From Podarcis cretensis (Eukaryota), in the NCBI GenBank assembly GCA_951804945.1, contig OX638165.1, positions 27,528,001 to 27,592,000 of the forward strand: a stretch of 64,000 bases of DNA. Direction: 5' to 3'. Within the stretch, counting starts at the first letter, position 1; each line of letters opens with the position of its first letter. The position numbers were made by a program, and so were the translations under genes. Shown here piece by piece: positions 1 to 64,000 of the stretch. The notes below the pieces were generated by a model. It did not search any database. It saw nothing but the letters and a program-made list of their open reading frames with translations, and was not told the DNA's origin.

Positions 1-1416
1 AGTTTGATGGAGGAGGAGGATTTTGCTGTTGCACCTTTTTTTTTTGCTTTGAGTTGCAGCCTAATTTTTTGACTCCACAGAGAGAAATTTAAAAAGAAAT
101 GCTTGAAAGTATTCTTAAATAGTTTTGTGCCATGTGAGGTCCAACTATTGAGATAAAAGAGAAACCACAGCCAGCTCCTCTTTGGTTTGCAATAAATAAC
201 TAGGGAAGGGAATAAATAGGAGGGGAGGTAACAGGAGTACGTTTTCTGAATAGGTTGTTGGGCGTATATTTTTCATGGGGGTAGGATTTGTGGTGGATTG
301 CACTATATTGCTGTATTATCTAGTGTGCTAGGTATTGTGTAATTCCTACTCTCTCAAGACACTGACACTTCAGTCTGTAGTGTGTGTATGGGAGAGACAA
401 GGCTTACTTAAAAGGCATAGTATGATTGTGTGGGTGTGGCAAGGAATCTCTGAAGCCTTGTGGGTAAAATGGGCAAATGAGGGAGGATGTTAAATGTCTA
501 ATGATGTGCAAATGTTGGAAGGGGTGATGGTGGGAAAGTTTCTGATGAAGATATTATCAAATTGTTTGTAACTCTGCAAAGCATTGTACAACTTTAAACT
601 AGTCCCCCTGTCCATCCCTGCAATTTTGTATTTGTTAAAAATAGAATAATAAAGTTCCTTAATTGCATCATTTAATCTCTGAAATAACCTTAAAATAATA
701 TACTAGATGTTCTGTGCCTTGAAGCAATACAGAAAAATAGTTTGGAGAAGAAAGGAATCAAAATAATGTAGGAGGAGTTGGGAATCCTGTTTGATGGGAG
801 GGAGTTCTTGCGAGCTGTACAAAGGGTATCTTGTGGGCAAATAGTTCTAGGATGTAAGAAAATGTGGAATTCCTGCTTGAGGGTGAAGACAGTTAAGTCT
901 GTAGATATAGTGATGAGAATACCTTGGTCTGCATTCCCGGAGGTGGGTGGGGCAACTCAGACATCTGTGGCCAATTAGGTCGTCCTATAATGAGCCAAGC
1001 TCAGCAAAAGGTGTCTGCAACACACTGCATTTGTTCAGTCTAATTTAAGTAGTGTGTAGGTTGTTCAGCTCAACCCCCAAGGTGGGGTCTGTGTTTTACT
1101 GAAGTACATCTGGCACATAAAGTGTTGAGCATATTGGTCTCTTCTTGCAGAAATAATTTATATGTTTGATCTTACATGCTTGATTTGTTAAAACAGTGTG
1201 AGGAGATAAACTGCATGTATATTCATTAGCTCATCAGAAATACGAACAGATGGTTCAACTTTGTGTCTCCAGAACAAATTCTGGGGTGTGTTTAAGAGAG
1301 TGGCTGGATGGTTCTGGAAATTAAGCCACTATACAGTAAAGACTTTTAGCTGGTGTAGTGTATGGATCTACCAGCACCAGTTAACATTTTGAATTCTTGT
1401 CCATTGTGCTTTGTAG

Positions 1417-1587
<171 letters not shown>

Positions 1588-3413
1588 TAGAATTCTTAGA
1601 GGAAGAGGAAAATTCAGACTGAGGGACGGAACAGTTAAAATTATTTCTAACTAAACATGTGTCCACAGATTTCTTAACTGGCAAAGCTGATTTTGTATGT
1701 GTAGGAGTGTTCTGGCCTGCCAGGGAATAGTTGGACATTTTCCTGCATTTCCTTCACAGCCTAGTCTATGTGGGTGGTCTTAACTGCATGTCTGTGTTCC
1801 TAGAGGGTTGTCAAGCATCTGTGATCTTCTGACTTTGGCAGAGCTTGCAAGAAGCTTGCCAGATCTGCTGTGACAGTGGGCAAGCTTATATCTGCATAAG
1901 TAAGACAGTGTGGAAGCATACACATTTGTTCCTTGAACATGAGAAAAGTACAAAACCTTAAAACATTCCTTAGCATAGCTCTTAACAAGTTGTAGCAAGA
2001 TACACCCTGCATTTGCAACAGTGCTATTCAACAATTCAGCACTACGAAGGCAGGCCACAGCAAACCTCATGGTTTATTGCTACCATCTTCTAAAGCATGT
2101 TTTTGAAGAGTTTGGTAGCCCTTGCTTGTATTTTAACCTAGCCTCAATTTGGTATGATGATCACTTGGAAATACTGATTAGTTTTAGCTATAATTATGAT
2201 TAGCGGAAACAAGTTGGTTTCAAATCAAAGCAGGCTTTTTTCATTAACCAGTTAAGATTAACCACAATTCATGGTTTGAGTGCAACAGTAAATTGTAGTT
2301 AATTGAATCAGCTTGTGGGCACACTGGAAGAGGCGCTAACTTACAGTTTAATAGTGTACAAACCTGGCCATTCAGACTGTTTTGCATGTGGACTGGGGGG
2401 GGGGGAGAGAATGTAGTAGACACTCAAGACTTGCTGCATTAGCCACTATACGTTTAGGATTTGTCTGATTCAGGGGTCTGCAACCTAAGGCCCAGGGACC
2501 CCCACCGCCTGCTCATGGACCCCTGCCGCCCGCTCTCCTCCTGCTCCGTGCCAGAAGGAGCCCTGGAAATAGCGTTTGCGCGTGCTTGTGTGCGGGACCG
2601 TGAACCAGCCCAAGCCACAAAAACTTGGCCGACCGCTGGATTGAATCCTACTCCAGTACAGGGACACAAGTGATTTAATATTAGCTGATATAATAGTGTA
2701 TTAAATGCATAGTCTGGTACAAGGATGGGAGTAATCCCTATAAAAATCAGTACTCTGAAATTTGCTAAGCAATATATTGATATAAATTGGTTGAATATCA
2801 ACTGCTCCAAGCCTCTGTAAAAGAGAATTCGTGTTTCCAAGATTTAGTAAAACATTACCATAATAAACCCTCAATTTCTTTCACAACATTATTTTTCAGA
2901 ATAAATATAGATGAGAAATTACAGTGCTAACAATGCATAACTGTCCCTTTTTAAGCACACCATATCCTGGTCGCACCCCCCCCCCAAAACTTTAGGATTG
3001 GCTGATACTGTCATAGTTGCTTTGAACGAGGTTTTCTTTACTGCATCTTTGTTGCAAGCCATTACTTAAATGCCATTACTTTAATAATTTCCAAAATGAC
3101 TTACCAAATCTTGTGAGGTACAAGGTGAAATAGATTCTTTATTGTTCCATAGACATTACTTTCTTAAGTCAGTTGAATTAAGAAGCCACACTTAAATAGA
3201 TAGCACAGAGGAGTATTGTACTACTAATTATTAGTTGTATACATGCAGGTCCTGCTATCCGCATGCTTGCAATGCGAAAATTCACTTATCCTTCTGCCCA
3301 AACCTTGCTATGAGGACCGATAGCCAAAGAACTGACTTCCTTGCTGTTTGTGCTTTGCTAGTTGGAAGTGGGGAGCCAAGAACAAAGGAATTGGGGCAGG
3401 GGAGATAAGACAT

Positions 3414-3546
3414 GGGTTTCCCATACTTGGGTCTTCAACTGGTTTTGGACTGCAACTCTCATCATTCCTACATAGTATGACCATTGGTCAGGGATGATGG
3501 GAACTGTAGTCCAAGAACAGCTGGAGATCTAAGCTTGGGAAACTCT
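3414..3546. mobile_element. Palindromic non-autonomous DNA element (MITE)
   Basis: Arms gggtttccca..ttggactgcaactctcatcat and gatgatgggaactgtagtccaa..tgggaaactc are imperfect reverse complements; many related copies in the window. Confidence 0.6.
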
Positions 3547-3741
3547 GGGTTAGGCAAATCTGTTTTCCTCTGTTCTCTTGCAGATTAGCTGCAAACATTT
3601 CAGGAACTTTGGTGGGGGTGGGGGAGAGAGGTTGGACAAATCCCAAATTAGAAATATTTCCATAGGAAATGATGAAATGGTGGACTTTGTTACAAAAGTA
3701 GGACCTGTGCGTAACTTCTCTTCCTAAACCCAGACAGCCTG

Positions 3742-5474
3742 AACGGGCCGGGGCGGGAGAGTGCTAGAGTCCTGTCTGGTCAAGTTGTGTGGGATCAATT
3801 CCAAGCTGTTACCTCCGAGGATGTGGACAGGCTGCTCGGACGAGTGAAGTCAACCACCTGTCTCCTGGATCCTTGCCCATCCTGGCTTATAAAAGCTAGC
3901 CGGGAAGGACTGGGCGATGGGCTTCGTGGGGTGGTGAATGCTTCCCTCCGTGAGGGAGCCTTCCCAGACCCGCTGAAAGAGGCGGTTATTAAACCGCTTC
4001 TTAAAAAACCATCTCTAGATGCGGCCACGATGGCCAATTATCGCCCAGTCTCAAACCTTCCATTCTTGGGCAAGGTGATTGAGCGAGTGGTTGCTGAACA
4101 ACTCCAGGCACGCCTGGAAGAAGCGGACCATTTGGATCCCTTCCAGTCGGGATTCAGGCCTCATCATGGGACTGAAACTGCCTTGGTCGCACTGGTTGAT
4201 GACCTCCGGCGGGCTAGGGACAAAGGTGAGAGCTGTTTCCTAGTTCTGCTGGATCTCTCAGCGGCGTTTGATACCATCGACCATGACATCCTTCTGGACC
4301 GTCTTGAGGGGCTGGGAGCTGGGGGCACTGTCATACAGTGGTTCCGCTCCTTCCTCCTAGGCCGTGTTCAGAAAGTGGTGGTGGGGGATGAGTGTTCAGA
4401 CCCCTGGGCTCTCACTTGTGGGGTGCCTCAGGGTTCTGTCCTCTCCCCCATGCTTTTCAACATCTACATGCAGCCGCTGGGAGGGATCATCAGGAGGTTT
4501 GGGCTGGGTGTTCATCAGTATGCAGATGATACCCAGCTCTACCTCTCTTTTAAATCAGAACCAGTGAAGGCGGTGAAGGTCCTGTGTGAGTGTCTGGAGG
4601 CGGTTGGAGGATGGATGGCGGCTAACAGATTGAGGTTGAATCCTGACAAGACAGAAGTACTGTTTTTGGGGGACAGGAGGCGGGCAGGTGTGGAGGATTC
4701 CCTGGTCCTGAATGGGGTAACTGTGCCCCTGAAGGACCAGGTGCGCAGCCTGGGAGTCATTTTGGACTCACAGCTGTCCATGGAGGCACAGGTCAAATCT
4801 GTATCCAGGGCAGCTGTTTACCAGCTCCATCTGGTACGTAGGCTGAGACCCTATCTGCCTGCAGACTGTCTCGCCAGAGTGGTACATGCTCTGGTTATCT
4901 CCCGCTTGGACTACTGCAATGCGCTCTACGTGGGGCTACCTTTGAAGGTGACCCGGAAACTACAACTAATCCAGAATGCGGCAGCTAGACTGGTGACTGG
5001 GAGCGGCCGCCGAGACCATATAACACCGGTCTTGAAAGACCTACATTGGCTCCCAGTACGTTTCCGAGCACAATTCAAAGTGTTGGTGCTGACCTTTAAA
5101 GCCCTAAATGGCCTCGGTCCAGTATATCTGAAGGAGCGTCTCCTCCCCCATCGGTCTGCCCGGACACTGAGGTCCAGCTCCGAGGGCCTTCTGGTGGTTC
5201 CCTCCCTGCGAGAAGCAAAGCTACAGGGAACCAGGCAGAGGGCCTTCTCGGTGGTGGCGCCCGCCCTGTGGAATGCCCTCCCATCGGATGTCAAGGCGAT
5301 GGACAACTACCTGACATTCAGAAAACATCTGAAGGCAGCCCTGTTCAGGGAAGTTTTTAATATGTGATATTTTAGTGTATTTTTCATCTCTGTTGGAAGC
5401 CGCCCAGAGTGGCTGGGGAAACCCAGCCAGATGGGCGGGGTACAAATAATAAATTATTATTATTATTATTATTA
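3742..5474 (+). mobile_element. 5'-truncated young L2-clade LINE in the DYNLL1 intron
   Basis: RT ORF followed by a short 3'UTR stem-loop (5401-5437) and a (TTA)n tail at ~5453-5474; CpG-rich relative to flanks; 5' edge approximate. Confidence 0.9.
3787..5367 (+). CDS. L2-clade ORF2 fragment: reverse transcriptase plus C-terminal region, no endonuclease
   Basis: 526-aa stop-free frame with NYRPVSNL, QSGFR, LLDLSAAFDT, GVPQGSVLSP, QYADDTQLY and the L2-type HITPVLKDLHWLPV motif. The start is a truncation point, not a true initiator. Confidence 0.88.
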   Translation: MWDQFQAVTSEDVDRLLGRVKSTTCLLDPCPSWLIKASREGLGDGLRGVVNASLREGAFPDPLKEAVIKPLLKKPSLDAATMANYRPVSNLPFLGKVIERVVAEQLQARLEEADHLDPFQSGFRPHHGTETALVALVDDLRRARDKGESCFLVLLDLSAAFDTIDHDILLDRLEGLGAGGTVIQWFRSFLLGRVQKVVVGDECSDPWALTCGVPQGSVLSPMLFNIYMQPLGGIIRRFGLGVHQYADDTQLYLSFKSEPVKAVKVLCECLEAVGGWMAANRLRLNPDKTEVLFLGDRRRAGVEDSLVLNGVTVPLKDQVRSLGVILDSQLSMEAQVKSVSRAAVYQLHLVRRLRPYLPADCLARVVHALVISRLDYCNALYVGLPLKVTRKLQLIQNAAARLVTGSGRRDHITPVLKDLHWLPVRFRAQFKVLVLTFKALNGLGPVYLKERLLPHRSARTLRSSSEGLLVVPSLREAKLQGTRQRAFSVVAPALWNALPSDVKAMDNYLTFRKHLKAALFREVFNM

Positions 5475-5726
5475 TATCCCTGCAGCACTTCTCAAGCTAC
5501 TTGCTCCAAAATAGTCCAGTTAATGTCAGTATGTTATTATAGTTTCAATGTGATTTGTGGACTGCAGTCTTCCATTGTCTCATACATGGCAAGAACAAAA
5601 GTTAAGTCACTGGGCTATGTTGTTGCATGTTTCTTGTATGTATAGCTCAAGAGGTTAGAAGACTGCATTGTATATTCTTTCCAAACCCATGAGTGAAGCT
5701 GTTCACTTGAGAAGCTAAGCTATTAA

Positions 5727-5879
<153 letters not shown>

Positions 5880-6122
5880 AACATGGGACTGTTCCACCCC
5901 AAACATGCATTTGGTTACAGGACTGCACGCTAATTCCAAATAGACTGAAGTCTTCAGCCTTCCCCAGGGAACATACCTTGATCTTCAAGCCTTTTGTTGT
6001 TTTAATGGACAGGTACTCCTCTGTACCATTTTGTGTTTTTGTTGTGGCCATAAAAAAATAGCAAAAAAGTAATCTTGTATGTATTTTCTTTACAAAAAGC
6101 AACCCGCAAGTCCTAATTTTCT

Positions 6123-6128
6123 AATAAA
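6123..6128 (+). terminator. DYNLL1 polyadenylation signal
   Basis: AATAAA about 245 nt after the stop codon. Confidence 0.7.
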
Positions 6129-7333
6129 ACCTTTGGGCATACATTCAATCTTTAAGAGCTTGTTCTAATACTTCCATATTTGGCCAACTCTCCTATGACT
6201 ACCAGCTTTGCACTGCAGACTTGAAATAGCAAATTATTTGCCAAAATCAGGGGTGACTGACTTGTGGCCTTCTGGATGTTTCAGATTACAACCCCCATTA
6301 GCCATGTTGCTTGAGATTGGTGTGAGTTTGAATCCAAAAACATCTGGAGACCATAGTTTTCTGTCTACTGAACGAACTGGATTTGCCTTTGGCAAAACAG
6401 CGCTAGCATTGGAGCCAATAGGACCTGTAAACTATTCCGTGTTGCATCTGATTCTTAAACATATTTACTTGTAAAATGACATAACTGACTCATCCAGTGG
6501 GACTTTCAAGCAAGTATGTACGAGGTTGCACAAGCTTATGCATAAATTGGAAGGGATCCCAGTGTGTTCATTGTCTTTACAAGTAATTTTGCATGAGACT
6601 GCAATCTAGGGTGTATCTAATGCCTGCAAAGATGATCTTTACTCACCAGTATGCATGCTTTGATGATTAATGCAGTGTACAAAAGGAACAACTGAATTTA
6701 AATTACATTCTGGTCAGTGTGATTCTTTAGTTAGAAATATGTGCCAGACTTATTGTCGCCTCTAAAAATGTTCAGTGATTCCTGATTATTCAAATTCCAA
6801 TATGGAATATTTTAATACATAACATTCTAACCTAATGTAATCAAAAGCATTTACAATACTTGTTCCCAGTAGCATACTTGCACTGTTTTTTTGGTATCAT
6901 AGTACTTACGGCAGGGCATATTGATGTAAGGAACAGTGCTAGAATGCCTGTCTAAAGCCCAAGGATTAAAACATACCACTGCTTGGAAAAAGAATTATCA
7001 CCTAGCTTAGCAGGATGTGCAACTCCTGCTTGTTTCACTGACATGTCAGATCTCCTTTTCCCACAATCCAAATCAAGCATTTTACGAAGACCTGTTGTTC
7101 TGTACACTGGAGTGCATGCTCAACTTTTCCAATTGAAAATGTTTGCAACTTTGGAGAATGCAACATTAATTTGTAATGAGTTGGTAGCTCTTTGGTAGTT
7201 AAGATTTTTTTTGCAAAGGCTGCTACTACTTTTCATTGCAAATATATCACTTGATGGTAGTCGTGCAAGTTCATCTCCTGCTCTTTTCGGGGGGAGGTCA
7301 ATAGCATCCAGACTGGAAAATTATTTGCAGAAA

Positions 7334-7479
7334 ATCATAGAACTGCAGAGTTAGAAGGGACACGGAGAATCGTCTAGACCAACCCTTGCAATGCAGGACT
7401 ATGCAGCTGTCCTATATGGGGATTGAACCTGCAGCCTTGGTTTTATCAGCACCATGCTCTAACCAACTGAGCTATCCAG
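7334..7479 (-). mobile_element. SINE with tRNA-Ile-like head and CR1-like tail
   Basis: Minus strand reads gctggatagctcagttggttagagcatggtgctgataaaaccaagg..ggttcaatcccc, then cctgcattgc..cccttctaactctgcagttctatgatt. Confidence 0.7.
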
Positions 7480-8569
7480 CTTTCACTGTAGGTGTAAGTA
7501 CAGATACCCAATGTGCACCTTCATCAAACTTTAAATACTGTATGTAGTTTGTGCAAATACTTGCTCCTCTGTGCTAGTTACTCCTTTTTCTAATGTAGAT
7601 ATTAAATCCTGCCAAAAGTAGTGATGATGGAGGGCAGGCAGTCCATGAAGACTTACTGCCACTCAACAGTATCCAGGGGCTTCGGTTCAGGAGATGCAGC
7701 ACTACACCAAGAATGGCAGTGCCCAAGCTTTCTTCACATACAGGAACAATATTTATCTAACTCCTCACACGTTGAATCTATTGTAATCATGCAGTAACAC
7801 ATACATGATGCTACTATTTAAAGGATGGGGGGGCAGCTCCTTAACCTCATGGTAGAGTTGAAGAGAAGAAATAACATGGTAGTTACACATGCTTACATTA
7901 CATCAGATGAGGATTATGAGTGTGTTGGTATAGGGCAGTATATAAATTCAATAAATAATAGTTGTAGATGAGGACCTCCATCTTGGTAATTAGAGTATGT
8001 ACCTGTGGTTGTCCTCTACACAGAGGCTATATCCGTTTTGAGGTTCAAACAAATTACAAGTCTTATTTCAATGAAACAAAGAAATTTGAAAATTAATATA
8101 TATATATTTAATAAATACAGCAAGAAATCTGGTGCTTCAGTGACTTTTACCCAGTAAGTGCAGACCTCTTTGTTTTTAAGGCTAGTTGGTGCCACACATG
8201 GCTACACAAAAGGTGGTTGACATGATTGAAATAGGAAATTACTTGAGTCTTAAAATGCAGCTGCCCTCATGAACAGAACTGCCTAAACTCATCAGATTTT
8301 AAAAAAATTCTCACTGAAATAAAAGTCCCATCTTCCAGTGGTTCACGTGTTGTTCCCTAGCAAGATGAGGCAGATGCTTACCCAGCTGTCACATGACTAT
8401 AGCAGCAGAATACAGCAGCTGACTGATAACTGAAATTTAATTCCCCAAGGGATTAGTGTGCTTTGATGGCATGATGCCGAGTGTGTTGCAAGGCCATAAC
8501 CATTTGAATTTGGCCATCAGAGTTCAGTCCACCCTTTCATTTTAAAACTTGTACGCTGTAAGATGAAAG

Positions 8570-8671
8570 TCATAACTTGAAGCCGGAGTGAATAGCCACA
8601 ATGCCTGAACCCAGGTTCTGATAGTCCACCTTCAGAAAGCCTGCATCTTCAATCATCTCCTTGAATTCTAC
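8570..8671 (-). CDS. COQ5: COQ5 methyltransferase, exon 7 (last)
   Basis: VEFKEMIEDAGFLKVDYQNLGSGIVAIHSGFKL-TGA; acceptor at 8673-8672. Confidence 0.96.
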   Translation of the reverse strand, partial: VEFKEMIEDAGFLKVDYQNLGSGIVAIHSGFKL

Positions 8672-8809
8672 CTGGAATGCAACAATGGTGATACTGTCAA
8701 TAAGTGATGAAACTGGGATTCTTGAACATTTCACAGTGCACCTCACCTGGGACACTTGCTGTGTACAATCCTAGGAAGTACAATTGCAGTCTCAATGTTT
8801 ATAGACTTA

Positions 8810-8995
<186 letters not shown>

Positions 8996-8999
8996 TCAA

Positions 9000-9298
9000 T
9001 CTCCTTTCTTGCCATTTGAAACCTTTGACTCGAGTCCTACCCTCTGAAGCAGGATAAAACAAGCTTGCTCCAACTTCCATGTGAAAACCCTTTAGATATT
9101 TGAAGATGGCTATCATATCACCTCTCAATCTTCTCCAGGCTAAACACCCAGTTCCCTCAAACCTTCCCCACAAGGCTTTATCTTATTGGTTGCCTTCTGC
9201 ACATCTTCCAACTCGTCAATATCCATTTTAAACTGCTGCCCAGAACTGTACAAAATACTCCAGGTGGGGTCTGACCAAGGCAGAACAGAGTGGTACTT
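9000..9298 (-). mobile_element. CR1 LINE ORF2 C-terminal fragment (degraded)
   Basis: Broken frames give ..QFKMDIDELEDVQKAT.. and RRLRGDMIAIFKYLKG..EGRTR, typical of CR1. Confidence 0.8.
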
Positions 9299-9686
9299 CA
9301 AGGCTGGCCAGCTGTTCAAGGGCCACATGCCACCAAAAGCACACATGCACGTAGACCACACCACACATCCCCGTTACAGTGCTGGACTAAGGTGGTTTAA
9401 ACCTCTCTTCCCAGCCCAGTGCTGCAATGGAGAGTACACAGGAGAAAAGACAGGAACTGTCCTCCAGTGCTATGATAAAGATAAAGATATGATAAAGATA
9501 TGATAAAGAGGAAGATGGGGGCTGGGGGGCCCCTCATCTGCCAATCCTAACTCCCATCAGCCTCTTCCTGCAAGCTCCAGAATCCTATGTCCCAACTGGG
9601 GATGAGGGGAGTTGTAATTCAAAACTTCTGGAGGTAAACAACATTTGCTTAAGGGGATGAAAAAGAGAGAGAATCTCTAACCCAAC

Positions 9687-9775
9687 CTGGAAATGAAGGA
9701 GTTGTTGACATGACTGAATTCTAGGCAGAGGAATCTCCCTCCTGGTTTCAGGACTCGATAAGCCTCCTGAAGAGC
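9687..9775 (-). CDS. COQ5: COQ5 exon 5
   Basis: [29 protein letters not shown]; methyltransferase motif III; GT-AG. Confidence 0.96.
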
Positions 9776-10109
9776 CTGGGAAAAAAGGTGGAATGAAGAA
9801 GACATTAAGCATATTTATGATGCTTCACACAGTGCTATTCTGAGATCCAGAACATGGATTTGGTAAGGCAAGTTGTGTTCATGTTAATAAACACACTAAA
9901 TATAATTTAAGAACCGTTGCAAACTCTCAGTATATACCAGCTGCCTTTAGAGACAGTGATTGCCAGTTTTGAGCAAGTTAGAAGCAAGCTGCTGTGTGAG
10001 GGGTGACAGCAGCTGAATCCTAGGCTGCTATTCCTTTTGCCAGTCCCTGTTTTCCAGGCCTCCACTGCCTTCCCTTTCAATTTAATGATGTCCACCTAAA
10101 AGCTTTATT

Positions 10110-10793
10110 TTTGCAGCAAGAGAAATAAAATCAAGAGAAATGAATAGTTAAATGGATTCTCCAGGTAGCAGCTGGAAGAAGCTAGCCGGGAATGTAAAAA
10201 TAGGGTAAGCTATGGTGGAAGCTAGGACGCAGGTGGCGCTGTGGGTTAAAGCCTCAGCGCCTAGGACTTGCCGATCGAAAGGTCGGCGGTTCGAATCCCT
10301 GCGGCGGAGTGCGCTCCCGCTGCTCGGTCCCAGCGCCTGCCAACCTAGCAGTTCGAAAGCACCTCTGGGTGCAAGTAGATAAATAGGGACCGCTTACCAG
10401 CGGGAAGGTAAACGGCGTTTCCGTGTGCGGCTCTGGCTCTGGCCAGAGCAGCGATGTCACGCTGGCCACGTGACCCGGAAGTGTCTCCGGACAGCGCTGG
10501 CCCCTGGCCTCTTAAGTGAGATGGGCGCACAACCCCAGAGTCTGTCAAGACTGGCCCGTACGGGCAGGGGTACCTTTACCTTTACCTTTATGGTGGAAGC
10601 TAAATCTATGAGAAAGGGAGTAGGGATTAACTGGCAATACAATTATAAAGGAAATGTGAAATAAATATAAAATTATGAGGATTGTGGAGGGAGCTGGGGG
10701 AAGTCCAAAAGAATTTGGCATTATAGTGGATGTGAATGTGTTATTTAAATTTGTAAAAGAAAATTTTTCTAAAAAATTAATAAAAAAAAAAAA
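10110..10793 (+). mobile_element. Probable L1-like 3' end interrupted by the Sauria SINE
   Basis: Purine/A-rich tract ending in aataaa plus poly(A) at ~10779-10793; family and boundaries uncertain. Confidence 0.35.
10225..10588 (+). mobile_element. Full-length young Sauria-type SINE
   Basis: A box tggcgctgtgg, B box ggttcgaatcc, (ACCTTT)n tail; perfect 14-bp TSD tatggtggaagcta at 10211-10224 and 10589-10602. Confidence 0.92.
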
Positions 10794-11290
10794 AGAAAGG
10801 GAGTAGGGAGCCCCACCTGACAAAGCTTCAAGGTATTGAGCAAGTTAGGCACCTGTGCAAGTTTGGTAACAGGACAAGGAGACTCAGGGCAGACTACTCT
10901 CTCCTTTTGCCTTTTTTTTCCCTCCTGAAGCTGATCATAATCTCAGCATTATATTGACTCAGTCTCGTAAATCCCAAGTTCTCAAGTAAAGAAGCTCAAT
11001 GAATAACAACTAGGATGATTTTAGAAGCTGACTAAGCAAATACATGGGCAGATAATGACCATGTACTACTTCCAGCATTAACGGAAGTATTCCTCTCAAT
11101 ACCAGTTGCTGGAGAGCACATGTGCTGTTGTGCTCAGGTTCTGCTTGCCGAATTCCCATAGGCATGTGGTTGGACACTATGAGGCCAGGATAGTAGGCTA
11201 GATTGTCTGATCCCTTACCCCTCTCAATAACAATAAACACAGGAAAGCCATACCCTTCTCTCCCAGAGAAACAGAACGGTTGACTACACA

Positions 11291-11538
11291 AGGGTCAGCA
11301 ATTTTTTTCTGTAGGGGGCCTGTCCACTGTCCCTCAGACCCTGGGGGGGCAACTATATTTTTGGGGGGGGGGGAATGAACAAATTCCTATGCTCCACAAA
11401 TAACCCAGAGATGCATTTTAAATAAAAGGAAACATTCTACTCATGTAAAAACATGCTGATTCCCGGATCATCTGCGGGCCAGATTTAGAAGGCGATTGGG
11501 CTGGATCCAGCTCCCGGGCCTTAGTTTGCCTACCCATG
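11291..11538. mobile_element. hAT/Charlie-like non-autonomous DNA transposon
   Basis: Ends agggtcagcaa.. and ..gggccttagtttgcctacccatg resemble Charlie-type termini, with gggcc subterminal motifs. Confidence 0.55.
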
Positions 11539-11625
11539 GACTACATGGACCTCGCTCTGATCCAGCAGAGCAAGCTGCTGTGTTCTTCAAAGAGTAAAAT
11601 CCAGCAAGATCTGACCAATGCTCAC

Positions 11626-11732
11626 CTGGTCTATATGAGTGACATTCCGGATACCAAAGGCAATTGTGTATATGTCAAAACTGTCATTGTTGAAGGGCAA
11701 CTCTTCAGCATCTCCAAGCACCCAGGATAATC
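11626..11732 (-). CDS. COQ5: COQ5 exon 4
   Basis: [36 protein letters not shown]; GT-AG, phase 1 to 0. Confidence 0.96.
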
Positions 11733-11939
11733 CTTTGAAAGAATGTAAAGGGAAACTGCTCAGCGGCACACCCTAAGCAACTTTTAGGAAGGCTGTGTCA
11801 TTAAAGGAAACCAGACTGCTAGGAGAGTATCTACCCTCATTTACAGGCAAAAGTCAACTTAAAGCAAACCAGCACAAGATGGCACACATGTATGGAGTAA
11901 AGCTTAAAAAGACACTGCTGTAGCTGTAATATTCCATAC

Positions 11940-12460
11940 GAACATATGAAAAGCCTGCTGGATCTGGTCAACCAGATGCCTGTGGAAAACCAGCAAGCAG
12001 GATTCAAGCACACAAGCACTCTCCCCTTTTGTGGTTTCCAGGAACTGGTACTCAGAAGCATTGCTGCCTTCAACCTTAGAGCTGAGCACAGCCTTCATGG
12101 CTAGTTTCTCCTCCGTGAATTTGTCTTAATTATTTTTTAAAGCCATCTGGTAGGTGGCTATCACTGACTCCTGTAGGAGTGAGTTCCACAGTTCAACTAT
12201 GTGCTGTGTGAATAAGTCGTTTATCTGCCCTGAATCTTCCAATATACAGCTTCATTGGGTGCCCATTAAGTTCTAGTAACAAAATCATAGAGTTGGAAGC
12301 GACCCTAAGGGCCATCTACTCCCTGCAATGCAGGAATCTCAACTAAATGTGAGAGAGGGAGAAAACTATTTCTCAATCCACTTCCTTTATGCCATGCATA
12401 ATTTTATAAACTATCATGTCGCCAGTCACTCACCTCTTCTCCATACCTTCAAAGAATAAC
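11940..12460 (-). mobile_element. Old CR1 3' region with a small SINE-tail insert (~12283-12340)
   Basis: aacatatgaaaagcctgctggatc..caaccagatgcc block recurs at ~18130-18495, 34433-34670, 37984-38175, 43850-43995 and 58205-58380. Confidence 0.6.
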
Positions 12461-12728
12461 TCATTATTGCTAATTATAGATAGACATGATTCAATATGCT
12501 GAGTGCTTATGGGCAGGATGCTTAAGAGCAGCCTTTGCTGGCTGTGGCTGATGGGAATTGTAGTCCAACGTAACTGAAGTGTTCCAGGTTGACATATACT
12601 GTACAAGTAAAGGGGTAATTGAGTAATGTAAGTTAAACTTTTTTCTAGTCAAAAGGGTGGGGCTTAGATGTTGAACTAGGCTATCCATACACGTTTTCCA
12701 TCCCTTTGCTGAAGTGCCAGTCTATTAC

Positions 12729-12953
12729 CTTTAGAATAACCAAGGCGTTGTGATTTCTTCTTCCCAACCTTCAGCATCTCCTTGTTAATGTCACAAACCA
12801 CCACATGGGATCCTCCCAGGGACTGATGATCCTCTTCATGGTAAAGCTTGGTAATCTCCTGCCACGATAAATTCTGATGGGATCTCAGCTGCTGCTGGAT
12901 TCGTCGCTCCCGCTGGGAACGAACGTAATTGATAAACCGAAAGGCGATGTCTC
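12729..12953 (-). CDS. COQ5: COQ5 exon 3
   Basis: GDIAFRFINYV...SHVVVCDINKEMLKVGKKKSQRLGYSK; GT-AG, phase 1 to 1. Confidence 0.96.
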
Positions 12954-13867
12954 CTGCATTAGTTTTGAAAGGAAGACTCACAATGTGGGATTCTTCCCTA
13001 AAATTCAATGCTTAAGCATTGTAAGGGCACTAACGTACTACACTAGGAGTTTCTGTAGTCATTCATTCTCAAGCTGCATTCATTTATTCAACCTAGGAAG
13101 AACATTCAGCTCCAAATGCCAACTGTCCTGAGACTGTCCAGAGGAAAGCACAGTCCAATTTCAGCAGCACTCAGGAAAGGTTGTGCATAGGAAGCTGCCT
13201 TATGCTGAATCAGCCCATTGGCCCATCTAGTTCAATGCTGCCTACACTGTTCTGGCAATGGCTCTCCACAGTTTCAAGCAGGGAGTCTCTCCCAGTCCTA
13301 CCTTTGAATGCAAAGGAGACGCTTGAGCACTGAGTCAAGGCCCTTTCCCAAACAACCAGAGGACTAAACGTTTCAGGGTAAAGCATGTGTGTGTTCAGTA
13401 TCTTGTATTATTGCAACCTTGTGCAAAACCAAGTTGAGAACCACTTGATGGAAAGTATTCTAAATAATAAAAAAGCACCACGTCCACCCACTTTCCCGAA
13501 GGTCATTCCCTCTGAGATTGTGTGACTTGGTGCCAAATAGATCTGCAGAGGATTGTACTACCGTTAATTACTTGTTTCAGTCATTAACACCCCTTCATCA
13601 GAAGCTCCCAGGAATGTATACAGAAGTGTGACTAAACCAGCTTTCCCAACCTAGTGCTCTTCAAGTGATTTGGACCACAGCTACTGTCATCCTTGATCAT
13701 TGATCATGCTGGCTATGGCTAATAGGTCCAATGAAATCTGGAGGCCAGTAGATTTTGGAAGTCTAGAATAACCCTGATTCACACACAACATATAAATACA
13801 ATTTAGAAACCAACAAATAAGCTTAACAAAACACACAAAAATAACCTGCAAAACTAAAAAGTGAACA

Positions 13868-14041
13868 GGAAGGGTTGTAGCTCAGTGGTAGAGCATTTTT
13901 TTTTTTAATGCTGACAGTCCCAATTTCAATCCCTGACATCTCCTGGTAGGGCTGGGAAAGACAATACTTGAAACCCTGGAGAGCCATTGCTGTTGGTCAG
14001 CACAGACTAGTGGTCTGACCCAGCAAAAGGCAGCTTCCTAT
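13868..14041 (+). mobile_element. tRNA(Ala-like)-derived SINE
   Basis: ggaagggttgtagctcagtggtagagca..caatttcaatccctg..aaggcagcttccta; related copies at ~13188-13345(-), 14530-14580(+), 49745-49935(-), 52232-52412(-), 57430-57560(-), 57616-57763(-), 58672-58790(-). Confidence 0.65.
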
Positions 14042-14291
14042 AATCCGTTGCTCACCCCCAACTCCAGAGCAATAAATTGAATAACATTAATCTCTTCACA
14101 ATACAGATTGTTGGGGATTGCTCACTTCCCAGAGGCTGCTAACAGTCAGGGTTGACAAATCTGAGCTAGGTGGACCAAGGCTCTGTATAAGGCAGCTTCT
14201 TAAGTTCCTAAAAAATAAATGACTATACACATGGTCTCAAACATGGAGCTAAAGCTCCTTAAAAGATGCCTATGAACAACATGAGTCTCAC

Positions 14292-14441
14292 CTGTCCCTC
14301 CAGCAACATCAAGCAACTGGCTTCCAGGGTAAGGGTTCATTTGATGCAGCAGGTTGTCCTTCCAAAGACGATGGATTCCCAGACTCATTGAATCATTCAT
14401 TAAATCATACTTCTTAGCCACATTTTCAAAAACTTGGTAAA
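14292..14441 (-). CDS. COQ5: COQ5 exon 2
   Basis: [37 protein letters not shown] (UbiE/COQ5 signature, SAM motif I). Confidence 0.97.
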
Positions 14442-14599
14442 CTGAAAAAGATAAATGCATCACTGATCATGATCAAATAATGTGTTGATTACATTGCCAC
14501 ATATTGCAAGATACTTTTTTTTTCTTTCAGGGAAGGGCTGTAGCTCAATGGTAGAGTATCTGCTCTGGCAGATGCTGTTTTCTCTTCTAGAAAGATTCC

Positions 14600-15185
14600 T
14601 GTCACTGCTCTGTTATACATTATCTATATGGGGCTGCCCTTAAAAATGGGCTGGAAACTGTGGTTGCTTCCAAATGCTACTGTGAGAACGCTCAAGTAGG
14701 CTCACACAATTTCTGAAAGCTTTTCCCAGTTACCTTTCCTGCCCCCATTTAAGGTGTTGACTTTTAACATATAAAGTCCTAAATGACTTGAGACCTGGAT
14801 CTTTGAAAGAGCACCTCTCCCAATATAAGTCTGCCTCATGGACCCACTTATAGGTGAGGTACACTGTGTGATGATATAGGACAAGACCTTTTCTGTGTTG
14901 ACACTCAAACTACAACATTCCCTCCCTCCTGTCAACTGGAGCCATCATTGGCTATCCTCCTGGAAAACTCAGTTCCTGCATGGTGTAAAACCAGTTTGTT
15001 AGCCTTTAGTTTGCCACAAGACTCTGTTGCATCACTGAATATTCAGTTTATGTTAAATCCTGATTAATTTTATACATTTTGTTGTATGTCACTGAATGTT
15101 CAGGTAACTTTAATTTTGTATGCATTTTATGCATTTGTTCTTCTAATCCTCCCAGGGTCACAAATGTGATAAAGGGCAAAATAAA
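14600..15185 (+). mobile_element. Old degraded L2 3' fragment
   Basis: Patchy similarity to the 3' part of the intact L2 (tatatggggctgcccttaaaa.., aaagtcctaaatgac.., aagaccttttctgtg); boundaries approximate. Confidence 0.55.
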
Positions 15186-15499
15186 ATCATGGTGTTAATA
15201 GTTATAGTGTTAAACTAGGGTCTGGAATACCCATTCAGCACTGGGTGACCCTTGGACCTCTCACAGTCTTGTATCCAACTATATTTTACTCAGAGTATGC
15301 CCACTGATTTTAGTGTAGTATAAATGTTATAATAAATAAAAACAAAACAAAAGGATACTTATTCTATTGTAGTTTCATGCTACCTTTAATATATGTGTTA
15401 TTTATTTACTGCTGTAAGTCATTTTGAGTTACTTTTGTAAAAAAAAAAAAGAAAGCCAAAAAACCGACTGACAATTTTAAACATAACAAATAAATTAAC

Positions 15500-15905
15500 C
15501 CTCCGCCTCCGCTCAGCCGAGGCCTGGCTACTCCCTTCGGCCTAGCTCACCCTTCTCGCTTTTCTCCGACTCAGACACAGTCTGGAACCCGAAATGCGTC
15601 TCTCCGTCGGTGGCCGGGCGCTGTCCCCCGCTGCACAGGCCCCGAAGGAGGCGAAGCACCCTCTGCCCGCGGCAGCAGCCGTCCCAAACCCTGCGGGAGC
15701 CGCCAACCATGGAGGCCGCCATCTTGCTAGGTGTCGCAATGGTTCTACGTCACCTTTCATTGTAGCTCCGCCCATTCTCAAAGGGAGGCGGAGAGGGCGT
15801 GAACCACGCGCACGGACTCGTTCCTCCTTAGACACCGACGTCATGGGCATCGCCAACATCGGAGGGAATTGTTGGGGCGTTTTCAAGACTGGTCTAACCA
15901 CCGCT
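15500..15905 (-). promoter_or_regulatory. COQ5 CpG-island promoter
   Basis: CpG-dense; YY1/TISU at 15715-15726, CRE-like tacgtcac (~15747) and cgacgtca (~15836), GC boxes (~15766, ~15783). Confidence 0.75.
15551..15722 (-). CDS. COQ5: COQ5 exon 1 (mitochondrial presequence plus ETHFGF motif)
   Basis: MAASMVGGSRRVW...GETHFGFQTVSESEKSEK; donor gtgagc at 15550; in a CpG island. Confidence 0.95.
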
Positions 15906-16379
15906 GTGAATTGCCATAGCTATATAATAATGATAGCCACTGTTCAGACGTAATTAAGGCGTGGATGTAAAATTAGGTATCTCCTCTTATGCAAACGACA
16001 TGTGAATTTGCTTAAGGCCAAAATTCCGTGTGCAGTTTTTTTGGGGCTAAATTCTGTGGCTGTCAGAGGAACTTACTTGCAAGTGTAAAGAATGGGGGGT
16101 AAAATATACAAAAGGCTGAATTCATTTGGGCTTGTTTCTGAATAGATACATATACGGTCACACTGAAAATGCTAAATTATGCCTACTTCGGACGATGCAA
16201 ATGCATCGTGATCGTCTTACCAACTTCTCATGATGAGACACAGTTTAATGTGGTACCCAGCTATACCACATCATGGAGGACTCTTCAGCACAACTGCGGG
16301 GTGAAATGAAAGTTTGTGCATGACGATCATAAGGACCGCAATGCAATCTAAAACAACTCTCCCTGTACTGCAAGAACAG

Positions 16380-16665
16380 AAGAGCTCTATGGCGTATTAA
16401 AGACTAACAAATCTACTGTGGCACAAGCGTTTATGGGCTAGCGCTCACTGATAATTCTGTTTGTAAGAGGGAGACGGCTTCACTGTCCCCCATAAAACAC
16501 CATATGCATCAGATTTATAGCAGTTTATAAATGCTTTTATATATCTACCTGTAATTCAGTATAACAATTCATGTATCTGATGAGCTGTCTTAACAGTCCA
16601 CGAAAGGTTATGCCGCAATACTGCAAATTTGTTACTTTTCAAGACTCCACAAGACTATTGTGCTG
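16380..16665. mobile_element. Penelope-like element terminal remnants, inverted pair
   Basis: ttaaagactaacaaat..ggcacaagcgtttatggg (16398-16437) mirrors ccacgaaaggttatgcc..atttgttacttttcaagactccacaagact (16598-16656); resembles reptile PLE termini as I recall them. Confidence 0.5.
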
Positions 16666-17314
16666 GCTATACTATCGCGGCTTTGGCACCAAGAGACATT
16701 AAAGGACCCCTGACAGTTAAGTCCAGTCGGTACTACAAATCCCATGACGCGATGCGGCAAGGTCCAGCTGCAAACCAGAAGCGTTGCTTTTATTTTTGTC
16801 CTCGGTCCTCTCAATAAAAGGCGAGGCCCGACGCAGGGACGAAGAGAGCATGCCGGGAGCTGTAGTTTCCCCGCGTTCCGATTCTGTTCCGTCAGTAGAG
16901 GGAGAAACGACAAAGCCCAGCGTGCCTTGCGACGGGCCGAGGCTGGCCCCTCCCACCTCTCCCAAACAGCCTCATCCGGGCCCTTGGCCGTCACTGTGGT
17001 CGGCGATTCGTCGCCATTACAGGGCAGCGGCGGCAACGGTCGTGCGGAGAGAGAGAGAGGCTGAGGCGGCCCGGGGGGCTTCCCTTGGGCGGCGACACTG
17101 CGGCCTTCCCGACGCCCTCGAGCCAAGGCCGGGCCGGGCCTCGCGGGGCTCCGTCCCTCCTCGCCGCCTCCTCTCTCTCGGCCGCCGCCGCCGCCGCTCC
17201 GTCCGCGGGGCCCCGCAGGCCCGGCCGGCTCCCCCGCCTCCCCCTCCGCCTCTGACTCGGCTCTTGAGGCCTACCTGTCTCCGTTTCCCTCTTCAGGGCG
17301 AAGCCGTGAGGAAA

Positions 17315-17326
17315 ATGTCGCCATGA
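17315..17326 (+). other. RNF10 uORF1 (Met-Ser-Pro-stop)
   Basis: gaaaATG TCG CCA TGA; A at -3. Confidence 0.55.
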
Positions 17327-17601
17327 AGGTGGCCGAGACGACTGCGCTGCGCCGACCCCGCCGCCGGGCCATGAGCCTGGGCCTCGGCCCCAGCCCCAGC
17401 CGCCGCCGCCGCCTCCTCCTCCTTCGCAGTCTCCGCAAGAGCGCCTCCGCGGCGCCCGTGAATGCTCCAGAGCGCGCCCGTCGCAGCAACAGCAGCTCCA
17501 GCCCACGACGTGATGGACAAGAGCAACCCCTGCGGCTCCGGCCTCGGCGCCGGCTCCTCTTCCTCGGCGTCGGCAGGCAAAGGGCAGCAGCCCCGCTCTA
17601 A
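17323..17601 (+). other. RNF10 overlapping out-of-frame uORF2 (92 aa, Arg-rich; second in-frame ATG at 17371)
   Basis: gccATGa at 17323 and 17371; frame differs from the main ATG 17462 and runs 140 nt into the CDS. Confidence 0.5.
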
Positions 17602-17642
17602 CTCGGCCGGCCCGGCCGGGGGAGAGTCCAAGCCCAAAGGCG
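17462..17642 (+). CDS. RNF10: E3 ubiquitin ligase RNF10, exon 1
   Basis: MLQSAPVAATAAPAHDVMDKSN..KGQQPRSNSAGPAGGESKPKG; donor gtaagg at 17643. Confidence 0.93.
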
Positions 17643-17681
17643 GTAAGGGAGTTAGTTGGGCAGGCTTCCAGTTTGTGTGTG

Positions 17682-17860
17682 TGGTGGTGCGGTGGTTAGC
17701 CTGCCGGGCTAGGACCTGGGAGACCCGGGTTCGAATCCCCACTCGCCCTGGGACCAGGCACAACCTGAACAAGCTAGCCGGGTTGTTGCAGGTATTGAAG
17801 GAAGAGAGCCCATGTGTGTTATCTTTAGCTTCTTAGAGGAAAAGGTGGGCTATAATGCAA
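17682..17860 (+). mobile_element. MIR/Ther1-like tRNA-derived SINE in RNF10 intron 1
   Basis: tggtgcggtggttag A box, ggttcgaatcc B box, then gggttgttg.. CORE-like body. Confidence 0.55.
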
Positions 17861-20800
17861 GCCATCGTTAAAATACAGGGTAGCACACAAGTCTTGCTCT
17901 TCAGTACCCTATAGGAACTTTCTGCCACAAGAAGGTGGAGGTGCTGGGGGAAAGTTCTCTTCTTTCAGTGTTCCTGGTGTGTGACCAAATCCCACAGGTG
18001 CCTCATGTCCTGAAAGTGGCTTTTTGGGCAGGTATGAATTATTTTAAGTTCCACAACATCTTGCAGATTTCCCCGGTCTTGGTGTATATAGGACTGCAGC
18101 CATAAACATAAGTTCAGGACAGATAAAATGCCAGGTATTCAGGACAGACAGAAGAAAGTACTTGTTCGTGCAGCCCTTTTTTAACTGTGGAACTCACTTC
18201 CATAGGGGGGTAGGGATGGCCACAAACTTGGATGGCTTTAGAAGAAGCATAGATAAATTCACAGAGGAGAAAGCTATTAGTGGTTACTAGCCATAGTGGC
18301 TGTGCTCAACCTCCACTTTTAAGAGGCATTATTTCTCTGAATACCAGTTACTGGGAATTGCAGAGGGGAGAGTGCTCTTGTGTTCCACTCTTCTTGGGGG
18401 TTTCTCTTTGGAGCATCTGGATGGCTATTAGCGAACATGATGTTGGACAACATGGGTCAGTGGCCTGATCCGACAGGGTTTTTCTTATGTTCTCAATCTT
18501 AGGTTCAGATTATGTGGTCAAGATGCTAATCTAAAGCTGAATGCATCCAATGATTCTTTTAATTCATCTGCAGCTGCTCTTTGGCTCCTGCCTGTGTCTC
18601 TCATCGTATTCTGCATTTTCCATTAGTTCCCTCTCTGCAGGAATATGGTCTTTGAAGTCCAAAGTGTATTTGTTATGAAGTCTGGGTTCTTGTTTACACT
18701 GTATTTATAACCAAAATTGGAAGCAGTGCTGTGTTTGGATTGATGATACACTGAATTAATGGTTGGTTGCTGCTGCTAAAGAATGTAGTGTGGAGATAGA
18801 AGGTTTGGGTGGAGCAAGTGCTACTTCTGACTTTCACAGACCATGTGTCCTGGCACTGATTATATTCTAATCTGCATAGCTAGTTGTGCAAGTGGCTGAT
18901 TCTGAGTACGTAATCCTCAAATACTGCTAAGGTCAGTGTAACATGCAGTTGCACTATTATTGTGACCTTTTACTTGGCTGGCAGTTAGCAAATGTCTTTC
19001 ATAAAAAACACCCTTCTTCCATACGTGATTCAAGCTGCAAAAGTCACCTGTATGGCTTGTAAAGGAATCTAATTACTCCCTCCCCACTTGTAGTTAGCTG
19101 TTTAGCTATTTGAGTCTTAAGTTTGTAATTAGCAAACTATGATTATCCATTATTATTGTAGGCTTAAAGGCAACTTTTGACATTTGTTGGGCTCCAAGTG
19201 CTATTAACATAAATCAGCATAGCCAAATCTCTGGGAGCTCCAGAGGTTCCCCATCCCTCATATATCTAGACCCCTGAGTCTCACTTGTCAGTGGTATGGA
19301 AATAATTAAGATATCACAACAGCTGGATGTTGGTAAAGGTCTTGATTATTAGTCTGGGATATGTTTATTGGGCGTATCTCCATTGCCTAGTTGAAATAAT
19401 AAGAAAAAAGAAGGACGAGTTGCAGTAAGCTTTAGGTTTTTACGCTGCCCACTCCTCTCTGCACAGCCAGGAGAAAGTATGGAAGGTTTTTTTTCTGTTT
19501 CCTATTGAATACAGGTTGCTGTGCTGTCTGGACTCAGAACTGTAGTTAATCTTCACTATAGTTGGTTTAAACAAGCTGCAGTTTGAAGTTGGCTTGTTGA
19601 ACCTAAACCATAGTTAACATAAGTGCAGTTTATTGTTGCAGAAAGTATGGCTGCTGTGGTTAACCCATTGCAAAAGCTTTCAACCTTTTTCTCCTAGCTG
19701 CACAGAAAGGAGTGTATAAGCCCAGTGTACTGCTGAGGTTCCTTCAGTTTGTTTACATCACAGGAAACTAACCATTTAGCATGATGTGCATATACAGCCA
19801 ATTAATAGAGAGGTCTGACCTAAAATCTCATTCATAATGGCCAGCACTCCATCAAATAACAAGCAGTATAACAAAATACAATGGCATGGTAAAATTTCTG
19901 CATGCTGAAAAATATCTATGGAGAATACAGTAATACTGAAGTTCAATATGTGCATACTGTGGTAGCCAGCATGGTACTCTCCAGATGTTGTGAGCTAAAA
20001 TTCCCATCTTCCTTGACCATTAGCCATGCTGTCTGGAGCTGATGCATGCTGTAGTCCATAACATCTGGACAGCATCACAGTAGCTACCCCTGACGTAAGC
20101 TGTATTTGCTGAGGTTGTGTGACTAGCTGAAAATATATGACTGACTAAAGTGCTCTTGGCACAGGTAGGAGCGTGAGGATATCAGACTTTTTTGCCCTAT
20201 CTTTATAGTGTGTATCAGCCATGTGGGCTCCTGGATCAAGTGATCACTATCCTCTTTCCTAGCTGTAATTTCTTCTTTCGGATTATTCTGCATGAGTCAC
20301 TACAGAACTAGTGGCAGTAGAGGCAAAGGTTTATCTTCCTGGAACAAGTTTTTAACATGATACTGCAATATATGCAAGAGATATGATTTTGTTCAACAAA
20401 TGTCCACTATATGTTCAACTGGCTGCTCTTGAAGGGGAGAAAGCTTCAGCATACAAATAAACAATTCACATTTAAAAAGACAAACGTTGCTCCTATGGAA
20501 CTGTTTACAAACAGATCTATTTACTATAGACAGGCTCAATCACATGGTCTAATGCCAACTATATGTTCACTAGCAGTTTTCTCTTGGCACAATTTAAAAC
20601 AATGAATAATACAAACCACTGAGACTGCAGTCTTTTACCAAGTTAATTGGTAGTAAACCCCACTGAATTCAATGGGACTTGCTTTTCAGTGGACGTGTAT
20701 AGAATAGCACTGTTAAAACAGCAGACAAATATTCAAGTAGCTTTTTCTGGGGATGAGTAGTAACAAAGCCCATAAAACAATGTGGATGCATCCTTGCAAT

Positions 20801-21046
20801 AACTAAACATGTATTTTGTTGCTTCTGTGAATTTTCGGGTTGCATGTGGTGTTCTGCTCTTGATAAAGCTTCTCCTGGGTTATCCTGCTGACTTTTTGTC
20901 GCTTTAACATGGTATATGCTGCATGTTGCAGTAGGGGTTACTTGAAGGTGATTAGCTTAGTTGTAGTCAAGATTCCATTTTCCAGCCCTGAGACTCTGAA
21001 CTTGGATTGCTTTTTTAAAAAGCCACTGCTTTATCTCTTTTTCTAG

Positions 21047-21252
21047 ATGGAAAAAACGCAAGTGGATCCAAACAGCGTTATAATCGTAAACGAGAAACTT
21101 CGTATCCCAAAAATGATAACTTCGCCAGCCAATCCCGTCGCTCCTCTTCACAGAAAAGCAAAGCTTTTAATAAGATGCCCCCTCAGAGGGGTGGCCATGG
21201 CAGTGGCAGCAAACCTTTTAGCTCTTCTTCTAATGGTGGAAGACGAGATGAG
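21047..21252 (+). CDS. RNF10: RNF10 exon 2
   Basis: [38 protein letters not shown]; phase 1 to 0. Confidence 0.96.
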
Positions 21253-22317
21253 GTGAGAATCTTTCTCGCTGGACCAGCCATATTTCTTGGGATGGGATGA
21301 TTGCATGGTGATGCTACATATCTTGTGTAGAATGTGCTTGTGTTCTTTTGCTGTGTTCTGAAAAATGGGAAAGGATCATGTATAGTGATTTTTACCTCAT
21401 CTTCAAATCTAAATTGGTGCCAACAGCTGTGGAGGAAGCTAGAATAGCAACTAGAAAGTGTTGTGCCATAAGTTCTTTCCTTTACCTGTTAGGAAGCTTA
21501 TCTTCAATTGCTGCCCCTTATCCAGGGGTGGCTAACATCTGGCCCTTTAGATGTTGTCCTTCAGTTGGCATAGCCAGTGATCAGGGGTGATGGGAATTGT
21601 AGTCCAGCAGCATTTGCAAGGTCACGGGATGTCTACCCTTGTTCTTATCCCTAGTGCTATAGCTCAGGTAGAAATTCCATTTTTAAAAACATCAAAACCC
21701 TTCTTTTATGCAGACACAATGGGACATGACATGCCTAAAGTACCACAAATAGTGTTTTGTTTTGATGACTCTGTAGTGTGTTAAGTTTTGCTTGTACAAC
21801 TAGCAGAAATATATGTAAGGAATGGATGAAACTGTTGAAAGATCTACATTTGTGTCTCCATATCTGACCCGGCCTCTTCTGCTGCTGGAATTTATCTGAC
21901 AGACCAAGTAATCTGTTTATTTGAAATATCAATTGGTATTTCATGCTGTAAAGTGTGCTCAATATAGGCCTTACAAGTAAGTTAGCAATTGTGTGGGAAG
22001 TAATCTCAGATGTTTGGTTTGTAGTTTATCGAATTTGATGTAAAATTAATTTTTCCGTGTGTTGATACTTGTGGAATAAGAGTTGTTTGAAACTGCCTGA
22101 CTGCCTGAATTGAATTGCTGTCTGAATTGAGCCTCCAAACCACTGAAGGTGTTACTCCTATTTGTGTACTAAATCTTACAGTGCAGCAGTCTTTTATAGT
22201 AAATGCTCTTTGGACATGTGTTGCCTACACTACACACCAGTGCAAAATATGTTTATGTGGCACAGCTTTTAAAAATTGTTTTATTGGTGCATTCTAAGTG
22301 ACTCATTGTCTTTTCAG

Positions 22318-22514
22318 GTAGCAGAGGCCCAGCGGGCAGAGTTCAGCCCTGCCCAGTTCTCTGGACCCAAGAAAATTAGCCTGAACCACTTGCTGAACTT
22401 CACCTTTGAACCTCGTGGCCAAGCAAGCTACGTTGGGAATGGCCGCGGCAGTTGGGGCAAGAGGAACAGATGGGAGAACAAACCTTTCAGCAAGGAGCTT
22501 TTCCTACAGGCCAA
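22318..22514 (+). CDS. RNF10: RNF10 exon 3
   Basis: [43 protein letters not shown]; GT-AG. Confidence 0.97.
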
Positions 22515-23158
22515 GTGAGTGGGAGGTCAACACAAGGTTGTGGTTGCCTTTCATATGCCCAAGGGAGAACGAGGCCAGCAAAAATCAAGGCAAAGAAAAA
22601 TGGAAAATGTATTCATTTTCTTACATTGCTATGATTTTGGTGAAACTTCTGTGATTATATTGTTTTGCTGTTTTCCCAGTTTAATGAGACTTTATGTAGC
22701 AGTCTCTACTTGGAAGGTTTTGTGGGCAGAAAGACCAAGGAATGATTCATTGTGCACTTTTAAATTTTATGCTCTGGTTTCTATAGACACTTTAGAAGCC
22801 TTTTGTAATAGTAATTCCGAGAGTAAGTTGAGAAGTAAGCCTTGAAAGGTAACAATTTAAGGAAATGAAGGCATTTTCAATATTTCTTCTTTGATACCAT
22901 GTTATTCTTTATTAAATCTGTAAGTGTTGGATTGGCTTCCTGCATTAAGTTGATCCACCTACCGGTAATACTGTAATATGGCAGAGGTGACTAACCTGTT
23001 TTCTTTCAGATGTTGCCAGGCTATAATTGCTACCATTTCTGACCATTGGCCATGATTCCTGGGGCTGATGGGAGATGGGAGTCAAACATCTGTAGGGCCA
23101 TAAGCTACCCACCCCTGTACTAATGCGATTCTGCTATTATTTTTTATGTTGTCCTATC

Positions 23159-23695
23159 TAGTGATGTGATGTGAGAATATTCTCTGCTAGAAAATTCTCC
23201 AGAGAATATTCTCCACAAACTGTAAATTCTAATGTAAGAACCAGTTTTACAGCACGCATTAAATTTTTTTAGTAAATAATAAGTCAAGCTGTGATATTGT
23301 CAGTGTAAGTAATGAATAATTGTTTTTTTAATCCATTATACATACACAACATAATTAGAATTCAAAGTTGATGGTAAATATACGGTTAGTGGCAGGCTTA
23401 GTGATTAACGTGAGTCATTCAGGTTTAATTTTCAATTTCAGGTTTGATGCAAAAAATCAAAGAATGTGAATTCGCTGCATTGCCCCATTGAATAAAAGTA
23501 TCTGTACAGTTTTTGGTTGCCATCTGAACAAGTTTACCCATGAATAAACATGTATATTAACTAATTATATCATTTTCAATGCATTAAAATGAATATTCTC
23601 CTATTTTAAATGAAAATTCTCTAATATTTTCATTAATCAAGAATATTCTTGAGAATATTCTCCAAAAGATTATTCTTGAGAATTTAACATCACTA
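23159..23695. mobile_element. hAT (Ac-like) non-autonomous element with GAGAATATTCTC subterminal repeats
   Basis: TIR TAGTGATGT..ACATCACTA; degenerate 8-bp flanks gtcctatc/gtcttaca; AT-rich interior. Confidence 0.65.
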
Positions 23696-23804
23696 GTCTT
23701 ACATAATTGTGATCCTGAATACCTGTATTTCTGGATTCTTTTCAGATAGCTTAGCATCAGATAAGTATTCAATATTTTCTGGTTTTTCTGTGTTTGCTTT
23801 CCAG

Positions 23805-23895
23805 CTGCCAGTTTGTGGTGTGTGATGACCAGGACTACACAGTTCATTTCACTGACCCAGACACCTTAGTCAACTGGGACTTTGTGGAACAAGTG
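23805..23895 (+). CDS. RNF10: RNF10 exon 4
   Basis: [30 protein letters not shown]. Confidence 0.97.
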
Positions 23896-24053
23896 GTTAG
23901 TAGCAATGCACTTGCCTTGAAAGCTTTATTACACAAACTTAGACAGGTTGGCCACTTACCATTTGAGTTTGGGCTCAGTTCTCCAATCTGTTAAGGTCAT
24001 ATTTTAGAGTGAAACAATAGCACAGTAAATTGTATTCTGTTGCACTTTCCCAG

Positions 24054-24238
24054 CGGATTTGCAGCCATGAAGTCCCCTCTTGCCCGATATGCTTATACCC
24101 GCCTACTGCTGCCAAGATCACTCGCTGTGGGCACATCTTCTGCTGGGCATGCATCCTGCATTATCTCTCTCTGAGTGAGAAGACTTGGAGTAAGTGCCCC
24201 ATCTGTTATGGCTCGATTCACAAGAAAGACCTGAAAAG
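24054..24238 (+). CDS. RNF10: RNF10 exon 5 (C3HC4 RING finger)
   Basis: [42 protein letters not shown]. Confidence 0.98.
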
Positions 24239-24323
24239 GTAAAAGAGGTTCTCTGAGCAGTGCCTTATTTTTTATTGGCTCACAAGTCACCTATCGCTCA
24301 TCACTTCCCTTTTGTTTTTGCAG

Positions 24324-24460
24324 CGTTGTTGCTTTGGAAACCCGTCAGTATGCGATTGGCGACACAATTACGATGCAACTGATGCGACGGGGGAAAGGTG
24401 TCTTGATAGCGCAGCCCAAGTCAAAGCTGGTGAATGTGGAACAGCCTATTCATCTAGGAG
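24324..24460 (+). CDS. RNF10: RNF10 exon 6
   Basis: VVALETRQYAIGDTITMQLMRRGKGVLIAQPKSK..PIHLG. Confidence 0.96.
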
Positions 24461-25627
24461 GTGAGCGGCAAAGAGGGAAGTTCGGTAGACTTTGCTGCCA
24501 TTTGTGCAGTATCCGGGGCATAATCTAGTTCAAAGTTTTCTGGCTTGAGCTGCCTTGAAATGAATAGGAGCAGCACAAAAATCAGTCTTGGCCATGGCTC
24601 CTTGAAGGTGGCAGAACTGTTACTCTGCTGTTGCTCCCTGTATGTAAACTGCCTAGATTCTCTGCTTCAAAAAGCATGTAGCAATTCCCAACAGTAAGTA
24701 TGACCAATGGCTGGGATGATGGGAATTGTAGTTCTGCAAAATCTAGAGGGCCACAGGTGTTCCCTACACCCAACTAGTGCTTTCTTAAGTACAAGGTGGG
24801 ACTAAGCACAATTCTGTGATCGACAAATGATTAAAGTGATCCATTTGACCCCTTCCATTATTTACTGTTACGCCCAGTATTTCACCTCTGTGTTTTAAGT
24901 CTCTGCTTTGCTTCCTCTTCTGTTTTCTCCACCAGGGCTTCGTGATAGCCCAGTGAGGACAATTGATCGGTCACACCTTTTCCACAGTCACATGTCCAAA
25001 ACTTTGCTTGTCCTTAACAAATCAAGCAAGATAACTTCAGCACTAGTAACTTAACTGCTTGGCACATTCCAATGTTGTGGGGTCCAGTGTATCTCATTAG
25101 TTTCCATGTTAGACTACATTTTTAGAGTACAGTATCAGTCATGTCTATTTCTTAAGTGGAGCTATATTTTTTCCAGCTAAGACTTCAAAGGGGTCTGTTG
25201 GACCCTAGTAGCAGGTAGAGAATGAACAAAAGGTTTCAGGTGGTAAAGCAAGGAGTGCTGACTTTTTAGCACCCATGGGCGTCCTTGCAACCCAGAGAGA
25301 CTGTCACGGGCACCACACATCCCAGGCAGCCAGGCACTCACTGCAGCCTAGTATATAGGCTGCAAGTGAAGGCTTCTTTCAAGCCTAATTTAATGGAGGG
25401 GAGCAACCCCTGTGGTTGCTAGGGAAGGCCTCTGCAGGCATATGTAGGTCCAAATTATATAGAGCCCCTAAACAGCTGGGAAAGCATTGCTGCACCTCTG
25501 GCATCGATTCAGACTGTGGCTATAAAGAGAGCAAGCAGATCACAAGAGTGTTAACTTGTAGGATGTCTTCCAACTGGATGGCTACGTTCATCCCAGTGTA
25601 CCATTAACTTGACATGTCTTTGTCCAG

Positions 25628-25788
25628 ATGAGCAACATGGACAGTACTCCAAGCTGCTCCTGGCCTCCAAGGCTCAGGTGCTGCAGGAGGTTATCCTGGA
25701 GGAGAAGGTGGCACTCTTGCGCCAGTACGAGGAGGACAAGCACACACCTGAAGCATGTTTCATTGAGGCTGCCATTCAGGAGCTGAAG
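25628..25788 (+). CDS. RNF10: RNF10 exon 7
   Basis: [34 protein letters not shown]. Confidence 0.96.
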
Positions 25789-26493
25789 GTGAGGCATCAC
25801 CGGGTTCTGAGTAATGTGATATAGGGAAATCTGTGGGTTTTACTAGTTGCTCATGGCACCTGTTCAGTGTGAGTGACTTTGAGCATTTTTATTGTGTATT
25901 TCCCTATTTTGGCAGGTGGCCAAAGGGTGGTTTTTTTTGGGGGGGGAAGGGGTGTTGACAAGCACAAATACTGCTGAAGTTGTAGCTTGAGCAAATAGGA
26001 ATCTTTATTTATTTTGTAAAAATGTATACACCACTTGATTGTAAAAACCCTCAAAGCGGTTTACAAAAAGGTAACGCCATAAAATCAGGGGAAATTTGCA
26101 GTACATTAAAACATGCAAGAAATTAAAATACTAAAAGAGATTAAAAACCACATCAGCATTTCTAAGTATCTGGGTAGGCTTGTCTTTCTTTCTTTCTTTC
26201 TTTTTTTCGGAATAATGGTTTTTTAGGGTTTTTCCCCGTTTACATGATGCTTCCAGTTTTCTCTTTCATCTTCACAATAACCTTGCGAGATGGGTTTGAC
26301 CTTAAGTCACACAGAACCCAGATAGTTTGTTGTCACTGTCACCAGTGCCTGTTTCTTGTTCTCTGGTAGGGCGTAAGTGATGGTTATGCATCGAGAGGCA
26401 CAGTCTGAAACATCTGGAGAGCATCAGGCTGGCAAAGCCTGGTGTATATGTTGATGTGATGCTGAGATTAACAATGTATGGCTTGGCTTTTAG

Positions 26494-26631
26494 GATCGAG
26501 AGGGAAACTTGATGTCCGACAAAAACAGAGAGAGTGATGTTGCAGGAACCACGGCAGCTGTGGAGGCTCTCATTGTGACAGAGTCATCTGACAAAGAAGC
26601 AGCAGCAATAGTAGCGACCCAGGAGAGGAAG
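26494..26631 (+). CDS. RNF10: RNF10 exon 8
   Basis: DREGNLMSDKN..ATQERK; 138 nt, phase 0 to 0, GT-AG; less conserved. Confidence 0.88.
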
Positions 26632-26654
26632 GTGAGAGCTTGAGTTCTGTTGAG

Positions 26655-26901
26655 AGTCAGTGTGGTGTAGTGGTTAAGAGTGATAGACTCGTAATCTGGG
26701 GAACCGGGTTCACATCTCCACTCCTCCACATGCAGCTGCTGGGTGACCTTGGGCTAGTCACACTTCTTTGAAGTCTCTCAGCCCCACTCATCTCACAGAG
26801 TGTTTGTTGTGGGGAAAGAAGGGAAAGGAGAATGTTAGGCGCTTTGAGACTCCTTCGGATAGTGATAAAGCAGGATATCAAACCCAAACTCCTCTTCTTC
26901 T
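26655..26901 (+). mobile_element. MIR/Ther1-derived (Squam3-like) SINE
   Basis: tggtgtagtggttaagag A box, gggttcacatctcc B-box remnant, ctgggtgaccttgggctagtcac CORE, L2-like 3' hairpin, cttcttct tail. Confidence 0.75.
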
Positions 26902-27124
26902 GTTGAAATATTGTTATCTCACTCTATTCAATAACTATTTTAAGGTCATTAGAATGGGGTGAACCTAGCTTCAGTCCTTGTGCCCCAGAGACCATTAAGT
27001 TAGACACTCCAGGGTGACTTCAGGAAAGAGATGGCAGAGATAACTGGAGGGGTTTGAGGGGTTTTGAGGGCTTGCTTGAATGGGTTGAGAAAGATGGATG
27101 TGAACTACTCTCTATTCTTAACAG

Positions 27125-27380
27125 CCTATTCTGGAGTATCTCTCTGCTTTTGAAGAAGAAATCCTGGAGCCACCTCCTGTAGATTCTGCGGCTGCTGTCC
27201 TACCCCCCTTTGAGGTGGAGGAGGCAGCGGGAGTGGATGATGCCGAGGAATCTGGCAGGGACCTACCAGGCACAAGTGAGATGGAAGGAGCCAGTCTGCC
27301 TGAACCTGCCTGCAAGAAACCTGAAACAGCATTCAGCAGTGGGCACCCAAGCACCACCCCTTTCTACTACTTCTATCAAG
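27125..27380 (+). CDS. RNF10: RNF10 exon 9
   Basis: PILEYLSAFEEE..PSTTPFYYFYQ; phase 0 to 1. Confidence 0.95.
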
Positions 27381-27402
27381 GTTAGCTCAACAATGTCAAG
27401 GC

Positions 27403-28099
27403 AAGGGTAGGGAAGCCTTTTGCAGTTCAAGGTCTGCATTTCCTTGTGGGGAACCTTCTGGGGGGGTGCAGCATGTCAGTGGTGGATAGGGCCAAAGGCA
27501 AAAAGTACATAGAGTGATGGATATGGCTACATGTTTGTGCAGTGGACACGCAGTGTCTCTCTACCTTTCATCCAGATGAGCAAGAGATACAGTGGTGCCT
27601 CGCAAGACGAAAAGAATCCGTTCCGCGAGTCTCTTCGTCTTGCGGTTTTTTCATCTTGCGAAGCAAGCCGATTCGCGGATTAGCGCTATTAGCGGCTTAG
27701 GGGCTTAGCGGATCAGCTGATAAGCGGCTTAGCGGATCAGCTGTTTAGCGGCTTAGCGGATCAGCTGATAAGCAGCTTAGCGGCTTAGAAAAAGGGGGGA
27801 GGGAAGAAAACCCACAGGAACTCGCAAGACATTTTCGTCTTGCGAAGCAAGCCCATAGGAAATTTGTTTTGCAAAGCACCTCCAAAACGGAAAACCCTTT
27901 CGTCTAGTGGGTTTTCCGTCTTGCGAGGCATTCGTCTTGCGGGGCACCACTGTACTATCATAATTCAATGTCCATTCCAGCTAGGCAAATCTGCTCACAG
28001 AGGGTACAGAGGCCTGGCTTAGGGGAGGGTCCTGAGGGGCCAAACAGAGAAGCTTGGGGGGCTGCATTTGGACCCCGGGCCTGAGGTACCCCACCCCTG
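27403..28099. mobile_element. Old hAT-like non-autonomous element split by a Tigger-like MITE
   Basis: Starts aagggtagggaagc, ends gggcctgaggtaccccacccctg; related pieces at ~54680-55445 and ~59400-59600. Confidence 0.5.
27590..27952. mobile_element. Tc1/mariner (Tigger/pogo-like) MITE
   Basis: TIRs CAGTGGTGCCTCGCAAGACG / CGTCTTGCGGGGCACCACTG, TA on both sides; internal ~24-bp tandem repeat. Confidence 0.88.
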
Positions 28100-28876
28100 A
28101 TGTAAGGCTTCAGAAGATCACTGTGTGACATCTTCACCAACAATAACTTTCTTCAAGGGAAGCCAGCCTTTTGGGGGCGGGGAAAAGGCCTGGTGACCTT
28201 TAATTACTTCATGGCCTTAAGAGCTTTGGTTGAGGCAGAGACACGTAGCAGAACAAAAAGTGAGGGATTCCCAATGCCCTGTGGAGCGATGCCCTCTCTG
28301 TTTTGTGCTGCACACAAAGGGGGCTCTTAGGTTATTGGTTCCCAAGGATGGATTGAGAGCTACTTCCCTGAAGAATACAGGAGATTCTTTGGTACTCTAC
28401 TCTCAGAAATAAGGAGAATCTGCTATGTTGTTCTAGTTTTGGAGGCAGTGGTGGTGATGCTGAGAAAGCAAAACATCAATAAGGACTCTCAGAAGTGCAA
28501 ATAAAGGCTTAACAACACACAGCATTTCCGGGGATGCCATAATTGAGCAAAACACTATTGAATAGCAGTCCCTGCTAGAGTCTCAAAGGTGCTGTGCAAT
28601 TGATGTTTTGGAACTGGAGTGAGGTGGCTATTCAAGGCAGAATCAAATACCCTACTGGATTATTCCCATTATTATTATTATTATTATTTATTATTAATTT
28701 ATATGCTGCTTAAGTGGCATTTGGCAATTAAAAACCTATGTGCAGCAGCCCCAGGTGCATGCACTGTGTAGACTTGGGGCTGCTGTGTCTCGTAAGTGGT
28801 TCAAGAGAGTAGGGCGCGTTGTCCTGTTTCCCCTGCTTTCCATAACTGTCCTGCAACTTCTCTTCCAATGCTGTAG

Positions 28877-29010
28877 CTGAGGACGGGCAGTGCCTGTACC
28901 TTCACCCAGTGAATGTCCGCTGTCTTGTGCACGAGTATGGCAGCCTGGAGAAGAGCCCAGAGAAGATCACAGCCACTGTGGTGGAGATATCTGGCCACTC
29001 CATGACGGAG
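28877..29010 (+). CDS. RNF10: RNF10 exon 10
   Basis: [45 protein letters not shown]. Confidence 0.97.
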
Positions 29011-29519
29011 GTAACGACACCCAGGATTGCCCTGAGTGTGCATTTTGACTGTGGCTGAGCTGCTGTCTGAGGTATAGGTACCTTCATAGATTTTGCCTTT
29101 GCAAGAATTTATTATCTCCTGGAATGATTTTCTGGCTGTGTGCCGGGAGGTGGGTTTAGGTGCACTTGAGTGTTTCTCACACTTGGAAATACTCATAACT
29201 GGCACTGGCTTGGCTTTATTTGGTAAAAATAAGGCATTTTTTATTGTCATTGACCAGCATTCGCTTTACACAACATGACTTCAGGGAATGGGTATGGGGT
29301 AGGGTTACCATATTTCAAAAAGTGAAAATCCAGACACAAAAGTTTAGCTTTTTCTTTCAAAATCTCCCCCCAAAACCTTCATTTTTTGAGCTCTTTCTAA
29401 GTAAATTCTCCAAAAAATCAACATTTCCGTTATGGGTTGCCATACACCCAGGCAGAGAGGTGTGTTTGAAGGTTGCACAACCAGCTCTCTTCTTTCTAAA
29501 CCCCCAACCCCACCTGCAG

Positions 29520-29637
29520 GACGTGCGGCAGCGTCATCGTTACCTGTGTCATTTGCCACTCACCTGTGAGTTCAGTATCTGTGAACTAGCTTTGAAGCCT
29601 CCTATCATTTCGAAGGAAACACTGCAGATGTTCTCAG
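29520..29637 (+). CDS. RNF10: RNF10 exon 11
   Basis: [39 protein letters not shown]. Confidence 0.97.
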
Positions 29638-30088
29638 GTGAGCATTGGGAAGTTCTGTTTTTCTGTTGCAATTCCCAGTTGTAGCTGAAGAGTTGCTTTC
29701 CACGTAAAATGGGAGTAGCCGGTATGGTGTCCTCCCAATGTTGTTGGACTCCCAAATCCCATCAATCCCATGCCAGCTTGGCCAGTTGTCAGGAATGATG
29801 GGAGTTGCAGTCCAACAGTATCTAGAGGGCACCATGTTAGCCACCCTGATTTAAGGTTCACTGCTGAGAAGAGAAGGGGGCAGGTAATGGATGTGGGTGT
29901 GCTTGGGTTTGGACACAAATATTGGAAAACCGGGAAGTCTAATCCTGCAACAGAAAATGGAAACTGAAACCCCATCATTGTTGGGCTTCTAAAGGAGGTG
30001 CCACTGGGGACTACTACCAAAGGGGGGGCTTTTTCTTTGCTGTTCTGAGCAGTCTGTCTCACCCGGGAACTCTCCCAATGGCTCTTAG

Positions 30089-30190
30089 ATGATATTGAGA
30101 AAAGGAAGCGCCTGAGACAGAAGAAAGCTCGTGATGAGCGGCGTCGGGAGCGCAGGATTGAGATAGAGGAGAACAAGAAGCAAGGCAGAT
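30089..30190 (+). CDS. RNF10: RNF10 exon 12
   Basis: [34 protein letters not shown]. Confidence 0.97.
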
Positions 30191-30550
30191 GTAAGTGGCA
30201 ACCTTGCCCTCCTCATCTATAAAGAAGTGCTTGGTCTGACGCTTGGTGTAGATGGAAGCACCTTAGTAAGTGGGAGGAGAGGGGGGCGGTTGTGACTCAC
30301 GCTGGCCTTTTGTGACCGGGGTGGTATAATTTGAAACAGGCCAGTGAGTATGTAGAAATGACAGGTGGTGGGAATGCCATATTTTAAGCAGTGAAGCTAA
30401 GGAATTTCTCAATGGCAATATGGCTTTAACACCCCTCTGAAAAGGAAGAAGATGCATGAGGGAGTAGATGTCACTTGAATTGATCTGAATCATTGGCATA
30501 GGAGTGAATAACTTTTGTCTCGGAGATAAAACTTTTGGTTTTCTATCTAG

Positions 30551-30688
30551 ATCCAGAGGTTCATATTGCTTTAGAGAACTTGCAGCAGTTCCCTGCCTTC
30601 AGCGCATGCTCCGGAGAGTATGCAGGCACTGAGAACCAGAGTGATGCTCTGCTCTCTCCTGTTGGTTCAAGTCCCATTTCTCAATCAG
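30551..30688 (+). CDS. RNF10: RNF10 exon 13
   Basis: YPEVHIALENLQQFPAF..SSPISQS. Confidence 0.95.
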
Positions 30689-30996
30689 GTGAGCAGCTGA
30701 AAGAGACCTGGGTACCCACTCTCTAAAGGTTTACTTCCACTTCCTTAGCAGAATCATCCATGGGTGGGGTAATGCAGACAAAAGACAGGGGAACTCCTGA
30801 ACAGCAGCTACTGGAAGGAATGTGAGTCCCCAGCTGAATTTAAAATAGCATCAAACATGAAACTAATGAGGCTTGGAAGACCAGTGCCTGAGAAAGAAGG
30901 ATGCACAGGTGCATGAGAGCCTATACCTGCTATCATGCCTCCTTAATAACACAACTCTTAGTTTGTATAGTAAATGTGTGATTTTTCTTCTTGCAG

Positions 30997-31097
30997 AGTC
31001 CATGTATACTCCACTGTCTCCCGCAGGCAGTCTTGGCAGCCCTTCACTCTTTGTTGGAAATCTGGAGGAGGAATCTGCCCTCCCCTCTTTTGCCCAG
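30997..31097 (+). CDS. RNF10: RNF10 exon 14
   Basis: ESMYTPLSPAGSLGSPSLFVGNLEEESALPSFAQ. Confidence 0.95.
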
Positions 31098-31539
31098 GTG
31101 TGTGCTTTGTGCAGGACTTTCCGCTGCACTCAATCAGTTCTTCATTATGAGAATTGTTTAAGGAATCTGCTTGTGATTCAAGCATAAACGAAGCCTGAAC
31201 CCAGAACTACAAAATTGTCCACACTGCTTTATCACGTCTGAGTAAACCACAAAAAGGTGTTTGCTACTATTAACTGTCATGGGCTGGTTGGATGCAGAGT
31301 TGTGGGCGGCACCAGCTGTGACCACTAGGACAGAGCTGTTCTTGTTTCTTTGAATAATGAGTTAACTTCACTGACATCAGGTGCTTTATTGCTGACCTAT
31401 TCCTTACTCCAGCTCCTGACATTAACCTTTAAAGTAGCTTTAGCTGTCCTTTTGAAATGCCCTCCATTGATCTCAAGCCACCTTTAGTCACAGATTGGTA
31501 GCGTGTGGCTGATCTGACTCTTGTACTTGTTTTTGGTAG

Positions 31540-31600
31540 ATGCTGAGGGCTGGAAAAGCTAAACCAGAAACATGGAATAGTTTTCAGCCAAAGAAGAAAG
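31540..31600 (+). CDS. RNF10: RNF10 exon 15
   Basis: MLRAGKAKPETWNSFQPKKK; GT-AG, phase 0 to 1. Confidence 0.93.
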
Positions 31601-32027
31601 GTAAGCCAAGTGATTCTTCTTAGCTTAGTGTCTCCAAGAGGCAGCACCTTTGTAGAGTTGAGTCTATCTTAATTTATAGCCAACTTCTCTATATATGGCA
31701 CCCAAGATCGTCAACACCAATCTTAAAAAATTACGATGAAATGGTTAAAGATGTTTATCAGTTACATTTTGAAATAAAAAATAAAGTCGCTAGCCACGAA
31801 ACACCAAATAGTGACTGCATTAGAGCAAGTTAAAAGGAGCCATAAAGAAAGTCAGCCAAGCCAAAGGCCTGTCTAAATTTATAAAAGCCTTTGTCTTACA
31901 ATGGAAGGATATCACCTCTGATATCCTGATATCTATGTGTGTTTCTTTTCAATGGTGCCTCAGAGCACTTATGACAGAGGCCTGTTCAGACTCCCCAATG
32001 ATTTAAAAACAGCCACTTTTATTTCAG

Positions 32028-32189
32028 AGGAAAACTCCACCCTGGCTCCTCCCGCTCCAGGAGACAGTGATGGGGAGAGTGATAACTCGGACCGTGTACC
32101 TGTGCCTAGTTTCCAGAACTCCTTCAGCCAAGCTATCGAGGCAGCCTTCCTAAAACTGGACAAGCCGTCCACTTCTGACCATCTTTTGG
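32028..32189 (+). CDS. RNF10: RNF10 exon 16
   Basis: [45 protein letters not shown]. Confidence 0.96.
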
Positions 32190-32986
32190 GTAAGAAAAGA
32201 GATGGGAAATAGCCCAGTAGTGTGGGTGGGGGCGCTCAGTTGTGCAGCCCCTTAACACTGATGTAGGGGGAGACTTGCACAACTGCTTGTCTATGGTACA
32301 TTTGCAATGTCCCTCTTGGGTGATGCCTGTCATGGCCATCTCCAATTCAGGTGCTTCTGATAGTAGTACGTAATATTGGAGTACAGTGCAGGGCAAACCT
32401 AGCTAGATATGTTGAACAATGTTTATACAGTCTCACAGTCATCTTTGTTCTGATGCTGTGGGAATTTACTGGCCCAGCTTGATTCTTTGAGGTGTGGAGG
32501 GTTGGTCATGGGACCTACTGCCACTAACTTATGTCCCCACCCTTGCTCTGGCCAGTGACCAGCCAGGCATCCGCGTTTCGAAGGCTTGAATGGGAAGCTG
32601 AAAGTTTTTGATCCAAAGGCTAGGGGACTTGAGAATGAAAGAGCTTGCCAGCGGACGCCTTTCCACAGGAAGCCTGCCCTGGTTCTATATTTCCAGGGAT
32701 GAGTTTTTATTTAGCCCAGGGACAGTGAACCTGTGGGCCTGCAGAGGTTGCTGGACTATATATTTCCCATCATCTTGGGCCATGCAGGCTGCTGTGGCTG
32801 ATGGGAACTGGAGTCCAGCAACATGTCAAAGGCCTAAATGGGCTCCTGTAGCTGCAGGATGATCCCTTAATGCAGGGTGTGTGTATATTTAAAAGGAAAT
32901 TGCTTCTTTGGAGTAAGTCATTAGTTTAGCATCTCTGATAGGGAACATGTTGCGTCTGGTGACTCAGGCTGTTGTTTCTTTTACAG

Positions 32987-33060
32987 AGGAAAAAAGAGGC
33001 AAGAAAAAGAAGCAGAAGCAAAAGTTGCTGTTCAGCACTTCAGTGGTTCATACCAAGTGA
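32987..33060 (+). CDS. RNF10: RNF10 exon 17 (last)
   Basis: EEKRGKKKKQKQKLLFSTSVVHTK-TGA; summed CDS 2442 nt = 813 aa. Confidence 0.96.
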
Positions 33061-33963
33061 TCATACTAATGGACAGATTTCTTCACCTGGTTCTCTTTTG
33101 TTTGCTTTTGTGTTTTTGCTGCTATAGAAAAAAAAGTATTTAAGTTTGGGCAGAATAAGTCTGTTTCTGGGACTTGGGAAGGTGCATAGGAATTAAAAAG
33201 GAGTACTTGTCCAGTTAATACCAAAACAAAGTATTGCATCGCAGAAGCCAAAGTGCCAGGGCTGTGCCAAGTATAACTCCTTTGACCTGGGAAGAATAGT
33301 GTGGTCAGGGTGGCACACTTGCTTGTCACTTGAGGCAAGCAGGGAGCTCCTGATGCTTCCGGCCTGTGTGAAAAGGAGTCTACTGACTGCAGTGGGCTGG
33401 GTGATAACATCTGCTCCTGGCAAATTGGTAACTAAAGGAACCTGGCTATAGAGCATACACTGATTGTTGTGTCGTTTTGATTAGCGCTGCTTATAAAGAA
33501 TTGAGGGGGGGTAGTGGAGGAGGAAATAATTCAACTTATACCTGCTATTTTTAATCTTTTCCCCAAAGGGCAAAAGCTGGGGAAAGGTACTTTGGAAAGG
33601 CTTTCCTGAGTAATCTGATGGGTTCTGGAGGCCAATTGTATTCAGCTAGGCAAGAGAGAGTAATGCCCTTTCTGCTGCTCTTGGGTGTTAATGGTGCTAA
33701 GGTTACTTGGAGAGAAATTAGAATGCCCCCTCCCCCTTTGCGCAGAACTGGTAGCTTGTATGCACATGCAGGTCAAACCCCTAAGGATCTGGAGGTCATG
33801 GTCTTCCGTTTGCTTGGTTCTGGGATTCAGTTTGGGTTTGTATAATGTACATTTTAGCCTTCCATTCTTTTTCTCTCCTCACTCTTCCAGCCCTTACTTT
33901 GTTTTGAGAAGTGGTCTCATTCTGCACTGCTTGTGGCTTGATCTGAAACTAATTACTACTAAA

Positions 33964-34040
33964 AATAAAAGTGTCAGTTCCGTTGAATACAATGAACTTC
34001 AGTGTACCATACCAGCAAGGGTGAATTTAGTTGCAATAAA
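33964..34040 (+). terminator. RNF10 candidate polyadenylation signals (two)
   Basis: AATAAA at 33964-33969 and 34035-34040. Confidence 0.6.
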
Positions 34041-35425
34041 CCATATGCACAAGGTGTTTCCCTGAGTTGTACCTTACTCTCTTTTTAACAGACTATTCTG
34101 CATCAAGCCCTTTTCATTTAAGTCCTGGTAACAGTGTTTTCTGTGACCAGGAAACAAATGTCCTCCAACCAAACCTGGCTTCCCGTTTATTTAAGGGAAG
34201 ACACCAAAGACAGTTTTAGTATCTGAGGGTCCTATAAAAGCTGTAATGTACAAAAGCTGACCTTGGTGCCAGTTTTTATTTTGGCCGAATTAGCTTAGAC
34301 TTAATGTGGCTTTAGCAGCTAAGCATTTACAATTTTTGTACTTTGGACAAAAGCCTAAAGCAGGCTTTGCCAACCTGGAACCATGCAAATGCTTTGGACT
34401 ACAGCTCTCATCTAGTGAGTCATAGGTAGTCATAAGAACATAAGATCCTGTATCAGGCCAGCGGCCAATCTAGTCCAGTATCCTGTCCTCACTGTGGCCA
34501 ACCAGATGCCTATGAGAAACCAGCAAGCAAGACCCAAGCACAAGAGCAATCTCTCCTCCTGTGGCTTCTAGCACCTAGTATTCAGCAGCATTGTTGCCTC
34601 TAGCTGTGAAGTCAGAGCATATAGCATCTATCATGGCCAGTAGCAATCAATAGCACTCTCCTCCAAATCATGGAAGGGGCACCACATTAGCACAAAGCCT
34701 GGCCCAGACTAAAAACAACAAAGCAGAGGATATTTTCCTTCCCGCTTGGCTGCAGGTTCTATTGACACAGCAATTGTTTCACTGGAGAAGGCCAAGCTGT
34801 TACCACCAAACATATTTTTAGAAGGTGGCAGGGAACACACTTCACATGATGCCTCTTCCTCCCCATTGCAGTTGCGTTATTCTCCGTTGTTTGGCAAATT
34901 GTGCCTCATCATTCTCAGTGCCAATATGGTCTCTACCCATCGAACCATGCAGTCAATTAGCTCTTGCCAGTGCCAAGGGATATGTGCCAAGATTCACCGG
35001 GGGGGGGGGCATGTGTAGCCCCCCACAAATGTGGCCTTCAAGGATTTAGAGCAGCCTTCCCCAGCCTGAGAAATGTTGGACTACAACTGCTGGCTGATGG
35101 GAGTCCAAAACCTCTCTGGGGCACCAGGTTGGGAAAGACTGCTTTACAGGAAGAACAGGATGAAAATGGAATGTCTGACTGCTCTGTTTCAGCTAGCTTG
35201 TGATAGAGGGGGTTATCAAACTTAAAACGCGCTCTGCGTGCAAGCAACAGGTGGGCTGCTCTCCCAAGAAAGTATTAAGCTCAGCCGGGGGACAGAGGCA
35301 GATGTACAGTTATGTGGATACTAGCAGTAGCATCTTATTTTGACACGGCTATCCACAAGCCTTCACTATGAACAGGCTGCAAACTAGGTGACAGTACATT
35401 GACATAACTATTTGCTTTTATCTAT

Positions 35426-35431
35426 TTTATT
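35426..35431 (-). terminator. POP5 candidate polyadenylation signal
   Basis: AATAAA on the minus strand about 118 nt after the stop. Confidence 0.6.
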
Positions 35432-35548
35432 ACCATATACATTAACTGCTGTAAAAGGAACTGGGGGAGAGAAATATTGATCCTTGCCAGCAAGAATCCC
35501 TCATATAAATGGCCTTGTCCTACAAGAGTCCCCAGACTGCTGCTTTGT

Positions 35549-35655
35549 TCAGGCCATCTCTGTGCTAACATCGCTGTCTTCATCGTGACTCTGAAACTGC
35601 TGCTCTCCCACAAGTGCACAGCTCTGCATCGACTTCTGGATGGCTTGTCTGTCTG
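35549..35655 (-). CDS. POP5: RNase P/MRP subunit POP5, exon 5 (last)
   Basis: ADRQAIQKSMQSCALVGEQQFQSHDEDSDVSTEMA-TGA; tandem CAGCAG acceptor. Confidence 0.9.
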
Positions 35656-36500
35656 CTGTGTAAAAAAAAGAAAAGTTAAACTCAAAAGACATTGTGATAT
35701 ACAAGGCAGTCTAGGGTGGTGCTTTTCTACCTTTGTGTTGGCCCTCTTCTACTGTTGGCAAAGGATTCTGGGCAGCCTACCAGCTGTAAAGGCTAGAAAC
35801 TTTTTTAAAAACAGAGATTGCCTGGAAGCAATCTGCACTGCTACCCTATCCAGTAGGTATGGGTGCAGAACTGGTTATGGCCTCACCCTACATGGGTCAC
35901 TTTTGAGAAAAATGGCTAGTCTCCCTGTGCTAATCAGCCACCAGGTATCATATGATTCAAAAGGAGAATTAAGGGCACACTGTGTATGCTGCCGAGTCTT
36001 CATTTGCAGGCTTTTCTTGAATTCGAAGCAGCAGGCTACAAAAGTCCCTGCCAAAAGCAAGACTTGCACTTGAGCTCCCAAATGCAGCCTGCAATTGGTG
36101 CTGAATGCCCCACCTGCCTGAGAAATAATCTGGAGTGCACTGTAAGGCTTCTAGATGTCCCTTTATAGCTGTGGCTTGGCCCACAACCCTGCTGTTGTTA
36201 TTTCATGCTCCCACAAAACTATAACAGGCAGCCCTTCACTAGGTAAATACTCACGTGGCAGCAGCATGCTACCCACCACAACCAGATCAATGGAAACTCA
36301 GTAGACCCCACAACCTGTTCAGAGGGAGAGGCAGTGCCCCACCTGAACCCACTAGGAGAGAAGCAGCCTCCACATTCCACTCTGCCTCAAGCTCAACAAT
36401 TGTTTTAATGATTCTTCTCACAGAGGCTCTAGTGGCTAGAGCTCTAGGCTCTAGTCTAGCCTGCCCCCATTTTAACGCTCCAAGCCAAGCGGTTTGTTAC

Positions 36501-36584
36501 CTTCATTGGAGCAATTGCGTAGCAGCAGGAGCAGCTGGTCCTTGTTGTACTGGATTAGGAATTTCTGACACCTCCGTATTGTAG
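36501..36584 (-). CDS. POP5: POP5 exon 4
   Basis: ATIRRCQKFLIQYNKDQLLLLLRNCSNE; phase 1 to 1. Confidence 0.95.
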
Positions 36585-36670
36585 CTGATGGAGGAAAAAG
36601 AGAGCATATGCATCAGCAACGCCAGAAGCAAAGGCAACTGTGCTTACATGCTACAGCAGTGTGTCCAAAC

Positions 36671-37011
36671 TATACCTGAAGGAGTGTCTCCACCCCCATT
36701 GTTCAGCCCAGATACTGAGATCCAGCGCCGAGGGCCTTCTGGCGGTTCCCTCATTGCGAGAAGTGAGGTTACAGGGAACCAGACAGGGGGCCTTCTCAGT
36801 AGTGGTGCCCGCTCTGTGGAACGCCCTCCCTTCAGATGTGAAGGAAATAAGCAGCTATCTTATCTTTAAAAGACATCTGAAGGCAGCCCTGTTTAGGGAA
36901 GTTTTTAATATTTAATGCTGTATTGTTTTTAACACTGGATTGGAAGCTGCCCAGAGTGGCTGAGGAAACTCAGCCAGATGGGCGGGAAATTAAATAAATA
37001 AATAAATAAAT
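36671..37011 (+). mobile_element. L2 3' fragment related to the 3742-5474 element, nested in a hAT MITE (~36657-37199)
   Basis: YLKECLHPHCSAQILRSSAEGLL..LKAALFREVFNI aligns with the C-terminus of the intact ORF; (TAAA)n tail; host ends gtgtccaaac and ctttggacatgcctg. Confidence 0.88.
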
Positions 37012-39100
37012 ATTTTTTCAAAGAGGGCCAGATTTGATGAAGTAAAGGGCCAAGCAAAGTTGTTGAGGTTTTTTTTAGGATTGAAGTTGTTGAGGTTTTT
37101 TTTAAGGATTTTACCCCAGGAAATAAACTGCCACAGGGGCCAGATTAAACCGACCAGCGGGCTGGATTAGGCCCCTGAAACGGACTTTGGACATGCCTGT
37201 CCTACAGCAATCCTCTTGAAATCCTCTAGCACAGTGGATTTCAACTAGTGTGCCATGGCACCCTGGGATGCCTTGAAGGATAGTCGGGTGCCTCTTTCCT
37301 TCCCTCCCTCTTCTGATGCCCTCTCATGTCTCTGCCTCCCAAAGGCTTACATGGCTGTTAGTTGCAGCAGCCCTGGCTACAAGCTCACAAATGGTGCCTC
37401 TGCGGTGGCCAGGGGGTGCTGGTTGGCAAGAGCTGAGGTGGCCTCAGAATAAGCAAGCAAGCAAGCACTCCAGGGAGCCCAGCCAGCTAGTCCACTAGCC
37501 CTTGCTGTTGGGAATGGACAGACAAGTGGGAGGCCAGGCAGGCAGGTGTTGCACTGGCCTTTTTTGTGCTTGCTGTGTGCAAGGCCTGCCTGGGAGCTGA
37601 GTGCCCGGTGCTGAAGTGCCCATACAGGCCCAACAGCTACCGCTGCTGTCTCTCAAGGTAAGGTGCTGGCCTCACATTCACCTTTGGCCAGTCTCCGTTG
37701 GGCCACTAAGGCTGGGGGCATTCTCTTCCCAGGCCCTTGTGGGGCAGTGGGCAGCAGCGTTTGGAGTTCAGAGTCCAGGGGCGGCAACAGTGGCTACCTG
37801 GAGGACGGAACACCACAAGGGTGAAAAGGGGTGAGAGGCAAGGGGTGACATAGCTGGGCTCCTGAGCCCCACAGGGGTGCCGCAGAAATAATGCAATTGG
37901 TCAAGGGAACAGTGGACTCCAAAGGGTTGAAAACCTCTACTCTAGCAGGAAACTTCGGCCCAGAAGAGGAGTGAACTAATGGGTAAGAACATAAGAAGAG
38001 CCCTGATGAATCAGATGCCTGTAGGAAAGCAGCCACACAGATGCCTGTAGGAAACCAGCAAACAGTATTCAGAAGCACCGTTGCCTACGACTTTGGAGAC
38101 GGAGCATAGCCCTCTCCTCCATGACTTTGTCCAATCCCCTTTTTAAAAAGCCATTTAGGTTGGTGGCCATCACAAACAAGAATTCTTTCAAAGCGTTAAT
38201 TCTATCACTCTGTTTTGGAACACATTTTAAAAAGAAAAGCTTGGCTAGCTTTTCAGATACCTGTTAAGTGAATAACTTTCTATGGAAATGCCTGAAATAA
38301 CTGATATTATAGTTTGAAGTCTTGTTTATTCTGTTATATTTTACTCCAAGAAGACCAATTTATTCTAAACAGAACCCAATAAGGCAGACATGTATGTACA
38401 AAATATTTTTTTGTACTGTGATCCCATTGAGATCCCAATATGAAATTTTGCAAGTAGCTCTTAGAAATATTAAATAATCAATACATTTTGGGGGGAAATT
38501 TAAATTGTATTTTTAAAATCACTTTTTAAAATTTAACTTAAAAATTTAAAGGAAGCCCATCATGTGACATATATTAAAGCCCATAAAGTCCTGAAGAGAT
38601 TGGTATTTTTAGTTTTGAAGTATCTCAATTCTGGGCTGAGCTTTTATGGTTTTTGTGCAAGGCCAAAATTGTCAATTTTTTGAAATTTGAAACCCACATA
38701 ACTCAATAAATGGGATGAGTTAAAAAAATAAAATTTTAAATTTAAACTCATTTTTGATCATTCAACAAGTGTAGAAAATATTAAGAAAATTTGAGGCACA
38801 AAGTAAAAAAATTGAATCACCTGCTTTGGAATGACCCCAAAATATTTTTTGCTATTTAGTTATTATAAGCTGCTTTGAACAAACATCTGCTGGCGTCATT
38901 ACATTTGTGATATTGTTGGTGCCCAGTATATTGAATATTAGATAAGACTGAATGGCCCTGATATTGTTCACTTTCAGCAAATAATTACCACAGAAATAAA
39001 AAATCTAGGCGTCCCCATTTAAGAGACTTCAGCACACAAGTGGAGACCCCTGAGCAAATTAAACTGCTGAAAAACAAGAATCCTAAAGAACTGAACTCAC

Positions 39101-39250
39101 CTCCAACATATAGGGTGTTAAAAGAACAGGGATAACACTGATTCTTGTTCTCCAAGTGATTGATGAAGGGAAGAGATGAACCAAGTAGCCGATAAAAGTC
39201 CTTCCGGCAACACAACAGAACAACTCCTGTGTAAGCGTTGAGGTACTTTA
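39101..39250 (-). CDS. POP5: POP5 exon 3
   Basis: VKYLNAYTGVVLLCCRKDFYRLLGSSLPFI..CSFNTLYVG. Confidence 0.96.
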
Positions 39251-40208
39251 CTGGAACAACACAGAGAAGAGACCCTTCAAAGTTTAGCACAGGCTTTCAA
39301 CAGGACAGGAGCAAAATGTAATTGTAACCCCACCCCAAAAAGAAACCCAGGTTTCCTTAGCTGCTTTTAGCAGCAAGTTGGAAAATACGATGGCAAAGAT
39401 ATTGAAGCAGCCTATCTGTGCAGGGACTAATCATACTTAAATCCCAGTCTCAGACATGAAACTCAGTGACTTGTTTAAAGCCACCCAATATCTATAGGCA
39501 GCCCAACAACCCAGCTTGTGAGAATAAAATAAACCTCAAACACCTAACTTTTGGCACTTACAAAGAATGAAGTCATAGGAAAAACTGCTTTTTGATTGTC
39601 TCAGAGGAATTTTTTTTTAATGTTCACCAAACTTAAATCTCAAGAGCAAGTGTGATGTTGAAGTGCAGCTGATATTTTCAACTTGTGTAGTAGCTTGTTC
39701 AGCTTCAGAGTAGTTTCTGCTCAGGGATAGTCTGCCTCTACCTCATCCATGCCTACCTGACAAATTACAACAGTTATCAGGCCCTCCCTATACAGATTTT
39801 CTACAAAGAGCCCCCTGATTTTTTGCAATTCATATCTTAAGACTGCTATACAAAATCATGGAGCCAAGTTAGCACTTAAGACACCAACACACCTCTGATA
39901 CCAGGTATGCATAAACTGAGTCCCAAAACACTAACTATATCCTGAATCTGCAGCCTTCCTGGGACTCCAGAAACAGGAGAATTGCCAGGTATTTGGGGGA
40001 CCATAATATGCGGCTGGTGTGCTAGCAGGTCTGAAATTACTAGAATGGTCAATAGTTCTCCATGTTAGAATAAAAATTTGTGTATCTTCCAAAGCACAGG
40101 ACAGACAGAGAGCTAAAGGGAGATTGTAGAGGAACCCAAACTGCACAGATTTCCTTAAAGAGGGGAGGCTGGCCCATTGGGTTGCAAAGAAAGCTCCAGA
40201 AGCCAGAC

Positions 40209-40351
40209 CTGAAAAAGCGATGGAGCAGCAGGCTAATCCAAAGTCTCCGTGAATTCGTGCAACAGCATTTTTCACTGCGTTGTGCACCGTGCGCTCCTCG
40301 ATAAGCTGCAAACAATGCGGGTCCTCGGAGATGATCTCGCAAACGAAGTAT
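40209..40351 (-). CDS. POP5: POP5 exon 2
   Basis: YFVCEIISEDPHC..AVARIHGDFGLACCSIAFS. Confidence 0.95.
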
Positions 40352-40530
40352 CTGCAGAGACGGAGAGAAATGGGCATTGTGGCAGGGCAAAAGGTGATGA
40401 GGTGGCTGAGCTACAAAGGGCCCATGAAGCATTCACTCTGTCAGGCTGCTTTCCCAGCTATCACCTGCAGCAGCCATTCCAGTCAGGCTTACAGGAGAGG
40501 AAGAGATGGGGATTAAGGGCATCTCAATTA

Positions 40531-40751
40531 CAGTGGTACCTCAGGTTAAGTACTTAATTCGTTTCGGAGGTCCGTTCTTAACCTGAAACTGTTCTTAACC
40601 TGAAGCACCATTTTAGCTAATGGAGCCTCCTGCTGCTGCCGCCGGAGCACGATTTCTGTTCTCAGCCTGAAGCAAAGTTCTTAACCCGAGGTACTATTTC
40701 TGGGTAAGCGGAGTCTGTAACCTGAAGTGTATGTAACCCGAGGTACCATTG
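40531..40751. mobile_element. Tc1/mariner (Tigger-like) MITE
   Basis: TIRs CAGTGGTACCTCAGGTTA / TAACCCGAGGTACCATTG flanked by TA. Confidence 0.85.
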
Positions 40752-40911
40752 TAGTTCTGCTAAAACACCAGCAACCTTGGGGGATCCTTCTCCTTAAAAT
40801 CAATTCATTCCAGCTGGTCATTGCTGGAATTCTGGAACCACGAAAATGTGACTGGGCTTGTGTTCCCTTTTCCTCCTCCCCATCCCTTTTCCCCTCCGTG
40901 CCTGTAATGTT

Positions 40912-41319
40912 TATTACAGGACCACCTCTCCTGGTATGTCCCACGGAGGACCTTACGGTCTTCAAACAAAAACATCCTGGAGGTCCCAGGCCACAGAGAG
41001 GTTAGGCTGGCCTCAACCAGAGCCAGGGCTTTTTCGGCTGTGGCTCCGATCTGCTGGAACGCTCTGTAGCAAGAGACTAGGGCCCTGCGGGGCTTGACAT
41101 CTTTCCGCAGGGCCTGCAAGACAGAGCTGTTCCACCAAGCCTTTGGCCAAGGCACAGCCTGACCCCCTCCTTTGGCAATTCTTCACAGAACTCTAGCCCA
41201 ATGGTTGCCATTAATCTGATCTGAACTGACTTAATAATGAAATAATTTTAGAATGTTGTATCATTTTACTGTTGTTAACCGCTCTGAGCCCGGCTTCGGC
41301 TGGGGAGGGCGGGAAATAA

Positions 41320-41368
<49 letters not shown>
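40912..41368 (+). mobile_element. L2 3' fragment of a second family with a long (TTA)n tail
   Basis: ..ASTRARAFSAVAPICWNAL..FRRACKTELFHQAF; 3' hairpin at 41280-41311; (TTA)n at 41321-41368. Confidence 0.82.
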
Positions 41369-41552
41369 GGACGGACATTTGTAAACCACTTTGGGAGGCC
41401 TTTTTAGGCGAAGATTTTTTTTTTTAAAGCAGGCTTCAAATAACTAATAAAGCAGGCAAGGCAGGGAGCAGCTAACCACAGAAGTGAATCGACCATTAGC
41501 CACCTCAGAAAAGCGATAAGAGTTTTTTAAAAAGGAAAGAAAAGAGCCTCAC

Positions 41553-41572
41553 CTGTTCTTAAACCTCACCAT
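41553..41572 (-). CDS. POP5: POP5 exon 1
   Basis: ATG GTG AGG TTT AAG AAC AG|gtgag = MVRFKNR, the canonical Pop5 N-terminus. Confidence 0.95.
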
Positions 41573-41574
41573 CT

Positions 41575-42135
41575 CTACAGCGAAAACTTCTGGCGACAGT
41601 GGACTTCCGGCGACAGTGAGGCCATAGAGTGGCAAAAGGCCCGAACTTCCGGCACCAGTTGAGAGCCCCCATTGGCTATGTATGGGCTTCCTAGGTGGCT
41701 TCGCTCTAGCCCTTGCAATCTCTATGGCGGAAGCCCTTAATACCACAGAGATAGGAAAAGGAAGAGTGACAATATCGTTAGGCGAATCCTGGAGCTTCTT
41801 CGTTGGTTTCTCTCAGCAGTTAAACTCTGTATCAACCGCCCGATACAAGGGGAGCTTCTGTTCATATCAGCCAATAATAGTTCAGAAGAGGCGGGCTTAA
41901 TAGGGAAGGGAAAAATCACATTCCCATTGGTGACGCCTCCCCCTCCCCGCACTATTAGAGTACTAACCGTTATTACCTTTCAAAGTTCCCTCCTCGGAGT
42001 TCAGCCGTCAGCCGACCAATCAGCGCTCATGCACTCCCTCTTTCGCCACGGAGGAGTTTGTTAACTTTTTCGCCGCTTGGTGGCGTGCGAGCGCTTTGCT
42101 CGGCTTTTTCCCGCCTAAAGTGCAGAGCGCTGAGG
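41575..42135 (-). promoter_or_regulatory. POP5 promoter / small CpG island
   Basis: Two ETS/GABP acttccgg sites (~41603, ~41645), four CCAAT boxes (~41672, 41871, 41926, 42016), GC box ~41888. Confidence 0.75.
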
Positions 42136-42602
42136 TGGGCAAAACCGTTTCTTGTTTCTCACCTCATGAAATACAGAACTCGTGTACGGGTCACATAAAA
42201 TAAACAGAATTTTACCTTTTAAAAAATAAGGGTGGAGGGGGAGAAGACAGGCCACGAGTATAGTGTTTCACACAAAAATTAATATATATTTCAATTTAGC
42301 AGAATTCTATATACAGTACCATTTTTTTAAAAAAAAAACAACCACCTCACCGGTTAACAAAAAGAATAAAAAAAATTAGTTTAAAAACAACTATGTCAAG
42401 CCTTCGACAAATAATTAAAATAAATAATAAGCTAATACTGGGACTAAAATAACTATTGTAAAAAAAGAAAAAGTTAAAATTGACAGTAAGCTAAAAACCA
42501 CATGAAAACATGACAACGTCTCTGGATAGGTTTTGTGTAAACAGAAATGTCTTTAGCAGGCACAGAAAAGAGTACAGTGAAGGTCCGTGCCTGATGTCAG
42601 TA

Positions 42603-42960
42603 AAGGTAAAGGTACCCCTGCCCGTACGGGCCAGTCTTGACAGACTCTGGGGTTGTGCGCCCATCTCACTCAAGAGGCCAGGGGCCAGCGCTGTCCGGAG
42701 ACACTTCCGGGTCACGTGGCCAGCGTGACATCGCTGCTCTGGCGAGCCAGAGCCGCACACGGAAACGCCGTTTACCTTCCCGCTGGTAAGCGGTCCCTAT
42801 TTATCTACTTGCACCCGGAGGTGCTTTCGAACTGCTAGGTTGGCAGGCGCTGGGACCGAATGGCGGGAGCGCACCCCGCCGCAGGGATTCGAACCGCCGA
42901 CCTTTCGATCGGCAAGCCCTAGGCGCTGAGGCTTTAACCCACAGCGCCACCTGCGTCCCC
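42603..42960 (-). mobile_element. Full-length young Sauria-type SINE
   Basis: Near-identical to 10225-10588; perfect 15-bp TSD tgcctgatgtcagta at 42588-42602 and 42961-42975. Confidence 0.92.
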
Positions 42961-43103
42961 TGCCTGATGTCAGTAGGGAGCTCCAAAGTATGGAAGCTGC
43001 TAAACTGAAATATTGATTTATTACAAATGCAGACGGTATTAATCACGTGGGGCCTGTAACAGCACCAGTTCCTCAGACCAAAGCAGTCATATATGGGGGT
43101 AAG

Positions 43104-43267
43104 CAGTGCTTTTTTCTGGGGGGATGCAGAGGTACGCATACCTCTAAACATTTTGTGAATCTTTGTACGTTTGTCCATTTACCACCCCCCAATTTGAACT
43201 ATAAAATGGTGATTTTACTGAGTCAAAATGAGCGTACCCCTAAACTTTTTTTAGAAAAAAAGCACTA
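43104..43267. mobile_element. hAT MITE
   Basis: TIRs CAGTGCTTTTTT / AAAAAAGCACTA; 8-bp TSD ggggtaag/ggcgtaag (7 of 8 match). Confidence 0.8.
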
Positions 43268-43409
43268 GGCGTAAGGCAATCCGGCAGGTCAACGTCATGT
43301 GAAACATACACATATACACAGAGACATGTACGTGTAGATATTTGACATGGTGCTTTTCTATTGTTCAAAGAACTGCAGATAATGTCTTGTTCTTTTGAAG
43401 GGAGCTTTG

Positions 43410-43673
43410 TGTTAAGTTGTGGGTGAACATATCAGACGACACAGCGATTCTTCTAACAGCTTTTGTTTATTCACAGGCCAGAACGGAACTGAACTGAAGG
43501 GTTCAGTCAGCCTGCTTATATAGGGCTCCAGTACAACGTAACTGTAACAACTTTCTGAAACTATCCAATCACCGAACGTCACTTTCAATCCCTTATTTGC
43601 ATATGTGGACCTGAGTGAAAACTATCTACAGTATCCCCCTGCTGGCCCAGGGTGAGAACTTCAGTACATAACA
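43410..43673 (-). mobile_element. Solo LTR (264 bp)
   Basis: TGTTA..TAACA termini, perfect 5-bp TSD ctttg (43405-43409, 43674-43678); minus-strand order octamer, CCAAT, TATA, AATAAA. Confidence 0.85.
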
Positions 43674-44501
43674 CTTTGATTGCAACAGTGACCACTGAAG
43701 CTGTGGACCAAGGAAGGAGGTAAGAGAGCCCACATATTGCTTCACTCACTTTTTGCCTCTGGCTCCACACACTACTGTCATGCTGGAAAGGTGTCCCCGG
43801 CTTTGGTGAGAAGGAAGGGAGTGGAAAATGGCGCTGGAATGTCAAGTCGCTGGGAATCACATGGGGAGAGTTCTGCAGCACCCATGTCCTGCTCATAGGC
43901 TTCCCTTTGAGGCAGTTATTCTGCCACTGAGAGGATGCTGGGCTAGATCAGTCTGCTTTGGCCTGAATCAGCCACTGGGCTCTTTTTATGCTCTTAATGC
44001 TTGGCTATTTTTTCCTCTACATCCATAAACTTACCATTTGAGGATCCCACCTCATGCACCTGACAAACTGGACTCTGGTGGATCAAAATGAGTCTTTTGA
44101 CTCCTGCTTCGCCCCCCTGGAACGACTTTGTTTTGGGGGTGCCTTTTCAATATTTTCCAAATGCAGATTCTCAAGTCACTGTTCTTCATCTTTCATCCTG
44201 CTTCTCTAAGTCACTGGAAGTTAAAACACAGCACAGGGTGGCAAAATTTATCTTGCATTATCTGTAACAGCAGGCACATTTGCAGTAAGGAACCCCTGTA
44301 TCATCTGTAAATTCATATGCTGTAGCATTGGTGGTGATAACCTATCAAATACCAATTCTGATTCCCCCCTGCTCTCCAAATTGATCTCAAGCAACAGGGA
44401 TTAATGTCTACTCAAGCATGGCTCTGCTGGCTGGGGCTGATGGGAATTGTAGTCTAAAACATTTCATGGACTGCAAATTGAGGAAGGCTAACCTATTAGA
44501 T

Positions 44502-44633
44502 GCTAGCGTGGCTCAGTTGGTAGAACACGAGACTCTTAATCTCAGGGTTGTGGGTTTGAGCCCCATGTTGCATTGCAGGGGGTTGGACTAGATGACCCTG
44601 GGGGTCCCTTCCAACTCTACAATTCCATGATTA
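44502..44633 (+). mobile_element. SINE with tRNA-Lys(CTT) head and CR1-like tail
   Basis: gctcagttggtagaacacgagactcttaatctcagggttgtgggtttgagccccatgttg followed by cattgcagggggttggactagatgacc..cccttccaactctacaattccatgatt. Confidence 0.8.
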
Positions 44634-46989
44634 CTTCAAATAATGCATCTCCCTCTAATCCAGTGCTTCCCATGGTGGGTGGTACCAACTTCTGGAAGGC
44701 TGTGGGATTATTTAGGGTGGCTCTAAGAGCCAAGGAGGCAGCAGTGGGATGCTGGAGGTGTAAATGGCTAACAGGCTTTGAAAACCCGATATCATTGGAT
44801 CAAGTTCATGAGTTTTGTTGGATTGATTCAACTAAATAGTTTTAACTGACTTTTATATAAATGTGAAATTAATTGTTACAGCTTTGAATTGTGTTATTTT
44901 CTTCCTTAGTGGGTTGTGTAAAGTGTTAATATGAATGATGCTTTTTATAGGGTATGGGGCACTGGGGCTGAGTTTATGGAACCAAGAGAATGATGGCTTA
45001 AAAAGGATTGGGAACCACTGCTCTAATCCATTGGTCTTCAGATGGTGGGTGGGCCTAACCTAAGAATAGCAATGCTTCTGCCATGAAAACATATATTGGA
45101 AAATGAATAATTGGTTCCCTGAATGCATGCTTGGGCTAAAGGGTGGCTCCTTGGTCTCAAAAGGGTGAGGACTATTGCTCTATTGCTCTATTGCAAGCCA
45201 GGTCACAAATCCAAAATACAGTACTGCAGGCAAAAAAGGGTGGGTTGCTCTTTTCGGTGTTGCTCTATAGTATTCATTAACATAAGGTTTAAACTGGTTT
45301 GATGCTATTTAGTTGTTTCTTATTGTCAGGCAGACTGAGGAGGGCAAACATGTTATATAAATAAATAAAACCCTCTTGCTGTTCATTAAGTGCAATTGCA
45401 TCTCCCTAGTTAACGACTCATTTTTCCTCCTTGTATTCCTCCACAGTCCTCTGGGGCTTTTCAGTTTGAAATGCTCTGCCTTATGTATATAAATGAAGGC
45501 CACCAACACAGCAGTAGGTGCAAGGATTCTTCCTTGTTGCAAACCACAGCCAGCCTGAATTTATTCAAATTCTTAAAAAAATTAACATTTTATCCCCAGT
45601 AAAGCTGAGTATGTGTGTGGTGGCAGCAGGGGGTGGGGGATATTTCCACTCTGAGCCCCTGCTGTTTGCCTGTTGGGTGCTCTGGTGGCCCCCCCATGAT
45701 GTTGTGCAAGATGTTTACGGCATCCTTGAGAAAAGCGGTGACATTATAGGAATGGGATGAGAGTGGCATCCTGTAGCTTCAAATGTTCCCTTTCTGTTCC
45801 CATCTGCCTCATTTGCACTTCAAACCTTGGCCTGCCTGGGCTTGAAGCAGGAAGCGGCAGACAGCCACAAAATTATATCCCCCTGGTTTTCACCCCCACC
45901 CGACTCCTCTGCTGTTGCAGTCCAGCTGGCATAAATGCTCTTGATGAGTTCACAAAGGACCCTATGGAACATTTATCCACCTCCCTGCCCACACTGCCTG
46001 CCTAGTGATGGGGTGGATGTGCCTGTGACAGACAACCCAAATTTCACCCCTGCTCCCCCTGCATGTTCACAAATATACCCCAATTCAATTCTGTTTACTG
46101 TACTTCTCTTTCCAGAAAATTGCTTCAAGCATCACAGAACAGGGAGATCAGATGAAGAAGTGGCAGGTTTCACTCTTCTCTGCTGCACACTCCCTTAGCA
46201 GACTGATATTGCCAACACGGTGCCCATGGGCACTAATGTCCCCACCCATGCCTCTCTATGGTTCCCGCAAAAAGTCTCTGTATACATTCCCTGTAAAATG
46301 CACAAAGGACTATTTGCTACTCCTGTTCAGTGGCCGCCAACACTGCTGGCTATGTACCACCTCCATTGTTGTAGACAGTGTGCTCCAGAATACCAGAAAA
46401 CCACAGGAGGGGGAGGACGCTGCTGCACTCAAGCCTACTTGCCTGAACTATTCATGGCCTTGCACCGCTATGGTTAAATCAGCATGCATCATACCTGAAA
46501 GCCATCTCAAAAGCTAACTCTGTGCCAGCACTGGACGTTTTATTTTGGGGTGGGGTTTTTTTTGTATTTGTATTTGTTTACTGTTGTTATTGCTGCTGCT
46601 GTTATCTCACCTTTCCTGCAAGGAGCTCAAGGTGACACATGGCTCTCCCCATCCCCATTTCATTACAACATGACAGAAGTTTATAAAATCATGCATGGCC
46701 TAGAGAAAGTAGATAGAAATTGATGTAGGTACCATCTTTTGGTGTCCTTCTACCTTTTCTTTCATTCAGATGTGACAGCCATTTAGTGTTAAACCACACC
46801 CCTATGGCAACCATTTTGTGACTGACACCTGTAGCACTTTTTCAGGATTTACTATGTGATCATCCACTGGTTGGTGACACCTAGAGTAGATCCTACATCC
46901 CTATTTAGATGTGAACAGGGCAAAAACATGTCTAAGGGACACATGGTTAGCCTGCCTGGGGTCACTAGCCTTACATGAAGGAAATGCAT

Positions 46990-47185
46990 GGCTGTGTACA
47001 TACCATCCTTTTAAAACACATTTGAATCACATTCTTTCCCTTGAAGAATTATGGGCACTGTAGTTTACCCCTCAAAGAGGTACAGTTCCCAGCAGCAACC
47101 CTTAACAAACTGCAGTGTCTAGAATTCTTGGAAGGAAAGTATGTGCTTCGAATGTGCTTTAAAGGCATAGTGTGTATACAGCCCT
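46990..47185. mobile_element. Palindromic MITE (possibly PIF/Harbinger-like)
   Basis: ggctgtgtacatac.. / ..gtgtgtatacagccc termini with mirrored interior; related copy at ~62733-62900. Confidence 0.55.
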
Positions 47186-50100
47186 AGTTATCCATTCCCT
47201 CCCGCACCACACACTGCAAGCCGAAAACCCGATTCCATCCTCTCATAAAAAGGGTGTTGCCTTGTATGGTCTTTATAAGCTTCTCTGGTTTTCCTGGCAT
47301 TTATTATTTCTGACGCATATCCCTCTTTAAGTTGAGCAGCCTGTACATCTTTTCATTGCAGTTTCAGTACAATGTTCCCTGCCTGAATCTGGAGAGCCAT
47401 TCCTGCCAGTCAGTGTGGACATTACTGAGCTAGATGGACCACTGGTCTGATTCAATAACCAGGCAGATTCCTGTGATCCTGACCTCACAACATTTGGGGG
47501 TCTGGAAAAACTTCTCTGTGTGGTGACTTAGACAGAAATGTGGAAACATAGAAGGCTTCCTTATGCTGAATTGTGACTTTTGGTCCGTTTAGCCTCTGTA
47601 TTGTCTACCCTGATAGGCAGCCACTTTCCAGAGTGTCAGCCGGAGGTGTGCCCAGCCTGCCCTTGGTCCTAGAGGCATCCTTCCTACTCCCTAACCATAG
47701 ATCACCTGGGCTGCTTACACAAAGCCCTAGTGGGCAGTCCTTGGAAAGGGCTCTAGTGACACCCCCTAGTGACACCTTCTGTCCTCTAACTGTATGGGCT
47801 CAGGTTGCTGCCACCCAGGCCCCCTAATTCCCCTTCACCATTGAACAAAGGCGCAGCTGGGTCTCCAGCAAAGCGGGCCGCGTGAGTGCGGTCTCCCCTG
47901 TAATCTGATAGGACGTGTGCACAGTGCGTGGCGGTGAGCTGGGCTCTGTGCGCAGCAAAAGGAATCTATTTTCAGCCCAAGAGCCTGATTAGGAGAGACA
48001 CAGAAGCCAAAGCAATGGAATCTTCAGTGAGAGAGAGAGAGAGAAATCCTTCTTCCTTCATTTCCTCCAAGATACCACTGTAGCTACTATTATATGATTT
48101 ATAGTGAGACAATTATTGCCCATGACAGTAAGAGTTGGATAGATGCCAATATTATGTAGAAAAAGGAAGCTTGCGGCATTAGATAACAAGTAATTAAGGT
48201 TGTTGTTGTTTATTAGACTTCTTCAACTAACAAGCACTTACCTCAAAGAATCCTCAGAATTGCTGTTTGTTCAGGGTGATGGGAATTGCAGTTTTGCGAG
48301 GGGGTAAACTACAGTTCCTGGGGGATGTATTTTACATTTATTATTCATATGCAGTCTTAATCCACTTTTCTCCCAACTCCTAATAGTGTGACTACTATTT
48401 ATTTAGAAACCCCATCATGAGTGGGCTAATGATGTGACTAACATACCATTCTGGTTTGGCCCTGAGAGGTCCGTGAGCCAGGTGTGATGGAAACAGGCGA
48501 CGCTGAAGTTGGTTCCTTCTCTGTGTGCATGTTCGAAATGCAGCTCCATCAGCCAGTGGTTTGCTTCAGTAGCCATTCTTCAGAGCGGGTGAGGGACTTG
48601 GACCCACTCCCGTTTCTGTTGGACTACAACTCCCAGAATCCTTGACCATGCTGCAAAAAGTTCCTTACTACAAAAAGTCTGGGTTTGGGGGAGATGGCAG
48701 CGCAGGCTTTTTGTGCAAGAGCGTAATCAGTGTTAACTGAGCAACCTGTATTTCTAGGAAACTTCTACAAAGAGAAGACAAAAGGTATAGAAAAGAGCCT
48801 CTGTACCATAAGTGTACCTGGGCAATTCCTGCTTGAGACACAAAGGACGTCCCTTTGTGACCTGGCACAGAGTTGCAGGTGCCACATAACTCTTCTTCTG
48901 AACTTGTAAGTAAAAAATATTTTATTGTGGCAGCACCCAGCCTTTGAGACTCCCTGTGTCTTGACATCAGGCAGGCACCTTCTCTGTTTTCTTTTCAGCA
49001 CCTATTTAAAATACATTTGCATAGGCACCCCTGTCCAAAACATATTTGCAAAGACACCCCTATCCAGATATGCAGAATGCTGAAATAAGTGTTAATCTAT
49101 TTTTGCTTACTGTTGATTTCAATAATCTCTTGAATATTTATCAATACCCATTTTAAAATGTTGTCTACTGAGAATTTTAATGTGTTGGTTTTTTTGTAAA
49201 CCACTTTGAGGGTTTTTTCTCCCTATCAAGTGGTGTATATATATTGCCATGAATTTTCTAAAATATACAATTATTAGCTCCCGTGGAGAACTCCCATCCA
49301 CCTTAATTCCCTAAAACCAGTTTACCTGGAAAGGAGTGGGGAGGTGGTCACCTGAGAAGGGATTTTGATTACTTTCCTGTGAAGTGTTCAGTCATCATCA
49401 CCACTCAGTGAGGCACAGGCAGAGGCAGAATGCCAAACATCTCAGGCCTCCCAAAGTACTTAACACCACTTAACTCCTGGGATAAGAGCAGAAATGGGGA
49501 GGGGGAGGGAAAGAGGAACTGGCACGCAGCTCCCACCTAGCAGGTGGTGAAGCAGGAAAGCAGATCTGCTGCCAACAAGTAGACTAGTTAGGAACACATC
49601 TCACAAGATGGAAGAAAAAGGGATTGAGGCAATATATGTCAGGGTGACAGATTCCCAATTCACACACAGGATGGATCTGTGATAGTTCCTACACTGTCCA
49701 AGCAAGTGGCAATCTTGAAATGAAACTTAAGTCCTCAAAATACAGGAAGTTGTCTTGTACTGAGTCAGACCCTTGGTCTATCTAGCTCAGTATTGTCCAC
49801 GTGGACTGGCAGCAGCTTTCCAGCATTTCAGGCAAGGAATACTCCCTGGCCCTACTTGGAGATGCTGCTGGGGATTAAACCTGGGACCTTCTGTATGCAA
49901 AGCAGCTACTTTTCTACTAAGCTATTACTCTTCCTCAGACTGTTAAAGATGCAGCTGTTTTCATCGAATTTCCCTCCTAAACAAATATGTTTAATACTTT
50001 TTCCCTGAAAGCCTTCATCCTCTTGTAGTGGTGAGTTCCATCAGTTAATTAAGCATTCTATGAAGAAACTTTTCTCAGCCCTGCATGACACATTGCACCT

Positions 50101-53100
50101 GCCCAAATTCCTTCTTCTACACAACTGTTCAGGTGCCCTCTTACCATCCTTCACAATCAGTCGCCTTGCCTTGCACAGGATTTGCTTTAACTGGAGTGGA
50201 AGGGAGTGGTTGAGGCTGCATCACAAATAATGAACAGATTATTGTCATTTCTACCAGACTCCCAGTAAATGGCAGCAGTCTGTTGTATTAAATATATGAA
50301 TCTCCCTTCCTACAAGTCTCAAGGGAATTTACACTCATACAATAAAAACAATTAAAAGCGGGTTTAAAACAATAGAAAAAGACAACTAAGGATTTTAAAA
50401 GCTAATAAAAACCAAAGCAAAGACCCCAAAAGAACAAATAAAGCATAAAACTGGAAAAGCTTATTGGAACAAAAATGTCTTCAATTCTTTCTGGAAAGAC
50501 AGGTGAAAAAAGGAAGGGGTAAAAAATGTATGGAGAGACCATCCTGAGTCAGTTGCACTTCAGTTGGCCAAAGGGGACCCATCTAGTCCAGCAATTCCCT
50601 CGGCCCAATTTATTTTCAAGCCCTCCAAGTTGGTGGACATTGCTTCATCTTATGGGAGTGAAGCCCACAGTTTTAGCTATGTGCCGTGTAATAGAATCAT
50701 AGAGCTTTCTTTTGTTCATCTGGAATCTTCCAACATTCAGATTCATTGGATGACCCCATTAGGTTCTAGGGAGAGAAAAAGCTCTCTGTAGAAATTCATA
50801 AGGGAAGCAAGACCATCTCAGAACAGTTCTCCTTCAGCCAGATTAAGACCGAGTCTTATCCACGGAGCAGAGTGTTGTAACTACTCTCCTGGGACCCTTT
50901 GAAAGCCTTTCTTTCTGTCTGCGACCATCTATATTCTGCCCTGCGGGGATTTTCTCAGTGCTCCTGTTTGCACTGCTAGATGTGACCTTTTCATGCAGCA
51001 TATATCACAAATCATAACATCCACACTTTGTTCCATGTTTTCACAAAGCCTGTGGCCCTTTTAGCAAATGCCAACAGTACCGCAGTTATTTGGTTGAGGA
51101 CGCTGGTGGGAGAATGAGATTGGGACAAAAGGCATGCCCCTGGGAGGAAGGCAGTGCAAACATGCCCAGAGGGTCTACAAGAATACAAACGGAGGAGCAT
51201 CCTTCTGGCAACACCTGCACATGATACCATCACCTGGTCAGCCAAAGTGTGGTCAAATTGGCTGTTGTTGTTGCTGGCGTTTACATAAGTCTTTGTGATT
51301 ATGGGAAGGCAACCAATATCCTTTCTGCATGGCTGTTCCACCAAAAGCATATTTTTTCATCCTAAAATAACCTCGACTGAACACACAAAACAATCTGGCT
51401 AAAATTAAAACAGCCATTTGAAGCCTCCGTCTGCTGTTGCCTGAAGCTTTTTTGTCATCCTCCCCACCACCCCCTTTCCTCATTCTCCAAGGTCACTGAA
51501 ACAGAAATGAACATCCGCATTTGGGCACATTGTCCTGGAGCCTAATGGACTAAGAAGGATTCCATGTGAGCCCCTGCGGCCCTGTCACCCCACACACTTG
51601 CTTTGTCTCAGACCCATGGCCTCAAACAAACCCCATCTCTGACCCTTGTTGCTAAAGATAAAAGCCTTTTTCTAGAGTTCTTATTCAACCTCTAGCCTTA
51701 CAAGCCAGGTGCTAATTAGATAATTCAAAAATCTGCATTTTTCAAAGCCATTTTGTATACGCACACACGCACGCACGAACATCCCAGCCCTCTGGATTCC
51801 CCTTCTGAAAGAGCATCTGTTCCTTCTGCTCAGTGGACCGGTCGGTGGGTGGGGGTACACACACGATAAGCCCGTCATCCCATCTGCTTAAAAAGGTCCA
51901 CAGATGTAACTGAACTCTCCAATGCTTTCGGTCACATGGGTAGCATTCAGAGCCTGAGGTCACAGGACAAAATTCCACTTGGGTCCTGTTCTGTGTTCTT
52001 AGCATGGTTGATGTTTAGTTGAGCCACTTGCATGCAGCAGCTGGCCTGGCCTAGCTGGGACTCAGTCATGCTTTGTGCAAAAAAAGAGGAACGTATTTGC
52101 ACAAAAAAATGGCATGTGTACATTCGTATGTGCAGGTGGAAATTTAGAAACAATTGCTATAATTTAAAAGTGAAAACTAAAAAGTTCCATAGACTTCACA
52201 AATCTGAAAATGCCTTTGAGATAGAAAGGTGCCATAGACTGAGTCAGACCATTGGTCCACCTAGCTCAGTACTGCCTACACTGACTGGCAGAGACTCTTC
52301 AGAGTTTCAGAGAGGAGCCATTCCCAGCCCTACCTGGAGATGCCCTTGGGGATTGAACCTGGGACCTTCTGCACACAAGACGGATGCTCTACTAATGAGC
52401 TATGGCCCTTTCCTTTCCTTCTCAAAGCCATTGGTCCATAAATCTATTATTCACACAGCTCAGAGGGATATGGCAGGAAGACAGGCAGCCTGGCATGACC
52501 TTATCTAATCCATTCCTCCCAACATGGGCTTCCAGCAGGGCAGAAGTAACCTTTGGAGAGATGAAGCACAGTAGCCGCGGATTGGCTCCATACTGGGCTG
52601 AGGCTCTGATTGGTAGCCAGAGGGCCCTCAGCTTGTGCTGGTGTCAGCTTAGTGCCCAAAAGATGCCAATCACTGACAAGCCAGGGTGCACAAATCTAAA
52701 ATGTGTGTTTGAGCAACCTCGACAAAGACCTAGCCATCTGTCTCTTCCAGCCTCAATCAAATCCCAGCCATTACATACCACCAACAGACTAGAGGGTTTT
52801 TTTTTGGGGGGGGGGGTTAGACTGCAAAGGGGATGCAGCTAACAAGTATTGGTTGAAAGGGGGGGAACCCACACACCCACCTTTTCATTCTGCCTCTGAG
52901 TCGATTTGGCAGTTCAGGATTTGCACATTAGAACCCATTGGGAATCTGGTTCAGAGGGAGGAAATGTATTGAAGGAGCATCCTCTAAAATTAGGCCAAAG
53001 AAGACATTGAGCCTCAGAGGCACCCAATCCACTTGGGGGGGGGAGGTTTGCTTTAAAAAATATGTTTAATATTCTCAGCTCTTTCAAGACATGTTTGCAC

Positions 53101-54797
53101 TTGAGTCAAAGGAGCTGGAAAGAGCTGTCACTTTTTCTAAGTCAGCTCTTCATCCAGGAAAAAGCAATGGCATCGGACAAAGAAATATATATTTTATTTT
53201 TAAAAACCCCAAATCTATCTTGTAGCCTTCGGTTGATGGACTCCACCAGCAGCCCTAGAGGGATGGGAGCTTGCAATGGCATCAAGGATGATTTGTGCTT
53301 GCTACCGGCAGGTCACACGCTAAGGCTGCTGGGCCCCTTGAGGAGCTGGATGTAGTTCATCACTCTAGTACTTAAATCAGGCACTGGACTGGAGGTGCCG
53401 ACCTGCTGCCCCTTGGATGGCACCCTCTGCATCCAAGCAGTTGATGTTATATCGCATGAACTCCTGATACCCAACCAATAGGGATGCCGTAGAAGCGAGC
53501 ACAGCGTTCCTTCTTGGAATGAACCCGGCTATTTTAATGGGAGATGATTTGGGCCCTGCGTTCTCCAACATCTTCTAGGTTGCCTGAAGCACAAGTTCTG
53601 TCTTCTGCTTCCGACACTATCTGTACTGTCTGGGTTTACCTTCCATCCGTCTCAAAACAACCCCCTTTCCTGCTGTATTTTCCCCTCTGCCCATCATGTG
53701 GTGATAACTAGAGATGTCATTCTGGCATTAGAGAAGCCAAAGAATCATTTTCTTTGTTCACCTTAAATCAGTTGTATGTCCCAGCACTCCCAAACCCAGT
53801 GCCTTTCAGAGGTTTTAGACCGGAACTAAGGATGGGGAGAACGCCTTGGCTCAATTCACATTTAGATGTGACTCTATCAAATTTACACTTAAATCCACAT
53901 TTCTCCGAATTTTGAGAGGCAGTTCTCCAATCAAATTCCTACACCTGCAATTCCTGCGGTGATTCTTGCATTCTTTAGTTGTGATCCCTGCATTGCAGGG
54001 GACTCGGCTAGATGGCCCTTTGGATTCTTCCAGCTCTACAATTCCTTGATTCTGTGATTCGATTAATATATACAAAAATGTGTATATCAGAGAGGAAGTG
54101 TGCAAGAGAGAGAGCATATAGGTTGTAGACTTATAAGAAAGTGCATGTAAGTTGCTTTAAATTGTTTTTAATATTGTGTTTTAAGGTTGCAGCCTGCCTT
54201 GGGACCTTCGGGTGAATGGTGGGTGATAAGTATAAAAATAAAAAATGTATTGGTGAAAATAGCATACACAAAAATGTGTGTATTAGGAGAAACTTGCACT
54301 AAAATGCTGTTGAATCATTGTGAAGACTTTTAAAAAATAATAATTGCAAACTGATATAGAAATGTTGAAAACTAAACTTGAAAATGAGAAATTGGAGTGA
54401 AACTGACAATTTCGCCTACCCCTAACTATAATTCCCATCAGCCCAAGCCAACATAGACTGCTCCCATAGCACACTGTATCATTTCTGGGATGCTATTGCC
54501 CTCCTGCCTCTGATGTGGGGCAGGGTATGGCCTCCATCTAGATGGGTTGCAGAGAAGAGCAAAGGGAGTCACACCAGAGTCCTTGCAGCATCCTGGTGCT
54601 CTCTCCATTCCCCCCACTTGGTAAAGTTGGCCATTTTACAAGTAAATAAGGTAAAGGTAAAGATAAAAGTGAATATCAAGCAGAGGCAGGGAATCTCTCT
54701 TATGAGCAGCCTTGCAGGGGTCGCATGCCAGAGGTAGGTGTGACCAGAAGCAAAAGTGGGAGGGGCAAGGGATGTGATTATTACCTTCTGTACAGAT

Positions 54798-55210
54798 AGG
54801 TAAAAGTAAAGGACCCCTGACAGTTAAGTCCAGTCGCAGACGACTCTGGGATGCGGCGCTCATCTCACTTTACAGGCCAAGGGAGCTGGCGCTTGTCCAC
54901 AGACAGTTTTTCCAGGTCATGTGGCCAGCATGACTAAGCTGCTTCTGGCGCAATGGAACACTGAAACCAGAGCAGTGCACGGAAACACTGTTTACCTTCC
55001 CGCTGGAGCAGTCCCACCAGAGCAGTACCTATTTATCTACTTGCACTTTTTGGCGTGCTTTTGAACTGCTAGGTTGGCGGGAGCTGGGACAGAGCAACGG
55101 GAGTTCACCCAGTCACAGGGATTCGAACCGCTGCCCTTCTGATTGGCAAGCCCAAGAGGCTCAGTGCTTTAGACCACAGCGCCACCCTTATCCCTGGCCA
55201 CCCGCGTCCC
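54798..55210 (-). mobile_element. Older Sauria-type SINE (different subfamily)
   Basis: Minus strand gggacgcgggtggc..ggttcgaatccc..cgactggacttaactgtcaggggtcctttactttacc; more diverged, small internal duplications. Confidence 0.85.
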
Positions 55211-58200
55211 TGATATGTTCCCAATAAAGTCAGTTTTCTATACCTCCCACCCTCATCTCTCCATCTTCCATCTAGACAAGCAGGAGGCATATCAGAGTTC
55301 AAGGATGCACTCCAATGACAAAAGCACTTGAGAATGCCAGAGCAGGGCCAGTGAGAAGTGTTGCTTGGGGAGACGTCAAGGGTCAGATAGAAAGGCCTGG
55401 AGGGGCACATTAGGTCCGTGGGGCTAAGGTTCCCCACCCCAGGCCCAGATATAAATGTTGGAATAAGCATTGCTCTGGATATCTAGTAACAACTTGCACT
55501 TTTTCCCCTGGCTGATGATGTTATAACACCATTACTTCCCAAATCCAGTCTGATGTGCTCTTTCCTATGACTCATAAGCTTCTCTTCTTAATAGCAATCA
55601 ACCTCTTCACGATTTTTCATCCGGGGGGTGGGGGGGAGAGGATTATCAAACTTTCTAAGTAGCTGAAGTAATTTTGCCTTGAGCCTTTGGTCTCCAGAAA
55701 AGCACTTGTGCCTAATTACCCCAAAATGGGGCACCTTGTCTGTCATGTCTTCTAGTCAGCTCAAGGATGTAAGGCCGCCCTGTCAGAAGCTTCTGCGCCT
55801 CTCAGGACACACTAATCCTTCTCCTCTTCCTGGCGCATTAAGGTTCCTGCATAAGTAACGGCAAGAGTGCCTTTCAGCCTTGCTTTTGCATAATTCCCAC
55901 AATGCAAAGCAGATTTGTTTCCCAAAATCATTAATAAGCAATAAGGAAGGGACATTATATAAGCTGTGCACTTGCTTTTCCCCCCTTGCTTTTTTTTTAT
56001 TAAAAAAAAGGAACCTCAATTCAAGTCCCTGCACAGCTAAGATGAAAGAAAATGCTGTCCAGGGAGGGACAGAGAAGAAGCAGATGAAGGATTAAGCTAA
56101 ATGCCACCATGGCTGAATTTGCATGTGATGCTTGGATAATACAACAAAGGGCACATCAAAATTCCCAGCAGGGAGGCCGGTAGGAAGAAGCCTGCATGGT
56201 GGTGGTGCAGAGACAGACTTGTGCCAATTTGGCTATAGAGCAGGGCTAGCCACCAGGGTGACCTCCATTATGTTGATGGACAGCAGCTATGTACACTTTA
56301 CCGACTTAAAGCACAGCTAGGCTGTTCCTTTGCTGTTCGTTTGCTGGGGAAATGCATCAAAACACAGTATTCCATAAGAAATGTCAAGATGGATCTATAT
56401 TGTTGCTAATGTGGTGCCTATACCATTTCCCAAAACAATGGTGGGAGTTCACTAGATGCAGCGTAAATGTGAGTCTGTATACAGCCTAATGCTCCCCCCA
56501 GCATGGTCATACTGGAGTAGAAATAACACTGGTCTGGTGGGAGCTATACATCTGTCCAACCATCTGGAGGGCAAAGGCTCAGTTAGAGAGTGATGTGCCG
56601 CCACCAATTCCTGTTGCCACATTCCCCTGCATTGCCTTTTGGTGTGGTGGCCAATGTAATAATGTAGCACCACATTGTTGTGATACAGTGTGCCTCTGAC
56701 CAGAGCAGCTGTCTTTTAAACCCCGCCACCACCAACAAAAATATTACAGTTGCTGGTACAGTGACTGAAAGGATTTCAGCATCATGTATGTGCTGCCATT
56801 TCATACCATTGCCAGCTGAAACCCTTTTTGGACAGACAGAGGTAATCAGAGTTGCCTGTGATATGGCAACCCGCCCAGGCTAGATTGCTGTAATGGCTGT
56901 CCTTGATGACTGCCCAGAAACTGTCACAATTGCTGAACTGGGACAGGTCTTTGGGACCACCATGCCACTTACAGAGCTCCGTTGGTGACTCCTGGTCAGT
57001 TTCTAAGCACATTTTGAACTATCGGTGCTTACTTTTGAAGACCTTTCCAGTTTGTTTGTTTGTTTGTTTGTTTGTGTACCACTTACACGCCCAACTGCCA
57101 TCTAAGTTAGACCACTGTAGCTCAGTATTCTCAAACAATGCCTGGCAGCAGGGTTTCAGGACACTCCCAGCCCAACCTGGGTTTCAGTAGGAAAGGCCTA
57201 ATTGCTTTCCATTTCAATCTCACCAGCACTCGATGGTAGCTCCTTGTTTAGTTTAGAGTTTTTGAAAGGTTTCAGAAATATTTTGCATTTAAATTGTACA
57301 TACCTTGTCCATGCCCCTGACAAAAAAGATGCACTTTAAAAAATATTAAATGCACAATTTGCAGTGCTTTTCAGCATATCCATCATTAAAGTAAATGTTT
57401 GCATGCATCTCTTATGTAATCTGTTTTTGTGCACCAGAATGTCTCCAGGATTTCAGGCAAGGTGCATTCCCAGCCTTACCTGAAGATACCACTGGGGATT
57501 GAATCTGGGACCTTCTGCATGCAGAGCAGATGCTCAGCCACTGAGCTATGGTCCTTCCCTTAAAAACAAAGTAAGATTCTAGCACTCAAGCTTCTGAATA
57601 AAGGGATGATTTAAATAGGAAGCTGTCTTATACACAGAGCAGAAGTGGCTTTCCAGGATTTCAGGCCTGGAATCTCCCAGGCGTTCCTGAAGGTGCTGGG
57701 GATTGAACATGGGACCTTCTGCATGTAAAGCAGAAGCTCCACACCAAACTATGGCCCTTTCCCCATAGATGTTGGAGACATAGGGCGATCCCTTCCTGTG
57801 TGTCAGCAACTGGGCGCAAAGGAGCAAGACCTGCTAGTGTTCTGAATGAATGACAGCCGTGGCAAGTAGCATTAATGAGCCGCTGGCTTGTTCCTAAATG
57901 GAAGATATGGGGGAAGGGAGTCACCTGTCAAGACTAATTTCCCTCCTAGTTTGCAGCAGCCCAGTGGGATGAGCATTTCCTTGCTATTTTGCTCTCCCTC
58001 ACATGTCTGAGCATGAGGAGGCCGCTGGGGAGGAGGAAGAGGAGCAGGCAGCAGCAGCATAGAGGCTCTGGGGGCCATCAGGAATAGGAGGGCAATTTAG
58101 CAAAATGATTAAATTACTGCAAACATTTATTAATAGTACCACCACTGCCACCCCCAGCTTCAGTTTCTCTCGGCTGCTCTTTGTCAGGGAGGGGGCAGCT

Positions 58201-59603
58201 CACACATAAGAGCATAATAGGAGCTTGTTGAATCAGGCCAATGATCCATCTGGTTCGGTATCCTGTTCTCACAGTGGCCAACCAGATGCCTGCAGGAAAC
58301 CCGCAAACGGGACCTGAGCACAAGAACTCCCTCCCTTCCTGTGGTTTCCAGCAACTGGTATTCAGAAGATTTACTGCATCTGACTAGGCATGCTAGCAGA
58401 ATGCTATTCACTCTGGAAACTGGAAGTTCCATTTAAAATGGGGTGGGATTGTCAGGCAAAGTAAGAGATCCAATCACAAGGAGCACAAACTCCCATCAAA
58501 TCCTGCCAACTCCAAAGCCTGGGGGAGTTGTGCATTGGTCTCAATTCCTTGGTTGAAAAATGGGAGAGTCAGTCTCAAAACCCCAAATTCAGACAGATTC
58601 CAGGTCCTTTGCAACCTCCTATAGGTGGTAAGTGGACCTCATTCCAGAGCTCACTTTGGAACTGAGTATTTTCAACACTGACACCAAGGCAAGGGACATT
58701 CCCAGTTCTATTTGAAGATGCTACCAGGGATTGAACCTGGGACCTTATATGTGCAAAGTGGATGCTCTTCTCCTGAGTTGCAGCCCTTCCAGTAATTTGG
58801 GTTCCCTCAGTCCCCTTTGGTTGTTTATACACTTTAGCACTGGGGCATTGCTTTGCCACAATAGCTGGAAATGGAATTGCAATAGAAATTCCAAAGACAC
58901 AGAAGTTTAATGTCATGCCATAATGCAGCAGCAGCAGCAATGCCTTTCCCTGTGGCCACATCCTCTTATAGTGTTTACTTATAGATAAAACCTGTTTAGC
59001 AAAGGTCCAGGGCAACTTTAATTAAAAGCTTGTTGTTTGCAGGTTCGGTCTGTTTTATTTCTGCCTATTTATCCCTGCTAGGGGATTAGTTATTATTTGC
59101 CCCCCTGGAACAGCCTCTCTCTCAGAATTGTCCCCAATGTCAGTTTGCATTCCTGCATGTGAGGAGGTTTTAATGAAATAGTCACTTTTCATATTGAAAT
59201 TGTGCTATTAAAAAGAAAAGAAAAGAAATGGGAGGAAATAAATAATTAAAGCCTGCTTACACACAGGAAGAGAAACTGAAGCTAAGGCAATTCAGAGAGA
59301 GGTAGTTCCAGCAGGCAATTCATAAGCTGTTTACTTGCAATCACACTGATGTTCTCAATAAGAAGCAAGTAGGATAATTTTCTTTGAAAAGCCTCAAAAA
59401 CATTTTTGTGCAGCTGGAATGTTTTGGCCAGTTTGGACTGTGTGGAATGTGATAATGCCTCTTGCTTGCATGGATGAAGAACAAAGGTGTGTGAGAGTGT
59501 CTTTAGAATTTTTCATTCTGTAAAAAGGTAAGAATTGCATCCATTGCTCCACCCACTTTTGCCTCTGGCCCTGCCCACCACTGGCATGTGGCCCCCAGAA
59601 GAT

Positions 59604-59685
59604 TACCCAGAAAGCAATGTGCTCCTCAAGCAATGTACCCAGAAAGCAATTGGGTACATTGGGTACCCAGAAAGCAATGTACCCT
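59604..59685. repeat. Local direct plus inverted micro-repeat cluster
   Basis: tacccagaaagcaat three times with an interposed inverted ttgggtacattg. Confidence 0.7.
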
Positions 59686-61555
59686 GACCTAAAACCTTCT
59701 GCAGCCAATGTCATGAATATAGTTTGAATCCATTTTGGGTTTCACCCCAAGAATTTGTGGACAGAGGGTGTCTTATGAATGGAGCTTTCCCCCCCACACA
59801 CACCTTGTTGGGCCAGGCCACTGCTATTGGGAGAAGAGCCATATGTTTGGCCCAGTGGTTTGGGGAGCGCCATGGAGTTGGCAAAACTGACTCATTCGAT
59901 CTCAGCGGCTCATTTGGGAGCTGCAGGAAGAATCTATTTATAATCAGGCCTTTCAGGTTCGATGCTTAAAAAGAAGAAGAAGGGCAGCTTCCGGTCCCAC
60001 CTGCCTTAATGGAGGCAGCCCCCACGACAGCGGGGGATTGTTGGTGAACAAAAATGAGGATGACAGAGGGTAAATCATCCTTGTAAATTCCCTCCAGGGA
60101 CAGGAGGAATGGGCTTCACTCACAGTTCGTCTCGATACCTGGCTCTCACTATGGCATGGAATGTGGGATGCAGGGAGACGCTGAGTGCAAAAGCACTTCG
60201 CCTGGTGAAAACCCTCCCATGCCACCATTAAGAAGCAGAGGTTCTCCATTAAACCGGATCTTTAATTGGTTTTAAAGTACCGGCACATGATGGAAAAGGG
60301 TTGCAACAACATGCTACTGAATATATCAGCTACATGTATCAAAGTTTTGAATTGAGATAAGATTTTCTCCAGCATGAGAGTCAGTTGGGGAGAGGGAAGC
60401 TCACAGTTTGTTTATTCTAGGCTTCTTTTTTATATTTATGATTCGGCAACCCTTTCTGGAATATAAGATAAAAAGATACAAGTGAGGAAGGAACGTTGGA
60501 GCAATATTGATATTAACAAGCAAAAATGAAAACTGTGTGATCTGAAATGAATAAAGGAGGGGGAGGGGAAGCTCAAGTATGACTGTGTTGGAAAGACAGA
60601 GTAATTCCCCTCAACTGCGTTTAAAAACAACAGACAAGGAAAAAGAGATTGAGAGTTGTGGCAGAATGTAATCTAAGATAAAGTTTAATTGGGCCATAAA
60701 TCTCTTGCTGGAAGGAAAACAATTTTGGGGCTGTGATAAGTACGCTGAATGGATTCTGGGAGTTGGAAAGGAGTATTAAATCTTCAGTGCGTTCGAAAAC
60801 TGCCCACCTTTTTCTAGGATGAGGGAAGATCTGCAACATGTTTTACTAGTGAGACAGAATGGTTTCTAGCAGACTGTCGCCTGTTCCAAAACACCGAAGC
60901 AAGGGACAGAGAGATAAGATCTCTGAGAAACTTTGAGATTCATTTCTGCCCCAAGCCACGATGGGAGAAAACAGCAGCTGGGAAGTGAAAGAGACAACAC
61001 CATATATGGACAGTAGGAATCTCCATGGATATAACAGTTTTCACATACAGGGCAGAATAAAGATAATAGTTTGAGTTCCTCACTTAAAGTTTTATAAATT
61101 TATATATTGTAACATCACGAATGGAAATCATTAATTATGTAGCTGTTGACTAAGGGATTATTATTATAACTGAAATGTAACTGACATTAATTAAGATTAT
61201 GGAATGCAGTGATATAAGATCAGAAATGCACCAAAACCATCGTGTGGGGAGCCACTTTAACGAAAATGTATTAATTGGAAGTTGATTGGCACTTTAATAA
61301 TTGTATAATTTGGGAATTAATTGTTATTGTTATAATTTGGCTATTATTGGGGGTATATTGGAAAACGAAATTATAAAGAAGAACAAGGAGTGCCTTCAAT
61401 TCCAGAAGAGTTGCTTTGCATCCAAAAATAATAAGAAGGTGGAATATTCAGCCCCTTCACCATACTGGATGGGCAAACATACAGCCAACTCAGTGTCAGT
61501 TCCCACCCATTCCACCCTGGCAATATGAGGAATAATAATTCTGGCTTAATTTACT

Positions 61556-61684
61556 GGGGCGTGACTAGCCTTTGGGCCTCTATATGTTGCTACACTACAA
61601 CTCCCATCATCCCTGACCATTGGCTGCACTGGCTGGGGCTGATGGGAGTTGAAGTCCAAAAAAATTCTTGGAGGGCCACCCCTC
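61556..61684. mobile_element. Palindromic MITE of the actacaactcccatca family
   Basis: actacaactcccatcatccctgaccattgg..ggggctgatgggagttgaagtcc. Confidence 0.65.
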
Positions 61685-64000
61685 TTGTAAAGGAGCACAG
61701 CCAGATAACACATGTGAAGTCCTTTGAACATTTGAAAGCCCTGTACAAATGCTAAGTAATGTTAGTTTGTTTTCGATCAAAGATCAAACAAAAGAGCAAG
61801 GCATCTGCATGTATTCTTGTAACAGGAACTTCTGTCCTTGAATCCTTTGCGCATAAAATGATTGTCTATTTGAGGAAGCAACTATTTAGCTATGATCTCA
61901 CAGTGCTTGTGTTCCTCTGGGCAATCTGCTCCCTTGTCCCCTCCATCCTTCTTCTCTAATACCTCCTAGATTCAGAAGCAAGAACAGGAGGAGGCTATCT
62001 CAGCATCTGGCCATCAGCACACTTTATGACAGCAGATTCCTTAAATTAATTAAGCATTGTGTGAAGGAGGGCTCCCTTTTGTTACTTGGGAACATCTTGC
62101 CAGTCAGCTGGATGACTCATCTAAGCAGGACACACTAAAGGTTTTTATTTTCTTTTTTAGATGCCCTGAACAAATTATAATCTTTCCTCCCTCCTGTCTT
62201 ATCCTATGCTAATGAGCAGGATGATAACAGCTGATCAAGAGTTGCCTGCGATGTGATTGTCACAATTCCATTTATGATATCCCTTGCTTCTTCACCTCCT
62301 CTTTGAATTGCATCAGTGTGCCAGGTGGTAAGTGGAGAGGAGGCCAGGAAAACTCTTCTCAGTCCAGTCCCCTGGAATTCTGGGTTTCACCCACAAGCTG
62401 TCATCATGATGCCCCAGGGTACCACCTCTAAAAGTACAGACAGTGCTTGTCTGCAGGGTATTTCCCAGACAGCAGAGGCAGGAGAAATCTTGGCACACAG
62501 GCAGCTCCCTTATTTACTTGAGTGCTATGTAATGTTCATAGGAATATATTGCCTACTGAAGGAATGCAGGAGGATATCCTGATCGGTTTTCTCTTCACTC
62601 TTCACACCTGCAACTCTAAGAGCACTTCCAGGCTTGTTTATTGGGCACTCATCCTGATTGGTTTGCAGGTAAAATAGGCTAGCCTGAGTACATAATGAGC
62701 ATTCATTCTGATTTGTTTGCAGAGGGATTAGGGGGTCACATCCACACCCTAGATTTTATGCACAAGACTTCCCTAAAATAATATTGGGAACTGGAGTTTA
62801 CTCTTCCTGGAGTCGCAATTACCAGCACCCTTGACAAACTACAGTTTCCATGATTCTTTGGTGGGGGGAGCCATGCGTTTTACATGTATGGTGTGTAATT
62901 GCATCAAAAAAAATGTTACTCCATACTTTCCAGGGTATTTTCTCATCTCACTCTTTGGCATAAAAAGGGACGTTTTTACTAAGAAAGCAGGTTTGTTGTG
63001 CAAGGGCTCCCAACAAACTGATTTGTCCAGTATGGTGGCAGCCTGGGAGCACCCTGAGCTAGTTGAACCATGCTCTGATTTTGTGTAAGGCAGCCGCCTG
63101 CAACATCACTATGATGCTTCTTTCATTCCTCTTTGGTTGGCAGGTGCAGGAAAAAAATCCCCAAAGATGGTGTTTTGTCTATTTGCCCCACTCAGTTACC
63201 CAAACTCCACTGTCTCACTTTGCCTCATGATATGACAGCCTCAGAAAATGCCTCAATATGAAACCCATAAGCAGGACCTGAGTGCAATAGCAGCATTCTC
63301 TCTCCCTGTGATTCCCAGAATCTGATATTCAGAGGTGTTCACTGATGGTGGAAGTAGAACCTAGCCATTGATAACCTCCTCCTCCATGAGTTTGTCTAAT
63401 CCTCAAAGCCAGTCATGTTGGTGGCCATCACTACATTTGCTTTTTCATTCCTCTCTTTGGGGGTCTAGAGGTGGGGGGAGGATTTGCAGCCTACCCAATT
63501 TGCGCTTCTTAAACCCATACAAGAACAGAAATGTACTTCTCATTCCGGTTCTGCAACCTCCCAAAATAATGATGCATACCAAACTGCAGATGTCTGGGGC
63601 AAATGGAGATAAAACTGCATCTACCCATGAAAACAACTTTCAAATGCATTAAGTGAGAGAGAATGGACAGATTTGTCCATTCCGCTCGTGGATGCATTGA
63701 GGTTCATGCCAACAGTTCCTCTGCGTTGAGCAAACAAGACTCTTGTGTTGAGTGACCTGCACATTTCGGCTGAGGATTGAATCCCCAGTCAGGGCCACCA
63801 CCATAACCTGGAGCCTGAAGGAACTTCTGAACCCATCAGAGACTCAGGAAGGATTTGCTCCCTGCCATTCCAGCCTTGCTCCTTTTTTTCCTCTGTCACT
63901 GGGGGGAAATCCCTTTTGACAGCCCAGGCAGAGAACTTCTAATTCCTGTCTACAGCTCATTTTTTCACTTGAATCCCTCAGCTAAAGGATTTTAATGCTT

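Follow-up and report, generated by a model that had tools for sequence, protein, structure and literature searches.

The RNF10 leader of a lizard carries the upstream AUGs known from human, followed by a weak first and a strong second coding AUG

The 5′ leader of the RNF10 mRNA is already known as a site of translational control in human cells. Ford et al. (2025) report that three AUGs in this leader are conserved from human to frog, that at least four uORFs are translated, and that removal of all five uORF starts (three AUG and two near-cognate) raises a reporter more than 9-fold, with a pattern among the single-start mutants that they term 'complex' (PMC12008924). In the same work, loss of 60S biogenesis relieved the repression: knockdown of GTPBP4 raised the output of the wild-type leader reporter, and this rise needed eIF4A1. 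Lehmann et al. (2024) found RNF10 to be 1.6- to 2-fold up in RPL knockdowns while its mRNA was unchanged, and stabilisation of the protein was judged an unlikely cause (PMC11604940). A long RNF10 uORF is translated in both mouse (261 nt) and human, and the interest there was in its product as a tumour antigen and not in a regulatory role (Zeng et al., 2023; PMC10654591).

Two other leaders serve for comparison. That of ATF4 likewise has a 3-codon uORF (which in RNF10 begins at the first AUG of the leader) and then an out-of-frame uORF that runs over the main start, the spacer between them being about 88 nt with the known length of the ATF4 uORF. The spacer in RNF10, from the uORF1 stop to the ATG at 17371, is 44 nt, about half of this, and RNF10 has an extra inhibitory AUG on the stop of its short uORF that ATF4 lacks. 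Unlike ATF4, human RNF10 is not induced by eIF2α phosphorylation and shows no DENR dependence in the published data sets considered below. In yeast, a shortage of 60S subunits in rpl16b and rpl33a mutants raises translation of the main ORF of GCN4 by bypass of its inhibitory uORF AUGs. This also holds for an elongated, overlapping uORF that is unable to support reinitiation, past which output was up 2- to 4-fold in 60S mutants; the main AUG is bypassed as well, which blunts the gain (PMC9700599). In GCN4 this is a side effect of a mutation on an ISR-type leader, whereas in RNF10 it would be a normal input that feeds back on 40S decay.

The DNA analysed here, referred to as the window, is a stretch of 64,000 nt from Podarcis cretensis (contig OX638165.1, forward strand), and positions are counted from its first letter. 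RNF10 is the gene in the window: 17462-17641 is 98% identical to lacertid (Zootoca, Podarcis) RNF10, and 17 coding exons were mapped over 17462-33057. The features of the leader and of exon 1 are collected in Table 1. The RNA sample consisted of two bulk raw-read runs (314 and 277 reads) from the same or a closely related species; 66 and 39 reads have loose ends at 17642, marking the splice to 21047. Nearly all reads come from one strand, and in both runs their 5′ limit falls in the bin 16980-17009, with all three upstream ATGs covered. Because the reads start at about 16990-17010, a limit set by read coverage and not by cap mapping, with no sharp start listed, all three upstream AUGs lie in the mRNA. 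A first-pass annotation of this DNA had made its proposal depend on a start site upstream of 17371, which is where the reads begin. The depth dips at 17367-17433, a GCC repeat where the mapping tool skips repeats, and fixed read differences at 17500, 17505 and 17527 affect no AUG or stop. Assembled contigs of two further runs were uninformative (none in X13, one short unrelated piece in X14), and no second copy was found in the animal's own genome, where the other match is a 52-nt piece within the GCC-rich part. We also considered an ATG at 16850 that opens a 158-codon frame ending at the uORF1 stop, and rejected it as part of the mRNA because there are no reads 5′ of 16980. As a separate observation, a 5-nt insertion at 17255 distinguishes the two runs: 24 of 33 reads have it in X24, and none in X23. 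This leader polymorphism lies upstream of uORF1 and touches no AUG or stop.

Table 1. Positions of the RNF10 leader, its upstream reading frames and the coding starts in the window
Feature	Position	Strand	Remarks
RNF10 5′ leader	16994..17461	+	~468 nt, 75% GC, 5′ end approximate
uORF1, 3 codons (MSP), RNF10 frame	17315..17326	+	ortholog of human start 3
Overlapping out-of-frame uORF from first AUG, 92 aa	17323..17601	+	ortholog of human start 4
Same overlapping uORF from second AUG, 76 aa	17371..17601	+	ortholog of human start 5
First RNF10 coding AUG	17462..17464	+	weak context U-3, C+4; directly after in-frame TGA
Second in-frame RNF10 AUG (Met18-Asp-Lys)	17513..17515	+	strong context G-3, G+4; inside overlapping uORF
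RNF10 exon 1 coding part	17462..17642	+	GT donor 17643, next exon from 21047

The leader contains exactly three ATGs, at 17315, 17323 and 17371. The one at 17315 (aggaaaATGt, with A at -3) opens uORF1, which closes at the stop codon 17324-17326. The ATG at 17323 (gccATGa) overlaps that stop and is in frame with the ATG at 17371 (gccATGa), so that both share the stop at 17601, 140 nt into the RNF10 coding sequence. For these uORFs all coordinates, frames and overlaps of the first-pass annotation hold, including the lengths of 92 and 76 aa. It had not mentioned that uORF1 reads in the main RNF10 frame. Further stops in this frame lie at 17372-17374, inside the third upstream AUG, and at 17459-17461, directly before the main AUG, and an N-terminal extension from upstream starts is therefore blocked. 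In 5000 dinucleotide shuffles of the leader, a short uORF followed by a downstream overlapping uORF arose in 1.5%, and in 0.34% when both uORFs were also required to have a purine at -3, while at least three ATGs alone were found in 11% of the shuffled leaders; the conservation between human and lizard is stronger evidence than these statistics. Nothing pointed to a conserved RNA structure, as the leader showed no excess folding (z +0.64 against 20 shuffles) and no Rfam match.

We took the human contexts from the mutagenic primers of Ford et al. and compared them by eye with the lizard sequence (PMC12008924). The gene is the same, and its three AUGs stand in the same order and frames. Identity is complete over 18 nt in the region of the uORF1 AUG (17312-17329) and over 14 nt in that of start 5 (17368-17381), and of the 15 nt that precede the main AUG 11 agree, with U at -3 in both. 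Near the 5′ end, 11 of the 12 nt at 17002-17013 agree with the start of the leader in the human reporter. No lizard ortholog of the near-cognate starts 1 and 2 was recognised by eye against the human primer contexts; the lizard leader does contain near-cognate codons that have a purine at -3. The uORF described by Zeng et al. is the same ORF, starting at the second AUG, and its human epitope corresponds, by eye, to lizard uORF residues in the coding overlap; the ORF measures 261 nt in mouse and 279 nt in lizard, and the peptides have low identity (PMC10654591). This bears out the mention in the first-pass annotation of a translated mammalian RNF10 uORF, and the conservation of the upstream AUGs on which that annotation made its case depend is likewise found, from human to frog according to Ford et al. 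and over the 18 and 14 nt identical in the lizard. The cassette has thus been described before, together with its conservation, repressive role and feedback logic, and a lizard ortholog adds little to 'human to frog'.

Other amniotes could be compared indirectly, through three gene models in which the uORF frame had by chance been translated. In that of a pit viper (P0042), 21 of the first 23 uORF residues match the lizard, and 16 codons separate starts 4 and 5 as in the lizard. A hyena model (P0096) has the same uORF start and the residues that encode the uORF1 AUG context, with 17 codons between starts 4 and 5 as compared with 16, a difference of one extra codon after the second AUG. In lizard, viper and hyena these two AUGs are in frame. 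The model of a horned lizard (P0021) corresponds to the uORF read from the third AUG; the main AUG follows after 30 codons and the end agrees with that in Podarcis, but between these two AUGs it has little identity to the Podarcis peptide despite the equal length. In these three models the frame and the spacing have changed less than the peptide, which favours a role in cis. The lizard uORF stop makes use of a stretch encoding Arg-Ser-Asn-Ser in RNF10, where mammals write Arg-Ser-Ala-Ser, and the mammalian uORF would therefore stop elsewhere.

The main ATG had been called weak in context in the first-pass annotation, which U at -3 and C at +4 confirm; the strong, in-frame ATG at 17513 is missing from it. 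We fetched 122 RNF10 proteins (the best 120 of 1044 matches plus earlier ones; amniote where named), of which 106 passed a motif filter for exon 1 and 16 were dropped. Met-Asp-Lys/Arg is present in 100 of the 106 exon 1 models among these best matches. In 73 models a Met precedes Met-Asp-Lys, and all but one of these (72) have Leu or Pro as the second residue, so that position +4 of the first AUG is not G; the codon just before the second Met begins with G in 85 of 90 cases. The second Met is itself the start in ten models, including all five snake models with exon 1 (P0011, P0012, P0013, P0014 and P0019), which suggests that snakes have lost the first coding AUG and that this AUG may be dispensable. 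From the protein models we infer that a weak first and a strong second AUG are general among amniotes, and that the second would be used as a start. The overlapping uORF covers both coding AUGs. In the published reporter luciferase was joined at the first RNF10 AUG (PMC12008924), and this construct therefore has neither the second AUG nor the natural overlap. One model, that of Phrynocephalus forsythii (P0026), starts at the third upstream AUG and reads in frame into Met-Asp-Lys without the first coding Met; this is either an error of gene model or assembly, or a lineage in which the uORF has turned into an N-terminal extension.

We suggest, with a probability of roughly 60%, that the three upstream AUGs of the lizard cassette capture most scanning ribosomes and keep RNF10 low, and that a shortage of 60S subunits lets scanning complexes bypass them, RNF10 then rising as its substrate, surplus initiating 40S subunits, accumulates. 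All three AUGs are in the mRNA and conserved. A ribosome initiating at 17323 or 17371 would run out of frame over both coding AUGs and end downstream of them, and would thus make no RNF10; this layout is seen in the lizard sequence, and the repression itself, which the first-pass annotation had also expected, has been shown in human reporters (more than 9-fold for the five starts together; PMC12008924) and is presumed for the lizard. Basal RNF10 would come from leaky scanning past three AUGs of medium context and from some reinitiation after uORF1. The human mRNA has a low basal ratio of footprints to mRNA, with only 2 of 36 reference genes lower (data of PMC4341466). That a 60S shortage raises the output from the leader has been shown in human cells, and the functional results behind the mechanism as a whole are human or mouse. 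As the yeast GCN4 work and in vitro experiments suggest, a complex kept waiting for a 60S subunit would eventually leave for the next AUG, and the two coding AUGs, a weak one followed by a strong one, could form a catch site for such bypassing complexes, a role proposed from the sequence. In vitro, eIF5B and 60S subunits stabilise complexes on 5′ AUGs, although the main cause given there for sliding was a delay in GTP hydrolysis, and 60S joining added further stability (PMC4770231). Against bypass, knockdown of eIF5B modestly lowers harringtonine-stimulated 40S ubiquitylation, in a passage that does not give the RNF10 level (PMC12008924). The first-pass annotation had also proposed a feedback of RNF10 on its own substrate, with which the response of the human leader to the state of the ribosomal subunits agrees (PMC12008924).

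The same annotation had suggested that RNF10 could be tuned by the level of ternary complex or by the scanning state of 40S subunits. In an ATF4-type scheme, uORF1 would be translated, scanning would resume, and at low ternary complex the AUG at 17371 would be skipped and RNF10 started. The layout invites this reading, as a 3-codon first uORF is followed by an out-of-frame uORF with a 140-nt overlap, and the strong coding AUG lies 186 nt beyond the uORF1 stop, as compared with about 185 nt in ATF4 (computed from PMC7494916). RNF10 activity has moreover been linked to the ISR (PMC12008924), and RNF10 and ATF4 share a dependence on eIF3, their translation falling together with that of MDM2 in eIF3d, eIF3e and eIF3h knock-downs (PMC11534336). 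This last result counts against bypass and points to reinitiation, and some reinitiation may thus contribute to the basal synthesis of RNF10. Stress data from human cells, however, do not show the expected induction. Under tunicamycin the log2 change in translation efficiency was +0.16 for RNF10 (reference SD 0.26) and +2.73 for ATF4, and in the comparison of tunicamycin with tunicamycin plus ISRIB it was -0.01 and +2.94 (Sidrauski et al., 2015; PMC4341466), as normalised on 36 of 59 genes from the first part of a table of 10,943 rows, after 23 low-count rows had been omitted by eye. Arsenite gave RNF10 a fold change in translation efficiency of 0.12 (Z -1.39), against 1.3 (Z 8.16) for ATF4 (Andreev et al., 2015; PMC4383229). 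In the DENR knockout RNF10 was not a hit (log2 translation efficiency +0.19, rank 10769), while ATF4 fell by -1.86 and held ranks 4-5 (Bohlen et al., 2020; PMC7494916). The stress data come from acute stresses in human cell lines, in two of two published data sets without RNF10 induction. Where the uORF overlaps the coding region its footprints are counted with the latter, and this could mask a small effect on RNF10, yet ATF4 has the same bias in its counts and stands out. The spacing may also be unfavourable, with the AUG at 17323 on the uORF1 stop and that at 17371 just behind. In the absence of induction by eIF2α phosphorylation in human cells we do not class the RNF10 leader as ATF4-type: there was no rise with tunicamycin, no change reversible by ISRIB, no resistance to arsenite and no dependence on DENR, and control by the ternary complex, as proposed earlier, is improbable.

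The leader could also be a fixed damper, in which case turnover of the protein and pauses within the coding sequence would mostly determine the RNF10 level, with a minor part for uORF regulation. Loss of 40S biogenesis leads to proteasomal destruction of RNF10, and the 60S effect on RNF10 is just about 2-fold (PMC11604940); upon loss of LTN1, RNF10 goes up and pauses on its mRNA go down (PMC13075771). On the other hand, the leader alone is enough to give a reporter the GTPBP4 response (PMC12008924), and control cells have no more RNF10 when the proteasome is inhibited (PMC11604940); we regard this explanation as unlikely. Relief of a roadblock has less in its favour: slow 80S ribosomes on a GC-rich, Arg/Pro-rich uORF might block 43S complexes, and fewer 60S subunits would then mean fewer roadblocks. 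The overlapping uORF is indeed Arg-rich and spans both coding starts, and human footprints are denser on the RNF10 uORFs than on the coding sequence (PMC12008924). No stall site was seen, however, and the uORF peptide between start 5 and the main AUG, poorly kept between the two lizards and diverging further in mammals, makes such a block very unlikely. A function of the peptide itself appears the most doubtful of all. Mouse and human RNF10 uORF peptides are detectable (PMC10654591), a construct for such a peptide is listed in 10.1101/2021.03.02.433656, and lizard and viper have 21 of the first 23 residues in common. Against this, the likeness between lizard and mammalian peptides is mostly in residues that flank the AUGs, with a part forced by the RNF10 frame; no Pfam match reached the cut-off (a hit at E 0.15 fell below it), and each of two protein searches gave just one relative, although absence from databases is weak evidence because uORFs are rarely annotated.

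Bypass under 60S shortage thus remains the reading that we favor. A stronger form of it, which we put forward tentatively and regard as possible but not probable, is that the RNF10 leader is a gauge of 60S joining and not of eIF2, and that a ladder kept across amniotes, made up of the three AUGs of medium context and the weak and strong coding AUGs, would turn delayed joining into both more RNF10 and a shift to the short form that starts at Met-Asp-Lys. In the literature searched, outside which most subscription papers lie, we found no test of bypass on RNF10, no statement of a negative ISR result for it and no report of its pair of weak and strong coding AUGs. The available text of Ford et al. 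does not use the words 'leaky' and 'reinitiation' (PMC12008924), and the RNF10 leader goes unmentioned in the relevant passages of 10.1101/2024.07.30.605914, 10.1101/2021.04.20.440649, PMC12143884 and PMC13275300. Since the ligase whose level the cassette sets directs surplus 40S subunits into decay, the cassette is relevant to ribosomopathies in which 60S subunits are defective, as discussed by Ford et al. (PMC12008924). The lizard comparison narrows the question of how 60S is sensed, since the order, frames and contexts of the AUGs are kept, the peptide drifts and the ISR signature is absent; we point out that the published reporter does not include the second, strong coding AUG (PMC12008924).

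The surroundings of the leader gave some further observations. An exon of a UbiE/COQ5 methyltransferase lies at 14203-14466 on the minus strand (Pfam PF01209, E 9e-18), and a second CpG island at about 15500-15900, upstream of RNF10. COQ5 is likely arranged head to head with RNF10, with a predicted start near 15711; we assume that human has the same COQ5-RNF10 order. In intron 1, right after the exon 1 donor, a tRNA-like stretch at about 17685-17790 contains A- and B-box-like words; it had no Rfam match and looks like the head of a tRNA-derived SINE. Just inside the transcript, the segment 17002-17019 shows conservation to the 5′ end of the human leader; it includes CGCCATT, which we take to resemble a YY1 site. 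Just upstream of the RNF10 start there are two ACTACA-type motifs, at 16732-16745 (+) and 16858-16872 (-), which presumably resemble the ZNF143/SBS sites typical of bidirectional promoters.
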